A stretch of DNA of 64,000 bases, from positions 123,649 to 187,648 of IMG/VR virus record IMGVR_UViG_3300045988_178965; one strand, 5' to 3'. The stretch is from a virus. Shown here piece by piece: positions 1-64,000 of the stretch. Made by a program: the position numbers and the translations under genes. The notes beneath the pieces were generated by a model. That model did not search any database. It was not told the DNA's origin and saw nothing but the letters and a program-made list of their open reading frames with translations. The stretch's first letter is position 1. Every line of letters begins with the position of its first letter.

Positions 1-247
1 ACGAGAGTATGGAATATACGGCAAATTTAATGTTAATGCAACATAAGGGTTGTTCCGGCGGATAGTATCAAATGTACAAAGTAAATCAAAGAATTCGGAG
101 TCATCTTCATACATCATCTGAATTTCCGCAATTCCAGTTTTAGGAATTTCAGGAAATACATACATCTTTTCTCCATTCGGAAACTTTTCAATCAATGGGC
201 GAAAATATAAACCATTAATTGTAGTATTCAATTTAATTGAAATCATT
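1..247 (-). CDS. ribose-phosphate pyrophosphokinase (Prs)-like protein, N-terminal fragment; gene continues past the left edge
   Basis: Edge-truncated, so absent from the ORF track. ATG at 247-245 has AAAGG upstream. My translation is MISIKLNTTINGLYFRPLIEKFPNGEKMYVF...FDTIRRNNPYVALTLNLPYIPYSR. It shows Prs N-domain landmarks: FSDGE-like FPNGE and PYfgYARQD-like PYIPYSR. Confidence 0.5.
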
Positions 248-266
248 TTGAACCTTTCTAAATCAA

Positions 267-1526
267 TCAAAATACTTTAAATTTTGTATTTGTAATCGGT
301 TTGCTTACTAATTTTACATCATCTGAAGATAGAAGTGTAAGTATAACTTCAAATGCAGATTCTGGGATATCTTTGTCAGCACGACGCATAAAAGAGTAAA
401 TACTACTTGCAATATTTTCAATTTCATCATCTGCGACTCGAAGATTACTAATAGTAGAACATCTACCTTTAATATCCAATTCCATTTCTGAAATATCAAA
501 ATACATATACATTTGTGTGCCAATAGAATTGCCGTCTTTATTTGCACGTAGCGAAAAGTCCATCAAATTTAATGATGTTTTTGATGCACCTGGTTTAATA
601 GATATTCCCTTAAGCTCAATAGCAGAGTAATTGGTTATATTGTTTGGAATGCAATACTGAAGTTTTAATCCATATTTATCAAATACATCTTCCAATACAG
701 AAGGAAAATCGCGGCCATTTATAAACAATATACAATCAGTATATTCTAAAGAAGAGGAATATACTTCAGAATTATAACCATCCATCAATTGTTGTACAGT
801 AAAGTCTGGGTAAAGATTTGCTTCCTTAGCAATACTACAAACTACATCAAATGAGGGTTCTTTTAAAAATGAAATCACAGATGCAATTTCTTGAACACGT
901 TCTTTATTGTCAAGCAAATCTTCTAAAACTTGAAGCACAATAGAATCTGACAAAGACTCATATTCATAAGCATAACGAATACGGCTAGGTCGATTGAAAA
1001 AGTATCTATTAATTTGACCCTTTTCATTTGCTGTAAACATAAATAAATTCTTTTTAGAACTTGTCCCATCTACAACGCTCAATAGTCCACTTTGATCTAA
1101 AGGACGTTCAAACATCTTTTCAAATTCATCAATAAAGAATACGCAGCGATCATCGATATTTTCAATGAATTTATCAATGATATTCACATGCTCTGGCAAC
1201 ACAATAATAATAGGATATTCTTTTGATAGTTCAACACAAACCTGCTTGGCCAATAAAGATTTTCCAGAACCTGATTCGCCGTATAATAATACGCCAAGAT
1301 TCTTATCAGTAGCTTTAAATGAATTGATAATTCGATTCATTCGTTCGGTTGAATCGCCATAAATTTTGGAAGGAATTGTTAATGGTTCTGTAGTATTCAA
1401 AAACAATTTGCCTGGAATTGCAGCTGTTGTATAAAATCCAGCTGGCAAATTCTTTTTACAAATATTAAAATCAATATCTTTTCCAAACTCTACAACACCA
1501 TTCGTTACCTGATAAATATTTTGCAT
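267..1526 (-). CDS. AAA+ ATPase
   Basis: Walker A GESGSGKS, Walker B VFFIDEFE, sensor-1-like MFTAN, Arg-finger-like NRPSRIRY. ATG 1526 is preceded by AAGGAAA. Confidence 0.8.
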   Translation of the reverse strand: MQNIYQVTNGVVEFGKDIDFNICKKNLPAGFYTTAAIPGKLFLNTTEPLTIPSKIYGDSTERMNRIINSFKATDKNLGVLLYGESGSGKSLLAKQVCVELSKEYPIIIVLPEHVNIIDKFIENIDDRCVFFIDEFEKMFERPLDQSGLLSVVDGTSSKKNLFMFTANEKGQINRYFFNRPSRIRYAYEYESLSDSIVLQVLEDLLDNKERVQEIASVISFLKEPSFDVVCSIAKEANLYPDFTVQQLMDGYNSEVYSSSLEYTDCILFINGRDFPSVLEDVFDKYGLKLQYCIPNNITNYSAIELKGISIKPGASKTSLNLMDFSLRANKDGNSIGTQMYMYFDISEMELDIKGRCSTISNLRVADDEIENIASSIYSFMRRADKDIPESAFEVILTLLSSDDVKLVSKPITNTKFKVF

Positions 1527-1616
1527 ATTATTTCCTTTATTAATGTTTAAAAATTAATCCAAAAAACTTGGATTTTACGTCAGAAAGTATGAGTCTTATA
1601 AGTGAATATTACTACT

Positions 1617-2042
1617 TTAACATTTTAACTTATGATTTGCAGCCTTAATAATAGCTTCTATGTTAATAAGAGTAGAGCCCTTTGACTCTAAATACCTTTT
1701 TATAATATAATATTTTTCAAAAGAAATGTCATCGAGAATTTTATTAAGCATTTCTGACAATTTAATTTCATACAAAATTGGGGTCTTTATAAAGCAATCA
1801 GCCATTTTAACCTTGACGAAATTATTAAAATCTTGTGTAAAATATTTGCAAAAATGAGAAGCGTCAACAGGAGCAGATGGAATACCTAAAGTTCTTCTAA
1901 TGCCATTCATTATATCTACTGCATTTAAAAAACTAATATCTTTATTATCTTCTAAGAGACTTTCAATCTTTTCTTTAATATTAGAATCAGGATTATCTTT
2001 GATAAAGCTCGAAATACTTCTTAGTATATCTGTTTCATTCAT
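1617..2042 (-). CDS. hypothetical protein
   Basis: The ORF-track start at 2054 is a TTG. The first ATG (2042) follows GGAAA. The gene abuts the stop of the upstream gene (2055). Confidence 0.6.
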   Translation of the reverse strand: MNETDILRSISSFIKDNPDSNIKEKIESLLEDNKDISFLNAVDIMNGIRRTLGIPSAPVDASHFCKYFTQDFNNFVKVKMADCFIKTPILYEIKLSEMLNKILDDISFEKYYIIKRYLESKGSTLINIEAIIKAANHKLKC

Positions 2043-2054
2043 TTTAATTTCCAA

Positions 2055-2783
2055 TTAATATGTGATTTGGCCTGGAGGCACTTCTACAAAAGAACCTTTT
2101 TCATAACCAAATCTATACCAAGTGTTAAACTTTAAATCTTTTACAAATTTTGGATTATGGACTTTACCTACTTCATATTGTGATTCGTCATCATTAATAA
2201 AGATTACATCTGAACTAGACAGTCCTTTGAATTTAGAATTGCCTTTAATAATCAGTGTATTATCTATGCCGGAAAATATTGCTTTCGAATTATTACCAAC
2301 AATATTTACAAGATTGTTATCTCCTGCAATATATACAAAACAATTATCGCCATTTACTGTTACTGTACAATCAGACTCAAGAACGAATACGAAGCAACCT
2401 TCACCAACAGATGTAATGGTAGAATCATCTGATTCTGAAACTATGATATTTTTATATGAAGACGAAAGAATAACTTGATTCCGAGATAAACTATGAGCCA
2501 TAGAAAATGGTTCTGATAAAAATATATCACGATTATCTATATTATTTTCACGATATTCAATATCTTCAACGTCTGTATTGAAAAATAATGACTTAATAGC
2601 ATTTCTAATACAGATAGATAAGCTATTAAGAGATTCTGTAGTTTGATTATTCTTCACATATGCTTTAAGTAGCTTATCAAGATTTATATATTCTTGTGAT
2701 TCAACCAAATCAACAATAAGCATTTCCAAAGAATGTTCATCTTCGATTTTATATCCCAACTCGAGGAAGATATCTTTATTCAT
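2055..2783 (-). CDS. hypothetical protein with C-terminal short beta-strand repeats
   Basis: 242-aa ORF starting at ATG 2783. The C-terminal half is repetitive (VNGDNCFVYIAGDNNLVNIVGNNSKAIFSGIDNTLIIKGNS), which suggests a beta-helix-like fold. No family recognised. Confidence 0.6.
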   Translation of the reverse strand: MNKDIFLELGYKIEDEHSLEMLIVDLVESQEYINLDKLLKAYVKNNQTTESLNSLSICIRNAIKSLFFNTDVEDIEYRENNIDNRDIFLSEPFSMAHSLSRNQVILSSSYKNIIVSESDDSTITSVGEGCFVFVLESDCTVTVNGDNCFVYIAGDNNLVNIVGNNSKAIFSGIDNTLIIKGNSKFKGLSSSDVIFINDDESQYEVGKVHNPKFVKDLKFNTWYRFGYEKGSFVEVPPGQITY

Positions 2784-2791
2784 ATATTTAC

Positions 2792-2998
2792 CTATTTCAA
2801 AACTTTAACTTGTTGCTGCTCTACGTTATGTTTTGTTTGTCTATCTGCAATTTCAATTGACAAAACTGTTATAAACACAAAGAATGCGCCGCTGTATAAT
2901 ACAGCTTTGTATGGGGTTTTACGATAATAACCAAATACAATACCGGCAATTAATCCAGCAATACCCTTACCAATCATTACAATCACATCTGGAGTCAT
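2792..2998 (-). CDS. small membrane protein (2 predicted TM segments)
   Basis: ATG 2998 preceded by AAGGAAG. Hydrophobic stretches IVMIGKGIAGLIAGIVFGYY and AVLYSGAFFVFITVLSI. Confidence 0.6.
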   Translation of the reverse strand: MTPDVIVMIGKGIAGLIAGIVFGYYRKTPYKAVLYSGAFFVFITVLSIEIADRQTKHNVEQQQVKVLK

Positions 2999-3011
2999 TA
3001 TATCTTCCTTA

Positions 3012-3040
3012 TTTAGGAAAGGGGCGATATTACTGCCCCT
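3012..3040 (-). terminator. terminator-like hairpin after 3049..3462
   Basis: aggggc (3020-3025) / gcccct (3035-3040). The minus-sense hairpin is followed by TTTCC. Confidence 0.45.
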
Positions 3041-3048
3041 TTTAGAAG

Positions 3049-3462
3049 TTAGTCTTTATATTTAATTTTAATGCAAAACTTTTCAGCTTTTGCTTTAATT
3101 GGGTTTAAGCGTTTAGCAACTTCTTTAAATAGTTTAGGCTTTTGCATTTTACTATAATCCAATTTATCAAACACCCAATCAATGATAAACATTATAGTAA
3201 GCGTAAAAACACCTATTGCAAGGATAAGAAAACTTATAGCTGAAAGGAAGGGAAAGAAAAAATGAATTCCATGCGTTTTTTCAATTGGCACATCATATAG
3301 CCCTAAATAAACAGAAACGCCAAATCCTATTGTTCCCAATAGAACAATCAAAAGCACAATAAACAAAGGAATCAATTGTCGGCTAAATCGACAAATATCT
3401 TCTGCCGGAGTGCAATAAAAACACATCAATTTATACAACCAACTTTTACGACTTAATTCCAT
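3049..3462 (-). CDS. membrane protein
   Basis: ATG 3462 preceded by AAGGAG. Long hydrophobic segments (LIPLFIVLLIVLLGTIGFGVSVYLGL; FFFPFLSAISFLILAIGVFTLTIMFII). Confidence 0.65.
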   Translation of the reverse strand: MELSRKSWLYKLMCFYCTPAEDICRFSRQLIPLFIVLLIVLLGTIGFGVSVYLGLYDVPIEKTHGIHFFFPFLSAISFLILAIGVFTLTIMFIIDWVFDKLDYSKMQKPKLFKEVAKRLNPIKAKAEKFCIKIKYKD

Positions 3463-3474
3463 TTTAATACTCCT

Positions 3475-3933
3475 TTAAATTCTTAAATATTTATCAGCTT
3501 GATCGAGGTTTTCGTCTAAAATAGATAAATGATTAATATCATTGATAATATCCGACTGTTCAACTTTTAATTCATTTTTATCAAGGTAAAGATTAATGTA
3601 TCTTATCGGCATATTATTTGAGTGGGCTAAAAGATCTAATTGCCGCATCATAAATAGGGAATCCGTAAATACGATTGCCTGAAAGCCATTAGATACGTTC
3701 TCTATTAAATGTCCTGCTTCCATTTTTAAATGATATGGATGCATACTGTATGCAAATGAATCAGACCATATACAGATTTCGTTATTTTCATCTAATCCCA
3801 TCATGTATGAGGCATGAGAATGTATTCTTGAATAAAAATCGCCAGTAACAATATTCAGGCCATCCGAAAACAATACTTCGTCTTCGCATTTAGGGAATTT
3901 AGTCTTTTTTATCTTGAAATAATTATTACTCAT
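3475..3933 (-). CDS. miniaturised ABC/AAA_15-type ATPase-like protein lacking a P-loop
   Basis: The N-terminus FSDGLNIVTGD resembles the strand leading into Walker A, but GxxGxGKS is replaced by GDFYSRIHSH. DSFAYSMHPYH...GFQAIVFTDSLFMM resembles the Walker B/LHP/THS region of OLD/AAA_15-type ABC ATPases. Only 152 aa. Confidence 0.35.
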   Translation of the reverse strand: MSNNYFKIKKTKFPKCEDEVLFSDGLNIVTGDFYSRIHSHASYMMGLDENNEICIWSDSFAYSMHPYHLKMEAGHLIENVSNGFQAIVFTDSLFMMRQLDLLAHSNNMPIRYINLYLDKNELKVEQSDIINDINHLSILDENLDQADKYLRI

Positions 3934-3944
3934 TACTCATCCTT

Positions 3945-4259
3945 TTAATCTTCATACCCAAAATAGCTAATCAAACTATCCATTTTGGAAATAATATTTC
4001 TAGCACCTATTGGATTTTGACTATGGACAGTATAAATAAAGCCTTTAGGGAATTTTAATCCATGATCAATCATCTCATCTTCAAGATGATTAATAAATAC
4101 AATAGCAGTATCATGGTTGCCTAGATCATGATCAAATGCAATTTCCTTAGGCATTCCATAAAGCTCTAAGGCCTTAATTGCTTGAAAGCTATTTCGAGCA
4201 ATAAACCAATTAGGAGTAACAGGAAAACGCTCATCATCAATAAAAAGACGATAATTCAT
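3945..4259 (-). CDS. small receiver/Rossmann-like protein with an acidic pocket (possible cyclic-phosphate-processing receiver-like domain)
   Basis: LFIDDERFP near the N-terminus and FDHDLGN about 40 aa later. I recall this pattern from a phage-borne receiver-like family. From memory only. Confidence 0.3.
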   Translation of the reverse strand: MNYRLFIDDERFPVTPNWFIARNSFQAIKALELYGMPKEIAFDHDLGNHDTAIVFINHLEDEMIDHGLKFPKGFIYTVHSQNPIGARNIISKMDSLISYFGYED

Positions 4260-4272
4260 ATAGTCTCCAAAG

Positions 4273-5232
4273 TTAATTATTGTCTACAAAGATGTCAGGC
4301 ACCAGGCATTTGAAGTAAAGTTCAATTTTCTTTTGAATCTTAATAATCTTCTCTGCGGTTTCATCATAACCATCATAACTATGAAACTTAAAATAACGAT
4401 ACCTGTCTAAATGGCGATTGTTACTATCAATTGCTATTTTGTCTGATCTAAGTATGATTGCCTGTCCAGGGGTTTCAAGTTCTTTAGGGATTGACCCATT
4501 AACCGAATATTTAAACCCCTCTTTAATTGTAGAAATATTGTAATAATAGAATTCTTCCGATGCATAGGATGGGAGCATTTTAAGATCAATGTCCAATCGA
4601 TCCGCGGAAATGTTAGGGAAACCGGAACTTTTAATATCAAATAGCTTCATGCTAAATTTAGAATCTTTTTCTCTTCCTATTCTTCCGGCAAGTGATAGAT
4701 ATAAATGTGAAATCAAGTAGTGAAGAAGTTCTACGGGACTATTTACATCAAATTCAAAGCCCTTAAACTCATGAAAAATATCATAATCAACCAGTTCGTC
4801 CATTGTAATCTCAATGGCACTTTCTATTGTCATCGGATCTTTACGTACCATGTTAGAATCATGAATCCCAATCATATAGGGAAGATACATATTCAAATAT
4901 CCAGAGATAGAATCTTTGCCCCATATGGACTTCGCGATCTCTTGGATATTGGACTCAAAGGTCAGTTTTCCTGTGTATGCTCTTTTTCTTAAGCCCTCTT
5001 CTATGCGTTTAAAAATTTCAGATCTTGGATCTTTCACCTTAGAAAGCTCGTATCTAGATTTTAGAGTAATAAGATGATTTTCTTCAAAGCTACCTAATTT
5101 AATCCCGGCTTTTTCAAGAAAATTCAAATATCCTTCCATGGTATCAAACTTAATTTTTAACTCAGGCCCTTGCCATTCTTTTAATTCCATTGCGTTCGAC
5201 TCAATTTTCCCGAACTCTAAATATTTATCCAT
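4273..5232 (-). CDS. hypothetical protein
   Basis: The ORF-track start at 5238 is GTG. ATG 5232 is preceded by GGAG. 319 aa, no motif recognised. Confidence 0.65.
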   Translation of the reverse strand: MDKYLEFGKIESNAMELKEWQGPELKIKFDTMEGYLNFLEKAGIKLGSFEENHLITLKSRYELSKVKDPRSEIFKRIEEGLRKRAYTGKLTFESNIQEIAKSIWGKDSISGYLNMYLPYMIGIHDSNMVRKDPMTIESAIEITMDELVDYDIFHEFKGFEFDVNSPVELLHYLISHLYLSLAGRIGREKDSKFSMKLFDIKSSGFPNISADRLDIDLKMLPSYASEEFYYYNISTIKEGFKYSVNGSIPKELETPGQAIILRSDKIAIDSNNRHLDRYRYFKFHSYDGYDETAEKIIKIQKKIELYFKCLVPDIFVDNN

Positions 5233-5342
5233 ACACACTCCAATAATAAAATATATTTTTCAATATATTGTTTATTACACTAATAAGTATCACTAATATC
5301 AAAAGCCTTTCATATTTATAAACCTTTGGCATTAATAACCTT

Positions 5343-5372
5343 AAAATAGAAAAGCCCCGACTACAAGTCGGG
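5343..5372 (-). terminator. intrinsic terminator-like hairpin after 5388..5876
   Basis: Stem cccgac/gtcggg (5356-5361/5367-5372), loop tacaa. In the minus sense it is followed by CTTTTCTATTTT. The stem contains CCGAC, as in the repeat family further right. Confidence 0.6.
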
Positions 5373-5387
5373 ACCTCTTAATTTACA

Positions 5388-5876
5388 TTATTGACGTACT
5401 TTAGCTTGTGCAGGAACAGAAACAACTTCGCGTACAATTACTTCTTTTACAACTTCACGTTCTTTATCTTTGGCACAAACATCAACTTCAGTAGAAATTT
5501 TGTCTTCAGCAACGTTTCGGAAATACATTTTTTCAACCACACCTTTTTTGAAGTCAAAATGAACTTGACAAACATTATGTTCACCATCAACTTCAAAGTG
5601 TGTATTGTATTCCCATTTGTTTGCTCGGAAACCACTTGTCCATTGAGGGAATTCACCTAACTTTTCACGAACAGCTGCCTTAGTCATACCAATATGCAAT
5701 CCACGATATGCCGGCAAATGTGCTTCATCGTGTCGACCTGAAGTGCCAAACATACTTTCACGATTGTACATTTGAGAAGCACCTTTTGCATCTTTCAATG
5801 CGTGAAATTTTGGCTCGTTGGCATACACATTAGCAGAAATGGCAATCGCTGCTGCAATCATAAACAATTTTTTCAT
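5388..5876 (-). CDS. secreted protein with BamE/SmpA-OmlA-like motif
   Basis: Signal peptide MKKLFMIAAAIAISANVYA. HIGMTKAAVREKLGEFP resembles the GMTKxQVxxxLGxP motif of BamE-type domains. Confidence 0.45.
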   Translation of the reverse strand: MKKLFMIAAAIAISANVYANEPKFHALKDAKGASQMYNRESMFGTSGRHDEAHLPAYRGLHIGMTKAAVREKLGEFPQWTSGFRANKWEYNTHFEVDGEHNVCQVHFDFKKGVVEKMYFRNVAEDKISTEVDVCAKDKEREVVKEVIVREVVSVPAQAKVRQ

Positions 5877-5892
5877 ATTTTAAAACCTTTCA

Positions 5893-6096
5893 TTAACTTT
5901 CGTAATGCTTCAAAACTTTAACATCTGTACAAGAACCATATCTTGAAAAATACAATTGTTGCAATTCTCTTTTCTTTTCAACGGCTTTGTCATATCCATA
6001 ACATAAACAAATTGTTTTATTGTCAAAGCCGTTTTTACATACGACTACTCTGTACAGATTATCTTCAAAATTAGAAGAAGTAACCAATTGAAGCAC
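5893..6096 (-). CDS. hypothetical small protein (start uncertain)
   Basis: The only available start is GTG at 6096, which overlaps the adhesin gene's 3' end by 26 nt. There is no internal ATG. Confidence 0.3.
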
Positions 6097-7864
6097 CTAC
6101 ACCAATTTTTTCTTGAGTGTTATAGTTAACATGAGCTTTGAATCCCCATTTGCCCATATCAGACAAAGCACTCACACCAACTGCAACGGCTGCTTCATTA
6201 CCATAATAACCAACTGCTGCTGAAACTGCTGATTGTCCAGCATGATGCACTTGCATCAAAGCTGCTGCAGCATTTGCTGTTGCACCAATGGCATTTTGTC
6301 GATCTTCAACTTTATCAAATTTACGTTCCAAAGCAGCAATACTTTGAGTATTCTTCTCAACCGCACCATTCAAACGTTCAATGTTTTGTGTATTTACACC
6401 TACTTGGTTCAATGTTGCTTTGGTTTGATTAGACAGACCAACATTGTAAATTGTGTTCAAACCATTGACTGTTTTGGTAACAGCAATACCATCAACACCT
6501 GTTACAACAGCCTGTTTAGAATCAACAGTATAAATGCTTTGACCATTTGAACCTTTTGTTTCTGTCACAAAAGTATTTTGACCAGCTTTTACTTCTGTTT
6601 TAGCTTTTGCAATTTCAACGTCTTGCTGTTGATTTTTAGCTTTCAGGCCAACAATTTCAGCGTCTTGTTGTTCGTTTTTCACTTTCAAACCAACAATATC
6701 TGCTTTGTTAACATTTACTTGGTTCAATGTCGCTTTGGTTTCGTTTGACAAATCAACTACATAGTCTTGAACAGAATTTGTCAATTTACCCTTGTTAACA
6801 GAGACAGCATTTGAACCTGCTGAAACTGAAGCAGAATCATCTTTTGCAGACAATGTGTAAACGCTTTGGCCATTTGCACCTTTTGTTTCATTAATGGTGA
6901 CATTTTGACCAGCTTTTACTTCGGTTTTAGCTGCTTTTGCTGTTGCTGACAATTGAGCTACGTTTACAACATCGGTATCTTTTGTACCTGCTGAAACATT
7001 GGTAATTTGACGTGTAATACCATTTTCAACATCACCAACAGAAACAGAAGCATAAGTAGAGGTCCAAGGCAAATCTTTAACATTTTTAATTGGTGCATTC
7101 AATGGATTAGCACCAGAAACGCCTTTATCAACAGTTGCTTTTGAATATGAGCCAATAGCAGTTGAGCCTTCAACAGCTGCTTCTGAGTAAGAACCAATCG
7201 CTTGAGCTTCTTTTGCTGAAGCGTTTGCTAAGGTACCTAAAGCAAAAGCGCTTTCATTGGAAGTTTTGGCATAAGAACCAACAGCAATGGAATAATCGGA
7301 ATTTTCTGAAGTGTTAGCACCACGACCAAATGCAATGGATTGAATACCATGTGCTTGAGAATTTACTTGCAATGCTGTTGCATATTTTGCAGTTGCAACA
7401 GAACCATTACCAATTGCAATGGATGCTTCACCATCACCTTTTACACCTGAACCAATCGCAACAGAACCACTACCAGCTGCTGTTGCTTTTGAACCAATTG
7501 CAACAACTCGTGATGCTTCAGTAGAAGAGCGTTCACCAATCACGATTGATGTATCCGCATCTTTACCTGCTGTTGCTTGTGTACCAAAGACAATGGAAGA
7601 ACTACCATGTGATTCTGTACCTGAGCCGATAGCCATAGCATTCAGACCGTTTACAACAACGTCCTGACCAATTGCAACAGTCCCTTGGTTATTTGCCTGT
7701 ACACTGTTATCATGATTGAATGTATTTACACAAATGTTGCCTTCTACGCCACACTTTTGCATGGCGATTGTTTCGGCATCACCTGAATAATTAGTATGCG
7801 GATTTGTATCGGCAAAAACGTTAGTAGCTGCCAGAATAGACATCAGAATAATTGATTTTTTCAT
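6071..7864 (-). CDS. trimeric autotransporter adhesin (YadA-type)
   Basis: Signal peptide [18 protein letters not shown]. Many YadA head repeats (SVAIGxxxxAxGxxSIAIG-type). Duplicated stalk modules ([10 protein letters not shown]...G(A/S)NGQS(V/I)YT; [12 protein letters not shown]). C-terminal YadA anchor AAALMQV...[52 protein letters not shown]. Confidence 0.85.
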
Positions 7865-7928
7865 AAATATAATCCCTTTAAATTAAATTGGCAATTATGC
7901 CGGTTAAATAAACATCAACTACGGTGTT

Positions 7929-8696
7929 TTAAAGCAATAAAGATTTATCGCATTCTTCGATGACTTCGTATTCACATACACGAGCCTTAGAGCCATCATA
8001 ATCAATAGGCACTGATACGAAATTTCTTGGGTTGACGCGAAGTTTGACTAGTCGCCATTTACCATCAGGTGACTGTCCATAACCGCTACTGCGCAAATAT
8101 CGCAATGAGGCAGCATGGAGACCTTTAGAGCATGTTCTATTGTCATCGTCATCAATTTGGTTTCGCGGCATCTTAATCAGGGAACCAATTGAATTATTAA
8201 TGGTTCCTGTATAAGAATCGGTCCAGTCTTCACGAATAACCTTATAACAGATAACATAGCCATCTTTATCAATTTCGATATCATTGTGACCAATGAACGA
8301 ATAGAGATTGTTAATTGTTTTTCGTGACGGATTTTCTTCCAAATTCTCAAGGAATTTAAGGAATGATTCTGGGGCAATTTCATTGTCACCAATTCTACAG
8401 GCGCGACTTACAAATTCTGAAATTTCCTTTTTTACCAATTCAGGTAAATCAGAATCACAAAGTTTGCCTACCAAAATGTCAACTTTATATTTGCCAATAT
8501 AGACATAACGGACTTCTGAAATTTTCAAAAAGGTACGAGCCGCATTTTGGTTTTGATACCAGTCTCTAAGAATTTCATCAAAGTCATTCTTAATAACCGG
8601 AGAGTTGAAGAGTTTTGCTGTCAAAATATTTCCATTATTTTCAACAGCAGTTGCAACAATAAATTTGTCAGGATTGACTGTTACGTTGTAATTCAT
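7929..8696 (-). CDS. rIIB: rIIB-like protein
   Basis: FLENLEENPS, DIEIDKDGY, KMPRNQIDDDDNRTCSKGLH and NPRNFVSVPIDYDGSKARVCEYEVIEE match my recollection of T4 rIIB. It lies immediately downstream of the rIIA-like gene with a 29-nt overlap. Confidence 0.8.
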   Translation of the reverse strand: MNYNVTVNPDKFIVATAVENNGNILTAKLFNSPVIKNDFDEILRDWYQNQNAARTFLKISEVRYVYIGKYKVDILVGKLCDSDLPELVKKEISEFVSRACRIGDNEIAPESFLKFLENLEENPSRKTINNLYSFIGHNDIEIDKDGYVICYKVIREDWTDSYTGTINNSIGSLIKMPRNQIDDDDNRTCSKGLHAASLRYLRSSGYGQSPDGKWRLVKLRVNPRNFVSVPIDYDGSKARVCEYEVIEECDKSLLL

Positions 8697-10677
8697 TATC
8701 TAAACTTTCTATATATTTCAAGAAAACTGAATTTGGATCATTCCACATCGGATACATCTGATCAAGGACTTTCTCAATTTCCATTTTTATCAGAGTCGCC
8801 CCAATCACAATTAATGGATGACTATTATCACCTAGATCGATAGAATCTCCATTGTTAATTACCGAAAGTACAATATCTTTCATACGTTCTTTTAAAAGGG
8901 GCGATATAGTATATATAAAACTGCCCGGGCAAATTGATTCCGAACCAATTGTAGAGGAAAAATTGAATATAGTTTTACCTGGATTTTTACGCATTACAAA
9001 TTTAGCAGCTGCGATAGCTTTTTCTTTCTCTTCATCAGTCATAACTTTAAAAAGTTTCACATAATGTATCTCATGCGGATCTGATGAGTAGAAAGTAAAA
9101 ACATTTTTTAAATTGGAAACTTTAGCAGCAATAAAACCTTTAGGAGTTCCTCTACCAATATAGATATTTCTATCGGGAAAGATCTTTTTAAGAGCCTCCA
9201 TCTTTCTTACATAATGGACACTCTTTGTATTTGGATCCCCAACAATAAAAATATCATTCTCACCGATTTCATCCAATTCATAAACAATCTTATTGGAATT
9301 GTTTGAAGAGTAGAAAACATCTGCTGAGAATTTGATAGGATCACCCTTTTTGACAGGAATCGGTTCTCTATTCTTGCGGTTCAAATATTTTCGAATTTTA
9401 GGATCATCCGGAGTCAAGATATTACATTTCTTACCAATAGACTCCGCAAACTCCTTCAATTCTTTTTCAGGCATATCGATAAAGAATGTGACACCAGGAG
9501 GCATACAGCCTTTTGAAACTGTAATTGCACCATCATCAACCATACTTGTAGGGGCGAAATTTAAAGACTCCTCTTTAATTATCTCGATTAAATGCCCTAC
9601 CATGTATTTCTTGGTATCATTCCATACTCTACTACAATATTTACCGCCATATGTCTGATTCGAAAATGCCCACTTAACACCTTTAAGGAAACCAAAATTA
9701 AATTTATCAAATATGGTTTCAAAAATAGGTCTTGTATCTGACGTAAGCAATAATTTGTATATCCAAGGGGTAGACAAAATTTCTTCTCTAGTCATTGCTT
9801 TGACTTTTGAATCAATTTCGTTTATTTTTTCCTTAAAGATACGAGAAAGTGTTTGTCTTAAAGCATCATCATATGTAACGGTCTCTCTGGACAAGGAGAC
9901 TTTAACATCCTTAATTGGAACATCCATAATAAATATAGTATTGAACGCTATATGTAAATGAGATATTACATAATTCGGTCCACCCACTGACATTCTAAAT
10001 CTTGGAGAGCGATTAGTTTTAGATTTAATCAACCGTAAGCCGTCAACAACCTCAATAGCTTTAGCTGAAACATCTTCGCCATTTAAGTCCGTTAATTTTG
10101 GCAATGGCCAGAATCCGATTAATTCCTCATAACAAACAGGCTCTATTTTACCAACATCGTTCTGCTCAATAGGAATACGAATAGTAGTACCATTTGCGTC
10201 ATCTGTATCTACATTTTCCAGCATAACCTGATAGCTAGGAATGTCGTTATTTTTAGAGGTCATAATGACATTCTTCTTGCTATCTTTTACAGATGTAGCG
10301 ATGAAATAATCGGCATATGCTAACGGGCTTTTAGAGCCAATGCCAAAGCCGCCGATGCTATCATTACTGTCATTTTTAGTAGACTTAAAGAACGTAGTAT
10401 AGATATTTACCATATCATCATATGTCATTCCGACGCCATGATCTTTAATTTCGATATAGTATTCTACACCGTCTTTATGAATAGAAATTTCAACTGGGCC
10501 ATTGTATCCAGATTGACGATTAGCATCATGTGCATTTGCCACAATTTCACGAATCATAGATCTAAATGGATTTGCATACAAATCACCAAATAGACTTCTA
10601 AAAGTTTTTGAGGTTACTTCAATATTATATTTATTCTCAGCTGTTGTTTCAGTCTTATTTTCAGTTTCAATAATCAT
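8668..10677 (-). CDS. rIIA: rIIA-like protein (GHKL/HATPase_c N-terminal domain)
   Basis: MIIETE...LYANPFRSMIREIVANAHDA, IKDHGVGMT and SNDSIGGFGIGSKSPLAYADYF are Bergerat-fold motifs arranged as I recall for T4 rIIA. ATG 10677 is preceded by GGAG. Confidence 0.8.
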   Translation of the reverse strand: MIIETENKTETTAENKYNIEVTSKTFRSLFGDLYANPFRSMIREIVANAHDANRQSGYNGPVEISIHKDGVEYYIEIKDHGVGMTYDDMVNIYTTFFKSTKNDSNDSIGGFGIGSKSPLAYADYFIATSVKDSKKNVIMTSKNNDIPSYQVMLENVDTDDANGTTIRIPIEQNDVGKIEPVCYEELIGFWPLPKLTDLNGEDVSAKAIEVVDGLRLIKSKTNRSPRFRMSVGGPNYVISHLHIAFNTIFIMDVPIKDVKVSLSRETVTYDDALRQTLSRIFKEKINEIDSKVKAMTREEILSTPWIYKLLLTSDTRPIFETIFDKFNFGFLKGVKWAFSNQTYGGKYCSRVWNDTKKYMVGHLIEIIKEESLNFAPTSMVDDGAITVSKGCMPPGVTFFIDMPEKELKEFAESIGKKCNILTPDDPKIRKYLNRKNREPIPVKKGDPIKFSADVFYSSNNSNKIVYELDEIGENDIFIVGDPNTKSVHYVRKMEALKKIFPDRNIYIGRGTPKGFIAAKVSNLKNVFTFYSSDPHEIHYVKLFKVMTDEEKEKAIAAAKFVMRKNPGKTIFNFSSTIGSESICPGSFIYTISPLLKERMKDIVLSVINNGDSIDLGDNSHPLIVIGATLIKMEIEKVLDQMYPMWNDPNSVFLKYIESLDNELQRNSQS

Positions 10678-10710
10678 AATTTCACTCCATTAAAAAATAA
10701 ATATAGTATT

Positions 10711-10747
10711 AAAATAAGATTAAGCGGACAGGAATATATCCTGCCCG
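10711..10747 (-). terminator. intrinsic terminator after the RNAP-A gene
   Basis: gcggacagga (10724-10733) / tcctgcccgc (10738-10747). This is a 10-bp stem whose single mismatch is a G.U pair only in the minus sense. It is followed (minus sense) by TTAATCTTATTTT. Confidence 0.65.
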
Positions 10748-10761
10748 CCGATTAACGCATC

Positions 10762-13700
10762 TTACAGAAAATCGATATCAATTTCCTTAGCTTCTGTCAC
10801 ATTGTTTTCAGAGCTCGAATCAACTTCTTCGATGCTAAGTTGACCAATACATTGATTGTATACATCAAAAGCAGGCTTAATCATTTTGCCTACGAATGTT
10901 TTGTCTACAATCAAATTGAACCACTTAGACACTTCAGGGTCTTTCAAGTCAATAGGCTCGCCATTGTTATCAACGGTTTGACCCTTATTATGCATACGCA
11001 GGAAATCACCAGTAAGCTTAATAAGGTTATGCTGATCGGCCCAAATAGCAATATTAATAATGGTCATAGCTGTTTCACGACTATATCCCATTTCATTCAC
11101 AATTGCCTCTACTACTTCTTTATGAACCGTTTGGTCAGAGCCTAATGTGCCCAACATGAATTTCTGATGTTGAGTTGCACCACCTTTAATATGCTTAATT
11201 GCATTGATAACGTAACGCTCATTGGTTTCAGTGTAGACATGGTCACACTCTTGAGCAAGTTTATCATTAAGTGGGATTTTTACAAACTCTTTGCCAGTTT
11301 TGCCGGAAATGGCACGATAAGCCAAATCGGAATCTTCATTCAGCAATGCCAAATAAAGCTCAATAAGCATACCGAACTGCCAAGAGTTATTAGTGCCGGG
11401 ACCCACAGCTTTCTTCGCATTGGCAGAGTTTGTAATTAAATCAATATAGCTTTCATCACCAGGACGTTTACAATAGGTCGGAGTATAATGCAACTTATAC
11501 TTTTTGGTCCAATCCAATTTCTTAATGCTGTCATATTCTGATTGCAAGAAATCTTCGTCCCATTGATACATCTTATCGGTAATGTTGCTAAGAGTGAACT
11601 CTTTCATCATTTGCTGAGCTTCTTCTGGCAATACAGTAATCTGTAGTAAGTCACCGTCAATATCAGAGTGGCTACCTTTGATTACATCTTTGCCAATCAA
11701 TGCACAATGCAAATTGGATTTGACATCCAGATAATCTTCTAATGCAAAGCCATATTCCTGTTTGAGATAAGTGTCAAACTTGTTTACGTCCCACAATTCT
11801 TTAATCAGCAACTGTGTTTTCCACAAAAACGGTGAACGCAATGTGAAAGCATAGAGCTTCTTAAAGGCCTGAACAATGCCTTGTTCAACCGGCAAATTCT
11901 TGGTTGGATAGACATATTCATGCAAATCGGTATAAATACGATTATTCAATACAACGACAACGCCATCAGGGACGTATACATCGTGCATCTGTTTCATATT
12001 TACGCCGCGCAATCGTGGTGTAATCATGGTTTGAATTAATGTCTGTCCTGAAATCTCTGAAGAATACAGCATAGACTTCAAAGATGCCATGTAATTGCCA
12101 TAAGCGCTTACACGATTTTGGTTGCTCTCATTACGACTCGGAATAATCCGGTAGTAATAAGGTTTACCAAGCAAAGCATTCTGAATAATCTTACAAACTT
12201 CAATCAGAATACCAGGATAAACATACTCGCCATTCGTTTGCTTACTACAGAACATACCCAAAGTTTTAGCATCTGGAATACGGACTAACGTATTTTGACG
12301 CTGTTCGCTTAAATTAATATAGAAGCCTTTATTAAAGTCTTCATCAAGAAGCTTAGAATACAATGGGAAGATAGAGCTATGTTCCAGAATCAAATCTTTT
12401 TCAGAGAAATGATTCTTTAAACTGCTTAATGTATAAACAGGTTTATGCTCAGCAGACACAAAACGGCGCGTCTTATCATTCAAACATTTCATCAACTCAA
12501 TTACAGCTGACTTTTCATCCGGATCAATACAATTGTCCAGAATATATTGTGCCAAACCGGAATCTTTTGTTTGAGAAATATAACGTAAAGCATTAAAGCT
12601 CATCTTTTGGTTTCGAACAACCGTAAAATGGCTACCAATTTCAGTATAGTTAATCTGAATCACACCATACAGACGAGTCTTAAACTCAACTTCCTTACCT
12701 TCACGAATCATCTTAAAGGTTACTTCCGGAATGGATTTAGCAGCAGCGTTAATTTCTTCCTCATCCATAGATGATAAAAGCTTATCGCCAGAGGCTGGAG
12801 TATAATAGCCATATTTCAATGCAAAAGCTGCTTGCATTAAACGTACAGTATTCTCTTTAGCCTTGATACTATTGACACCTGTAAAGATGTCAACTTCCAT
12901 TTCGAAATCATCGGAATAGATATGACCACAAGTCATCATGGTTTTGGTTACACCTTTCAGACCTGTATGAGAAGTGATTCGAGAATTGCCTACTTTGTAA
13001 TAGGCTACGAAATCAATTCGAGCAGAGTTGTTGTAACCATTCTGAGAAACTTTAGTTACCTCAATTTTGACAACATTATCTACTGCAATCGGACGACGAT
13101 CAAATACGCCCAATGTTACAGAGCCATTTCGCGCTGTATATGTTTCGCCTTCTTTAACGAGAATTTCATCGAATTCCGTTTCTTTATGGCGATTCATAAA
13201 TACAATTTGGTTACCAATACGGCGATTGACCTCTAAGTCACCGCCAACTTGATGGTAACTCTCAAAGTCAATATCCTGATAGACAACGATTGCATCTAAG
13301 CCACCATTATCCAAAGGAATATGATCACCGTTTTCGTCGAAAGCAAATGAACCATCAGGGTTAATGGCTGCGTCCTCAATAAACAAAGGTTTATCGGGTT
13401 GCAACACACCAAAATGGTTGCCATTTACGTGAGTTTTCAAACGAGCAGGCAACGCTGAGGCTCTAGGAAAGATAGACGAGAATCCAACAATACGATCTTC
13501 ATTATCATATTCAAAGCCAAATCCAGCGCAAGAAATTTCTGCTTCACCATTAGAGACAACAATTTTGTTGCTTTCAGAAAGCATAGTTTCTGAACCTGGC
13601 ATCAGGTTAAAGCAGTTAGCCATAGCTGTAATGGCTTCCTTGTCGGGGCTTGTAATTACACGTTGATGAACCAAATCACCAATAGGCAAATCACGATTCT

Positions 13701-14202
13701 TATAAACCAAAGATGTTCCAGTATTAGTGCTGTAAGGCGCCCACAAAACAAGAAGATTTGATGATTTCAGATTCGCATTGAAAGCATTCGGGCTTACATA
13801 TTCAACGAAGTTCGTAATCAGCTTAATGTCACGACGAATATAAGTCGTAAAGATTTCGTTGTTCTTCAGAGCATCTTCAAATCGTTCAGCCAGGAAGAAG
13901 TACAACATTTCAAAGTGATTGATCACTTCAATTGGTGCCCGTTTATTAATATGGCGCGAGCAAAATGCAAAATGAGGCCAATGATTCTTTGGATTGAAGA
14001 ATGATTCAGGAATAACAAATTCTGTTTCAACCGTTTTATCATTAATCACATTGATGACTTTAAAGCCGAATGTATCAGACTTAAGTTCAAACTCAATTCG
14101 ACCCTCAGCAGTCAAATGTTCACGGAAAATCGAAAACACTTCTGCTGGTGTAGAGTTTTTGTTGATTACAGGAATTTGTCCATTTGAAATTCTTAAATGC
14201 AT
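10762..14202 (-). CDS. single-chain two-barrel RNA polymerase candidate (fused beta-like + beta'-like DPBB; YonO/crAss gp66-type), copy A
   Basis: Beta-type motif SRITSHTGLKGVTK...TGVNSIKAKENTVRLMQAAF (12943-12984 onward). Beta'-type motifs TLRSPFLWKTQ and GSHSDIDGDLLQI, with DIDGD encoded at 11650-11664. ATG at 14202. Confidence 0.65.
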   Translation of the reverse strand: MHLRISNGQIPVINKNSTPAEVFSIFREHLTAEGRIEFELKSDTFGFKVINVINDKTVETEFVIPESFFNPKNHWPHFAFCSRHINKRAPIEVINHFEMLYFFLAERFEDALKNNEIFTTYIRRDIKLITNFVEYVSPNAFNANLKSSNLLVLWAPYSTNTGTSLVYKNRDLPIGDLVHQRVITSPDKEAITAMANCFNLMPGSETMLSESNKIVVSNGEAEISCAGFGFEYDNEDRIVGFSSIFPRASALPARLKTHVNGNHFGVLQPDKPLFIEDAAINPDGSFAFDENGDHIPLDNGGLDAIVVYQDIDFESYHQVGGDLEVNRRIGNQIVFMNRHKETEFDEILVKEGETYTARNGSVTLGVFDRRPIAVDNVVKIEVTKVSQNGYNNSARIDFVAYYKVGNSRITSHTGLKGVTKTMMTCGHIYSDDFEMEVDIFTGVNSIKAKENTVRLMQAAFALKYGYYTPASGDKLLSSMDEEEINAAAKSIPEVTFKMIREGKEVEFKTRLYGVIQINYTEIGSHFTVVRNQKMSFNALRYISQTKDSGLAQYILDNCIDPDEKSAVIELMKCLNDKTRRFVSAEHKPVYTLSSLKNHFSEKDLILEHSSIFPLYSKLLDEDFNKGFYINLSEQRQNTLVRIPDAKTLGMFCSKQTNGEYVYPGILIEVCKIIQNALLGKPYYYRIIPSRNESNQNRVSAYGNYMASLKSMLYSSEISGQTLIQTMITPRLRGVNMKQMHDVYVPDGVVVVLNNRIYTDLHEYVYPTKNLPVEQGIVQAFKKLYAFTLRSPFLWKTQLLIKELWDVNKFDTYLKQEYGFALEDYLDVKSNLHCALIGKDVIKGSHSDIDGDLLQITVLPEEAQQMMKEFTLSNITDKMYQWDEDFLQSEYDSIKKLDWTKKYKLHYTPTYCKRPGDESYIDLITNSANAKKAVGPGTNNSWQFGMLIELYLALLNEDSDLAYRAISGKTGKEFVKIPLNDKLAQECDHVYTETNERYVINAIKHIKGGATQHQKFMLGTLGSDQTVHKEVVEAIVNEMGYSRETAMTIINIAIWADQHNLIKLTGDFLRMHNKGQTVDNNGEPIDLKDPEVSKWFNLIVDKTFVGKMIKPAFDVYNQCIGQLSIEEVDSSSENNVTEAKEIDIDFL

Positions 14203-14239
14203 CTTTATACCTTTCTAGGGTTAATTACTTACATCCATG

Positions 14240-14269
14240 AAAAGACCGACACTCAATCGAGTGCCGGTC
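14240..14269 (-). terminator. GTGTCGGT/U-tract hairpin element, copy 1
   Basis: Plus strand AAAAGACCGACACTC-aatc-GAGTGCCGGTC. 11-bp stem with one A.C (plus sense) that is G.U in the minus sense. It sits between the stop at 14273 and the RNAP-A start at 14202. Confidence 0.6.
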
Positions 14270-14272
14270 AGC

Positions 14273-14392
14273 TTATTTTTCCTTCATTTTATCGATCCGA
14301 TTTTGAATGGATTTCATTACCCATTTCAAACGGCCCGTAAGAAACTTTATCTTTGCGTAGCTATAGCTTCTTCTTCCTCTATTTGAACGCAT
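14273..14392 (-). CDS. possible small basic protein (39 aa)
   Basis: Not in the track (<60 aa). ATG 14392 lies 1 nt after the Bfd-like stop (TAAAATG). Translation MRSNRGRRSYSYAKIKFLTGRLKWVMKSIQNRIDKMKEK. The stop is followed directly by hairpin copy 1. Confidence 0.3.
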   Translation of the reverse strand: MRSNRGRRSYSYAKIKFLTGRLKWVMKSIQNRIDKMKEK

Positions 14393-14393
14393 T

Positions 14394-14573
14394 TTATTTC
14401 CCTTCCTTTGCTGCTTCTTTGTGCTTTGAAATCAATGAGCAAACCATTTCGTGACAACAGCCACAACAAGTAGTCGCGCCGGTCTCTTTTTGTATTGTTT
14501 CAAGTTCTGCACCATTAACAGCCATAGCGGTAATAGTTTTATCATTAATATTATTGCAAATACAAATAACCAT
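14394..14573 (-). CDS. Bfd-like [2Fe-2S] mini-ferredoxin (59 aa)
   Basis: Not in the track (59 aa). Translation MVICICNNINDKTITAMAVNGAELETIQKETGATTCCGCCHEMVCSLISKHKEAAKEGK. CxCNxIxDKxI ... GxxxCGxC matches E. coli Bfd (MYVCLCNGISDKKI...GNQCGKC). RBS AAGGAAAGG. Confidence 0.75.
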   Translation of the reverse strand: MVICICNNINDKTITAMAVNGAELETIQKETGATTCCGCCHEMVCSLISKHKEAAKEGK

Positions 14574-14601
14574 AAATAACCTTTCCTTAATTAATTATTA
14601 A

Positions 14602-14638
14602 CAAAAGAATTGGCCCCGACACCTTTCGATGCGGGGCC
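14602..14638 (-). terminator. GTGTCGG hairpin element, copy 2
   Basis: ggccccg(acac) (14612-) / cggggcc (-14638). A-tract CAAAAGAA at 14602-14609. Lies upstream of the Bfd-like start. A T-tract on both sides makes it potentially bidirectional. Confidence 0.5.
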
Positions 14639-14728
14639 TTTTCTATCACTAATAAAGGAGTATTAGGGTGCCGTCTTTCCGTCGTCCCTGCGATTGCAAA
14701 CCGTCGCCTACAAGCTGTCAAGAAAGGT

Positions 14729-14737
14729 ATTATAGCA
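14729..14737 (-). promoter_or_regulatory. possible extended -10 promoter element (TGCTATAAT, minus sense)
   Basis: Plus-strand attatagca is minus-sense TGnTATAAT. No good -35. It lies inside the ORF-free GC-rich island. Confidence 0.25.
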
Positions 14738-15070
14738 GGATTTTTCGGAGTCATGGATGATCCTGAACCATGTGCATAAAACTTTATACACTTAATAATG
14801 GGGGGCCCCGATCCAAATACCTTATTGCCGAAAGGAGGTCAATAAGAAATATGGTATTCGGTCTGCGGGGCGGGGAAAGGCTACAGGCGATACTGATATA
14901 TCCGACAGTATATAAAAATAGTCTGATTTATCGCCTGCCACTTTGGGCATATCGAGTAGTCAACACGAACAGAGCCACTGTTATTTAACGACTTACGATT
15001 AATGCGCCAAGTATTGTTCCTCCGGTCACTCCGACCAGAACACACTTGCCACACAAACTTGTTTTATTAA

Positions 15071-15454
15071 TCAGAAGGCATTTTCGCCATTCAAGAATAC
15101 GCCGGTAATTTTAAATTCGCGTTTGCCAAATTCTTCGTCTTCGATTTCGATTGTGCCAACATCATAAATTGTATCAGATTCAGCAAGGCGGCGAATATGC
15201 GAAGGAAGTTCAGCAATACGTTTACCTTCTTTTGTCAGAAGAATATTACAACCCAAATCTTTCAAGTCTTCGTCATCCATATTGGCAATAGACTTGATAT
15301 CTTCGGAGGTTAAGACCATGCGGTCAACTTGGGCACATTCCAATTCTGCAAATTCACGGAATTCTTTATCAGTTGGGGCTGAAAATGTCAGTTCCTGTGC
15401 AATGGCCAAACCAAGTTTAGCATATGCTTTATACAATACATTAGGTGATTTCAT
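15071..15454 (-). CDS. hypothetical acidic protein
   Basis: ATG 15454 preceded by AAAGG. 127 aa, no motif recognised. Confidence 0.65.
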   Translation of the reverse strand: MKSPNVLYKAYAKLGLAIAQELTFSAPTDKEFREFAELECAQVDRMVLTSEDIKSIANMDDEDLKDLGCNILLTKEGKRIAELPSHIRRLAESDTIYDVGTIEIEDEEFGKREFKITGVFLNGENAF

Positions 15455-15471
15455 TGTTTAACCTTTAAAAT

Positions 15472-15936
15472 TTATTTTGATTTAGATTTCAGTTTATAAA
15501 ACACATGCTTACCAATACGGTGCGGTTTAACAGCTCGTGGCGCTGGTCGTTTTCCATTAGAGGAAAAGAAAATAGCTCCCCGGGTATTGTCAGCATGATG
15601 TTTCGCCTTATGAGCTAAATAAACTTCTTGTGCAATTTTTTCAGTCTCTTTATCGTAGCCGGTTTTGGAACGTAGCTTTTTATTACGATACCATTGAAAC
15701 TGTCCACGTTGGGCAATAACACCATTTACCGTATTCGGAAATTCTTTGTGTTTTACACGATTCATGATTACGTGAGCAACTGCTTTCTTTCCTGCTATGG
15801 ATTCGCCGCGAGCTTCGTTATGAATAGCAGTCGCTAAAGCTTTTACTTCGGAAGAAGCTGACTTCTGTTTATTCTCGGCTTTTACATTAAAACTTGCAGC
15901 CAGTAAAATAGCTACAATAAGAAATCGTTTATTCAT
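15472..15936 (-). CDS. secreted SleB-type cell-wall hydrolase (Hydrolase_2 family)
   Basis: AIHNEARGESIAGKKAVAHVIMNRVKHKEFPNTVNGVIAQRGQFQW is the SleB/CwlJ-family signature. The start is reassigned to ATG 15936 (GGAGAG RBS), giving signal peptide MNKRFLIVAILLAASFNVKA. Confidence 0.75.
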   Translation of the reverse strand: MNKRFLIVAILLAASFNVKAENKQKSASSEVKALATAIHNEARGESIAGKKAVAHVIMNRVKHKEFPNTVNGVIAQRGQFQWYRNKKLRSKTGYDKETEKIAQEVYLAHKAKHHADNTRGAIFFSSNGKRPAPRAVKPHRIGKHVFYKLKSKSK

Positions 15937-16117
15937 CTTTGGGCTCTCCATATACAACAATATAGCTCCCACCTGAATGCTGCTCAAGAGCTACAGTCAC
16001 ATTGTTAAACTCATTCTTGATGTTATTTATAACAGTGATAAGTTCATCTGCACTGTAATAAACATCTTCGGAAAGAAACTGTTCAAGGAGACCAATTTCT
16101 TTTGATTTATTAGGCAT
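15929..16117 (-). CDS. hypothetical protein
   Basis: ATG 16117 preceded by GAGG. An 8-nt overlap with the next gene suggests translational coupling. Confidence 0.55.
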   Translation of the reverse strand: MPNKSKEIGLLEQFLSEDVYYSADELITVINNIKNEFNNVTVALEQHSGGSYIVVYGEPKDE

Positions 16118-16258
16118 AATAAGCCGCCTCTTATTGTTTGTAGATTTAAATCCCTACAAGATTATTTTAATTTTCTATTTAACGGAAGGCAAAAAGTGCT
16201 AATAATTTCCGTACTGATAATACAATTAAAAATAGCATAATTGCCTCCGTTATATTAG

Positions 16259-16657
16259 TTACGAACCTTCTGCAATATCAATAATTGCAGATATTTCTTT
16301 CATGATGCGGACATAATACTTAAGCCGTCCAAGAAAGCGTTTTGTAGCTTCACAATCAGGATAGATATTAGTAATAATATCGCTAACACTGTACAAACGA
16401 ATATGATGTTCATATGCTTGATAATAATAATCAAGCAAAATCTTTTCATTGATTCTCGTGTTTTCTTCAATATCACCTTTATGGCCGCAGATAATGCTAG
16501 GACGAATCAAGTCTTTAACCTTGATATCTTCCTTAATGCCAACTGCGCGTCTATTTAACATTCTGATTTTATTGAATTTCATATCTCTGAGAAGCTCTTC
16601 AAATGAATGAATATGCTTAAAGAACTTCTCATTGAATGCACGATTTACAGACTTCAT
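16259..16657 (-). CDS. hypothetical protein
   Basis: The ATG at 16657 overlaps the upstream stop (TAATG). Confidence 0.6.
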   Translation of the reverse strand: MKSVNRAFNEKFFKHIHSFEELLRDMKFNKIRMLNRRAVGIKEDIKVKDLIRPSIICGHKGDIEENTRINEKILLDYYYQAYEHHIRLYSVSDIITNIYPDCEATKRFLGRLKYYVRIMKEISAIIDIAEGS

Positions 16658-17004
16658 TACTCTGATGCCTTTAAATCAGGCAATTGTTCCAAAGCTGTAA
16701 CCGCTTTTACAGCTTTCGCTTCTTTTGGTTTGGAAGCTTCAATTGCCTTATTCATGTGCTGAAACTGCATATCTTCATAGGCAGATTTTGTAATTGCACG
16801 GCACAAAACCTTTGGCTCTTTGCCAGGAACGAGGTCGTTTACACATTCTTCATAAACGGCGCCACCTTTAGAATAGCTGAGCTGAATCCAATGGTCCGTA
16901 TTCAAATAGATGCGTGATGGATCATCGATTTTGTTGCAGGCCGAGAGGCTAGAAATAGCAATAGCGGCTGCCAATACAGCGGATACTTTTTTATTTACTT
17001 GCAT
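16657..17004 (-). CDS. lipoprotein
   Basis: Signal peptide plus lipobox: AAIAISSLSAC. ATG 17004 preceded by GGAG. Confidence 0.7.
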   Translation of the reverse strand: MQVNKKVSAVLAAAIAISSLSACNKIDDPSRIYLNTDHWIQLSYSKGGAVYEECVNDLVPGKEPKVLCRAITKSAYEDMQFQHMNKAIEASKPKEAKAVKAVTALEQLPDLKASE

Positions 17005-17016
17005 AATTTACTCCAT

Positions 17017-17520
17017 TTAAAGTTGATTACGGTAATATTCTCTGACTTCCATCAGAGCCTTACCAAGAAGATTGCGGCCACGCCAATTTCGACGGTCAAG
17101 GATTTCATTACTCATCCAATCCAATTTGACGCCCCAAATTGCATCATACGGCGAACCTTCAACCAATTCGAGGTTATTGGTCCGTAAAAGGATTTCTTTC
17201 AGTGTAGGATTTTGGAATTTGATTTTCAGAATATCAACCATAACTCCATAACGCTTTTCGTCCCATACCTTAGGATCGAAATTTTGTACCGCCCGGCCTA
17301 CCCTTTTGACTTCTGACGCTGATCTAGCCTGAACAATGAGTCTAATTTTGCTCTCATCGCCAAATGTAATAGCTTTCTCAATCATAAACGCCTGCTCAGC
17401 AGTCTTTACATTGTAGCCTTTATACACAAGTGGGCTAAAGTAAAAATTACTAAACGGTGCACCGCCGGTAAAGAACGTTACCATTTTATCAGTATAACGC
17501 ATATTGTTTTTAAGTTGCAC
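17017..17520 (-). CDS. NADAR (YbiA/DUF1768) family protein
   Basis: FFTGGAPFSNFYFSP, TAEQAFMIEKA and SPYDAIWGV match NADAR landmarks. The start is ambiguous: TTG 17532, GTG 17520 after GGAG, or ATG 17499. Confidence 0.75.
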   Translation of the reverse strand: MQLKNNMRYTDKMVTFFTGGAPFSNFYFSPLVYKGYNVKTAEQAFMIEKAITFGDESKIRLIVQARSASEVKRVGRAVQNFDPKVWDEKRYGVMVDILKIKFQNPTLKEILLRTNNLELVEGSPYDAIWGVKLDWMSNEILDRRNWRGRNLLGKALMEVREYYRNQL

Positions 17521-17555
17521 AATTTGCTCCAATGTTTATTAATGAACGGCAAAGA

Positions 17556-17777
17556 CTATTGTTTCTTGTGCTTTCCTGTGATTAATAATCCTACTGCAGC
17601 AATACTGAAGATAGGGAACAATACTGGCCACATTAAACATCCTAGGAAAGCAAACAGTATAACCATAAACTTTTCAAAGGGTTCACTTCCAGATAAATCA
17701 ATGTCTTTGACTCGTATCACAAAACATAGAGCCAAAAAGATTACGCAGCCAATTAAAATGATAAACAATGGGTCCAT
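17556..17777 (-). CDS. small membrane protein
   Basis: ATG preceded by AGGAG. Two hydrophobic helices. Confidence 0.6.
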   Translation of the reverse strand: MDPLFIILIGCVIFLALCFVIRVKDIDLSGSEPFEKFMVILFAFLGCLMWPVLFPIFSIAAVGLLITGKHKKQ

Positions 17778-17805
17778 TTTGATCTCCTAAAAATTTAATA
17801 TTCAT

Positions 17806-17827
17806 TTTACCGACAATTTGCCGACAC
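17806..17827 (-). repeat. GTGTCGG element, copy 3 (two direct half-sites, no hairpin)
   Basis: Plus strand TTTTACCGACAATTTGCCGACAC, immediately after the stop at 17828. CCGACA occurs twice in direct orientation, with no complementary arm. Confidence 0.5.
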
Positions 17828-18076
17828 TTAATCTCTTATGATTTTCTTAATTCCAAATACCAGTGGCTTAAATAAGCCATATGAAATGATCACAGTAAGT
17901 AATACCGGCCAAGCTACAGAAGCCAACATAGACAACCAGATATATTTTTCGATCAGGTCTTCAACATCTTCGCAGCCTTCTTTATTCGCTAATCCATTTT
18001 TATAGGAAACAATAAGTATCCCAATGAAAACAACAAATAAAATAGCTACGATCAGCAGATATATTTTTAAAGCCAT
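17828..18076 (-). CDS. small membrane protein
   Basis: ATG 18076 preceded by AAGG. Two TM-like segments. Confidence 0.6.
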   Translation of the reverse strand: MALKIYLLIVAILFVVFIGILIVSYKNGLANKEGCEDVEDLIEKYIWLSMLASVAWPVLLTVIISYGLFKPLVFGIKKIIRD

Positions 18077-18278
18077 TTTATGTACCTTATTTTAATCTCC
18101 GTTAATAATGAATGCCTGCGTTTATACTCCGCAGGCAAGAGTCAGACACATTCACAGGAGCAGGTCGTCATCCCAAGTCAGGAATAGCATTTCAGCTACT
18201 AGCCTTTGTGACTAAATCATCGGCTCCATTCAACATCTAGTGTTGAATCATACTAGGAAGGAGCTTTTATTACTCCAT

Positions 18279-18309
18279 AAATAAACCGACACCAATATAA
18301 TGGCGTCGG
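18279..18309 (-). terminator. GTGTCGGT/U-tract hairpin element, copy 4
   Basis: ccgacacc (18286-18293) / ggcgtcgg (18302-18309). The one A.C in the plus sense is G.U in the minus sense. It follows the stop at 18324. The minus-sense tail is TTTATTTAT. Confidence 0.6.
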
Positions 18310-18323
18310 CTATATTTAAGGTT

Positions 18324-18602
18324 TTAGTAAAGTGAGAATTTTTCGATCAAATAGACCACAAACTTTCCAGTATGGATCGTTGCAATATGGCCTAAAATGA
18401 CGGAAATAACAAACAATAGTACATTAAACGGCCCATTGTTTCTCAATTTGGAAAAAGCTTTGATGTTGAAAACGCTTTTATGCAAATTCGAAAGAATGAA
18501 ACCGATATATACAGCCAGGAAAATAACATACAGTATGCCTGTGGGGTTATTCACTACGGCATTGTAAATGAAATAATCCCATATATTTGTAAAAACAAAC
18601 AT
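18324..18602 (-). CDS. small membrane protein
   Basis: ATG 18602 preceded by AAGGA. Hydrophobic throughout. Confidence 0.6.
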   Translation of the reverse strand: MFVFTNIWDYFIYNAVVNNPTGILYVIFLAVYIGFILSNLHKSVFNIKAFSKLRNNGPFNVLLFVISVILGHIATIHTGKFVVYLIEKFSLY

Positions 18603-18623
18603 GATAAATCCTTATTAGTTGTC

Positions 18624-18788
18624 TTATGACCTAATTTTAGCAATTAAATCGTTGACTAAACAGAAAACAATAACCGGCAAATTCAGAATAAAGGCAATAA
18701 GAACATAAAAAATAGTACACACGATAATTACTAAAAATACCGGTATAAACGCCAATAATTGAGCAAAGCCAAGCAGGAAGTTCATCAT
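18624..18788 (-). CDS. small membrane protein (54 aa)
   Basis: The track start at 18824 is TTG, inside the upstream gene. ATG 18788 follows GAAGGAA and lies after the upstream stop (18794). Confidence 0.55.
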   Translation of the reverse strand: MMNFLLGFAQLLAFIPVFLVIIVCTIFYVLIAFILNLPVIVFCLVNDLIAKIRS

Positions 18789-18793
18789 AGGGG

Positions 18794-19252
18794 CTATTCC
18801 TTCACAATAATACCATTTCGGCAAATATTTATTTCTACGCCTTCTACAATTTTAGGTGTATAAATGCCTACATACAGTCGACCTTGGAAGTTTCGTACCC
18901 AAGATACAATATATTTCGTTTTAGGAGACATAAACGTATACCGAATATAAGGATCACCATTATTATCCGACACTCTATCAATATGCAACGGGACTTTAAA
19001 ATTCTGCTCAAGATCAGATAAGAACCAATTCAGATTGCCATAAAGAGTTTTGGCATCATAGTTCTTAGAAGCATATTCCATAATAGAATCAAAAATAGGG
19101 TTGCCGCGGAGAGATTTGATATAATCCGCATTGGACAATTCATCAATAAAATTCTCAATAGCGGAAATATATTCTTTACCTACACCAGAGCTCCAGTCAA
19201 TAGGCTTAGAATTAGGGTCGAACATGGTAGAAAACAAGTTTAAAGGAATCAT
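18794..19252 (-). CDS. hypothetical protein
   Basis: ATG 19252 preceded by GGAGG. 152 aa, soluble. Confidence 0.65.
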   Translation of the reverse strand: MIPLNLFSTMFDPNSKPIDWSSGVGKEYISAIENFIDELSNADYIKSLRGNPIFDSIMEYASKNYDAKTLYGNLNWFLSDLEQNFKVPLHIDRVSDNNGDPYIRYTFMSPKTKYIVSWVRNFQGRLYVGIYTPKIVEGVEINICRNGIIVKE

Positions 19253-19304
19253 TTAAAGCCTCCATAGGGCCTTATATAAAGACCCTATAACTTATTATTT
19301 GTAA

Positions 19305-19580
19305 TTACTGCAAATGAACTTCTTCGCCATCACATTCTACACACTCTTCGTCATTACTACCAAACGAAGAGAATAATGATGTAACAGCAGGTGTAATAAT
19401 CCAGATACAGCCAATAAATATTGCAAGTCCAGTAACTAAGGATGCAAATGTAGAGTTGTAGATAAAGCAAATTAAGGAAATACCTAATACTGCGCAAACC
19501 TTAAATATTGAAAGGCGCCCCTGTTGATTGTAGAACAGACGCGCCGCAATAAGATTGAAACGAGATTTCAAAAAGCCCAT
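19305..19580 (-). CDS. small membrane protein with C-terminal CxxC
   Basis: ATG preceded by GGAG. Two TM-like segments, then DEECVECDGEEVHLQ. Confidence 0.6.
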   Translation of the reverse strand: MGFLKSRFNLIAARLFYNQQGRLSIFKVCAVLGISLICFIYNSTFASLVTGLAIFIGCIWIITPAVTSLFSSFGSNDEECVECDGEEVHLQ

Positions 19581-19718
19581 AATATAGCTCCAAATGTAAT
19601 AACTGTAATCAATTTTAGCTATTTAAATACAAATAACAATAGCAAAAAATGATATAAATATAAATGCCCGCGTAATAAGCCTTTAAATAATAGCACTTTA
19701 CAACGGGCCTTTTAATTA

Positions 19719-20060
19719 TTAGATATATTCGTATTTAGAATACAATTTCTTGAACATATCACCAATCGGCCATTGAGCAGGATGATAGACCCATTTCTTA
19801 TTTTCATACTTTTTATAGCCAATCAGTTTCTTCATAATGAACAAAGAACAGCCGAAAATAAGGCCGGTAGCAGCACCAATCACAAAACCAGACATTGTTC
19901 CCGAAACGCCACAAGCAAGGCCAATTAACAAGGAAAAACAAAGGTCTACGTAAGCTTCATAGCCTAAAACCTTATACAAAAGCTCCACATTAGTCTTGGC
20001 CAAGATAGACAATATAGCCAAAGAAGTAATAGCGGAGCCAAACAATATCATAGAAATCAT
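19719..20060 (-). CDS. membrane protein
   Basis: The track start at 20102 is a TTG that reads through repeat copy 5. ATG 20060 is preceded by GGAG. Glycine-rich TM segments. Confidence 0.6.
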   Translation of the reverse strand: MISMILFGSAITSLAILSILAKTNVELLYKVLGYEAYVDLCFSLLIGLACGVSGTMSGFVIGAATGLIFGCSLFIMKKLIGYKKYENKKWVYHPAQWPIGDMFKKLYSKYEYI

Positions 20061-20087
20061 GATAACTCCATATATAATATTTACCAC

Positions 20088-20109
20088 AAAAAACCGACAC
20101 AATATCGAT
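20088..20109 (-). terminator. GTGTCGGT/U-tract element, copy 5 (weak 5-bp hairpin)
   Basis: Plus strand TTACCACAAAAAAACCGACACaatatcgat. The extended match TTACCACAAAANAACCGACAC is shared with copy 6. Confidence 0.5.
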
Positions 20110-20151
20110 TTTATAAATATTCAAAAACTAGTAGCGTAAGAGCTAAAAGAA

Positions 20152-20165
20152 GGGCCCGCCGGCCC
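20152..20165. terminator. GC-rich hairpin with T-tracts on both sides
   Basis: gggcc-cgcc-ggccc. Minus sense is followed by TTCTTTT, plus sense by TTTACCTTTTATT. Confidence 0.45.
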
Positions 20166-20174
20166 CTTTACCTT

Positions 20175-20360
20175 TTATTGGCGTAAAAACCAAAAATAAA
20201 AAACTTCAAAAACAAAGATAGATGCAAAAATTAAACATCCATAAAAGCAAATACAAGCATAAAAAATACAACAACCAAAAAATAAACAACAAACCAAAAC
20301 AAAATAGAATAAACCATAATAAACAAATACACTCCCAAATATAAAATAGAACTTATACAT
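20175..20360 (-). CDS. doubtful F/Y/C-rich hydrophobic ORF
   Basis: The ORF lies in an A/C-rich, G-poor tract that continues beyond it, so the open frame may be purely compositional. A hairpin follows it. Confidence 0.25.
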   Translation of the reverse strand: MYKFYFIFGSVFVYYGLFYFVLVCCLFFGCCIFYACICFYGCLIFASIFVFEVFYFWFLRQ

Positions 20361-20856
20361 CTACATAATACAAAATAGAATCATGTACAAGTATAAATAC
20401 TAATACATCTGTACTTCAATACAATACAGATAAACTTAAATACGAACTGCATTACAATGTACTCTAATATAGACTACATTATATGAGTACGGTCTACATT
20501 ATTGTACAAGCAGAGACTAAATTATACTGAACTCTTCAATACGGACTGCATTACCTATATTGGCTAAATATACATCTTAATACCTATTTATAGGTCTGTG
20601 CACCTACAGGTACATTTTGACACCTGTATAGCCTACAAATAGACTCTGTGCACCTGGTAGTCCAGTCCATTAAAACCCTTGCAAATACTAGCCTTACGGC
20701 TATTGGTTGCATTCTTATTATTCTTAGTATACTTATATCTCTTATGTATTGTATTAGTATTATTTATGCTTTTAATCAATACAAGGACGCGCCCGTCCTG
20801 CCTATATTAACCGTCTATTGACGTCTATATTGACTGCTTATTAGCACTTTTACCAC

Positions 20857-20885
20857 AAAATAACCGACACTTTTCAGACGTCGGT
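20857..20885 (-). terminator. GTGTCGGT/U-tract hairpin element, copy 6
   Basis: Plus strand TACCACAAAATAACCGACacttttcagacGTCGGT. Lies in the ORF-free region. Confidence 0.55.
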
Positions 20886-21166
20886 ATCCGCTAAAGGAGA
20901 AAATGATACTTTAGGAATTATTCTCATTTAGGCCTGTTTTCTGCCTAAAACAGTCCATTTTTGCTGATATACACTGTATTTCTGCAAGAATTTAGCCATT
21001 TTACTACTGATTTTACTATATCATTTATTTCTGAACGAAAAACCTGTATCTATATAAATCAACAACTTAGATAACTTCGCTCCCTTAGCCATATAAAACA
21101 AAATTAATCACTCATTTATTCTTGAACGATATCAACAATTCAACCATTCAAAAGAATAAAATCATA

Positions 21167-21182
21167 AGAAAGGTACCGACAC
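21167..21182 (-). repeat. GTGTCGGT element, copy 7 (weak or no hairpin)
   Basis: Plus strand AGAAAGGTACCGACAC, in the ORF-free region downstream of the SSB-like gene. Confidence 0.4.
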
Positions 21183-21298
21183 AACACGTCAACCAGTCAA
21201 AAAAGACAAAAATACTGGTGCACAAATACATGCACACCAGCATTCAATGGACTATAGATTGATAGGGGCTCGCTTACGCTCGCCCGTATCAGACTCTA

Positions 21299-22687
21299 TT
21301 AGAACGGACCGTCTTCGTCGTCTGCTTGAGGTTTGGTTTCAGTAGGTTGGGCTTGACCACGACGTGGACGTTTGGTTTCTTTGGTTTGAGCAGGTTTCTC
21401 GCCTTCTACTTTAGCAGTATCAGAAAAGATATCTACATCACCCAAGTCCAGACCGTCAACGTTCAGAGCGTCCAAATCAACGTCTGCGGCAACAGTAGTA
21501 GAGCCGGTTTCATTACGGTTGATGATATAACCGTCCATAGTAACGCGTGCTGTAACTACCCATGGTTGACCAGTTTCGTCGTCTTCACGTGGGGTGCGGC
21601 TTTCGAAACCGAGGACGTTATTCTCGGTGAACATGATTTCATCGGCATTGCTGCTTACGAAATCGAATGCTTCGGCGCGAGTTTGTCCACGGCCATTGTT
21701 GCCATTGCTGTACATAACTGCACGTACAGTAACGTCATTACCACGGCTGTCTTTGAAGTTAACGAACTTACGGCAATATTGAGTCGGATTGGTACCTTCT
21801 GTTACTTGAACACCAGCCAGATAGCCATCATGCAATTCGTCTTGCTCCAGGTTTGTCATTTCAGCTTGACCAGTAATAGTCAGACAGAAGTTAGGGGCAA
21901 TACGGCCATATGCACGTGGGGTAGTGCGGACATCAATTTGTTTGCCGTTGCTGGTGGTTTTGTAACTTGCTGCTGCAATCGGTACAATGCAAGGGCTCAG
22001 GCCATTTGCACCAACGTAGATTACAGTAGAAGTCGCAATTGCACCTGCGTCAACCAAGCGTTTGATTTCGGCTTTGTAACCTGCAACGATTTTGGCCATC
22101 ATTTCAGACAGCTGTTGTTCGTTATAGGTTGCGCGTTCACCGTTCTTTTCATAGGCGGTAACGATGCCTTTATCGTGGCTGACGAACGCAGAGCCGGACA
22201 GCAATGCTTCATAACCTTTGGTCAGGCTCAAAGCCTTCAACGCCAGGCCATTTGCCTTCTCATACCATTCGGAACCAAATGCTGGACCTACAGGAACAGG
22301 GAAGTTTGCCAATTTGCCATTTTGAATGCTCAAACCATTGAAGCCTGCATCCAGGAATTCCATAGCATTTGCATTGCTATTACGGACAGACGCAACGATT
22401 TGGTTAGTAGTCATACCTTCAACGTATTGCACACCGTCGTCGGCATTAGTAGCAACCCAGCAGGCACGGCCATTACTACGGCTCATTGGGGTATTTGCAA
22501 TCATGTGCACCAGTTTGTACACGGAAATGCGGTAACCCAGGGCTTCATTCTCGTCTTGGCGAGCGTCCAATACATAGAATGTACGGCGAGATGCTGCCAT
22601 TGGTGTTGCAACCTGACCGCTAACGCTGTGGAATTTGTTACGGCCAGTGTTCAGGGCGCCAGTGTCGATTTGATTCAGTTCGTTCAT
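21299..22687 (-). CDS. abundant DNA-metabolism protein, SSB-like (disordered linker + acidic ...DDEDGPF tip)
   Basis: The tail ...KRPRRGQAQPTETKPQADDEDGPF resembles SSB tips (E. coli ...DDDIPF; T7 gp2.5 acidic tail ending in F). Strong codon bias and visibly higher G+C leave the antisense frame open (21326..22711), as in the capsid genes. The ~400-aa globular part is unrecognised. Confidence 0.4.
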   Translation of the reverse strand: MNELNQIDTGALNTGRNKFHSVSGQVATPMAASRRTFYVLDARQDENEALGYRISVYKLVHMIANTPMSRSNGRACWVATNADDGVQYVEGMTTNQIVASVRNSNANAMEFLDAGFNGLSIQNGKLANFPVPVGPAFGSEWYEKANGLALKALSLTKGYEALLSGSAFVSHDKGIVTAYEKNGERATYNEQQLSEMMAKIVAGYKAEIKRLVDAGAIATSTVIYVGANGLSPCIVPIAAASYKTTSNGKQIDVRTTPRAYGRIAPNFCLTITGQAEMTNLEQDELHDGYLAGVQVTEGTNPTQYCRKFVNFKDSRGNDVTVRAVMYSNGNNGRGQTRAEAFDFVSSNADEIMFTENNVLGFESRTPREDDETGQPWVVTARVTMDGYIINRNETGSTTVAADVDLDALNVDGLDLGDVDIFSDTAKVEGEKPAQTKETKRPRRGQAQPTETKPQADDEDGPF

Positions 22688-22787
22688 GATGATTTTTCCT
22701 TTTTAGGTTGATTGAAATAAAAGATTCTTTCGGTCAAGATTCAGACCATAGAGCTGTTTTGGATTGAGGTCAGCTCTGTTACCTCAT

Positions 22788-22820
22788 AAAAATACCGACA
22801 CGACAATTTCTGCCGCGCCG
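22788..22820 (-). terminator. GTGTCGGT/U-tract hairpin element, copy 8
   Basis: cgacacgaca (22796-22805) / tgccgcgccg (22811-22820). 10 bp with three A.C in the plus sense, all G.U in the minus sense. Lies between the 22829 stop and the 22687 start. Confidence 0.6.
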
Positions 22821-22828
22821 ATATCTTA

Positions 22829-23137
22829 TTATCTCACCTTAATATTTCGCAAATAGGAATCTGCAAAGTTTAGTGAGCGTTCAATGTAAGCTACACTAGG
22901 ATTATTTAGCGCAGTTACATTATTCAGGCTATCAGACAATATCAAGGCACCTGGATTAGACTGTTTAGCGAAAAGAATTGCTTCCAGTTCTGCCGTATTG
23001 TTATCTGATGCAAGAATAGTTTTATGACCATTTACTGCCATATTCAGTGAGCAGTAACCAATTTTCCATCGATTGCCGCCCACTAAACGAGCGTCGCAGT
23101 AAATCTTATCAGGCTGCGGCCGCATTTGCTTCCTCAA
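22829..23137 (-). CDS. small RNase H-like protein
   Basis: IYCDARL (Asp), NNTAELEAILFA (compare RNase HI TNNRMEL) and LILSDSLN (Asp). Only ~100 aa, so the assignment is tentative. Confidence 0.45.
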   Translation of the reverse strand: MRKQMRPQPDKIYCDARLVGGNRWKIGYCSLNMAVNGHKTILASDNNTAELEAILFAKQSNPGALILSDSLNNVTALNNPSVAYIERSLNFADSYLRNIKVR

Positions 23138-24086
23138 TATGTTCTTTCATTGCACGCATAATTACACCTTCTTTAGACTTGCGTCCAAAGTCTTTGGTAG
23201 TTGCTGCGTCCAAGATAGACAGCATTTTACCTAAGGTATAACCGGCAATATCACGAACTGTGCCAAGAATCTTAATTACACCGCCATAGACGTACATAAC
23301 CAAACCTTTGGCCAAGTCCAATACGAACGAGCCGCCAGTTTTACAGCCAACCCAAATCTTATGGGTCCAGCCTTCTTTGTCTTCATCGTCAGTGTTCTTG
23401 ACAATATCAGACAGCAGTTTGCTGAATTTTGCGGATGTTTCTTCGTCAACACCCTCCAATCCTTCATAGAATTGGTTTGCCGCTTCATTCAACACGGCCT
23501 TTTCGGCGGTCAGTGTAGAAACACCAGTTGCGTCAGTAGTACGGTTGTATTTAACCAACGCAGTGAGGTATTCTCCCACATTCTTCAACAGCTCTGGGGT
23601 CACTTCGTCACCCTCAAATGCTAACATTTCGGACTTAATGTCCTCCACGGCGACATTGAACTTGTCGATGTTAGCGAATTTGGCTTCTGCACCGGCGATA
23701 ATTTGGGCGATTGTTTGGGTTTGGGTATTTTGAGTCATGATTTCATTTCCTTTAGCTAAAGTTTCAGATTGGGTTTCAGTTTTCACTTCGGTTTTGGACA
23801 ATTCTTCTGCCCGTTTGAATACAGACAGAGTAACAGGCCCAATTTGCTCCGGATTTTTGAGCTCGGTTCCAGAGATGGTGACCGTAACACCATTATTCTC
23901 AACAAAGCCTTTATGTGTGGCTTCACCTAAGACCGACATCCATAGAACAGCGGTCTCTGTAATTTTCTTTTCAACGGCATTTTTATGAACGCCGGTAAGT
24001 TTTTGATATTGAAGCTCCAATTTATGAAGCTCACCTTGCAATTGAAGCAGGACTTTCTTTGCCTGCTTTTGGTTTTTGATTTCCAT
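23109..24086 (-). CDS. hypothetical protein with N-terminal coiled coil
   Basis: The track start at 24155 is a TTG reading through hairpin copy 9. ATG 24086 is preceded by GGAG. The protein starts MEIKNQKQAKKVLLQLQGELHKLELQ. Confidence 0.6.
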   Translation of the reverse strand: MEIKNQKQAKKVLLQLQGELHKLELQYQKLTGVHKNAVEKKITETAVLWMSVLGEATHKGFVENNGVTVTISGTELKNPEQIGPVTLSVFKRAEELSKTEVKTETQSETLAKGNEIMTQNTQTQTIAQIIAGAEAKFANIDKFNVAVEDIKSEMLAFEGDEVTPELLKNVGEYLTALVKYNRTTDATGVSTLTAEKAVLNEAANQFYEGLEGVDEETSAKFSKLLSDIVKNTDDEDKEGWTHKIWVGCKTGGSFVLDLAKGLVMYVYGGVIKILGTVRDIAGYTLGKMLSILDAATTKDFGRKSKEGVIMRAMKEHIEEANAAAA

Positions 24087-24119
24087 TTCGGACTCCAATA
24101 AAGCAACATGCCTTTCCAC

Positions 24120-24152
24120 AAAAGAACCGACACCAAAACTAATCGGTGCCGG
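24120..24152 (-). terminator. GTGTCGGT/U-tract hairpin element, copy 9
   Basis: Plus strand CCACAAAAGAACCGACACC-aaaactaatc-GGTGCCGG. One A.C in the plus sense is G.U in the minus sense. Confidence 0.6.
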
Positions 24153-24162
24153 CAACTTTTAT

Positions 24163-24459
24163 TCAGATGAGCTCAAAGTAAGGGTCATAAGTAGTACCCT
24201 TATGGACATATTTTCCATCCTCGAGCTCATATACTGTAACGTTCTGCCCCATAGGAAGAGAAGTGTCACAAACATAGATTTTAGTAAAACCCAAAGAGCT
24301 CAAACTTTCGTCCATCTTTTTGTCAGACGAATGTTCGAACATGTCGATCCACTCTGCTTCTAATTTGCCGACGCTGGATTTCAATACGACAGTTTTGCCG
24401 TATGCCCAGTGGCGGATTTGTTTCAGAAAACGGTTGATAGAAGGGTTCTTTTTAGCCAT
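24163..24459 (-). CDS. hypothetical protein
   Basis: ATG 24459 is preceded by GGAGAT. The alternative ATG 24471 lacks an RBS. Confidence 0.6.
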   Translation of the reverse strand: MAKKNPSINRFLKQIRHWAYGKTVVLKSSVGKLEAEWIDMFEHSSDKKMDESLSSLGFTKIYVCDTSLPMGQNVTVYELEDGKYVHKGTTYDPYFELI

Positions 24460-24496
24460 GATTATCTCCATAAAAGGCTGTTAAAATGTTTACCGC

Positions 24497-24525
24497 AAAA
24501 GAACCGACACTAATTATATCGGTTC
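24497..24525 (-). terminator. GTGTCGGT/U-tract hairpin element, copy 10
   Basis: Plus strand TACCGCAAAAGAACCGAcactaattataTCGGTTC (7-bp stem). Confidence 0.6.
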
Positions 24526-24573
24526 AGATACTAGGGTTTAAACCAAGTTACTATTGGCCTTAATTAAAAAACA

Positions 24574-24603
24574 AAATGACCGACACCTCCTCAGATGCCG
24601 GCC
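24574..24603 (-). terminator. GTGTCGGT/U-tract hairpin element, copy 11
   Basis: gaccgaca (24578-) / tgccggcc (-24603). 8 bp with two G.U in the minus sense. It follows the stop at 24612. Confidence 0.6.
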
Positions 24604-24611
24604 ACTACAAA

Positions 24612-24977
24612 TTATTCAATACCAATCAGGTCTTTTGCGAGCTCATTCAGCTCTTTGTCAGATTCATTCATACGAACCATGAATAGACGTAAAGCTGGTG
24701 CAACTGTCAATACAAAGTTCATGATTGTATTGAACTTAGAGGTCCAAACGCGGATTGCTTTGCACGCCCAATCTTTGTTAATTTCGATTGAGACTTCAGC
24801 GCTACCATCTTCATTACCGGATTTCTCCCAATACAGGGTATCCTTGTTGATTTTGGTAGGATTTTTGCCGCTAATGCCTACCATGCTGTTGAATTCGCCC
24901 TCACGAGCAAAATACTCTGCGCCGGCTTCTTGCAAGGCTTTAACTTCTTTCTTAGCAAATTCGATTTTGATTTTCAT
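24612..24977 (-). CDS. hypothetical protein
   Basis: 121-aa ORF. The antisense 24595..24996 ORF is rejected. Confidence 0.6.
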   Translation of the reverse strand: MKIKIEFAKKEVKALQEAGAEYFAREGEFNSMVGISGKNPTKINKDTLYWEKSGNEDGSAEVSIEINKDWACKAIRVWTSKFNTIMNFVLTVAPALRLFMVRMNESDKELNELAKDLIGIE

Positions 24978-25015
24978 ACAATTTCCTTTATATTAGTGAT
25001 TGGGGTTATTCCCAT

Positions 25016-25042
25016 AAAAAGACCGACACAAAAATATCGGCC
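25016..25042 (-). terminator. GTGTCGGT/U-tract hairpin element, copy 12
   Basis: Plus strand AAAAAGACCGAcacaaaaataTCGGCC. One G.U in the minus sense. Confidence 0.6.
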
Positions 25043-25049
25043 CCTTAGG

Positions 25050-25364
25050 TTACAAAATTTCTACCTCAACATCATGAGCTAGAAACGGCATATTCTGTTT
25101 GGCAATCAAGATTGGATTTTGGCCTTCTGTCACATAAATCACATCAGACTCTGTTCGGCCATCAATTAATTCATATGTCACATAATATTGCCAGTCTTGA
25201 CCAATATGGAATGTTGCAACAACTTCACCATTAGAATAGGCCTTTACCATTGCGGCCTCATCCTCTGAGAACTCTATCTCTTTCTTGATCGCATCGATGT
25301 CGAGGCTGGAAACTTCATATTCCTCGTTAAAGAGATTACTTCCAAATACCTTAATGCTATACAT
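25050..25364 (-). CDS. hypothetical protein
   Basis: 104-aa ORF bounded by repeat copies 12 and 13. Confidence 0.6.
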   Translation of the reverse strand: MYSIKVFGSNLFNEEYEVSSLDIDAIKKEIEFSEDEAAMVKAYSNGEVVATFHIGQDWQYYVTYELIDGRTESDVIYVTEGQNPILIAKQNMPFLAHDVEVEIL

Positions 25365-25393
25365 TTTGGATTACTCCATTTATTTATATCGTT

Positions 25394-25406
25394 AAAATAC
25401 CGACAC
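25394..25406 (-). repeat. GTGTCGGT element, copy 13 (no clear hairpin)
   Basis: Plus strand AAAATACCGACAC, ~30 nt upstream of the 25364 start. Confidence 0.45.
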
Positions 25407-25604
25407 AAAAACCGTTGATGTTATGCAACCTATATTCAATACGGAGTTTATAAATGTCCTAGCGTATTTATATGCGTGGTTGCAACATGTTGATACCCTG
25501 TTACCTGTCCAGCGGGTGAAAAAAGGTGGGCCGCCACTGTATTGTAAAAACAACAAAGTAGGGCCCAAAGTTTTTATGGAGGTAAAAAGGATTCAAATGT
25601 TTCC

Positions 25605-25647
25605 AAAAAGAAACCGATACCAAGTGCAACAACGCTCAAGGTATCGG
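25605..25647 (-). terminator. variant hairpin element, copy 14 (CCGATACC)
   Basis: AAAAAGAAA-ccgatacc (25614-25621) / ggtatcgg (25640-25647). Perfect 8-bp stem with an 18-nt loop. Confidence 0.5.
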
Positions 25648-25677
25648 CAAAACTTACAGGGAAATCATATATGTCAT

Positions 25678-25708
25678 AAAATAACCGACATCCTTTTACA
25701 GATGCCGG
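25678..25708 (-). terminator. variant hairpin element, copy 15 (CCGACATC)
   Basis: ccgacatc (25685-25692) / gatgccgg (25701-25708). One G.U in the minus sense. It follows the stop at 25721. Confidence 0.55.
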
Positions 25709-25720
25709 CCATTGTACTGT

Positions 25721-25924
25721 TCAGATAAACGAAAACTCTTCGAATCTAGAAAACCTCAAAGAATTATCATCTTGAATCTCAAAGATTACCATATCATCAT
25801 CTTCTGAATGACTTACAATTACATCCAAGAAGTGCTTCCATATGGAAACCTCTTTATTGTTTCCTAAATCGGCCCTAAGTTCGTCAATAGAGCCGTAGGC
25901 CAATTTAAATTCGAAAGATACCAT
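25721..25924 (-). CDS. hypothetical small protein
   Basis: Start reassigned to ATG 25924 (GGAGG RBS). It shares one nucleotide with the upstream stop (TGATG). Confidence 0.55.
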   Translation of the reverse strand: MVSFEFKLAYGSIDELRADLGNNKEVSIWKHFLDVIVSHSEDDDMVIFEIQDDNSLRFSRFEEFSFI

Positions 25925-26103
25925 CAAACCTCCAGCCCTTTGACTTCGATATCGACGGCACCAACATCTTCCATACATGTGGAGATGCAAACTTGCTCAT
26001 ATACATCATCCCAGTCCATAGGGACTTCATACGAACGAAGGAAATCCTTACGGCTGCCATCTTCCATTGTAAATGTAACCAAAAAATCTGTATATTTTTT
26101 CAT
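25924..26103 (-). CDS. hypothetical small protein
   Basis: Start reassigned to ATG 26103 (GGAGG RBS). The track start at 26148 reads through hairpin copy 16. Confidence 0.55.
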   Translation of the reverse strand: MKKYTDFLVTFTMEDGSRKDFLRSYEVPMDWDDVYEQVCISTCMEDVGAVDIEVKGLEV

Positions 26104-26133
26104 GATGAAACCTCCATTAAAATTATTATCAGT

Positions 26134-26161
26134 AAAAGACCGACACATTCACGCATCGGTC
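26134..26161 (-). terminator. GTGTCGGT/U-tract hairpin element, copy 16
   Basis: Plus strand AAAAGACCGAcacattcacgcaTCGGTC. It follows the stop at 26172. Confidence 0.6.
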
Positions 26162-26171
26162 CGAAATTCTA

Positions 26172-26468
26172 TCAGAACGGGTGATCTTCACTCGCGTTCT
26201 CTTTATGAAACTTCTCTGCATATTGAGAAGCCCACTTATTAGGATTCATGCAACCTTTACCTGGGGTTGCAAACTCATGAACGGCGGAGCAGTAAACTGC
26301 CATACCATCCTGAGTCGGAATCCTACGGAACCAGCCGGGGATGTCCTTTTCAGGCATCTCAACGCCGACTGGCATAATGAAACTTGCGCCACGATACGCA
26401 GCGCTTGCAACATCGCCGGCACAAAGTTGTGCAAACGGTGAATCTGGGGTAATGACGAATTGTCGCAT
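26172..26468 (-). CDS. hypothetical protein ending in ...SEDHPF
   Basis: ATG 26468 preceded by GGAGGG. The C-terminal acidic-Pro-Phe tip is similar to that of the SSB-like protein. Confidence 0.6.
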   Translation of the reverse strand: MRQFVITPDSPFAQLCAGDVASAAYRGASFIMPVGVEMPEKDIPGWFRRIPTQDGMAVYCSAVHEFATPGKGCMNPNKWASQYAEKFHKENASEDHPF

Positions 26469-26482
26469 ACCCTACCCTCCGA

Positions 26483-26515
26483 GAAAGAAAAGAAAACGGT
26501 AGGACGAATCCTACC
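26483..26515 (-). terminator. canonical intrinsic terminator (UUCG tetraloop) after the RNAP-B gene
   Basis: Minus sense GGTAGGA-TTCG-TCCTACC (26498-26515), followed by GTTTTCTTTTCTTTC. Confidence 0.7.
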
Positions 26516-26522
26516 ACCGTTG

Positions 26523-26534
26523 AAAGACCGACAC
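26523..26534 (-). repeat. GTGTCGGT element, copy 17 (no hairpin arm)
   Basis: Plus strand GAAAGACCGACAC, just upstream (minus sense) of the UUCG terminator. Confidence 0.45.
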
Positions 26535-26624
26535 CAGAACCGCTCTACGTGAATACAGCCCCATATCGCTACGGAGCCGTATCCAGCGAGCAGTAACCTT
26601 TGCCAGTTTTTATTGGGTACGGAG

Positions 26625-29600
26625 TTACAGCATGTCGATAGCTTCGTCCATATCAACATCAACTTCATGATAAGACTCAGCTTCAACAGTCTCACCATTA
26701 GCCAAGGCTTCAGCCTCAGCCAATTTAACTTCCGCTACAACCTGAATTTGGGCAATCACTTCACGGCTTAAAGCTTTCAAGATGAAGCTAAATGGAGACT
26801 TGCCGTCCATATCCAAGAGGGCATTAACACCTTTGACATCATCCAGACCAAAGAAGAATGATGTGTTATAAATCTCGGATACATCCTTAGTGTACACATC
26901 AAAGTGTACATTCTTCCAGGTTGCGGTATGAGCCATGCGGACTGCATTGGTTTTATTCCAACGGTAACCTTGCTGACCGCGGCTACGTTTGTCCTCTTCG
27001 AACAGTTCTACAAATGTCTTGGCAATTTCAAACGCCATAGAATCATCCTGAATGAACATCAGTTCGAATGCTTTTTCAAACGCCTCAGTCATGCAGTCAA
27101 TGTCAGTTTCTTTATTGCGAAGGTTCAGATATTCGCAGAAACGCACCATGCCGTTTGAGTGTTTCATGTTCTCAACGACTTCTTTTTGCAACAAGATACC
27201 CATAGCATCAATAGCCAAGTTGGCCATGTCACTATAACCCAGTTTGTTGCGGATCAGATGTGTCAGAGTAATGAGATTATTAGTCTCACTGCCCACACCT
27301 GTCTTAGCCGCAACGATTTCCTCTACCGCTGGTTGAACGTCTTCTTTTCCCCATACCATAACGGATTTCTCACCAATCTCCTTGGTATTCAGAGAAGATA
27401 ACTCATCTTCAACATAAGAGAGTTGCTGTTTGGCAGAGTTGCAGGCCAACAGCTTAGACTCGCTCCATTGCTCTTGGCCTTCATAACCTTTGGCCCAGAA
27501 CAAGGTGAGGCGGTCGCCGTCAGCATCGTCCCTATTGGCCATATGAGAAAGGGCATCAACAAAGACTACTGATTCGCAGATGAAGCGATTCAGCTCCAAT
27601 TCTGCTTCAGAGTCAAAAGACATCAGGGTTTTAACCTTAGCTTCATAGAGGCGGAAGTTATTTTCCATCAAGATTGGAAACTTAATAGCACCCACTTCGC
27701 CTTTCTTAGCAGCCTCTTTGTATTGGCGGTCAGCGGTAATAACCTTAAAGCCGCTTTCAAAGTGATAGCTAACTGGCAGGCTACGACCTTTTGGCAAGCT
27801 GAATTTCAAGCCCTTGTGAGAGCCGAAAGTTTCCTCGATAGCCAGCAGATGTTTGGCATGAGTTTTAACTACTCCTGCAGCTTCCCAAGTTTTAGTGCCA
27901 CGGGTTTTGGCCATCAGCACAATAGAGGCAAGTGACTTGAAGAAATCACCACCAGTAAATTGCAAACCGGAGATATGATCTCCAGTGATTGTTTCCTGTT
28001 TGTCCCAGAATGATGCACCTGGGAATACGAAACTGTGATCACCGGCAATCACCTCGAAGCCACGAGGCATATTTAACAGACCAGGGAAACGACCACAGCC
28101 GTTGAATAAATTAACCAGGAATGTCTTCATCACTGATTGTGAAGATTCATCACCAACAAGTGTGGTGTATTTAACTTGTTCAACTGACAATGAACCATTG
28201 CCAGCAAACATGACAGCAAATCTATCCGCCCACCATGCACGAGTCATAGCCAAGAATTCGTTAGCGGTGCAAGACCAATCTACGTTTTTGGCAGCCGCAA
28301 CAGCTTTAGCTGTTTTACGACCAGTACGGCCAGAAATGAAGGACTTAAATAGTCCCTCACCATATTGACGAATCATTTGATCCGCCAAAAGAACACCGCC
28401 TTCAGCAGAATGAGATACTGCTTCTACAACACCAGCACGCTTCATCTCCAGCAAGCGAACCACTGGAGAGTAAGTAGTATCACCAGCCTTTAACTCAGAC
28501 AGAAGTTCATTCATCAGTGTCATTTCAGGAGACTCAATCTCAATCCCCTCGATCTTATCATTGATGCTTACTTCAGTACCAACGCGACGGTGGCCTTGCA
28601 AAGTGTAAAAGTCGGAGACATAAATCTCTTCTTCGATAACCGCAAAGCTGTACACCAGACCATCTACATTTACGGTCTTAGTGTTCATTGTAATCGCAGT
28701 ATTCGCTGTTTCTCGGAAGTCTGCATCATTCAACAAACGAAGCATAAATTGACTTAAATCGCCACCCATAATTGCATGGGCGACTCCGACCATTTTGGAC
28801 TTCAGCATTGGGCTGATAATATCTACACCCAAATAGTCCACCAAAGCGTCGATGTCGCGGACATTTGTAACAACGCCTTTGGCATGGTGGAACGATACAA
28901 TACGCATAGTGCCGTACTGCTGGACAAGTTCCTTGCGGCCATAACAAGCACCGCCAGCCAAATTCATAGCCAAAGGATGATCTTTGATATCAGCCAAGCT
29001 ATTAACTTTCTCACCATTCTCATTGGTTACAGATAAGAGCACAGCCACCTTGCGAACACCAATGGATACTTTGGTGTCTAAATCCGGATTCAGAATGCCC
29101 CTTGCAATTGCCTTTTTGCAATCATACACCGAAATGTATTTACCAGATTCCTCTGGGTGATTGACGGCAACCATGGTATCAGCCGCCTTGCGAGAGATAA
29201 ACATAGCGTCACCAACTGGCATACCTAATTTCCAGCTGGTGTCAGGACTAGTATTCAGCAAATCGCCTTGCTGAACCTTAACACCTTTAGGAGCAGGCTT
29301 CTCGGACTTAACTACTACAACACCTCCAGGTTTGCGCTTAAGGGCGTCCACCAATTTTACGCCTTCTGTGCCAATACCGGCCAGCCAGTCGATCAAGACG
29401 TCGATGCTTTCGGTAACGGATACAATTCCGTCTTTGTAAGAAACGAAACCGTGACGTGCAACTGTTTCACGGCCAAGCGGGGAATTTACCAAAGATGTAG
29501 CCAAAGTTCCTCTCTGTGCAACTACGCGAACAGAGCCCTTTGACGGACGACGAATATTAATCTCAACCTTGCCCACAATAGGCAGGGATTCACCAGCCTT

Positions 29601-30038
29601 AATCTTGCAAATAGTACGAGCCCATTCTTTAAGGTTAGTTAATTCCTCCTGAGTGGGAGTTTTGCCGGCCTTCACCGACTCCACTCTTTGTACCATAGTT
29701 GGCACACCTTCCACTTCAAAACTATAACTCATTTCATTCTCCTTAGTTTCATTCAAAACGATAGCCTCTACTTCTGCATTGGCCCAAGACAGGGCCTCAG
29801 AACGAGAACCCACTTCCTTGATTGCTACAACAGCCCCGTCTTTAACAACGGCCACGATTTCAGGACGCATAGCAGCGGCTTTGCTATTGCTCAGGGCAAC
29901 AACCTCAATACCAGCTGCGGTACGAATACCAGCTTTGATATGAGCTTTATGCTCGTATTGTTCTACAGCAGCTTCATAAGCTTTGGCAGCAGCAGCGTTT
30001 ACAGTAGTAGTGAAAGTAGAGAATTTAATAGTTGACAT
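26625..30038 (-). CDS. single-chain two-barrel RNA polymerase candidate (YonO/crAss gp66-type), copy B
   Basis: Beta-type motif RIVSFHHAKGVVTNV...ISPMLKSKMVGVAHAIMGG (~28860-28895 onward). Beta'-type motifs GAIKFPILMEN and HMANRDDADGDRLTLFW, with DADGD encoded at 27513-27527. Start reassigned to ATG 30038 (AAAGGAAATCATT-ATG). Confidence 0.65.
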   Translation of the reverse strand: MSTIKFSTFTTTVNAAAAKAYEAAVEQYEHKAHIKAGIRTAAGIEVVALSNSKAAAMRPEIVAVVKDGAVVAIKEVGSRSEALSWANAEVEAIVLNETKENEMSYSFEVEGVPTMVQRVESVKAGKTPTQEELTNLKEWARTICKIKAGESLPIVGKVEINIRRPSKGSVRVVAQRGTLATSLVNSPLGRETVARHGFVSYKDGIVSVTESIDVLIDWLAGIGTEGVKLVDALKRKPGGVVVVKSEKPAPKGVKVQQGDLLNTSPDTSWKLGMPVGDAMFISRKAADTMVAVNHPEESGKYISVYDCKKAIARGILNPDLDTKVSIGVRKVAVLLSVTNENGEKVNSLADIKDHPLAMNLAGGACYGRKELVQQYGTMRIVSFHHAKGVVTNVRDIDALVDYLGVDIISPMLKSKMVGVAHAIMGGDLSQFMLRLLNDADFRETANTAITMNTKTVNVDGLVYSFAVIEEEIYVSDFYTLQGHRRVGTEVSINDKIEGIEIESPEMTLMNELLSELKAGDTTYSPVVRLLEMKRAGVVEAVSHSAEGGVLLADQMIRQYGEGLFKSFISGRTGRKTAKAVAAAKNVDWSCTANEFLAMTRAWWADRFAVMFAGNGSLSVEQVKYTTLVGDESSQSVMKTFLVNLFNGCGRFPGLLNMPRGFEVIAGDHSFVFPGASFWDKQETITGDHISGLQFTGGDFFKSLASIVLMAKTRGTKTWEAAGVVKTHAKHLLAIEETFGSHKGLKFSLPKGRSLPVSYHFESGFKVITADRQYKEAAKKGEVGAIKFPILMENNFRLYEAKVKTLMSFDSEAELELNRFICESVVFVDALSHMANRDDADGDRLTLFWAKGYEGQEQWSESKLLACNSAKQQLSYVEDELSSLNTKEIGEKSVMVWGKEDVQPAVEEIVAAKTGVGSETNNLITLTHLIRNKLGYSDMANLAIDAMGILLQKEVVENMKHSNGMVRFCEYLNLRNKETDIDCMTEAFEKAFELMFIQDDSMAFEIAKTFVELFEEDKRSRGQQGYRWNKTNAVRMAHTATWKNVHFDVYTKDVSEIYNTSFFFGLDDVKGVNALLDMDGKSPFSFILKALSREVIAQIQVVAEVKLAEAEALANGETVEAESYHEVDVDMDEAIDML

Positions 30039-30069
30039 AATGATTTCCTTTTTAAAGATAGCCGTATAT

Positions 30070-30106
30070 AAAAGAACCATATAAGAGACCCGGCTATATC
30101 TCTTAT
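30070..30106 (-). terminator. hairpin + U-tract upstream of RNAP-B (distant relative of the repeat family)
   Basis: ataagaga (30081-30088) / tctcttat (30099-30106). The flanking AAAAGAACC is identical to the A-tract part of copies 9 and 10, but CCGACAC is missing. Confidence 0.45.
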
Positions 30107-30121
30107 AGGCTAGTTTATTTT

Positions 30122-30469
30122 TTATAGGCCTGCTAATTTTGCAGACCCATGAATGTTTTTACCATCCACTTTATGGACGGTAACGACCAGATTATGGCCA
30201 TTAGTGTGCCATGTTCTTGGTCTATTCTTCTTAGCATCGGTAGAACCTTTTGACTTCCACCATTGCTTAGAAGTTTCTGTTTCCAGAAAGAAGATAGTCT
30301 TACTTCCTCCTGCTTCATAGCAAGAGTCAGAAGCTCTCTCGTCAGGTATATCTTCAGAAAGATACACACCTTTTCCCTGAGCGTTTTGTTTGCCAGGGAA
30401 TAGGACGATTTCTTCGCCCTCTTTGACATTAAATATAGACGAAGAACAATGACAAAGGAGGCGTTTCAT
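30122..30469 (-). CDS. hypothetical protein (speculative minimal H-Y-E ADP-ribosyltransferase-like motifs)
   Basis: Start reassigned to ATG 30469 (GGAGAG RBS). LLCHCSS ... GKGVYLSED ... TIFFLETE loosely resemble the HGT / GxGVYFA / E strands of PARP-like ARTs. Very tentative. Confidence 0.25.
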   Translation of the reverse strand: MKRLLCHCSSSIFNVKEGEEIVLFPGKQNAQGKGVYLSEDIPDERASDSCYEAGGSKTIFFLETETSKQWWKSKGSTDAKKNRPRTWHTNGHNLVVTVHKVDGKNIHGSAKLAGL

Positions 30470-30471
30470 GC

Positions 30472-30639
30472 TTACTCTCCTTCGTATTGAGTAAGGATAC
30501 GACACTCTTTCTCAGAGTGTTTTGTTGTAACCTTACAGTGTTGATAATCGCTTCTTCTCATTGCATTGCTAATACCACCGAAAGCGGCATTAATGGAGAT
30601 AATAGCGACGATAGCAATCAGGACATAACGGATTTTCAT
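30472..30639 (-). CDS. small signal-peptide protein (55 aa, 2 Cys)
   Basis: Not in the track. ATG 30639 preceded by AGGAAATCATT. Translation MKIRYVLIAIVAIISINAAFGGISNAMRRSDYQHCKVTTKHSEKECRILTQYEGE. Confidence 0.5.
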   Translation of the reverse strand: MKIRYVLIAIVAIISINAAFGGISNAMRRSDYQHCKVTTKHSEKECRILTQYEGE

Positions 30640-30790
30640 AATGATTTCCTTTCAGAAGAAATAAATAATAAACAAAATAATGAGACAGAATTATCTCATT
30701 TATAATAACACTCTGTATTGAATGCCATTATAGATAAGATAAAAGGATGTGCAGGACTGATATCCCACACGCCCTTAAACATTATTATTA

Positions 30791-30955
30791 TCAGAGATCA
30801 CACTCTCCTTTTTGTTGCTTACAGTATCTGTCTACCGATGTGATAGATGTTTTCTTTACCACATTCTCAGCGGCGTCTTTGGCACCACTGAACATGAAAG
30901 AATAAAAAGAAAAGCAGAAGAATACAGCCGTGATTGCAATGATAAAGTTTTTCAT
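30791..30955 (-). CDS. small signal-peptide protein (54 aa, 2 Cys), paralogue-like
   Basis: Not in the track. ATG 30955 preceded by AAAGGA. Translation MKNFIIAITAVFFCFSFYSFMFSGAKDAAENVVKKTSITSVDRYCKQQKGECDL. Confidence 0.5.
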   Translation of the reverse strand: MKNFIIAITAVFFCFSFYSFMFSGAKDAAENVVKKTSITSVDRYCKQQKGECDL

Positions 30956-31469
30956 GGTTAAGTCCTTTCTTAGACTAAAGAGTAAAATAAAAGATGTAGA
31001 TGAGAGCAGTCCAGTTCACCCCAGGGGGCAAATTCCGGACATACCCCCATCCACAGGAATATCATTAATAGACACCAGGTGATCCCACTCGTTTTATCTC
31101 ATATTTTCCCTCATATTTACCCAGTCAGGTAATATTTTGTAGGCTTAGCTACCCACACGCATTACATCCACATTCCTCATTCATATATCACTCAATATTT
31201 TTAAAATATATTCACACACCAATTACACTCACATCTTCACACACCTCAAGTTTCACACCTTATCATCAACTCATTCTCATTTTTCTTCCAACCAACCCCC
31301 AATCAGTCTTTGCCTATCGGCAAAATGATGGGTCCGCCGCGCCGGGCCATTCTGTGTTTTGGGTCAATCAACCCCCTTGTTTGCCCCAGGGGGCTCAGAT
31401 CAATGGGGTGGGTTTGTTTTTGGGGGCGCCAGCCATTTTAAAATTTTTCTATTTTCAAGGGACAGTTAG

Positions 31470-31498
31470 TTGACTTTTTCTATTGTTTCTGTTCTAAT
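31470..31498 (+). promoter_or_regulatory. sigma70-like promoter for the rightward block
   Basis: TTGACT (31470-31475), 17-bp spacer, TCTAAT (31493-31498). A hairpin agggag/ctccct follows at ~31509-31525. Confidence 0.4.
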
Positions 31499-31578
31499 TA
31501 TTTCTACAGGGAGGGTCGCTCCCTCTTTCTGTCTATTGATCAAGATTTTTTAAAAAGCTTTTTAGAAAGTGATTTGTT

Positions 31579-32085
31579 ATGGCAAATTTGCGACAATCTA
31601 TTTACAGTGGAATGTCTGAGTTTTTGATGCGATCAGAAAAGCAGGCACAATTCACTGCTGCTGCAACTGTTGGGGCTGCTGCCTTCGGCGGATATGGTGT
31701 TGCTAAAGGTGCTGTCTCTGATAACACCACTATGTTTGGTGGTGCTGTCGGTGGTGCAACTTTTGGTGGTGCTGTTGGTGCTGGTTTGGCATATGCTGCA
31801 TCAGGTGCTCATGGGAAGGGTCTTAGGAATGTTCTAAGAAGCCTGAACAACAAAGCTTCAGGGGCTGAGTATGCTGCTGAAGATATGCTTCGACGTACAA
31901 AAGCTTCTAGTATGTCCCCATCCGACTGGGAGGCTTCTGTATTGGCGAAAAAGAACTATCAGTTCGGAGATATGAATTACAACACTGGTGACCTTGTTCA
32001 TTCTGTTAAAGCGAATCGCGGATTCCAAAACGTTTCCATGACAGGAAAGAAAGAATGGGAAGCTTGGTTTGACGGGGCTAAATAA
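31579..32085 (+). CDS. glycine-zipper membrane protein
   Basis: AAATVGAAAFGGYGVAKGAV...FGGAVGGATFGGAVGAGLAYAASGA. Confidence 0.55.
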   Translation: MANLRQSIYSGMSEFLMRSEKQAQFTAAATVGAAAFGGYGVAKGAVSDNTTMFGGAVGGATFGGAVGAGLAYAASGAHGKGLRNVLRSLNNKASGAEYAAEDMLRRTKASSMSPSDWEASVLAKKNYQFGDMNYNTGDLVHSVKANRGFQNVSMTGKKEWEAWFDGAK

Positions 32086-32696
32086 TGGGACTATTTAACA
32101 CATTTAACAGAGAAAGAGCTGCATATCGTTCTGCTATGAGGGCAGCAGACAATTCTCTTCGTAACAAGAGGGCTATGACCAATGCAGGGTTCACACTTGC
32201 TTCTGATGTTAGGGGCAAGGTTGCATCTAAAGCCTTGGCAACTGGTGCTGCTTTTGGTGCGGTTGGATATGCTTATAACACTGCAACTGGTGGTGATCCG
32301 TTTAGTGGTGCAACTAGCGGAATGATGGCAGGTGCTCTTGTTGGTGGTGCACGTGCCGCTGCTTCTCTATCGAGAGCAGGCAGGGATGGACGTATTATCA
32401 AATCGATTAGTCAATTTAATAATCGTGCCAAAAACCCAAGTGCAGCAATGGAAACATCTACATTTTCTCAGGCTCTATTTGGAGACATGAGTGCTTCTAT
32501 TGGAAAATTCAATAATGCCTCAAGAAGTCCTGTTAACAGAACCGCAAACGCAGGTAAAGCTGCTAATATGTCCGGTGCCGGTAGTCGAAACACATATACC
32601 GGTTGGAATGCCAGAGTTGTTGGTGATAACATTACCAATTCCTATGGAAGAAGTCCAGGTAAAGATGGAATGTTTAAACAAACTTGGGGAAAATAA
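32085..32696 (+). CDS. glycine-zipper protein (paralogue-like)
   Basis: LATGAAFGAVGYAYNTATGG...GMMAGALVGGARAAAS. The start overlaps the upstream stop. Confidence 0.55.
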   Translation: MGLFNTFNRERAAYRSAMRAADNSLRNKRAMTNAGFTLASDVRGKVASKALATGAAFGAVGYAYNTATGGDPFSGATSGMMAGALVGGARAAASLSRAGRDGRIIKSISQFNNRAKNPSAAMETSTFSQALFGDMSASIGKFNNASRSPVNRTANAGKAANMSGAGSRNTYTGWNARVVGDNITNSYGRSPGKDGMFKQTWGK

Positions 32697-32699
32697 AAG

Positions 32700-33023
32700 A
32701 TGTCTGAACAAGATGAAAGTACCGTTCTTGGTATAAAAATACCAAAAAGCTTCGGTATTATCGGTGTGTTCTCCGCTCTATGTTCTATTGTTTATGGATC
32801 ATGGATCGGTGCCACCACTATGGCAAGAATGGAGTCTCAACAGGCTGCTATGGCGTCTACGCTTGAGCAAATCAAATTAGATTTGGTCACCAAAAATGAA
32901 TTCGAATCACGCGTTCAGCTTCTGACAAGCGTTATCGACCGGAATAAGGAAGATATTCGTCGTCATGAAGACAGAATTTCGAATCTTGAGAACGTGCACC
33001 GTAGAGGCGATAGAGGCGAATAA
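32700..33023 (+). CDS. i-spanin-like protein (N-terminal TM + coiled coil)
   Basis: TM segment FGIIGVFSALCSIVYGSWIGA, then a heptad-rich region. Its position in the lysis cassette supports the call. Confidence 0.4.
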   Translation: MSEQDESTVLGIKIPKSFGIIGVFSALCSIVYGSWIGATTMARMESQQAAMASTLEQIKLDLVTKNEFESRVQLLTSVIDRNKEDIRRHEDRISNLENVHRRGDRGE

Positions 33024-33040
33024 GATATAAGGGGATTTAT

Positions 33041-33355
33041 ATGGGGACCGTTAAAGGAAACCTTATTGCCTTTATATCAAGGAAACTATTCTTCTCATTG
33101 GTCATATTTGGAGTCTGTGCTTGGCTTCTCTCTGCGGGGAAGCTAAACTCAGATTCCTTTGAGACCATAACTATTTCTATTATAGCTGTTTATTTAACTT
33201 CAAATATCGCAACTAGATATACTGTAACTAAAGGTAAACTTATGGCGGATTTGGCTCAGGTACAACAGTCTGAGCATCATAATAATAATGATGATGGTGA
33301 ACAAACAGAATATGAGGAGTATGTAAAAGAATTAAATGAAGAACCGAAAGGTTAA
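33041..33355 (+). CDS. holin-like protein (2 TM + charged C-terminus)
   Basis: LFFSLVIFGVCAWLLSA and ITISIIAVYLTSNIA, followed by an acidic tail. Lies upstream of the lysozyme. Confidence 0.45.
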   Translation: MGTVKGNLIAFISRKLFFSLVIFGVCAWLLSAGKLNSDSFETITISIIAVYLTSNIATRYTVTKGKLMADLAQVQQSEHHNNNDDGEQTEYEEYVKELNEEPKG

Positions 33356-33394
33356 TTTATGACATTTCTTTGGTATAAAGGAATTTAGATTAAG

Positions 33395-33883
33395 ATGTTA
33401 TTAGAGAGATTAAAACAAAATTCTTCAATTAGAAGGCAATTTGGAGTTCATGGTCGTATAAGGCTGCGCTTTAAGGATGGGAAAGAGGCGTTCATATATA
33501 CTCTGGAATCTCCATGGGATTACAATCCTGATGAACCAAACGGGATTGTTGGTCTCAGTTGCATCAAAGATGGAAGTTATCAGATTGCAATTGAAGAGTC
33601 TCCGGTACATAAAATAAAATTGCCATTCCTTGTTAATCCTAAGAATGGCGTTCAATTAAGACAAAAGAGTGCCATAACAGATAGATGCGGGCATGCTTTT
33701 TGTCATATCGTTGATAAGGATATTTATAGTATATATGGCAGATACATACTAATTGGAGCAGACACGAGATATAATACTCAGGGTTTCTATGAACCAATAG
33801 AGGGTTATAAAGCGTATTCATTGCTGATGAAATATCTGGAAGAGACTAATGATATGGAGGTAAAAATAACGTGGGTGAACTAA
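33395..33883 (+). CDS. DUF5675-like protein
   Basis: YTLESPW...N....SCIKDGSY resembles the DUF5675 pattern that I recall next to phage lysins. From memory only. Confidence 0.35.
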   Translation: MLLERLKQNSSIRRQFGVHGRIRLRFKDGKEAFIYTLESPWDYNPDEPNGIVGLSCIKDGSYQIAIEESPVHKIKLPFLVNPKNGVQLRQKSAITDRCGHAFCHIVDKDIYSIYGRYILIGADTRYNTQGFYEPIEGYKAYSLLMKYLEETNDMEVKITWVN

Positions 33884-34368
33884 TTAGAGACTTTAGCCAT
33901 AATTGCGTAAGGCTTACTGAGCACTTTGAAGGCACAGTATTACATAAGTATGATGATGGTGTTGGTAAAATCACTATTGGTATAGGTCATATGATTAAAC
34001 CTGGTGAGACATTTCCTGAAAAGATAACCGCAGAATTTGCGAAAGAGTTGTTGATGAAGGACTTGCAGGTTGCAAAGAATGCAATATTAAAGAACGTGAA
34101 AGTTCCATTGAATCAATGCCAATTCGATGCACTTGGTGTATTTATCTTTAATGTTGGCGCAAATGCCTTTGCAAACTCCACACTATTGAAAAAATTAAAC
34201 TCTAAGGATTACGATGGTGCATCCAAAGAGTTTATAAGATGGAATAAAGGAAGAGTAAAAGGTGTTCTCTCAGAGATGCCTGGACTTACAAGACGCAGAG
34301 TTGCAGAACAGAAATTATTTAGCGCTGACCCGTCTGCAACTGATCCATTAAAATTTCTTGTTAAATAA
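33871..34368 (+). CDS. GH24 (T4-type) lysozyme / endolysin
   Basis: The HFEGTVLHKYDDGVGKITIGIGH segment places Glu, Asp (+9) and Thr (+15) exactly as in T4 lysozyme E11/D20/T26. GTG start after GGAGG. Confidence 0.85.
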   Translation: MGELIRDFSHNCVRLTEHFEGTVLHKYDDGVGKITIGIGHMIKPGETFPEKITAEFAKELLMKDLQVAKNAILKNVKVPLNQCQFDALGVFIFNVGANAFANSTLLKKLNSKDYDGASKEFIRWNKGRVKGVLSEMPGLTRRRVAEQKLFSADPSATDPLKFLVK

Positions 34369-34373
34369 AAATA

Positions 34374-34399
34374 AGCTCCAGGGTATTAATCCTGGAGCT
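34374..34399. terminator. bidirectional terminator between convergent genes
   Basis: agctccagg (34374-34382) / cctggagct (34391-34399), loop gtattaat. A/T-tracts on both sides. Confidence 0.7.
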
Positions 34400-34408
34400 A
34401 TTTATTTA

Positions 34409-35272
34409 TTAACCAATAGGGTTTGAACGAAATGATGTTGAGAAGGAATCCATAACCTCTCTATATACAAGAGGAAGATTTTTTACAACTCTAGACTCTG
34501 TTGAGTCGTCAATCTCTTTGATTACTAGATTTGACGCTGAGAACTTATTCTCTAGGTCTCTTATTGAGTCTTCGCCGAACTGTACAGCAAGGAACTTCAT
34601 TAAGTCTGTCGATTCTTTAAATGGGTTTTCTTCGCCATTACCTAGATGATCATCAATCTCTGCTATTAGAGATTTTGGCATACATAAATTGATTTTAATC
34701 TCTTTATGTGGAATCCATTTAATTCCTCTATTGTAATTAATCGCAGTGTTTACTAGCATTGCAACCAACTCTTTAGGAGGAACTACATAACCATCAAGGC
34801 TTTGTTCTACTACAGCTGTATAGTTGGTTCTGTATTCACCAACAGCAATTTTTCGAAGGTAAGGAATCGGTTTGTCTTTAAGTTCATCGTATGGTTGTTT
34901 GTATGTGTAACGATAAACTGGGTATTCGATAATCACGGCGCTTAAGAAGTATTTGTTTTCTAACTCTTCAATACCGCGCATTGAGGTTCTCTCTTCTTTG
35001 TTTACCATGTAGATCAATGGGTAAATATTCACTTCATTGCAAGAGAACAGAGGGTTGCGCATCTTTTGCTCATAGAAAATACGGCCGACCTCATTATTTA
35101 CGGTCTCATTTGAAGCCCATACATCGCGGACACCGGTAACATCATTATAGGCGATACGTGGAGTTAGGCACATTGCACATGTTGCGCCAAGGTTGTAATA
35201 AGTGATACGTTCTGGTTGTGATTGAAAAAACTGGTCTTGAAGAAATTCGCTTTTACTCATGTTTAAATACAT
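34409..35272 (-). CDS. hypothetical protein (isolated leftward gene inside the rightward block)
   Basis: 287-aa ORF. Alternative ATG at 35260. No motif recognised. Confidence 0.6.
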   Translation of the reverse strand: MYLNMSKSEFLQDQFFQSQPERITYYNLGATCAMCLTPRIAYNDVTGVRDVWASNETVNNEVGRIFYEQKMRNPLFSCNEVNIYPLIYMVNKEERTSMRGIEELENKYFLSAVIIEYPVYRYTYKQPYDELKDKPIPYLRKIAVGEYRTNYTAVVEQSLDGYVVPPKELVAMLVNTAINYNRGIKWIPHKEIKINLCMPKSLIAEIDDHLGNGEENPFKESTDLMKFLAVQFGEDSIRDLENKFSASNLVIKEIDDSTESRVVKNLPLVYREVMDSFSTSFRSNPIG

Positions 35273-35483
35273 TCCATATTATTGTTATTATTATTTTGTA
35301 TAGAAAAATGTTTCCGACTTCACCTTACTATAAGGACTGTATTATACTAAAAAATGAGGTAAAAGTCAAATTTTTTACAATCATTTATTTTATTAAAAAT
35401 CAATTACTTATATAGATAATAAATATTTTACACTTTCTTTACACTTTATATGTGTTATAAAATGTAAATTTTACAAATAATGC

Positions 35484-35512
35484 TTGACATTTATACCCAA
35501 AATCCGTATAAT
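35484..35512 (+). promoter_or_regulatory. perfect consensus sigma70 promoter
   Basis: TTGACA (35484-35489), 17-bp spacer, TATAAT (35507-35512). Confidence 0.75.
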
Positions 35513-35518
35513 ATAGCC

Positions 35519-36290
35519 TATAATATTTATGACGGAATGTGCTGAGTCGGGATAATCTACGGCATCCGGCCTTCAAGAGATATTATCTTACTGTGAACTA
35601 GTCCTAGAGAAATCTAAATAACCTCGAGAGACGGGGTCGGATGAAGCAGTAATGAAACTCCTAGATGTGGGCAAGCCTAACCGAAGGAGTCGATCGAAAA
35701 CTCGTTGTTGAAGTAGCGTAAGCTCCCTGACACTAATCATAGTAATACGAGAGGTGGCGAGTATAAATAAATTTCCTGTTATGCAGTGGATTGTAACCGA
35801 TATTAATCGGCCACATGGGAAGATGAAACATCTCTGGTCTTGTAGAGATAGCATATTGAGCTACAAGATGATACCGAAAGGTATGACTATAAATGGAAGT
35901 ATTAACGGTCCAAGGTATTCCTTGGAGGGTCAAAAAGGGTGAAGAAAAAGCCTAGGATATAGCTCTCTTACAATTAGGGTTATATCAGTAAGACATCTAC
36001 GTTGTACAACATGGCTAGATCGGGTTATTTTATTAAGCCACTTGCTTTGGTTAGGCCTAACTGTATCTAAATATATCATATGTCTAAAAAATAATAGATG
36101 GCCGCTGCGATGCGGCCCTATATTAAAAATAATAGATCAAAATTACAGATAATACATAGGCTGCGTGATGCAGCCCTAAGATCAATAGAGAAATGAACAT
36201 AAGCTTAGGATACTTACTTAAGCTTGTTATAGTCTACAATTATATTTGATAATATTTGGAGGTAGCTTGATGCTACCTCCTATTTTATTT
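35519..36290 (+). ncRNA. candidate large structured non-coding RNA (family unknown; 3' end uncertain: 36118, 36176 or 36290)
   Basis: No credible ORF for ~1.08 kb downstream of the consensus promoter. Many hairpins: atacc-GAAA-ggtat 35871-35884; ccaagg/ccttgg 35910-35925; atctct/agagat 35829-35849; actcct/aggagt 35658-35690. Possible long-range pairing gcctaacc 35675-35682 with ggttaggc 36049-36056. The region ends in three hairpins. Confidence 0.4.
36258..36290 (+). terminator. intrinsic terminator
   Basis: ggaggtagc (36258-36266) / gctacctcc (36272-36280), loop ttgat, followed by TATTTTATTT. Confidence 0.7.
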
Positions 36291-36595
36291 GCAAGAAAAA
36301 CTTACTTAAGCAAATAATACTTACTGCTTCCTGTATTGGAAGTATTCTATGAAAGATTTTAGAGATGTTCTGCTAAATCGTGGTTACACTGTCAGATTTA
36401 GTTCCTAGGTCATATATCCAGTTATTGCCTATGACCATGATTTAGCCTATACTAAATTATTTGATAGTAAAATAGAAATTCGGATTCTATCCAAGATAAT
36501 ACGAGTCTATTACCTGCATATATTTTCATCCTATTCGTTTTCAGTATTGCATGGTAAGAATAAGAATAATAATTTAACTCAGGATAATTAGTTTA

Positions 36596-37936
36596 ATGGC
36601 TATTCCAAATAAAGAAATACAAGAAATGTTTGATCTGTCTGCAGGTATTATCTCTGCTCATGAAATGAGAGAAAAAGAGAAGACAAAAGAGAAGACAGAA
36701 GTTGAAAAAACAGTATCTATGATACAAGAAACAGAATCAAAATCTATTCCGATTTTATTCTCATCTAGAGGTATAAAAGTAGTTGATAATAAAATCACAA
36801 GAGCTAGATATTTAGATGCATTATCGCTAGATGATAAACTATACGAGAGTATTGTACTTACAGAATCTGAGGCATTAGCTTTCAGTACCAGCTTAAGACG
36901 ATCAACCGATGGTGGTATCTCAACATACTCTCCAATGATCTGTAGAGGACAAAACTGCAAGGTTAAAGAAACATGCTTAACTGGAGACTCAATGGTCTCT
37001 ATGCATGACGGTAAACAAGTAAGAATTGATCGTATTAAAAGTGGCGATAAAATTATTTCGTTCAATACAAAAACAAAATGTATTGAACGGGACACTGTAT
37101 ATGCAACGACATATGTTGGCGAAGAGTTGGTGTATGAAATCACCACTACTGCCGGTCATTGCATTAAGGCGACATCGAATCATCAGTTTTTTGCAATAAA
37201 AGGACGAGGTTCAAAATTCAAGTTCTTATCAATTGATGATGGACTTACAGTAGGCAGCAAGCTGGTGTATGAAGATCTCTTCAGCGAAGAGGAGAATTCA
37301 TATGGGGATTGCTTAATTACCAAGATTGAATCCATAGAAGCTATTGGTGTTCTTCCAGTTTATGATATTCAAGTCTTTAAAAACTCTAATTTCTTTGCAG
37401 AAGGGTTGCTAGTCCATAACTGCCAGTTGTATAAGATGAACAAAGCTCCAGTCGGAGCCCCATGTATTTATGAGCAAGACTATTTGCGTAGTCAAACTGA
37501 AAGATACTTCGAAGAATTCAATGTTCAACCAGATAGCCCAACTGAAATGCAAATGGTCGCAGAACTTGCGGAAATTGACCTTTATGAAAGAAGGGTTACA
37601 CAAATCTTATCATTAACTCACCAAGACTTTAGTCAGGAAGATATGATGGGATTTGATGCTGCAGGGAATATGATTGCGCGTGACGACATCTCAAGATACC
37701 TAAACATCAAAGAGAAATTGAAAAACCGAAGAAGCAAACTTCTAGAGTCATTAATGGCGACAAGGAAAGAGCGGGCAAAGATTGCAGTACAGGCATCAGG
37801 ATCTGCTATTGGAAGTGGAAGTCAATCGCTCAAAGATAAACTTGATATGCTTACTGCTGCAACACGAGGGCAGTATGTCGATCCATCAGTGATAAATGGT
37901 TCAAAAAATGACACAAATCAAAAAGGTTCTAAATAA
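36596..37936 (+). CDS. intein-containing Zn-ribbon protein at the head of the packaging module (possible small terminase; function uncertain)
   Basis: The exteins carry CRGQNC-x5-[intein]-C-x14-C. The C-terminal part is coiled-coil-like. First gene of the packaging/head operon. Confidence 0.35.
   Translation: MAIPNKEIQEMFDLSAGIISAHEMREKEKTKEKTEVEKTVSMIQETESKSIPILFSSRGIKVVDNKITRARYLDALSLDDKLYESIVLTESEALAFSTSLRRSTDGGISTYSPMICRGQNCKVKETCLTGDSMVSMHDGKQVRIDRIKSGDKIISFNTKTKCIERDTVYATTYVGEELVYEITTTAGHCIKATSNHQFFAIKGRGSKFKFLSIDDGLTVGSKLVYEDLFSEEENSYGDCLITKIESIEAIGVLPVYDIQVFKNSNFFAEGLLVHNCQLYKMNKAPVGAPCIYEQDYLRSQTERYFEEFNVQPDSPTEMQMVAELAEIDLYERRVTQILSLTHQDFSQEDMMGFDAAGNMIARDDISRYLNIKEKLKNRRSKLLESLMATRKERAKIAVQASGSAIGSGSQSLKDKLDMLTAATRGQYVDPSVINGSKNDTNQKGSK
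36974..37420 (+). mobile_element. mini-intein (149 aa, no endonuclease domain)
   Basis: Starts at Cys (TGC 36974; CLTGDSMV). Block B is TSNH. Ends LLVHN (AAC 37418-37420), followed by +1 Cys (37421). Confidence 0.8.
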
Positions 37937-38423
37937 AGGTAGGCGCAACAAAAAGAGAAGCTTACCTAAGCCTAAGCATACAAAAGAAGAGCATATAAAA
38001 AAGAACGGCGCCTATTTCAATAAAGGCAAGAGATATCGTTCTGGAAAATACTTCTCAAATAAGGCCGGCAAAGAGGTTGAATATCGAAGCCTATATGAAT
38101 ATGCATTTTATAAAGGCATGGACTCTGATAATAGCGTTATCAAATATATCGTAGAGCCAATGAAGATTCCATACACAGACAGCTCTGGACTGAGAAGAAA
38201 TTACATCCCTGACGTATTGGTCTTATATACAACCGGAAAGATGGAGTTATGTGAAATAAAACCATCGTCAGCGAAAAAGGCTATAAATGTGCAACTAAAA
38301 GCAAGGGCTGCTGTTGCATATCTCAAAGATAATGCCATCAATGCAAAATACAGGTTTATTACAGAGAAAGAAATATTTGAAAAAGACGGCGATTATCGCA
38401 AATTGCTTAAGGAAGTATCATGA
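37896..38423 (+). CDS. TnsA-N-like PD-(D/E)xK nuclease
   Basis: EYRSLYEYAFY...VIKYIVEPMKIPY...RNYIPDVLVLYTTGKMELCEIKPSS is the TnsA endonuclease-N pattern (YxPD ... ExK). The start is uncertain (37896 or 37908). Confidence 0.55.
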   Translation: MVQKMTQIKKVLNKGRRNKKRSLPKPKHTKEEHIKKNGAYFNKGKRYRSGKYFSNKAGKEVEYRSLYEYAFYKGMDSDNSVIKYIVEPMKIPYTDSSGLRRNYIPDVLVLYTTGKMELCEIKPSSAKKAINVQLKARAAVAYLKDNAINAKYRFITEKEIFEKDGDYRKLLKEVS

Positions 38424-40108
38424 AACCATTTAGCAATGTCATCTCACTTGACTTTGAGACGACTTCTACAAATCCAGAGGAAAGAATTAAAGACGTAAGG
38501 GATGGCGTTGTTAAATCAAGACACAAGGCAAGAATATGGTCTGTTGGTTTGGCAACGAGATCCGATGGATCAGAGGCCATATTTAATCCACCTAAAGAGC
38601 AGCTAGAGTCTGAGAAGATTGCACTAAATAAAAGAGGCTTCTATGCCGAAAACCAAGAGTGGCAAACATACATATCAGGTAGAAAGAAACCGTCTTCTGC
38701 AGAGCTTCTATTTGAAGCATCCGACAGGGCAATCCTTAAACATTTAGATGATAGTCTTACATTCGGTAACTCCGGAATGGTACTTGTACAGAACTTAGGA
38801 TTTGAACGTGCCTTTTACGCAAGCCTAGATGGTTCGTCATCATCAAGATTAATGAACCAGATGTATGAGCGTTCTCCAGACGGACAAACAAAACTTTATT
38901 CGCCGTCAGAAGCAGTAAAAGCAAGAGCCGCAGCAAAGGACGCTAAAACGCTCTCAGATTTAGATGCGGCTATGGATAAGGTAATTGATGCCTATAAGAA
39001 AGTAGACGCCTCTGTGATGAAATATGACGCAGAGAGAGCGGTTAAAGGCGGTTTACCAATGTTCTATGCAGCAGACCTTATGGATTTTACAAAGGCAACA
39101 TTCGTAAAGGCTGCAGCGCAAGGACACATACCAGAAATATACAAAGACATGGGTCATAATGTAGACTTCCTTGCAAAACTATTCTTGGGCGAAAAAGAAA
39201 CACACGGTGCATTATCAGATGCTAGGCAACAAATAAGACTGTTCGACAAGATTACAAACCTAAGGGAAGAGCTAATCTCAGGCAATATATCCGAGGAAAG
39301 CACTGGTATTTTCAATAAAATGAAGATGGCATCAGGTGTCGCTAGGGAGATGCAAGCAGCTAAGTCAATAGTATCAAATATAGAAAAGCTAAAAGAATCA
39401 GGCAGTTGGGACTCAAAGCAAAAGATAGATACTGTAAAAGTACCATTTATAAATTCATTAACCGGAGAGTCTGGACATATAGATGTACCTAGATTCTCAA
39501 GAGATATATCAAATGAGCGTGGCCTTACAAACTTTCTGTCAATGGCTAAAGAGAGATATGGAAATACTAAGGCATATGCGGAATTGGAAAATATAATTAA
39601 GCCAGCACAAGGCAATCCTGAGGTTGCCCAAGATTTGCTTAGAAATCCTGATTCTACATTCAGAATAGGTGTAGAGAACTCGAACAATTCAGAGCTTCTT
39701 GACAAGATACTTGCTGGTGAAAAATTGACAGACGATGAATTAATAAAGATACGAGATCTCAATGTATCGTCTGGGTCTGAACGAACATTATCTGAATTTG
39801 CTGAGAATACATATAGAAAAGTCAGAAATAGTCATGAAGTGTTAAGATCGATACTTCCAGAAAATCATAGGGTTGGGATACCTGCAGTCGGATTAGCCGC
39901 AGCGGGCGGATTGTTGTATATGATGGGAGACTCTTTTGACGATGATATGAGAGTTAAGAAATTAAGAGACAGACAAGAAAGACTGGATTTTAAACAGTAT
40001 AATGACCCAACATTTAATAAATTTTCTGCATTGGATTATTCTATGGTAGCACCAGCTGGATATATGGAAGCACAATATAAGGAGTCTAGAAGAGCATATG
40101 AGTATTGA
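38420..40108 (+). CDS. DEDDh (DnaQ-like) 3'-5' exonuclease domain protein with a C-terminal hydrophobic segment
   Basis: ExoI ISLDFETTS, ExoII-like QNLGFERAF, ExoIII HGALSDARQQIRLFD. A TM-like segment VGIPAVGLAAAGGLLYMMG lies near the C-terminus. Confidence 0.6.
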   Translation: MKPFSNVISLDFETTSTNPEERIKDVRDGVVKSRHKARIWSVGLATRSDGSEAIFNPPKEQLESEKIALNKRGFYAENQEWQTYISGRKKPSSAELLFEASDRAILKHLDDSLTFGNSGMVLVQNLGFERAFYASLDGSSSSRLMNQMYERSPDGQTKLYSPSEAVKARAAAKDAKTLSDLDAAMDKVIDAYKKVDASVMKYDAERAVKGGLPMFYAADLMDFTKATFVKAAAQGHIPEIYKDMGHNVDFLAKLFLGEKETHGALSDARQQIRLFDKITNLREELISGNISEESTGIFNKMKMASGVAREMQAAKSIVSNIEKLKESGSWDSKQKIDTVKVPFINSLTGESGHIDVPRFSRDISNERGLTNFLSMAKERYGNTKAYAELENIIKPAQGNPEVAQDLLRNPDSTFRIGVENSNNSELLDKILAGEKLTDDELIKIRDLNVSSGSERTLSEFAENTYRKVRNSHEVLRSILPENHRVGIPAVGLAAAGGLLYMMGDSFDDDMRVKKLRDRQERLDFKQYNDPTFNKFSALDYSMVAPAGYMEAQYKESRRAYEY

Positions 40109-41222
40109 TAAAGCTCAACTTTGGGGCCAAATAGGCCTAGAATCAAATGGTGGCTTTTTTGGCAGAAAAAGTACAAAAGAAAAAGAAGCAATAAAAACAT
40201 CAAGACGACTATTCGAGAATAGTTTAGGACATGGTAATCATCCTATAAAATGGTCTTCAAATCTATACCGTAAGAATGCGGGCGCAGACTATGCGGACGT
40301 TAAAAGGATGATGGATGCAACAGATCCTCTTACCAAGGGTTCAATCGGAACTGCATTAAAGGCTGAGGCAATAACAAATTCTAGGAATAGGACTGCGGCA
40401 GAACGAATATTCGGCGCAGCACCAGGTTCAAGTAAATATAATTCCACTCAGCCAATAAGAGGCGGTGGTATAAATAACATATACGCATTTAATAGCTACG
40501 AATCGTTTGCAACCGCCGGTATGATGGACCACTTAGGTAGGGCTAGTAAATTCTTAGGTGGTTATGGTCTAAAAGATGACCTTATGAACTCCGTAGGTCT
40601 GATGACAAAACATCAAAAATCAATCATTGCATCATCAGCTACAAAGGCAACAGATAAGCTATTTGCGGGCCTTGCACCTACTATTGGTGGTATGTTTGCA
40701 CTTGCAGAAGCGTCTGACTACATTGTAGGGAATAAAGAATCAACCATTACAGATAACGCTGCCACATCTGTTGCAGGAATGGCTGCATCACTGGCATTAG
40801 GTACATATGGTTTCCGTGTAGGTAAAGAATTAACACACGCAGGAACATCGCTACTAAAAGGTGTACCAATCGTAGGTAAGATTGGTAGAGGAACAGCCGG
40901 TGAAGCTCTTGGTGCAGCAGGAAGAATTAGAGGTGCAGCAAAACTTGCAACTGGTACTGTTGGCGGATTAATTACAGGTGGCGGCTTAATGCTTGCCACA
41001 GATGCAGTAGTAGGCTTAGCAAAAAGTATGGCTGATAGGGACAATAGGATATTACAAATAAGAAACTCTCTATTCTCACCTACAACTGGTAATACGTCAG
41101 TTAATACGGCACAACTTGCAACCAGTAGGCAGAGGGCATTTGCAAAACTTTCAAAATCATCTCTGAACGATAAGGGCTATATTCTTGGAAATGAGGCTGC
41201 GATTTTAAAAGGTATTTTTTAA
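40098..41222 (+). CDS. glycine-rich protein with glycine-zipper-like C-terminal half
   Basis: GTAGEALGAAGRIRGAAKLATGTVGGLITGGGLMLATDAVVGLA. Confidence 0.5.
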   Translation: MSIDKAQLWGQIGLESNGGFFGRKSTKEKEAIKTSRRLFENSLGHGNHPIKWSSNLYRKNAGADYADVKRMMDATDPLTKGSIGTALKAEAITNSRNRTAAERIFGAAPGSSKYNSTQPIRGGGINNIYAFNSYESFATAGMMDHLGRASKFLGGYGLKDDLMNSVGLMTKHQKSIIASSATKATDKLFAGLAPTIGGMFALAEASDYIVGNKESTITDNAATSVAGMAASLALGTYGFRVGKELTHAGTSLLKGVPIVGKIGRGTAGEALGAAGRIRGAAKLATGTVGGLITGGGLMLATDAVVGLAKSMADRDNRILQIRNSLFSPTTGNTSVNTAQLATSRQRAFAKLSKSSLNDKGYILGNEAAILKGIF

Positions 41223-44200
41223 TGGAAAATTTAGATAAAAACACTGATCATATCAGAACTGATATAGGCGATAACGAGGATAAAAAACCTACGTCATCGC
41301 TTATACAGCTATATGAGATGCCATGGAGAGAGTATCTAAAGCATAAGAATTATGACAAAGATATTAACAATATGTGCAAGAATTGCCAAAGAGAGCAAAT
41401 TAAAAAGTACGGCGAAATTACAATTAAGTGTTCAGGGCCAAAAGATATCAGTGTTCTGGACCAAAATATTGTAGCCAACTTAGACAAAGAAGAGCTTGAC
41501 GAAATTAAGCAGGCGATGGATCCAGTGTACTGGGCAGAGAAAAATATCGATATAAATCAACCGGATCCAACAAAACGTTTATATGTTAATCGCTGGTATC
41601 AATCTATGCAAATTAAATGTTCTGCGTCTAAAAAGGCAATCCGATGTGGACGACGATCCGGCAAATCGTACGGCCTTGGTATTGATATCGCAAACAGACT
41701 TGTTCAAAACAGCAACTATCAAATTCTCGTAGTAACACCATTCCTGTCTCAAGCAAAAGAGCTCACAAACGTAGTTAAGAAAATTCTACGATCATTAGGT
41801 GCCACAATAGGTACATGGGATGATTTGGTGGAGAGATCTGTTACATCTCCGTATCAAGAGATACAGATGAAGAATGGATCAACATTCAAAGCATTTACAG
41901 CCGGTAACGATAACGCAAACGCTGTACGTGGACAAGGTGCCCACCTTATCATTATTGACGAGGCCGACTTCTTAACACAAGAAGCATTCGACTCTATTAC
42001 GGCCATTCTTATGGATAAGCCCAATACGGAAATTATCTGTACATCAACACCAATGGGCGAGGGGTTGCTATATAAATTTGCAAACTCAAAAGACTATAAA
42101 GAGTTCCATTTTCCATCATTCGTTATTCCGCACTACAATGACGATATGGATAGAGAGTTTAGAAACTCACTGTCTATGATGGCATATATCCAAGAGATTT
42201 GTCTAAGAGAAAATGAGGAAGTATTAACTAAATCCGGCAAAAAATACATACAAGATATTAAGGCTGGCGACATAGTATTTGATAAAAATATGAACCCTGT
42301 TAAAGTGTGGCAATCTGCCAGAAAAACAGGACATAAAGAAATACTTAAAACGACCGTAAATATTCCAGACATTATTTTATATACGACTCCTGACCATAAA
42401 TTCCCAAATAGAAATAATGAGAGGACCTGCATTTCAGAATTGTCTGAATTAGAGGTTTATAGGACTCCATATAAAAATAATTCAAAAGATGAAATCCTAG
42501 CCAGGTTAATAGGATATAATCTCGGTGATGGAACAATAACTTCTACGAGATTCGACTCATATTGGTATTCTTCCGAGAGGGAGGATATGTTTTTAGTTTC
42601 TGAAGATATACGTAGATTATGGCCAAATTTAAAAGCGAGTGTTTTGGAATATTTAGTTAGAAATAGTCACAAAGAAGACGCTCTAGTAAAAGTTGACGGA
42701 ATGAGATATTCTGTATCTGCGAGCAATGAGGCTACCAAATATTTAATGGATTTAGGCATGGTTCGCGGCAAAAAAGTCGAACAGGAATTTAATGTCCCTG
42801 AATTTGTATTAAATGGCAGTGAGTCGGTGAAAATTGAATTCATAGCTGCGCTATTTGGAGCGGAAGGGTCTACGCCAAGAGTTGATAAAAATGGCAAGAC
42901 TTCATGTACAGTCTCTCTATCTATGTCAAAAAGAATTGGTGTAAATGGATTGCCGTTTTTTAATAATTTAAAGGCGATTCTTTCCGACATAGGAATACAA
43001 AGCTCTGTGGCATATCGCAATGTAGGAATGAATACCATCTATACGCTATATGTTCTAAGTTCTCCAGAAAATTTGTTAAGATTTCATAGCAAAGTTGGCT
43101 ACAGGTATTGCGTTAGAAAAGAGCTCGAGTCTCTGTACATGTCTGCGTATATTTCGTACAAAAACAAAAAATCTGAAGACAAGACCTTGTTTATAGAGAA
43201 ATGTAGAAATATGAAGGCATCTGGAATGACAATTGACGATATCTTCAATCATTTCAATAAAGAGTATCCTAAGAGTTATATAGGCAAGGCTATACACAGA
43301 GATAGGAATAACCCAAGAGCTGCAGATGTGATGACATACAGTTCGTTTAAGGAAAGAAATGTAACTGATAGGGGCAGCATTTTTATAGAGATATTGTCAA
43401 AAGAATTGGTCGATAGTGCCAATACATACAACATTGGCGTATCGTCAGATGATAGCTCTTATATACTTTACAATGGTGTAAGAACATTCAACTGTGCAGA
43501 GTTTGGTCTATCAGATAATTCTGTTTTCGATACAGACCTTGTAAATAGAAGTACATCAATAGGAACGTCAGAATCTCTACATGATGTCATCGCAAACAGA
43601 AATAGATACATAGTTTCACTTGGATGCGACTGGAATGCCGACAAAGTAGGTACACGTATTTGTGTTATTGCATACGATAAGATTGAGCGTAAAATTATCA
43701 TAGCGAACCTATCAAATGTAAGACGAGAAGGGTGGACACAGGTAGCGGCAATAGACAAAATTGTTGAACTAAACCGTTTATATACACCAGACTACATTTA
43801 TGTCGATGAGGGGTTTGGCGAAGCTAACGTTCAACAGTTAAAACTGATTGCCGTAAACCTATTTGGTAAAGTACCTGCTGATCATCCAGATTTGAAACTA
43901 AGAGACGTCGTGCCGGTCAACTTTTCATCAACCCTAGAATTGCGTGACGTAATGACTGGCGAGATTCGTAAAAAATACTTCAAGAATTTTATAGTTGAAA
44001 CAACAAAACGCGCATTAGAAACAGGACTGCTTGCATTCAAGGATCCAATATCTACACCTATTGTAGAGCAGATGAAAAACTATATTGTAAAATCCAGAGC
44101 AGCTAATGGTAGAGAAGTCTATGAAGCTAAAAATAGCGAAATAGGTGACCACGATTTAGATGCATTTATGATTGCATTAGCGGGGCTACAACTAAATGAA

Positions 44201-44473
44201 AACTCAATTCTTGACACTAGGCGTTATTCAAATGTTACAATATTGCCACTTGAAAAACGCGGTATCGAAGCGTATAATGGTTCGGATAAAATAGAAAAAC
44301 GCTCATATGGAAACGAGGACAAATATCATCGTACAGTCCGTGTTGCACCAGGAATAAGTAGACGCTCGTCTATATCTGGCGGACCTATGGGCAACAGAGG
44401 AAGATTGTCTAGAGAGACAGCTTCTACGTTTATGAATAGGTATCGGACTACCATGAGGTCAAAATCTAGATAA
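41222..44473 (+). CDS. terL: terminase large subunit (intein-interrupted)
   Basis: Walker A RCGRRSGKS, Walker B HLIIIDEADF, coupling motif ICTSTP. After intein removal the junction reads MAYIQEI-CAEFG. The nuclease half has acidic motifs (LGCDWN, YVDEGFGE, IGDHDLDAF). Confidence 0.85.
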   Translation: MENLDKNTDHIRTDIGDNEDKKPTSSLIQLYEMPWREYLKHKNYDKDINNMCKNCQREQIKKYGEITIKCSGPKDISVLDQNIVANLDKEELDEIKQAMDPVYWAEKNIDINQPDPTKRLYVNRWYQSMQIKCSASKKAIRCGRRSGKSYGLGIDIANRLVQNSNYQILVVTPFLSQAKELTNVVKKILRSLGATIGTWDDLVERSVTSPYQEIQMKNGSTFKAFTAGNDNANAVRGQGAHLIIIDEADFLTQEAFDSITAILMDKPNTEIICTSTPMGEGLLYKFANSKDYKEFHFPSFVIPHYNDDMDREFRNSLSMMAYIQEICLRENEEVLTKSGKKYIQDIKAGDIVFDKNMNPVKVWQSARKTGHKEILKTTVNIPDIILYTTPDHKFPNRNNERTCISELSELEVYRTPYKNNSKDEILARLIGYNLGDGTITSTRFDSYWYSSEREDMFLVSEDIRRLWPNLKASVLEYLVRNSHKEDALVKVDGMRYSVSASNEATKYLMDLGMVRGKKVEQEFNVPEFVLNGSESVKIEFIAALFGAEGSTPRVDKNGKTSCTVSLSMSKRIGVNGLPFFNNLKAILSDIGIQSSVAYRNVGMNTIYTLYVLSSPENLLRFHSKVGYRYCVRKELESLYMSAYISYKNKKSEDKTLFIEKCRNMKASGMTIDDIFNHFNKEYPKSYIGKAIHRDRNNPRAADVMTYSSFKERNVTDRGSIFIEILSKELVDSANTYNIGVSSDDSSYILYNGVRTFNCAEFGLSDNSVFDTDLVNRSTSIGTSESLHDVIANRNRYIVSLGCDWNADKVGTRICVIAYDKIERKIIIANLSNVRREGWTQVAAIDKIVELNRLYTPDYIYVDEGFGEANVQQLKLIAVNLFGKVPADHPDLKLRDVVPVNFSSTLELRDVMTGEIRKKYFKNFIVETTKRALETGLLAFKDPISTPIVEQMKNYIVKSRAANGREVYEAKNSEIGDHDLDAFMIALAGLQLNENSILDTRRYSNVTILPLEKRGIEAYNGSDKIEKRSYGNEDKYHRTVRVAPGISRRSSISGGPMGNRGRLSRETASTFMNRYRTTMRSKSR
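42200..43492 (+). mobile_element. intein with LAGLIDADG homing endonuclease (431 aa)
   Basis: Cys1 at TGT 42200 (CLRENEEVLTKSG). Block B is TPDH. LAGLIDADG motifs LIGYNLGDGTI and FIAALFGAEGS. Ends ...ILYNGVRTFN (AAC 43490-43492) with +1 Cys. The penultimate residue is Phe rather than His. Confidence 0.8.
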
Positions 44474-44489
44474 GAGGAATCTTCTAACT

Positions 44490-44909
44490 ATGGATTACAA
44501 TCTAATCAGAATTACTGATAGCACCGTTTTGTCGGATGCCGGTATTTGCTACTATGACCCGATAGAAGAGGTTATCAAAGAAATTGGTTCTGGATACATG
44601 ATGGGGACAAATCCAACATCCCCAGTAATCCATAAGCTAATGCTGGTAATTAAGAACGGTTCTATCAAAAAGGTTAATATTAAGATAGTCAAAAATAAAG
44701 AGCTAGAATCTTTATTTGATATTAAAATTTTACCTGGGGTTACCGCCCCAGGGATTTCTTCCTTTGCCGATATTGATGCTTTTAATGATCTTGAAATTTC
44801 TGACGGCCTACAGCCATATTCGCTTATCCCATTTCATGTATACATTAAAACGAAAGGCCCTATCAACGCCTTGCTAAATGCACCATTGGAGCTTACATAT
44901 GAGTTCTAG
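44490..44909 (+). CDS. hypothetical protein
   Basis: 139-aa ORF in the co-directional array. Confidence 0.6.
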   Translation: MDYNLIRITDSTVLSDAGICYYDPIEEVIKEIGSGYMMGTNPTSPVIHKLMLVIKNGSIKKVNIKIVKNKELESLFDIKILPGVTAPGISSFADIDAFNDLEISDGLQPYSLIPFHVYIKTKGPINALLNAPLELTYEF

Positions 44910-45165
44910 TTTTACAGTAAAAGAAGTAAGCTCTATACTTGAAGAGCTTGTAGTTGCAAAATCTGAATTATTAGGTAAGCTTAAAGATGTAAAAGTTACA
45001 GCGACAAATGAGCGCGACCCAGACGTTATGACTGCTGTAAGAAACCTTTACGGTGAAGAAGCAGTCAAGGATGGTAAGGTGTCTATCTCATTTGAGATGG
45101 TCGCCCAATGTATTGATATCGTTAGGCGTGCTGGGAAGGCAAAGGCTGCGGAGCTAATTAAATGA
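44899..45165 (+). CDS. hypothetical protein
   Basis: ATG 44899 is preceded by GGAG. The track start at 44878 is less likely. Confidence 0.55.
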   Translation: MSSSFTVKEVSSILEELVVAKSELLGKLKDVKVTATNERDPDVMTAVRNLYGEEAVKDGKVSISFEMVAQCIDIVRRAGKAKAAELIK

Positions 45166-45734
45166 TTGAATTATGGGGCTCACAAAGTCAAAATACAATT
45201 GTGGACCAACAGAGGGCTGAATTGTATATGAGGATATTTCAGTATGCCTCATCAGACTTTACAAATAATCAGGATATAAAGACATTTGCTGATGATGTTA
45301 TAAAATGGGCAAAATCGGTTGAGAATAGAATGAAGCAGTTTGAGAAGGATTTAAATACCCATACTCATAAGATACCTGCTCATACTCATCAGGTTCCGCC
45401 GCATACACATTTGATATTGCCACATGTACATCCAACAGCATGGGGTCCAAGTGGGCCAAATGTGCCAAGTCCAACAGATACAGGGACTTTGTCTACAACA
45501 GGTGTCAATCAAGAATTTGAATCAATTAAACCAACTAAAGAGTTAAAATGGAGAGATGGACAGGTACCTAATGCGTACCAAAATACATCTGGCGCCACTA
45601 CAAACCTTGATAATAAAGTTATATCTGGTTCGGGTGTTATAGGCGACTCAAATGTCCATCAAAGACGTTCTACGCCATTGGATAAGGCATATACACCTAA
45701 CATACCTCCATATTTACTACCAACATCAGTATAG
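45162..45734 (+). CDS. HxH-repeat (metal-binding fibre/needle-like) protein
   Basis: NTHTHKIPAHTHQVPPHTHLILPHVHP contains four HxH motifs at 7-residue spacing (45360-45431). ATGA overlap with the upstream gene. Confidence 0.4.
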   Translation: MIELWGSQSQNTIVDQQRAELYMRIFQYASSDFTNNQDIKTFADDVIKWAKSVENRMKQFEKDLNTHTHKIPAHTHQVPPHTHLILPHVHPTAWGPSGPNVPSPTDTGTLSTTGVNQEFESIKPTKELKWRDGQVPNAYQNTSGATTNLDNKVISGSGVIGDSNVHQRRSTPLDKAYTPNIPPYLLPTSV

Positions 45735-45741
45735 GATATAA

Positions 45742-47652
45742 ATGGAATTAAGCAGAAAAGTTAATCCAACCGCAAGCACAACATACGCCGTTGCATATGC
45801 ACAGCTTATTGTTGATCACTTCTCAAAGGCACTGCAGGAAAACGGCTGCTTAATACAAGTTCCTGTTGGATTATATATACAGTTTGATGATCAATATAAT
45901 AGATTAGTAGATTACATAGAGAGTGCATTAAATGCTGGGAACATTGATAATGACGGTAATGGTGACAAACTTGATGATGTCGTTCATCCTGACGGGGCTA
46001 TTAACCCTAAACATCTAGCCGCAATAAAGAGTGCCATTAGAAAAGCGAGTAATGATTGTTTCGCTTGTAATATTGAAAAACCAAAATTTGATTTCAGCGG
46101 CATATTCGGAAACTTGCTAAAAGATATTACAACTTCTCTCGATCAATTTAAAAATATAGGGAAGTTTAATAAGGCATCTGTTTGCCAATACGCATTCTTT
46201 CTATCATACTTATGTCTTCCAGATCTGCTAAAATTAATAGCATTAATACTTGCTGCAATCGTAAAGACAACCCAAAATATACAGCTACCAAGATTGACTA
46301 TTGCTGTATTTATTAACGCAATTCTTGGAGCAATCATAGAGGCGTTAGTTAAGAATATTTCTATATTGGCAAGATTTGCACTTACGCCGGTTTTATGTAT
46401 CCTAGATTCTATAGACTCTATCATTGACCAATTACCAACACCTGAAAATATCCGCAGTACAAGCGCGGAAGATTTAAAGAAATTGGGTGTTAATGATAAG
46501 TTTATGGAGGGCAAGTACGACACAAATCTCAAGAAAAAGACACAAGAGATTAGGCAGCAATACACATCAAGAGTAAACAAATACGCTGAAAAAGCTGAGA
46601 CAAATACCCGTAAGTACGTAGAAGAAATAATGGGTCCACTTCAAGAAACAATCAATAGAAGTGTTGAGTCCCTAAACAATTCAATATCAGAACTTACAGG
46701 ACTGCTTAATCATTTTAGTTGTGAGCCTGCACGCTCTGGATTGACAATTTCTCAATACTTGAGTAATCTATCTGAATTAATGGCAATGGCAAATCTGCTG
46801 AGATATATTGTCAGAATGAAATCCGGAAAATCGGCAATTGAGAAAGTGTGTAACGCACCATCTGGGCAACAAAATTTTGGCGAGGATAATGATACATCTA
46901 GCATAGATGGAAACCTTTCTATAGGTAACATTGGCTCAGTAATAGCTGATACAATCGGCACGGATATTGACTTAATTACCGATGAAAATGGTAATGCTAT
47001 TGCAGTTGCGATAAAAGATAACAATGATGAAAACAAAAGCAATTTGTCATTCTATTCTTGTAATTTGGATGATTTTGCAAGGTCAGTAACTGTTCCGGGA
47101 TTAATTGAAGAGATTTCTAAATATGACTTTCCAAATATCAAGATTGATGAATGGAATCCTTCTCCATGGAAAGTTACTATAATTCCCGATTCAAAATATG
47201 ACTACGGCCGCCCCAATACATCTATTATCCCATTGGTCATCAATACAGATGATCCAAACTGGAGCATCCCTAAACACATACAAAATGTTATAGGCTTCAT
47301 CGATAAATACAATGGGGCAACAGACCCTTCTAGAACATCAAACGATATTACATTTATAGATGAAGATTTGAATAAAATCATCAAAGATAGACAAATAAGA
47401 ACTGAAGATGATAATATTGTTGATGGTTTGACAGATTCAGCTGTAAGAATTGTAAACGAGGACGGAAGTGTCAAAATTATCGATTCGACTGGACGTATTC
47501 AAACAAACAACGGTGCGCCAACGCCAACAGCAGTTGAAAGCGTAGAAAGATTAATTGCCAATTTCAGTAAGTCAAATGGTGTAGATTCATCACTTGGACA
47601 ACTAGACTGTATCAAGGATATAGAGAACGTCCTTAATAAACTCGGAGACTAA
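45742..47652 (+). CDS. large hypothetical virion/morphogenesis protein with a central hydrophobic region
   Basis: 636 aa. Hydrophobic block ...YAFFLSYLCLPDLLKLIALILAAIV...TIAVFINAILGAIIEALV. Confidence 0.55.
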   Translation: MELSRKVNPTASTTYAVAYAQLIVDHFSKALQENGCLIQVPVGLYIQFDDQYNRLVDYIESALNAGNIDNDGNGDKLDDVVHPDGAINPKHLAAIKSAIRKASNDCFACNIEKPKFDFSGIFGNLLKDITTSLDQFKNIGKFNKASVCQYAFFLSYLCLPDLLKLIALILAAIVKTTQNIQLPRLTIAVFINAILGAIIEALVKNISILARFALTPVLCILDSIDSIIDQLPTPENIRSTSAEDLKKLGVNDKFMEGKYDTNLKKKTQEIRQQYTSRVNKYAEKAETNTRKYVEEIMGPLQETINRSVESLNNSISELTGLLNHFSCEPARSGLTISQYLSNLSELMAMANLLRYIVRMKSGKSAIEKVCNAPSGQQNFGEDNDTSSIDGNLSIGNIGSVIADTIGTDIDLITDENGNAIAVAIKDNNDENKSNLSFYSCNLDDFARSVTVPGLIEEISKYDFPNIKIDEWNPSPWKVTIIPDSKYDYGRPNTSIIPLVINTDDPNWSIPKHIQNVIGFIDKYNGATDPSRTSNDITFIDEDLNKIIKDRQIRTEDDNIVDGLTDSAVRIVNEDGSVKIIDSTGRIQTNNGAPTPTAVESVERLIANFSKSNGVDSSLGQLDCIKDIENVLNKLGD

Positions 47653-47654
47653 TA

Positions 47655-49415
47655 ATGAAAAATGAAGATATAGGCATTCTTTTGAATACTAATTATTCTT
47701 CAAATCCAAAGGTAATTAAGGATGCTTTAAGTAGCAAAGCCCTAGGTATAAAAAGACAGTCCTTATCAAACCCAGGGCTGTCTTATTTTGGCAAAAGAAC
47801 CAGCGGATTTAACGATACAATTTACAGTGGCTTTAAAAACCATGAGTATGACCTATTTGAATACTCTAGAATTATAGATACAGAAGCTATTGTTGCAAAA
47901 GCATTTGAGCGTCAACGTGCATTAATATTTAAAAACGGATATTATTTCGAATCTAATAATCCAAAGAATGTTGAATACATAAAATCCAGGATTAGAGAAA
48001 TAGAATATGTGACAGGACTTACATTCAGAAACTTCATCGAAGAGATGGCGTATAATCTTGTAATGTTCCATAACTCATATATCTTAATGGTTCGAAATGA
48101 GAAGAAGTCAACTGGCGAAACAGTTAATGTTGGCAATAAAGAACTTGAACCTATTGCCGGATGGTTTAACTTACCTACCGAAACGATTCAGCGTAAACTA
48201 AAAGAAAATGGTGACGTTGAAATGTATAAGCAATATATAGATCCGGCCACATTTAGACTATTCTCACCAGAAAAAGTTAGACATCTGAAATACAATGCAC
48301 GCTCAGGATTTACAATGGGTACACCTCCATTGGAGGCGGTAAAAGATGATATCCTTGCATTAAGACGAATAGAAGAATCTGTAGAGACTCTAATATATAA
48401 GGGAATATTCCCTATGATTCATGTTAAAGTCGGGACAGAAAGTAACCCTGCTAAAATACTTGTTGACGGAAGTGATGAAGTCGAGAAGATGGGTTATGTA
48501 ATGCAAGAATTGGATGAATACGGTGGCATTACAACAAGTGAGCGTGTAGAAGTTAAAGCAATCGGCTCGGAATCATTAGCACTGCGTGTAGAAAGTTACC
48601 TAGAGTATTTTAAAGACCGAGTAATGCTAGGTCTAGGTGTCTCAGATATCGATATGGGTATTGGAGATTCATCTGGCAAAGCAACAGGTCAAATCATCTC
48701 ACAAACGCTAAAAGAAGCAGTGATTAATAAACAGGATGCAATTTCCGAGTTTATTACACACGTTCTATTCAAACCTCTACTTGTAGAGTCTGGGATGTAC
48801 GATGCAGAGTATCTGATTCCAGAAGAAGACCTGGTTAAATTTAAGTTTAATCATGTAGACCAAGATGCGCGTATTAAAATAGAATCACACATTCTTAATA
48901 TGTTTAATAGTGGTCTTTTATCTATAAATGAAGCAAGACTTGAGATTGGCTACAAAGAGATTGGTGATAAAGAAATCTCTAGAATCGGCAAAGATAAGGA
49001 AATGATACTTCCTACATATCAAGTCGAAACAGCTAAAGTTGCTGCCGCAGCAGCAGCGCAATCTAAAAAAGAAAATAGCTCCGGCAATAAAACTAAAGCC
49101 GACGGTGCTAAAAAGGCATCAGCATCTAAAACCAATCCTAAGAATCAATTTAGTGATTCATTGTCCGATTCTCTATTCCCAATAGAAGAAATTAGAGCAG
49201 CAATGCCAAATAAAGCATTACTATCTGAATATATTGAGAATCATATAAAATTGGTTGTTGACATATCTGATTCACAAATGGATAATAACGTAAAAGATAT
49301 TGTTTCTGTCTTCTCTGACTCCTTATATTTAGCAGGTCAGTCTGAAGATATTTCAGATTCAGAGATAGAAGATTTACTTATTAGAATGTATGAGCTAGTC
49401 GGAGGAGAACAATGA
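47655..49415 (+). CDS. putative portal protein
   Basis: 586 aa, immediately upstream of the protease-scaffold and capsid genes. Acidic C-terminus. The call rests on size and position; motif recognition is weak. Confidence 0.55.
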   Translation: MKNEDIGILLNTNYSSNPKVIKDALSSKALGIKRQSLSNPGLSYFGKRTSGFNDTIYSGFKNHEYDLFEYSRIIDTEAIVAKAFERQRALIFKNGYYFESNNPKNVEYIKSRIREIEYVTGLTFRNFIEEMAYNLVMFHNSYILMVRNEKKSTGETVNVGNKELEPIAGWFNLPTETIQRKLKENGDVEMYKQYIDPATFRLFSPEKVRHLKYNARSGFTMGTPPLEAVKDDILALRRIEESVETLIYKGIFPMIHVKVGTESNPAKILVDGSDEVEKMGYVMQELDEYGGITTSERVEVKAIGSESLALRVESYLEYFKDRVMLGLGVSDIDMGIGDSSGKATGQIISQTLKEAVINKQDAISEFITHVLFKPLLVESGMYDAEYLIPEEDLVKFKFNHVDQDARIKIESHILNMFNSGLLSINEARLEIGYKEIGDKEISRIGKDKEMILPTYQVETAKVAAAAAAQSKKENSSGNKTKADGAKKASASKTNPKNQFSDSLSDSLFPIEEIRAAMPNKALLSEYIENHIKLVVDISDSQMDNNVKDIVSVFSDSLYLAGQSEDISDSEIEDLLIRMYELVGGEQ

Positions 49416-51079
49416 GGCCTTTTAATGACCGATTTGAGACAACTGCGAGGGTAAGTGTAGGAGAAGAAATTCAGCAAAGAATTTCAGATTCCTTATCTAA
49501 CGGTGCCAAAGTAAAAAGTATTACTGTTAAAATGGAGGCAACTCATTCCGGTCGTCCAAATGGTAATAATTGGATATACACTCCACGAGGCATGGTTGAG
49601 GGATATCGATCATTTGTGTCCCCTGTATTTAAACCAGTAACTGAAGAACACAATCCAGACTCTAGAACACTAGGAAGAGTCATCTCGTCTAAATATGTTA
49701 AGTACGAGAATTTCAGTGATTCATTTAATAACCTTTCTCCTGTAGAATATCTGGGTAAAGCAAAAGAGCTTGGCCTAGATAAACAATACAAAGGAAAAAG
49801 TTATAAAGGTCTTGGTCATATCGAGCTTGTTGCGAAGATTACGGATAAAGAAGCAATAGACAAGATTCTAGATGGAGAATTTGGATTTGTTTCTGTGGAC
49901 GGTAGAGTAGAAGAAGCATATTGCTCTATTTGTTCAACAAAGGTAAATTCACCTAATCGCTGCGAACATAGACGTGGCGTTAAATATGGGAATGAGAAAT
50001 GCTATTATGTCGGAGGCAAAATGCACTTCGATCATATATCATATGTTGCTACACCAGCTGACAGTAACGCCGTTGCGACATTAATTCGGGATAGTAAAAA
50101 TAGTCAATCCCATCTACAGATATTAGATTTTGAAATAGAAAAAGGTAAACAGATGACAGTAGAAATCCAAGACATCAATAAGTCTAGTGAAGCTCTTGTC
50201 GAATATGCCAAAACTCTGGGGATTAAAGACTATAAGCTTCCCTCTGAGGAAGGCTTAACCGTTCTGGATTATGTTTTTGGCGAACAAAAAACTTTCCCAA
50301 TTGCAGACAAATTGGAAGCTGCATTGGCTAAGTCGTTCTTCACTACTAAAATTTCCGACTCGGGCGATAAAGAATCAATCGTAACTTTGATTGACGAAAA
50401 ATTACAAGAGCTGGGCGTTGAAGATTACGAGCAGGTAATCGCAGATGCAGTTAAGGCCAGCGAGGCTGAACCGGTTCCAGAAAAAGTTTCGGACAATGTT
50501 GAGCCAGGCCAAGCGCAAGTCGAATTCGACCAAGAAGCATTTGCAGAGAAACTTGCTGTTGCAATCTCAGACAAGCTCCAAGCTCTTATTACAGGTAATG
50601 CAAACGGCTACCTGAACTCACAAAACAAAGTGTTGCGCCAAGAGTTGGCTAACAAAACTATCGAGCTTGTTAAAGTTCAAGACTCGCTGAAAAAATCTGT
50701 TATTTCACAGATTTCAGCTATTGAAAAAATTTCAGATTCTGCTAAAATTGAAGAACTGGAAAAACGAAGCCTTGAATCTCTTTCTGATAAACTAAAAGAT
50801 CTTCAAGCTGCTAATACCGAAGTTCCTGAAAAGGTCTCTGATTCAGCAGGAGAAGGCGATAAAGAGAAAGAGCCATTAGAAAAAGGTTCCGTTAAAATCG
50901 AAGATAGCGTCGACAAAACTGCTACTGACAAACAACCTGAGCAGGTTAAAATTGAAGACTCACTAATTTTCGAAAACAAAACTGAAGCTCAAAAAGAATT
51001 CTTAAAGGTTCTTAATGAAGAGGGTGCTGCAGCAGCTAAAGCGTTTGCAGCAAAAGTAAAAATTAAAAGCGAAAGCTAA
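49412..51079 (+). CDS. prohead protease (HK97/S78-like)-scaffold fusion
   Basis: TEEHN (His), GFVSVDG (Ser) and HISYVATPADSNA resemble the S78 pattern (...H..., SiGf, EvSlVxxPAn). There is an inserted CSIC...CEH cluster. The C-terminal ~300 aa are acidic coiled coil. Confidence 0.55.
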   Translation: MRPFNDRFETTARVSVGEEIQQRISDSLSNGAKVKSITVKMEATHSGRPNGNNWIYTPRGMVEGYRSFVSPVFKPVTEEHNPDSRTLGRVISSKYVKYENFSDSFNNLSPVEYLGKAKELGLDKQYKGKSYKGLGHIELVAKITDKEAIDKILDGEFGFVSVDGRVEEAYCSICSTKVNSPNRCEHRRGVKYGNEKCYYVGGKMHFDHISYVATPADSNAVATLIRDSKNSQSHLQILDFEIEKGKQMTVEIQDINKSSEALVEYAKTLGIKDYKLPSEEGLTVLDYVFGEQKTFPIADKLEAALAKSFFTTKISDSGDKESIVTLIDEKLQELGVEDYEQVIADAVKASEAEPVPEKVSDNVEPGQAQVEFDQEAFAEKLAVAISDKLQALITGNANGYLNSQNKVLRQELANKTIELVKVQDSLKKSVISQISAIEKISDSAKIEELEKRSLESLSDKLKDLQAANTEVPEKVSDSAGEGDKEKEPLEKGSVKIEDSVDKTATDKQPEQVKIEDSLIFENKTEAQKEFLKVLNEEGAAAAKAFAAKVKIKSES

Positions 51080-51100
51080 ATATACGGAGAATAATCCATA

Positions 51101-51979
51101 ATGTTTCAATATCAAAACGTAGCTGCTAATGCTCCTAAAACTAAACACTACGGACATCACAACTGGGCAACCCCTAATGTTATGTTCTCAGAAGGTATGC
51201 ATCCTGCTGGTCAATTTATGCCAGCACCTTATTTGCCACTTATTCGTGTACCTTCCAAAGATATCAAAACTCACGTTGTAATTTCTACTGGTAAAGTAGT
51301 TGCATTCGATAGTAATGGTTATCTGGTTCCTGCCGGTATCCTGGAATCTGATGCTACTTACACCGACTTGGACGTTCAAGAAGGTATCATCGGTCCTGAT
51401 GGTCAACCTGTTGCAGCTGGCGATAAAGTTAAAGACAAACTGACTGCCGCAAATCTGACTGTTTCCGCTCCTGTTGGTGTTGCATTGTATGACTTCTGGC
51501 GTCATCCAGGTGGCGACGGTATCAACCCTGCTCACTTCAACTACCAAAACCTGAACTATCAACATCGCGTTCAATTCGTATGTGACTACATGATTGAATT
51601 GCCACTGGTTGAATCTGACGCTGAATACGAAAAAGCTCCTTTGAAAGGTATTTCTGCCTTCATCGCTGCTAAAGGTCCAAATGCTGGTAACGGTACTCTT
51701 GCTGACTTCACCACTGTTAAACCTGGTGACTTTGTAACCTTCGACAAAAACTCTAACATGATTGTTGCTCAATCTACAGTTGCCAAAGAGAAAGTTCTTG
51801 GTCAAGTTCTGCAAGTTGTTAAACCACAAGAAGACAGTCTATTAAAACTGGTTCGTACTAGCTCTGCTGGCGGTCATGACTTGGATAAAATGCCAGGTAC
51901 TGCTACTAAAGGTGCTGAACATAAAGTTGCTTACTCTAACGGTTACGGCCTGGTTCGCGTTAACCTGATCAACCGCTAA
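51101..51979 (+). CDS. abundant head protein (decoration or second capsid protein)
   Basis: Strong codon bias like the MCP, with an open antisense frame at 51188..51829. Lies directly upstream of the MCP. Confidence 0.45.
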   Translation: MFQYQNVAANAPKTKHYGHHNWATPNVMFSEGMHPAGQFMPAPYLPLIRVPSKDIKTHVVISTGKVVAFDSNGYLVPAGILESDATYTDLDVQEGIIGPDGQPVAAGDKVKDKLTAANLTVSAPVGVALYDFWRHPGGDGINPAHFNYQNLNYQHRVQFVCDYMIELPLVESDAEYEKAPLKGISAFIAAKGPNAGNGTLADFTTVKPGDFVTFDKNSNMIVAQSTVAKEKVLGQVLQVVKPQEDSLLKLVRTSSAGGHDLDKMPGTATKGAEHKVAYSNGYGLVRVNLINR

Positions 51980-52006
51980 TCTAACACATAGGAATAAATA
52001 AATAAT

Positions 52007-53263
52007 ATGTCTAAAAAATTCGACAAAACTTACGCACAAGAATCTCAAAGCATTCAATTTATTCGTGGCCTGTTTGACAATGGCGGTAAAACTGTAGATG
52101 GTGAACAAATCTCCATCAGTGACGCTATGACAGGTAACATCGAAAGCCTTAAAGTTTCTGACGCTTTTGCTACCCCTAACTTCCCGATTGCCTTCAAACG
52201 TGTAATCGAAGAATTCGTCATCGACGCGATTGAGCCAAACCTTATTGGTCACAAATTACTGCAAACCATTCATATCGATCCTAATATCACCCAAGTAAAC
52301 GTTAGCACTTACGGTGCTATTGAAGTTGGTGACAACTCTGTTGCAGAGGGTGGTGAATACCCAGAAGTTAGCACCACTAACGGTGGTGGTCAACTCTTCG
52401 CTGGTGTTGGCAAATACGGTAACCGTATGCGCATCACCGAAGAAATGTTGCGTAACTCTCAATGGGACGTGATTGCATTCCACCTGACTCGTCTTGGTCG
52501 TGCTATGGCTCGTGCCAAAGAGCAAAACATCTTCCGCATGATTAACTCTGCCGGTGTTGTTGTATTCGACAATGACAATCCTAACCAATCTATCCTGGGT
52601 CGTACTACCGGCCGTGATATTTCTGGTGCTGGTAACGGTTCTTTCACCGCTGATGATATGTATGATATGTATGCTAATATGCTGGAACGTGGTTACAAAC
52701 CTAACGTAATCCTGTGCCACCCATTGGCTTGGGCTACATTCACTAAAGACCCAGTTCTGCGTGAATATGCTCTGAAAAATGGCTCTCTGGACAATTGGTT
52801 TACCAGCATGCCTAGCCAAAAAATCGGTGGTGATGTTCCAGAAGCTTACCGTCGTTTCAGCCGTATGTCTGGTCGTCCAGCTACTCCGCTGACTACTGAA
52901 GAGCGCGTTGGTACTCAAGATACTCCATTCCAATTCCCGTCATACTTCCCTGGTACTCAAGGTATCACTATTATGACTTCTCATTATGTTCCATTCGATG
53001 CAGAGAAGAAAACCACTTCTATCATCATGTTGGATACCAATGAATTGGGCGCAATCTTCGTTCAAGAAGAACCTACTGTTGATCAATGGGATGACCCAGC
53101 ACGTGATATCCAAAACATCAAAATCCGTGAACGTTATGGTCTGGCACTGTTCAACGATGGTCAAGCAGTTTCTATTGCTAAGAACGTAAGCATCGAACCT
53201 AACGAAGTTGTTCTGCCTCCTCAAGCAGTCGTTAGCGATTTGCCACGTATTCAACGCAAGTAA
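52007..53263 (+). CDS. major capsid protein (HK97-fold type)
   Basis: 418 aa, strongest codon bias in the window, followed by a strong terminator. Position after the protease-scaffold. Segments such as GKYGNRMRITEEMLRNSQWDVIAFHLTRLGRAMARAKEQ are typical of HK97-like MCPs. Confidence 0.7.
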   Translation: MSKKFDKTYAQESQSIQFIRGLFDNGGKTVDGEQISISDAMTGNIESLKVSDAFATPNFPIAFKRVIEEFVIDAIEPNLIGHKLLQTIHIDPNITQVNVSTYGAIEVGDNSVAEGGEYPEVSTTNGGGQLFAGVGKYGNRMRITEEMLRNSQWDVIAFHLTRLGRAMARAKEQNIFRMINSAGVVVFDNDNPNQSILGRTTGRDISGAGNGSFTADDMYDMYANMLERGYKPNVILCHPLAWATFTKDPVLREYALKNGSLDNWFTSMPSQKIGGDVPEAYRRFSRMSGRPATPLTTEERVGTQDTPFQFPSYFPGTQGITIMTSHYVPFDAEKKTTSIIMLDTNELGAIFVQEEPTVDQWDDPARDIQNIKIRERYGLALFNDGQAVSIAKNVSIEPNEVVLPPQAVVSDLPRIQRK

Positions 53264-53310
53264 TTTTTCAAAACTAAGTATATAATATACTCATAGTTGA
53301 TTAAACAACA

Positions 53311-53350
53311 TGGGGGTAGGGTTAGAACTCCCTGCCCCCATTTTTTATTT
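53311..53350 (+). terminator. strong intrinsic terminator after the capsid gene
   Basis: gggggtaggg (53312-53321) / ccctgccccc (53330-53339) with one G.U, followed by ATTTTTTATTT. Confidence 0.8.
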
Positions 53351-53359
53351 GGTGATTTA

Positions 53360-53938
53360 ATGAAAGCATTACAAGCAAAAGTAAAATTATTGACACAGAC
53401 GTTCTTGTTTGGCGAAAAGATTCATATGCGTCGCGGCCAAGAAGTTGTATATGACCTGTCTAAATTGACCATTGGTGATCTAGAAATCCTGGCATATCAC
53501 ATTCATAGAGGCGAGATCGAGTCAAACATTCCGTCTGAAAAATTTATTGAGAGAGCCGGTGCACTCCGAAAGGAAGTTCAACAAGGTAAATACGATAATC
53601 TATTGAAAATAGAGGACACTGAAGAAGTGCGTATTCTTGATGCCGAAATTGAACTGGAAGATGGAACTAAAACCACTCTTGCCGCTCTAGAAGAGTCTCA
53701 AAAAGAAGACCCTAGAGTTAAGTTTATTCAAGACAAAATTCTTGATGCCTCAACAGCTCTGGCTATGGTTGCAGCTAAAAACATCCCAGATGTTGACCTG
53801 GATATCCTTGACTTTGCTAAAACTTCAGAAGTTAACGGCAAAAACAGAAAAGGCGTATTGTCATCTATTGATTCAGAAATTAAACGTCTTAAAGAATCTG
53901 CTTTGCCTCAAGATAAAGTCGAAGAAGAAAAAGAGTAA
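53360..53938 (+). CDS. hypothetical acidic protein
   Basis: The track start at 53297 reads through the terminator. ATG 53360 (MKALQAKV...) is chosen instead. Confidence 0.6.
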   Translation: MKALQAKVKLLTQTFLFGEKIHMRRGQEVVYDLSKLTIGDLEILAYHIHRGEIESNIPSEKFIERAGALRKEVQQGKYDNLLKIEDTEEVRILDAEIELEDGTKTTLAALEESQKEDPRVKFIQDKILDASTALAMVAAKNIPDVDLDILDFAKTSEVNGKNRKGVLSSIDSEIKRLKESALPQDKVEEEKE

Positions 53939-53963
53939 CTAATTAAATATTGGATAGCAAATA

Positions 53964-55064
53964 ATGTCAGACAAACTAACAGTAGAAAAGGCTCTAAACA
54001 CACAAGAGCAACTTGAATTCATGCCTCTTAAAGGGTCTTTAAGGATTAAGTTGTCTGAACCGGTGAGCCTAGAATCTTTGAAGCCTCATATTGCTATCCT
54101 TAGAGTCGGTAAAGCATCTGGATTAAAAGAGCTTAAAAAGTCTTATAGCGATGCCTATAAGGCTGACCGCTCTGCTTATATTGACTTTGAGGTTTCTGTA
54201 GACGGCACAGAGGTTACAATAACCCCTATTCATCCGTTTGAAGAATTATCGGACTATGCCCTATATATCACTAGGGACATTAAATCTACATCGATGGAGA
54301 TTCTTCTTGATGGAGAGCCTGTCGATAATTATATTGAAGTAAATCCTCCAGTTGAAAGTGTTGTCGAAATTGCTCCAGTTGGAAAACCGTTTACAAGGGG
54401 CGGAAAGAAATACCTTCTAGCCGATATCTATGTATCCGGAAGAAAAGTAAAAGAGAAGGACATTCTCAATTTAGAGGAAGGCTTTACAGTAGAAGAGTCC
54501 AAAATAACAATTAAAGATTCTTCACGTATTGGCGTTATTAAAATAACTCCAACTGTAAAATCAGAATCTGAACACGACTACATTCTAAAATTCAAAACTG
54601 GCCAAAAGCATCCTATTGAAGATATAACTCCAGAGGGCACTTCATCTAAGATTACAGCAGATAGACTCTATGAGTTTTATCAAAATCCATATGATATGAT
54701 CCTTAATACAAAGTCAGGAAAGACTAACCTTAAGGGTATTAATTCTACGGAAGTCAAAGATAAACCAGATGAGATTCAGCCGAATATTGAGATTAGACTT
54801 CCAAATAAAATTATCTTTAATTTTGACAAAGAGTTGGCAGATGTGCCAACCGATTTAGCTGAATTTGATTTTGATATCACAGAGGCATTTGGTAATCAAC
54901 ATCTAGGACCAATGGGTCTTTTTAAAGAGGATGCATCATACATCCTTGAATTTTCTACTATCAGAAGAAATAAGTCTCTTCAGATTGAAGTTATTGAAAA
55001 TACCGATGAAGAGCCACATGATAAATATGAGCTGAGGTGGAAGCATGAGCCTGATTCACAGTAA
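53964..55064 (+). CDS. putative virion structural protein
   Basis: 366-aa ORF in the late array. No motif recognised. Confidence 0.5.
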
Positions 55065-56529
55065 TACTTTAGCCGGTCCAAATTGGAAAGAACCAGACTC
55101 TGGTACCGGTATTCAATCTGGTAGGGTGTACAATACGGTTGGTACATTTGCCATCCCATCTGTCCATGCATCATTCGAAGGTTTTGAAGGGCCTAAGAAG
55201 AATAAGATTCTAATATATGATACAAAACCAGGCGCTAAAAAAAGACTTCTAAAGACAGAGCTTGCATATAGAGAACCGTTCCATTCGTTCAAATATTTTG
55301 AAGCATTAGGTTCAACATACGGGATGCACGAAATTATCAATGAAAGAGAGACTATGGGTGAAGACCCGTCTCCAATCGTTGAGAGATGGAAGTCTGAGCC
55401 AATATATATAGAGCGATACTCTTCAATGCGCCCATCTGTAACACTAAACTACAATAATAGTGATGAAGACCTATGCGGCTTTATGGAAGAAATTGTAAAG
55501 TCTACAGAGGCTAAGGATAACGGGTTTAAAATATCATTTGAAGAATTTGCAAAAGAAATAGATGGAAGAAAGTATATAGAGTTCCATATCGGCGAATTTC
55601 ATCTTCTTCCAAATACGCCATTAGCAATACATCGCTGCAACTTGTCTGCAGATATACTTACCTTTAAAAAGAGTCTAGCTGCATTTAAGGGTAGTGATTC
55701 CTTAAAGTCTGACGTTGTTCAGGTTCCTAGAATCTCCCCTACATCGAATCATTTTTTAGAATTCTATATTGGAATTGCAAGAATGAAAGACAGCTCAGTT
55801 AGACCAAAAGAGTTTAACGAGAAAGAGCTTAACATCCGCCACCCTAATAACATTGAGGGAGGGGCGCAGATAAGATGGAAATCTTTAACTGAGTTATGTA
55901 TGGAATGGGTAAGAGTATATGACGGCACAGATTTAAAGAGATTATTAAGCAAAGATATATATAGTTCCGGGCATTATGTGTTAAACACAAGATGCCGTAT
56001 TGATATAGAGAAATTAAAAGCTCATCTTTCTACATTAGATTTAGCACAAGAATCTAAATTGATAATCCATCCACCATCTTTTAATATCTTAGGGTTCGAT
56101 ACTATCAATCTATTAAAAGAGCCAAGGTATTCTAGACTTATTTCAAGACTTGATAAAGTAGAGTTTGACGTCCAAAGAAACTATAAGAGTAATGGTGGTT
56201 TTCACTACAAGATAATGGTTCATAATGAAGACAAATCGGTCTTATTATTTTCAGAATCCACAGATGCAGAAGTAGGTATTTTTATGCTGGAAAATTCCGG
56301 TGTGTCTGCAAACAGAGGTGCATGGAGATGGTCAAATCTTCATGGAAGAGACATTGGCGGTTTACATATACCGTTCAGCAACTCCTACGTTCATAATGCC
56401 GGTATTGATACCGAGCTATATGGTAAAATTACATATACATTCAATGAGTCGGTGTCGGAATGGTTAAGCCGCTACCGCAAGATACATATAACATTAGAAA
56501 CAAACGATGGGACCTTATTAAATGGCTAA
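55045..56529 (+). CDS. putative virion structural protein
   Basis: 494-aa ORF. ATG preceded by GAGGTGGA. Confidence 0.5.
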
Positions 56530-57049
56530 TATCGAAGTTCGACTATCAACTGGTAGTACCACATCAACCAATCTGACAGAGCCAAACAAATCTATTGGCG
56601 GCAAAATGGCAAAGAGTGCAAACGAGAATGTTTCGTATATTCTTGGTCAAAACAGCATGGTTATTAATAACCTATGGGATGATATCACACAGCTGGATAG
56701 TGAAAATGGTACATCAGATTACAGATGCGTTTATATCTATAATAACCCTGTTGGCTCTAGAAAGGGCCCGGCTATGGGTATGAAACTCATCTTATCTTCA
56801 AACTCATATGCAAAATTCCAAGTAGGTAAAACTCCATTACCAAACTCTGACGCAAATATCATTCTAGATGAGAACTCTGCTCCACTAAGCATCTCATTTG
56901 AAGATCATACAAAGGATGACCCGTTATTAATCGGAACATTGCAGCCTGGTGAATTTCAGGCAGTATGGTTTAAACGAACACCAACAAACGTGTCAGGTGC
57001 TGGTGAAGTTAGAGAATTTATGGACTTTACACTTACTGCAAGTGCATAA
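56522..57049 (+). CDS. putative virion structural protein
   Basis: 175-aa ORF overlapping the upstream stop. Confidence 0.5.
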   Translation: MANIEVRLSTGSTTSTNLTEPNKSIGGKMAKSANENVSYILGQNSMVINNLWDDITQLDSENGTSDYRCVYIYNNPVGSRKGPAMGMKLILSSNSYAKFQVGKTPLPNSDANIILDENSAPLSISFEDHTKDDPLLIGTLQPGEFQAVWFKRTPTNVSGAGEVREFMDFTLTASA

Positions 57050-57067
57050 TATAAAAAGGGGCTGGTA

Positions 57068-58840
57068 ATGGCGCAGATACTAGACTACACGCCAGATAGT
57101 GTAGAAATTGATGGCATTATTCAGCGTTATTTTGACATCTATTTGCCAGCCAATTTTGATGATCAAATGGAAGAGAAGGGGAACAACCCCTTCTATTCTG
57201 TTAATGGCATGATGGAAATGTTGGATCAGACCGACATTAATAACGCCAGAGAAGTTATACAATTAACCGAGGGATATTTCAAAGATATCCTGAATTCAAA
57301 GTATTACGAGTATTTTATTGCAGACGCTGTAGGCCGTAAGAAATACATCTTCCAAAAGGCTGGTGCTATTCTAGGCACAAAAGTTATTTCCAGCACAGGA
57401 AATCCTGGCTCTGTTGACCAAAAGTATTCCTTTGAGAGCGATAATCCGCTTATGTCGTTCGCCGATTTGATTAATGAAGATGGCCCTAGTTATATACAGG
57501 CACGAGATATCGACTACGATAGACAGGCCACATATTCCGCAAATATTGCGGCACATCGCACTTTTGATACTGATGAAAATAATAGTTTTGACGGATCGCT
57601 TTATGTTGCTGTTACAGGAGATGAGGTAAGCAAATACTATATTGAACTTCCTCTTCTAATAATGCGTAATAATATTCCAATGCACGATTCGGATTTGCAG
57701 AAGTTAAAAGAATATAGCCAAAAGGTTGCTGGCGGCAAATTAGAACTTGAGGTTTCAGTAACGCCATATACAGTGCTATATGTAGACGAAGTTCCTGGTT
57801 CTGAAGAACAAATCCCATACTCAAATAACCCGAATGACGGAGAAAGATATATTGCCTCTGAGCAAGGAAGATACAACTCTAGAATGGATTTCTACGTCAG
57901 AGCTGCTGATGGTCTTGTTGCAGATATTATTTCCGGCTTAAATAATAACAGTATTGATAACACTGAGCTCCTAAGAGCAGTCAAGGAGATCTTTTACGTC
58001 GGGCAGGATATTAGAATGTTTGGCTCAAGTAATTCATATGAATTAACAGGCATCATTGAAAAAATATTTATAGACGGCGGCAGAGTTAAGATAAGAATTA
58101 AATCTACACTTAATTCAGGAGGTTTTACATTAAGACCTATTACTGGCACATCCTCTAAAATACTTGGCATAGCATCTTCTAGTATTAGGGTTGGTATTAG
58201 CAATCCTTCTAAAAATATTGGTGGTAAATCCGAGAGGGGCAAATCAACTAGAAACTCCAAAGGTTCAGCAATTAAGGCTACCAATATCTACTCTGCGGTT
58301 GAAAATCGTTCAGATGCTTTAAAATCATTCCCAAGTCAATTCCTTGGTCCAAAATACGAAGACATCGAGAAGGCTGTAAATGAAGAAAAGGCAAGGGTGG
58401 AGCGAGAAAGACGCGAGGCAGCTGAACGGAATAGAAGACAGTACAGATGGGGTTCTTCCCAATACTACCAAGAACCAATTGACTATCAGAATATCTTGAT
58501 AGAGGGATTTAATACTTTGGCTAATGCATTTACAGGCGACGAAAAAGCTGCTGTAAATAAACGCTTTAACGCCATGGTTGATCCGCAATTGAAAAAGGAT
58601 AGAGATAGATTCTTCGAGATTATATCGGCTAAGATTACTCCAAAAGAAAATCTATCAGCTTCGCTTAAGGATCTGTATACATTTGATGCTGCTAGAATTA
58701 GGTTCTTCAAGGCGTATGATATCGCCGTTATAAAAATCAATATACTTTATAATCCAGCTAGTGCCACATATGCTCGCGCAGGAGCCCTTAATGAATTTGA
58801 CCTTACAGGATTTAAGATTGGCTTAAAAATATCAAGATAG
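57068..58840 (+). CDS. putative virion structural protein
   Basis: 590-aa ORF. ATG preceded by AAGGGG. Confidence 0.5.
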   Translation: MAQILDYTPDSVEIDGIIQRYFDIYLPANFDDQMEEKGNNPFYSVNGMMEMLDQTDINNAREVIQLTEGYFKDILNSKYYEYFIADAVGRKKYIFQKAGAILGTKVISSTGNPGSVDQKYSFESDNPLMSFADLINEDGPSYIQARDIDYDRQATYSANIAAHRTFDTDENNSFDGSLYVAVTGDEVSKYYIELPLLIMRNNIPMHDSDLQKLKEYSQKVAGGKLELEVSVTPYTVLYVDEVPGSEEQIPYSNNPNDGERYIASEQGRYNSRMDFYVRAADGLVADIISGLNNNSIDNTELLRAVKEIFYVGQDIRMFGSSNSYELTGIIEKIFIDGGRVKIRIKSTLNSGGFTLRPITGTSSKILGIASSSIRVGISNPSKNIGGKSERGKSTRNSKGSAIKATNIYSAVENRSDALKSFPSQFLGPKYEDIEKAVNEEKARVERERREAAERNRRQYRWGSSQYYQEPIDYQNILIEGFNTLANAFTGDEKAAVNKRFNAMVDPQLKKDRDRFFEIISAKITPKENLSASLKDLYTFDAARIRFFKAYDIAVIKINILYNPASATYARAGALNEFDLTGFKIGLKISR

Positions 58841-58849
58841 GGCTATAAT

Positions 58850-60430
58850 ATGATAATCATTTTTAACGAAAGTCTGAGTTCTGAGCATTTAGCCCTAGCT
58901 AGACATCAAAATAACTCAATCAAAGTTCCTCTTACTATATATTATTCAAATATAGAGCAATATAGATTTTCTTCCGGGTTCAATATAGACACGGGCAGAA
59001 TCGTTGTTCAGAAGTATAGGGATTATTTCTGGATTAATAAGCCAGAGCCGCCAATGCGATATTTTTGTGGATATCGTATAGGAGTAAAAATATCCTCTTC
59101 TGAACAGAGGTACCTTGCGGGATATAGTGTAAAATTCTCGCAAAGAACTGAGTATAAATATAGAAGTATGTTTAAAAGATACTTCCTATTTGGCGAGAGG
59201 ATTAAATACAACTATAAGGCTGGATACAGGTTTAAACTTGGCAGAACTAGAATTAAACTTAATTATCGTATAGCCTTTAGGGTAGTTAATGCAAAGAGAG
59301 ATCCGTTATTCTTAAACTATAAATGCCCTTACAGATATAGTAGGAGAAGCGAAACTCAATTTAGGTATACAGACTATTTCAATGTAATCCTTATTAATAG
59401 GATGGAGCAAAATTATAGGGCCGGATATAGACATAGCGTATCTAAATTTGTATTCCCAAGAAAATACAATAAGAACGCCGCCGGTGCCAATACAACAATT
59501 GCAGAATTACCAATCCCATGGAAAGTCATCAAACAAAATGATGGCTCAAGCGGTATCAGGATTGCATTGGATAAAGAGAAATTAAACCTAGGTACAGATG
59601 GCATAAGAATCTACTTAAACTTCCCTCCGAAATATATAAATTACTGTGCAGTAATGAGGGATAGATTTGAGAAGCTATCAGGTAAAAGTGAACGTCCACA
59701 CAAAGACCCAATTCAACCTCCACCACCGCCTCCTCCTCCAGAGAAAATGAAAGATGGTCCTTATGTAATTGACCATAAATTTAGGTTTGAATCTATAAAT
59801 GTGAGAGGACCTTCTGAGACAGAGGTTCCACCTCCTCCTGTGTACCGTGGAGAGCCAGAGCCTGAACCAAGGCCAGAACCTGCTCCTGAACGCCGAGAGG
59901 AACCTGCTCCTGTAGAACCTTCTCCTACTCACCCTGAGCCCGAACCAGAGCCAGCACCACCTTCAAGACATGAGCCTGAGCCTTCTGCTCCTGAGCCTAT
60001 GTCTCCTGAACCTGCGCCTGAACATCGTGAAGAGCCGGCTCCAACCACTCCTACCGAGCCTGCTCCTGAGCGTAGAGAAGAGCCTGCACCTACCGAACCT
60101 GCTCCTGCTAGTCCTGCCGATTCCGAAACTGTTGCAGAAGACCGTGGAATTACTATTCAGGCTGTGCATGAAGTTGAGGACCTGCCAAGCTACAACACTC
60201 GTAATTCTTCGGACAATATGAGTAACCTTGGTTATACAATTGATAAGTATGGCAATTATCCAGCCATACCGCCTATTACTAAGTATATTGTAGCTGAGGA
60301 TACTCCTGATGAACTTAAGGAAAACCTTCCATTGACACTTGATAATGAAGGTTCAGTGCTCAAGTGGGTAACACAAGAAGATCCCGAAACAGCACAGTCA
60401 GAAAGCTATTGGGCTGTAGATTACCAATAG
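58850..60430 (+). CDS. modular virion/fibre-like protein: basic Y/R-rich repeats, proline-rich spacer, shared C-terminal domain
   Basis: See the repeat feature 59714-60118. The C-terminus (60221-60427) is homologous to the C-terminus of the next gene. Confidence 0.5.
   Translation: MIIIFNESLSSEHLALARHQNNSIKVPLTIYYSNIEQYRFSSGFNIDTGRIVVQKYRDYFWINKPEPPMRYFCGYRIGVKISSSEQRYLAGYSVKFSQRTEYKYRSMFKRYFLFGERIKYNYKAGYRFKLGRTRIKLNYRIAFRVVNAKRDPLFLNYKCPYRYSRRSETQFRYTDYFNVILINRMEQNYRAGYRHSVSKFVFPRKYNKNAAGANTTIAELPIPWKVIKQNDGSSGIRIALDKEKLNLGTDGIRIYLNFPPKYINYCAVMRDRFEKLSGKSERPHKDPIQPPPPPPPPEKMKDGPYVIDHKFRFESINVRGPSETEVPPPPVYRGEPEPEPRPEPAPERREEPAPVEPSPTHPEPEPEPAPPSRHEPEPSAPEPMSPEPAPEHREEPAPTTPTEPAPERREEPAPTEPAPASPADSETVAEDRGITIQAVHEVEDLPSYNTRNSSDNMSNLGYTIDKYGNYPAIPPITKYIVAEDTPDELKENLPLTLDNEGSVLKWVTQEDPETAQSESYWAVDYQ
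59714..60118 (+). repeat. proline-rich tandem-repeat coding region
   Basis: Contains an uninterrupted run of 8 Pro (PPPPPPPP), then EPEPEPRPEPAPERREEPAPVEPSP...PEPAPEHREEPAPTTPTEPAPERREEPAPTEPAP. The EPAPE(R/H)REEPAP unit occurs three times. Confidence 0.8.
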
Positions 60431-60479
60431 TATTTTACTAGCAACTACAGTCTAGGTAGACTATAATTGGAATATCAAT

Positions 60480-61793
60480 ATGATTTTTACAAAAAACAAA
60501 GCTCTGCTCGATTTTTTTATTTTCGATAGTACATACAGGCATAATATGGTCTATGAAATATCTGGGGAGGAAGAAGATATAGGCCTAGTTGACTATACTA
60601 TGTTTGAACCAGACAATGATGGTGACTATCCGAGCTATATCGCTAAAAAATCAAGCAATGGCAAAGATTTAGTATATCATCCTATAACTAAGACATGGGT
60701 TGAAGTCGGCTCATTTAAACAGCCATCAGAAAGATACACAGCAAGAGTGTATGGTAAGACCAGGGACATTGTATGCTGGGATAATACATATGGATGTTTT
60801 ATAGTGGGTGGCTATGAAAGAACGCATGGGGATAAGTTGGACTATTTCAAGGCGCTTCCACAATGGACAAGAGCAAGAACCTCCTACGTAGAAAACTGGA
60901 GGTATATTCCTGTAGGGTATCACTTTAAAGAGACTTTTCATAAGGTAAAATATCCTAGATTTGTTGGATACTTTACAGAAAAGAGCGAAGATTCTGAAGG
61001 ATGGAGTTCTGGATTCTTCCATCTCAAAAATACAAAAACCTACACTGTTCCAACAGTGTCTGGTAGTCCAAATGGAGAAAAGCCATCTGATGATGCAGTA
61101 TATGACTGGTGGGATGGCAAATGGGTTGCACCTGGAAAATATAGACTCCCTGGAAAGCTTGATGAGAAAGACCTGGGCGAATATGGCTGGAGAGTGTGGG
61201 ACACTGCACTTGGCATTTATCGAAAACCAAGAGATTGGGTTGATAAAAATTGGCTAGATGATTATTCTGAACTTATTGTTGATGGAACAGTTGCTTATGG
61301 TGGCCATATCATCCCGGCGTATAACATGTGGGCATATGCCCTCGGTATTCAGGGTGACAAATATGTTGGCGCAAGGGCCGATGGAAATTACGCAGAAGGG
61401 GCAGAAGAGCAGCGGGCTAAACTCATTGAGTATATGAAGGGTGAAGGGCCAAAGGCTACTAATCCTAACCTTGCGCCTAAGCTTACAGACCAGAATGCTG
61501 TTGTCGAGAAAGTTGCAAAATCTGGTTATGATACAGGTTACTCACGTGAATCCTATTCAGTAGTGCAGATGAAGGGATATGGCTACACACCTAATAAGTT
61601 TGGTAGGTATGATGCGATTGCACCTATTACCAAATGGGTTGCAGGACCTGATACGCCTGAGTGGTTGAAGCGTCTACTACCAGCATATTCTGATGCTAAG
61701 CAATCAGAGGTTGAGTGGGTAGTTCAAACTGACCCTGATAATCCAGGTCAACAAGGTTATTGGGCAGTTAGCAAAGTGCGTGTTAAACAATAA
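60480..61793 (+). CDS. virion/fibre-like protein sharing a C-terminal domain with the upstream gene
   Basis: GYGYTPNKFGRYDAIAPITKWVAGPDTPEWLKRLLP...VEWVVQTDPDNPGQQGYWAV versus LGYTIDKYGNYPAIPPITKYIVAEDTPDELKENLP...LKWVTQEDPETAQSESYWAV. Confidence 0.5.
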   Translation: MIFTKNKALLDFFIFDSTYRHNMVYEISGEEEDIGLVDYTMFEPDNDGDYPSYIAKKSSNGKDLVYHPITKTWVEVGSFKQPSERYTARVYGKTRDIVCWDNTYGCFIVGGYERTHGDKLDYFKALPQWTRARTSYVENWRYIPVGYHFKETFHKVKYPRFVGYFTEKSEDSEGWSSGFFHLKNTKTYTVPTVSGSPNGEKPSDDAVYDWWDGKWVAPGKYRLPGKLDEKDLGEYGWRVWDTALGIYRKPRDWVDKNWLDDYSELIVDGTVAYGGHIIPAYNMWAYALGIQGDKYVGARADGNYAEGAEEQRAKLIEYMKGEGPKATNPNLAPKLTDQNAVVEKVAKSGYDTGYSRESYSVVQMKGYGYTPNKFGRYDAIAPITKWVAGPDTPEWLKRLLPAYSDAKQSEVEWVVQTDPDNPGQQGYWAVSKVRVKQ

Positions 61794-61804
61794 TTAAGGT
61801 TAAT

Positions 61805-62785
61805 ATGGAAACAAGAGACCCACAAAACACACCTACTGGTTTAACAGGTGAATCGGGCGATACTAGAGACCGAGGCTCTCCAGGAGCGATAGTAGGTGAA
61901 ATAAAACCTATTCCCGAGTATGTTAAGTATGGAGATGTGCCATTTATAGCCGAAGATAACGATGGGTTATTTTTATATATCCCATCTGTTATTCCACCAG
62001 AAGAAGCAACAGAAGAGCAGATCGCGTCATATCTTAAAACTCTTTCACCTATTTCAATCTCTATTTATAGATACAATAGTTTCCCAGTGGATACTACGCA
62101 GATTATTCGCGGAGAGAAGTGGGTTGACTCGAAAGTCTATGACCCTGGCGTTCTATATAACTTAGAGGCCAAGAAGATTGACATTAAAGAGGAAAGTATC
62201 GTTCTTGCAAATAAACAGCCGCGCGGCCTGGAATCAGATACATTCGAGGTTAAATTCTCTGAACCTAATAATTGCTGCTTAGATAAATCTGTATTGAACA
62301 AAGAATCTTCAAATGGATGTACAATTATTAAAGCAGACATTGAATACAAAGTAACTGGAGGAAATTATGATCCTACAGTTACGTGTTCAAGAATAGAGGC
62401 AGAAGGCTTAATAGATAGCTTAAACTCTATAGGTGCAATCGTAGGTATTCAGGACGGATTTAATGTTGGTGGTATAGAATGGTGGCTCATTGATTCTGGT
62501 AAAGTTACAGATAATTCTGGTAACGTTATTAGATACCCAGACCAGTTTGCAAGAACTGAGTCTTATAATTTTAATCCTGGCAATGCGTTTGAAAATGACT
62601 CTCGCAAGTCAGAGGTTAAAGTTGAAGTGCCTCCTCCAACAATTAGCGTAGAATTTAATCCTACAGTTCCATCTAAGCCGACTCCAGTTAAACCTACGCC
62701 TTTATCAACAGACTCTGACGACGCAAGAAGATTTGTAAATCTTGATTTCGTAAGAGATAGATATCTACCAGGATTTAGAAGATGA
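61805..62785 (+). CDS. putative tail fibre/spike-associated protein with a short collagen-like N-terminus
   Basis: TGLTGESGDTRDRGSPGAIVG has G-X-Y periodicity. 326 aa. Confidence 0.4.
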   Translation: METRDPQNTPTGLTGESGDTRDRGSPGAIVGEIKPIPEYVKYGDVPFIAEDNDGLFLYIPSVIPPEEATEEQIASYLKTLSPISISIYRYNSFPVDTTQIIRGEKWVDSKVYDPGVLYNLEAKKIDIKEESIVLANKQPRGLESDTFEVKFSEPNNCCLDKSVLNKESSNGCTIIKADIEYKVTGGNYDPTVTCSRIEAEGLIDSLNSIGAIVGIQDGFNVGGIEWWLIDSGKVTDNSGNVIRYPDQFARTESYNFNPGNAFENDSRKSEVKVEVPPPTISVEFNPTVPSKPTPVKPTPLSTDSDDARRFVNLDFVRDRYLPGFRR

Positions 62786-63435
62786 GTAGAGAACTTGAGT
62801 TAAAGCCGTGGCTAATAAGAAGCGGCAAGGTGTTAAATTCAGACGGATGGGTTTTAGACTTATTTGCATCTGTTAATCCCAGACTCGAAAAAGAGCTTAA
62901 GGATAACAATGTAGACATAAAAGATGCATGTGCAGTTACTAAAGTTTATACCAATCCATCTCAAACCAATTCCTTTAAATATAATACAATGGCTGAAATT
63001 GTTACTGATGGTTGTCACCTTGCAAATAAGGATGGAGACCCATTAACGATACTGTTCTCATACGGAAGAGTCGATCTGGCACTTTTAGAGTTTTCACAAA
63101 CTGAAACTGTCGGAGTGCCGGACGTACCATTTATTGTAAAAGAAAATACAGAATCCGGTATTAAGGCTGCATATTTTAATTTAGTCGATAGTGTCGAATT
63201 TATCGAAGATGTATCCGGACAAGAAGGTGTCAAAAAATGGAAGGTAACAATAAAACCTGATAATAAGGCAGCAATTTTTACAAGATGGGAAAAGAACGTA
63301 AGAAGATACTATAACGAATTTATAGTATATGCTAGGCAATACAAAGAATCTGATAACTTTAACAGTTCAGAACATCTTGGAGATCAGGCCGGAGGATCAA
63401 CAGAGGCTTCTGGTCCTATTACAGAATCTCCATAA
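62782..63435 (+). CDS. hypothetical virion protein
   Basis: ATGA overlap with the upstream gene. 217 aa. Confidence 0.5.
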   Translation: MSRELELKPWLIRSGKVLNSDGWVLDLFASVNPRLEKELKDNNVDIKDACAVTKVYTNPSQTNSFKYNTMAEIVTDGCHLANKDGDPLTILFSYGRVDLALLEFSQTETVGVPDVPFIVKENTESGIKAAYFNLVDSVEFIEDVSGQEGVKKWKVTIKPDNKAAIFTRWEKNVRRYYNEFIVYARQYKESDNFNSSEHLGDQAGGSTEASGPITESP

Positions 63436-63458
63436 TTTAAGACGTCAGGAAGGATATA

Positions 63459-64000
63459 ATGTCAGAAAGAAAGTTAAGGCCAATAGATTGGAAGAAAACT
63501 GACTCCGAAAACTTTTCAGAATTAATGGCCCAAGGGTTTGCTGATAGGAATATGGAATACCTTCCTGGCGGACTTGTTTTGAAGAAGCCCATATTGGTAG
63601 AAGATGAACATGGATCAAGTGAGATACAGGTTATCGGAATACCATTTAAAAATGTATTCGGTAAAACAAAATTCAGGTATAATCGAATAAGACTGTCAGA
63701 CTTCGAATATGCAAATAAACAGCTTATTGGAGACAAAATATCCCCAATAAGACTAAAAGAGCTAAATGATGACGAGTCTGTTCTTGTAGAGACTAAGAAG
63801 GTTTTATCAAAAAGGCTATCAATACTGCCACAAAGATTTGTACTAGAGCTTATAGAAAAAGAGCTAAAAGAATCTGGGGATCCTAGATATAAATACAAGT
63901 TCTATTTTAATATACCTGAAACAGACTTTACGGATAAAGAAAACGGATTATCGATAATCAACGATAAAGACGTATTCGTGTATGTTGAGAAAACAAATGT
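63459..64000 (+). CDS. hypothetical protein, 5' part (runs off the right edge)
   Basis: Not in the track (no stop in the window). ATG 63459 is preceded by AGGAAGGA. Translation MSERKLRPIDWKKTDSENFSELMAQGFADRNMEYLPGG... stays open to position 64000. The listed antisense ORF 63437..63898 is low-complexity. Confidence 0.6.
   Translation, partial: MSERKLRPIDWKKTDSENFSELMAQGFADRNMEYLPGGLVLKKPILVEDEHGSSEIQVIGIPFKNVFGKTKFRYNRIRLSDFEYANKQLIGDKISPIRLKELNDDESVLVETKKVLSKRLSILPQRFVLELIEKELKESGDPRYKYKFYFNIPETDFTDKENGLSIINDKDVFVYVEKTN

Follow-up and report, generated by a model that had tools for sequence, protein, structure and literature searches.

An uncultured phage of ~180 kb carries a full-length HOLDH RNA (RF02997) with a conserved 3' extension and a covarying long-range helix

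A large gap between the lysis and packaging modules of an uncultured phage of ~180 kb contains an RNA of the known family HOLDH (RF02997) and not a new RNA. The best explanation of the locus, which we consider highly probable, is a phage copy of HOLDH acting as a large structured non-coding RNA (ncRNA). The analysis covered a window of 64 kb from this phage, together with related loci from metagenomic contigs. The RNA site is flanked by a lysozyme gene on the left and by a Hint-protein gene on the right, the latter followed by genes for a TnsA-like protein, an exonuclease, and the large terminase. The region is less AT-rich than its flanks, as the preliminary description of this DNA had remarked: the GC content is 0.38–0.44 at 35500–35900, against 0.20–0.29 just upstream and 0.29–0.31 downstream. 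The next credible plus-strand gene starts at 36596, a start that had been proposed earlier and is confirmed here by its synteny in all relatives. No tRNA or tmRNA genes were detected in the window, and a blastn search with the locus found no match among 50,697 phage records; the terminase is 41.6% identical to that of the nearest cultured phage. The features of the locus are as follows.

34374–34399, called on both strands: bidirectional terminator-like hairpin that separates the 287-aa gene from the lysozyme gene and forms the cassette's left edge
34409–35272, minus strand: divergent orphan gene of 287 aa, co-inherited with the RNA and syntenic in all lineages
35341–35369, minus strand: near-consensus promoter TTGACT-17-TATAAT facing the 287-aa gene (11/12 match), back to back with the RNA promoter
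35484–35512, plus strand: sigma70-type promoter of the RNA, with -35 TTGACA (35484–35489), a 17-nt spacer and -10 TATAAT (35507–35512), 12/12 match
35520–35884, plus strand: HOLDH RNA core according to RF02997, 374.6 bits, 78 consensus pairs
35520–35586, plus strand: 5' domain of P1, putative k-turn and hairpin (Rfam alignment)
35520–35527 with 35579–35586, plus strand: helix P1 (Rfam alignment)
35550–35559, plus strand: invariant loop GGAUAAUCUA of the hairpin in the 5' domain (Rfam alignment)
35675–35682, plus strand: 5' strand of the long-range helix, GCCUAACC, overlapping the 3' half of a small Rfam hairpin UGGG/CCUA
35885–36071, plus strand: 3' extension outside the Rfam model, conserved by identity to relatives and by its terminal element
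35910–35925 (35910–35915 with 35920–35925), plus strand: extension hairpin, two-sided changes between lineages in 5 of 6 pairs
35956–35986 (35956–35966 with 35976–35986), plus strand: extension hairpin of 11 bp, 97.5% of cells paired, 3 compensatory pairs
36049–36069, plus strand: invariant 3' terminal element GGUUAGGCCUAACUGUAUCUA, with 36049–36056 forming the 3' strand of the long-range helix
36072–36257, plus strand: variable trailer with GC-rich hairpins (36100–36117, 36159–36175) and a further hairpin (36203–36223)
36258–36290, plus strand: intrinsic-terminator-like hairpin GGAGGUAGC-UUGAU-GCUACCUCC with a U-run behind it, kept in lineages W, B, and C
36372–36453, plus strand: near-invariant block upstream of the Hint-protein gene, with a 13-nt inverted repeat (36372–36384 / 36434–36446)
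36425–36453, plus strand: promoter-like TTGCCT-17-TATACT, overlapped by the 13-nt inverted repeat

HOLDH belongs, according to PMC8191799, to the 224 motifs of Weinberg et al. 2017, and its k-turn has been described and folds in vitro (PMC8191799). A cmscan search matched RF02997 to the plus strand at 35520–35884 over the entire model (positions 1–391 of 391, not truncated), scoring 374.6 bits (gathering score 319.4, E = 3.6e-101), and no non-canonical pairs were flagged in the alignment of the window. HOLDH was the only significant Rfam match: pRNA, group I/II introns, RNase P, tmRNA, and the cis-regulatory families gave none at the locus, and the covariance models of ROOL and GOLLD found nothing within 35300–36700, even at E <= 1. 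Compensatory changes were seen in 36 of the 78 consensus pairs (18 sequences), while the Rfam seed of 10 sequences shows covariation in 6 of 95 pairs. The preliminary description had postulated a large, promoter-driven structured ncRNA of unplaced family and had named cmscan and covariation analysis as checks. The former assigned the RNA to HOLDH and the latter supported helices in the core, in its 3' extension, and over long range; together with the exclusion of coding, these results uphold the proposal. Twenty-five further loci exceed the HOLDH gathering score; at least one true member (L005) falls below it and another (L098) lies barely above. To our knowledge, HOLDH had been seen only in metagenomic (human-associated) sequence, adjoining genes annotated as DNA helicases. 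In the window, the gene downstream of the RNA matches helicase models solely via its intein, and the spliced extein of the 446-aa protein showed no family match.

The copy shares with the Rfam model the same helices and the same invariant loops, and has a putative k-turn core at the P1/P2 junction. It differs in length, being the shortest variant with 365 nt in the part covered by the model, in having only 6 nt in place of a 26-nt hairpin of the model, and in belonging to a conserved unit that runs ~190–270 nt past the 3' end of the model, with extra helices and the long-range helix. According to the alignment, the putative k-turn is predicted to fold from a 3-nt bulge (35528–35530) and the tandem pairs G35531.A35578 and A35532.G35577; it carries U.G, C.A, and G.A at -1b:-1n, 3b:3n, and 4b:4n, where the published HOLDH k-turn has U:A, A:G, and G:U (PMC8191799). 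The loops and linkers GGAUAAnCUA, UCGAAAACU, UGAAGnAGCGUAA, and AGUAUAAAUAAAU are all present in the window and invariant in five aligned lineages. A tblastn search of the window for L7Ae, YbxF, and YlxQ, using approximate query sequences, gave a best E of 0.2.

Two of the short hairpins that had been read from the sequence alone fall on the Rfam structure: the GNRA-capped stem (35871–35884) is the last hairpin of the model and covaries, and actcct/aggagt corresponds to helix 35658–35662:35685–35689. Two others were rejected for conflict with the Rfam consensus, in which the bases of agc-GTAA-gct are unpaired or otherwise paired and atctct/agagat clashes with the covarying helix 35837–35845:35861–35869. 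Folding-energy z-scores were not discriminating, since they reached -1.75 on the plus strand and -2.48 on the minus strand.

Conservation continues beyond the Rfam model, which covers 365 nt of a unit that measures 552 nt in the window (35520–36071) and up to 700 nt elsewhere. Identity of the extension to the window was 91, 76, and 64% in the near lineages, compared with a shuffled baseline of ~50%, and the terminal 3' element was found in all 44 full-length units (44/44). In the extension helices, 96.3% of cells were paired, against 86.4 ± 1.3 after shuffling, with none of 500 shuffles reaching 96.3%; 11 of 22 pairs were compensatory, and slid controls gave 34–48%. These helices include ccaagg/ccttgg at 35910–35925, noticed earlier, in which five of the six pairs have changed on both sides. 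MAFFT with RNAalifold on all lineages misaligned D and E in the extension, and variation was insufficient for single-lineage folds.

A further element outside the model is a helix joining the core to the end of the extension. It had been put forward as an 8-bp complement (35675–35682 with 36049–36056), and its 7-bp core, 35675–35681:36050–36056, proved to be paired in 77 of 77 cells from six lineages. A-U to G-C compensation occurs at position 5 (lineage D) and at position 6 (lineages D, E, and G), so that covariation support consists of two positions and perhaps two independent events. None of 500 shuffles matched the 100% pairing, slid controls gave 0–50%, and the minimum free energy (MFE) fold formed the helix independently. 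The helix is mutually exclusive with the small Rfam hairpin, which is itself 100% compatible. Its strands lie ~370 nt apart. In lineage F, represented by the single contig found (L063), the 5' strand reads GCCUUAC and the contig ends before the 3' element. A second long-range helix of the MFE fold (35662–35670:36061–36069) was rejected as unkept and uncompensated in lineages B, C, D, and E, and a systematic search revealed no consistent partner for the invariant tail CCUAACUGUAUCU (36057–36069). The 3' element has an invariant GGCC centre, which forms part of a 12-nt palindrome in lineages W and B. In lineages C, D, and E the palindrome decays although the 5'–3' pairing stays perfect, which led us to reject GUUAGGCCUAAC as a self-palindrome. 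The covariation would fit a pairing within one molecule and one between two molecules equally.

The promoter of the RNA ends 7 nt 5' of the first helix. TTGACA-17-TATAAT is, as had been noted, the sole perfect sigma70 consensus in the 64 kb, compared with 0.17 expected; this alone is not significant, since 15 of 100 shuffled sequences also contained at least one. We judged the promoter to be real from the conservation of its -10 box rather than from the uniqueness of the perfect match: 21 relatives carry TATAAT unchanged and equally far from the RNA 5' end, lineage G keeps it too, and the -35 box appears as TTGAC(A/T), TTGCAT, TTGATT, or TTAACA among the lineages. Transcription would probably start at ~35519–35520, the first base of helix P1. 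Both ends of the RNA were placed from promoter and terminator motifs only.

Downstream of the conserved unit, the trailer retains its stems among relatives with variable loops, and its sequence identity is already at baseline in lineage B; its GC-rich hairpins have no counterpart elsewhere in the window. The end coordinate of 36290 given in the preliminary description coincides with the terminator-like hairpin and its T-run (36258–36290). In lineages C, D, and E, the 350 nt that follow the core showed no canonical terminator; in lineage C the conserved terminator is present but lies farther downstream than that. Read-through from the RNA into the downstream operon is possible.

The open reading frames (ORFs) between the RNA promoter and 36596 are, in agreement with the earlier reading, limited to 62–88 aa and occur on both strands; their lengths vary from 50 to 96 aa among lineages. 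Across the lineages, the search for a conserved ORF and for codon periodicity was negative (counts of variable columns for codon positions 1/2/3: 37/38/44, 37/37/42, and 41/39/38), and gene callers leave the gap empty. On these sequence comparisons, a coding role for the RNA region is excluded.

All ~50 related loci lie on metagenomic contigs of uncultured phages of ~170–189 kb. Scans of 185,579 cellular species genomes with two motifs found no HOLDH; the four matches of the second scan were all coding sequence on the other strand. Loci L016, L019, L023, and L029 were likewise discarded as chance or coding matches. The RNA and the 287-aa gene co-occur in every lineage, at one fixed site and in strict synteny, with the gene 211–300 nt from the RNA, and the distance from the RNA to the downstream gene ranges from 341 to 1313 nt. 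In L095–L097, the lysozyme gene abuts the Hint-protein gene and both the RNA and the 287-aa gene are absent at the site, and in L094 other genes occupy it; absence in distant relatives was scored at this locus only, in 8-kb stretches. In L093, a single contig with a possible assembly error, the RNA is lost and the 287-aa gene is frameshifted. Since the distant relatives have neither at the site, we regard the pair as an accessory cassette outside the packaging machinery; either gain or loss of the cassette would fit this pattern. On permuted contigs, the RNA locus is found at 28, 73, and 140 kb and is therefore not tied to a genome end.

Homologs of the 287-aa protein form 21 protein clusters, all within the same phage clade, and in lineage C a perfect consensus stands at the position of the near-consensus promoter that faces the gene. 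Acidic residues D50, E94, E102–E105, E156, D160, E168, E205, and D256 of the protein are invariant. The protein had no match in Pfam, PHROG, NCBIfam, or PADLOC, nor in the PDB by sequence, profile, or fold, and an exact-sequence look-up of the window's own protein retrieved no record. Its AF2 model has a pLDDT of 76, and the best BFVD match was annotated 'RNaseH' with E = 3.5e-4 but a TM of only 0.28–0.30; the top PDB fold matches (NurA, UvrC-C, and Metnase) had E >= 0.086 and came without sequence or profile support. An RNase H-like fold is thus a weak hint from modelling, and the apparent link between protein and RNA is purely one of co-occurrence.

Taken as a phage HOLDH, the locus suggests the following course of events. 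A host-type sigma70 promoter would start transcription at the first helix, the host RNA polymerase would make the RNA early or constitutively, and the variable trailer would lead from the conserved unit to the intrinsic terminator at 36258–36290, giving a discrete transcript of ~0.55–0.77 kb. The conserved terminator (lineages W, B, and C) and the conserved promoter-like block for the next gene behind it point to a separate transcription unit, and the RNA would act in trans as a folded particle, not as the leader of the operon behind it. The RNA and the 287-aa gene would form a dispensable, moron-like accessory cassette, which would point to a role in phage–host interaction and not in DNA packaging. 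Tentatively, the RNA may work with the co-inherited protein as a ribonucleoprotein (RNP), or may regulate it. More specifically, and unlikely as it stands, HOLDH could supply the RNA and the 287-aa protein the other half of a two-part accessory system, or else HOLDH could be an RNA-only multimer held by the 5'–3' pairing. In the two-part version, the protein may be a nuclease of RNase H fold, and the invariant scaffold closed by the long-range helix would hold or regulate it, by analogy with HEARO/IscB.

Other explanations place the function in the RNA alone or in its position. Self-assembly of HOLDH into an RNA-only homo-oligomer, as with ROOL, GOLLD, and OLE, in which the covarying 5'–3' pairing would be an intermolecular bridge and not a closing helix, appears rather unlikely. 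It would suit a large, ornate, phage-borne RNA with no recognised protein partner, and it has a precedent in GOLLD, where a covariation-supported 'kissing loop' proved to be intermolecular and GGCC-type palindromes mediate symmetric contacts (PMC12286853), as the GGCC centre and the palindrome of lineages W and B might. However, the palindrome beyond GGCC is lost in three lineages whereas the 5'–3' complementarity is perfect in all, tRNA genes, which accompany ROOL and GOLLD, are absent nearby, and a protein gene is co-inherited with the RNA. A role in cis is disfavoured, as is a pRNA-like role in packaging. Processive antiterminator RNAs, such as HK022 put RNA and EAR, act in cis on the transcribing polymerase, and HOLDH could similarly be the 5' part of a late packaging-operon transcript that carries polymerase past the downstream hairpins and terminator. 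The order of strong promoter, structured RNA, terminator-like hairpins, and >27 kb of same-strand genes would fit this model, as would the conserved position upstream of the same gene. We nevertheless consider it distinctly unlikely: a conserved intrinsic terminator and then the near-invariant promoter-like block with its inverted repeat precede the operon, the spacing between RNA and gene is variable (341 to 1313 nt), the RNA is 5–10 times the size of known antiterminator RNAs, Rfam cis-regulatory families give no match, and relatives run the same operon straight from the lysozyme gene without the RNA.

The location directly before the packaging genes, here those for the Hint protein, the TnsA-like protein, the exonuclease, and the large terminase, had earlier been taken as a hint of a packaging RNA, and possible intermolecular pairing would also be in keeping with a component of the DNA-packaging motor like phi29 pRNA. 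This hint found no support: Rfam shows no pRNA similarity, distant relatives with homologous packaging genes, as well as L093, have no RNA at the site, and the locus is not at a fixed genome end (28, 73, and 140 kb), which makes such a function very improbable. That the gap holds small proteins or a DNA-level signal (a pac site or an origin) instead of an RNA is barely credible. ORFs of 62–88 aa do occur on both strands and the hairpins could form in DNA, but ORF lengths and start codons are unconserved, indels of +59 and +7 nt break the frames, and third-position bias is absent; moreover, the G.U pairs and compensatory changes are strand-specific, the covariance model gives the plus strand 374.6 bits, and the promoter is conserved at a fixed distance.

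HOLDH is among the very few bacterial or phage ncRNAs of >350 nt with orphan function, and published work on it concerns the k-turn. This locus and its ~50 relatives appear to define a transcription unit of promoter, core, trailer, and terminator, place it in a clade of uncultured phages of ~170–189 kb, offer the 287-aa protein as a candidate partner, and, through the RNA–protein gene pair, provide evidence for dispensability in packaging. The evidence points to a true conserved RNA of 550–700 nt with a long-range helix beyond the reach of the current model. A construct ending at the Rfam 3' end would miss the closing helix. Now that ROOL, GOLLD, and OLE have cryo-EM structures, HOLDH in a construct with correct boundaries is an obvious next target. 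Should the two-part system or the multimer be true, one of the last large Weinberg–Breaker orphan RNAs would gain a function or an architecture.

Among known systems, phi29 pRNA is likewise a phage-encoded, promoter-driven structured RNA near a packaging context; HOLDH has no homology to it, is three to four times larger, and is missing at the site in relatives with the same packaging genes. ROOL and GOLLD, which form RNA-only nanocages (PMC12286853) and often lie near tRNA genes in phages or prophages (PMC12286853, PMC5737381), are closer in kind: phage-borne, several hundred nt long, multi-domain, and of orphan function, with GOLLD also having a variable region that adjoins a conserved one, as in HOLDH. 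The locus, however, does not match their Rfam models, and HOLDH has no adjacent tRNA genes, is confined to one narrow phage clade with none in 185,579 cellular genomes, and has a co-inherited protein gene.

The presence of that gene invites two further comparisons. HEARO RNAs proved to be the omega-RNAs of IscB, and the HEARO/IscB and TnpB systems combine a structured RNA with a nuclease of RNase H fold (RuvC). Similarly, HOLDH is a Weinberg–Breaker orphan RNA adjoining a protein that gives a weak RNase H-like signal in fold comparison, and its invariant scaffold end is followed by variable sequence. The likeness is a resemblance only, as this weak signal (TM about 0.3) has no support at the sequence level, the 287-aa gene is divergent and not co-linear, and transposon ends or a guide-like target were not identified. 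OLE RNA, which is bacterial, works as an RNP with Oap proteins and is co-transcribed with its partners, whereas the protein gene of HOLDH is a divergent orphan and the partnership a candidate only; in both cases, a dedicated protein gene is genetically linked to a large structured RNA.

An Rfam scan of the entire window, using gathering thresholds, returned a single match, to the HOLDH RNA (RF02997), at 35520–35884 on the plus strand. The match spans model positions 1–391 of 391 and reaches 374.6 bits, above the gathering score of 319.4 (E = 3.6e-101); a permissive rescan of 35300–36700 gave only noise besides HOLDH (best other match, E = 0.13). The preliminary description, made from the sequence alone, had proposed a candidate large noncoding RNA at 35484–36290, to be checked by Rfam covariance models and by covariation. 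Both analyses uphold that reading: the RNA is noncoding, structured and a full-length member of a catalogued family, and compensatory changes back helices in the core, in a 3′ extension and in a long-range pairing. Since HOLDH is a known family, the finding as originally stated is not novel.

No credible gene occupies the 1.3 kb between a divergent 287-aa gene (34409–35272, minus strand) and a 446-aa Hint-domain gene (36596–37936, plus strand). The ORFs of 62–88 aa noted earlier in this gap are present; their counterparts in relatives are 50–96 aa long and use differing start codons, indels of +59 and +7 nt disrupt the frame, and the variable columns show no preference for any codon position (37/38/44, 37/37/42 and 41/39/38). 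The locus is indeed richer in GC than its flanks (0.38–0.44 over the RNA vs. 0.20–0.29 upstream). Among the hairpins named in the preliminary description, those at 35871–35884 and 35910–35925, the 35658–35690 pair and the long-range complement are real and covarying, whereas agc-GTAA-gct and atctct/agagat contradict the Rfam structure backed by covariation.

Relatives were searched for in IMG/VR and metagenome assemblies using three conserved motifs from the Rfam consensus, which yielded 27 and 22 true HOLDH loci, respectively, nearly all on contigs of 170–189 kb. Twenty-four IMG/VR loci scored 322.9–408.6 bits, and another (L005) scored 312.3, just below the gathering score. Full-length units number 44 (32 unique) and fall into five lineages of related loci on uncultured phage contigs: W (the window's own), B, C, D and E. 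A further search anchored on neighbouring proteins recovered lineage G in full (contigs L098/L099, 322.1 bits), bringing the complete lineages to six, and lineage F in truncated form (L063). By two independent motifs, HOLDH was absent from 185,579 bacterial and archaeal species (one genome each); the second motif gave four matches in cellular genomes, rejected as antisense to coding sequence. The motif of the 5′ hairpin, GTCGGGnTAAnCTACGG, coincides by chance with the reverse strand of a conserved coding sequence (peptide ...DAVDYPD...), as seen in L057–L060 (Anaerolineae and Blastocatellia genomes) and in loci L016, L019 and L023; alone, the motif is non-diagnostic of HOLDH. Among 50,697 deposited phage genomes, the locus had no nucleotide match, and the closest cultured terminase is 41.6% identical. 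A unit with CUCCCUGA...AAAGUAAU (window 35715–35760), in which an unpaired CCC lies within an anti-Shine-Dalgarno-like sequence, is single in the window's lineage and a tandem double in all others (B–G).

Homology to the window runs past the Rfam 3′ end (35884) up to ~36026, a near-invariant island lies at 36043–36069, and AGGCC..A.UGUA.CU ends every full-length unit, 534–698 nt from the 5′ end.

Identity between the window and the other lineages by segment, nearest lineage first
Rfam core: 92 / 85 / 78 / 64 / 63% (shuffled baseline not computed)
3′ extension: 91 / 76 / 64 / 48 / 56% (shuffled baseline ~50)
Next 220 nt (trailer): 70 / 52 / 53 / 54 / 51% (shuffled baseline ~51)

These identities place the end of the conserved unit at ~36071 and indicate that the extension evolves faster than the core. 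Three helices were tested in lineages W, B and C, where alignment (A5) is reliable:

35871–35875 paired with 35880–35884
35910–35915 paired with 35920–35925
35956–35966 paired with 35976–35986

Together they are 96.3% paired vs. 86.4 ± 1.3 in column shuffles (0/500 reach this value), with 11 of 22 pairs changed on both sides; sliding the partner strand by 1–3 columns drops pairing to 34–48%. The extension carries an additional hairpin in B and C that is missing from W.

The 8-bp complement between 35675–35682 and 36049–36056, pointed out in the preliminary description, retains a 7-bp core in all six lineages with both ends known:

Lineages W, B and C: 5′ strand GCCUAAC, 3′ strand GUUAGGC
Lineage D: 5′ strand GCCUGGC, 3′ strand GCCAGGC
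Lineages E and G: 5′ strand GCCUAGC, 3′ strand GCUAGGC

All 77 of 77 cells pair on 11 distinct sequences (a level seen in 0/500 shuffles), covariation scores 0.197 vs. 0.099 ± 0.024, slid controls pair at 0–50%, and the minimum free energy fold of the window RNA independently gives the same closure. Variation is confined to two of the seven pairs, probably representing two events, and a possible extension of the helix by pairs 8–10 is not conserved. The helix is mutually exclusive with a small Rfam hairpin (UGGG/CCUA), which is fully compatible and shows one-sided change only. In C, D and E, a 12-nt palindrome found in W and B has degenerated; this favours 5′–3′ pairing over self-pairing of the 3′ element. 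That pairing may be intramolecular or intermolecular, as covariation fits both; in GOLLD, a contact backed by covariation turned out to be intermolecular (PMC12286853).

The TTGACA-17-TATAAT promoter at 35484–35512 matches at 12/12 positions and is, as described earlier, the sole perfect consensus in 64 kb. The count alone is not significant (1 vs. 0.17 expected, with a match in 15 of 100 shuffles as well). The first base of helix P1 follows 7 nt after the promoter end, and the −10 TATAAT is invariant, at the same distance from the RNA, in 21 non-redundant relatives, while the surrounding sequence drifts; the newly found lineage G has TTGATT-17-TATAAT at the equivalent place. Downstream lie the following features:

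36100–36117 and 36159–36175, plus strand: GC-rich trailer hairpins, found nowhere else in the window
36258–36290, plus strand: terminator-like hairpin with a U-run, kept in W, B and C
36372–36453, plus strand: block nearly invariant in W, B and C, in which a 13-nt inverted repeat overlaps a promoter-like TTGCCT-17-TATACT

The block, whose inverted repeat is GCTAAATCGTGGT / ACCATGATTTAGC, is downstream of the terminator and in front of the Hint-domain gene, and resembles an operator or regulated promoter of the packaging operon. A terminator followed by a promoter-like block before the next gene favours a discrete RNA over a leader, in a layout that would also be compatible with read-through; in lineages D and E, no canonical terminator was found near the core. 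The two trailer hairpins (window 36093–36175), GGCCGC-N6-GCGGCC and GGCTGC-N5-GCAGCC, read as terminators on the minus strand. Among relatives their stems are kept, their loops differ, and copy number varies between lineages; AATAGAT directly precedes the first hairpin, and a further AATAGAT stands 22 nt ahead of the second.

The window is phage DNA, and its genes include a TnsA-like/head-closure protein, an exonuclease and the following:

33871–34368: phage lysozyme
41222–44473: large terminase subunit (1083 aa) with a LAGLIDADG intein

No tRNA genes were found in the 64 kb. The terminase insert is a LAGLIDADG-type intein or homing-endonuclease domain (Pfam match, residues 536–626), so two intein-bearing genes, this and the 446-aa gene, lie within 8 kb. 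An antisense near-full-length ORF pair (462 aa, minus; 461 aa, plus) at 21299–22711 has no Pfam match on either strand.

The 446-aa protein contains a mini-intein at residues 127–275 with C...HN/C junctions. Its "replicative DNA helicase" matches come from the intein alone, and helicase annotations of this gene are therefore artefacts; no family was found for the spliced extein. The Hint domain is kept even in homologues at 35–40% identity. The 287-aa protein is an orphan: all 21 of its clusters come from this clade, annotated as "hypothetical protein" from uncultured phages, and it has no match in Pfam, PHROGs, NCBIfam, PADLOC or PDB sequences. Its AlphaFold2 model (pLDDT 76, pTM 0.79) had no significant PDB neighbour (best E = 0.086); the best match among viral models was "RNaseH" (E = 3.5e-4, TM 0.28–0.30), and RNase H-like folds recur among the weak matches of both structure searches, making such a fold a lead only.

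In every lineage the RNA lies 211–300 nt from the divergent 287-aa gene and 341–1313 nt upstream of the Hint-domain gene, a synteny kept though neighbouring proteins drifted to 36–50% identity. A separate near-consensus promoter, arranged back to back with the RNA promoter, belongs to the 287-aa gene. Three contigs with Hint-domain homologues at 35–40% identity (L095–L097) have a lysozyme gene abutting or overlapping the Hint-domain gene, and neither the 287-aa gene nor HOLDH at this locus in the 8-kb stretches examined. Another contig, L094 (1–1815), has unrelated minus-strand genes of 405 and 60 aa at the cassette site; the lysis/packaging junction may thus be a hotspot for accessory insertions. 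The D-like contig L093 (1560–2700) carries 208 unrelated nucleotides where the RNA would be, and a frameshift splits its 287-aa gene into two ORFs (135 and 119 aa); seen on this single contig, the change may reflect decay after RNA loss or an assembly error. On three contigs of 183–186 kb (L054–L056) the locus sits at 28, 73 and 140 kb and is therefore not tied to a genome end; these assemblies are circularly permuted, which would fit a genome that is circular or terminally redundant. Because of the synteny, the cassette-free relatives and the lack of a genome-end tie, we read 34369–36595 (terminator, 287-aa gene, divergent promoters, RNA, terminator) as a moron-like cassette, dispensable for packaging. 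HOLDH would act in trans as a folded RNA of an accessory module, a reading we favour over its rivals.

HOLDH is one of 224 Weinberg–Breaker motifs (PMC8191799), and our literature search on it returned no reported function. In its Rfam seed of 10 sequences, 6 of the 95 pairs covary (PMC11702757). To this our analysis adds a corrected 3′ boundary with a closing helix backed by covariation, a promoter and terminator defined from sequence motifs, the phage clade carrying HOLDH, and a cassette structure with a candidate protein partner. In vitro, the HOLDH k-turn shows weak folding in Mg2+ and is bound by L7Ae (PMC8191799); a weak test of the window for an L7Ae-like gene gave none. The tandem G.A / A.G core of the k-turn is present in the window, which departs from the published sequence at the flanking positions.
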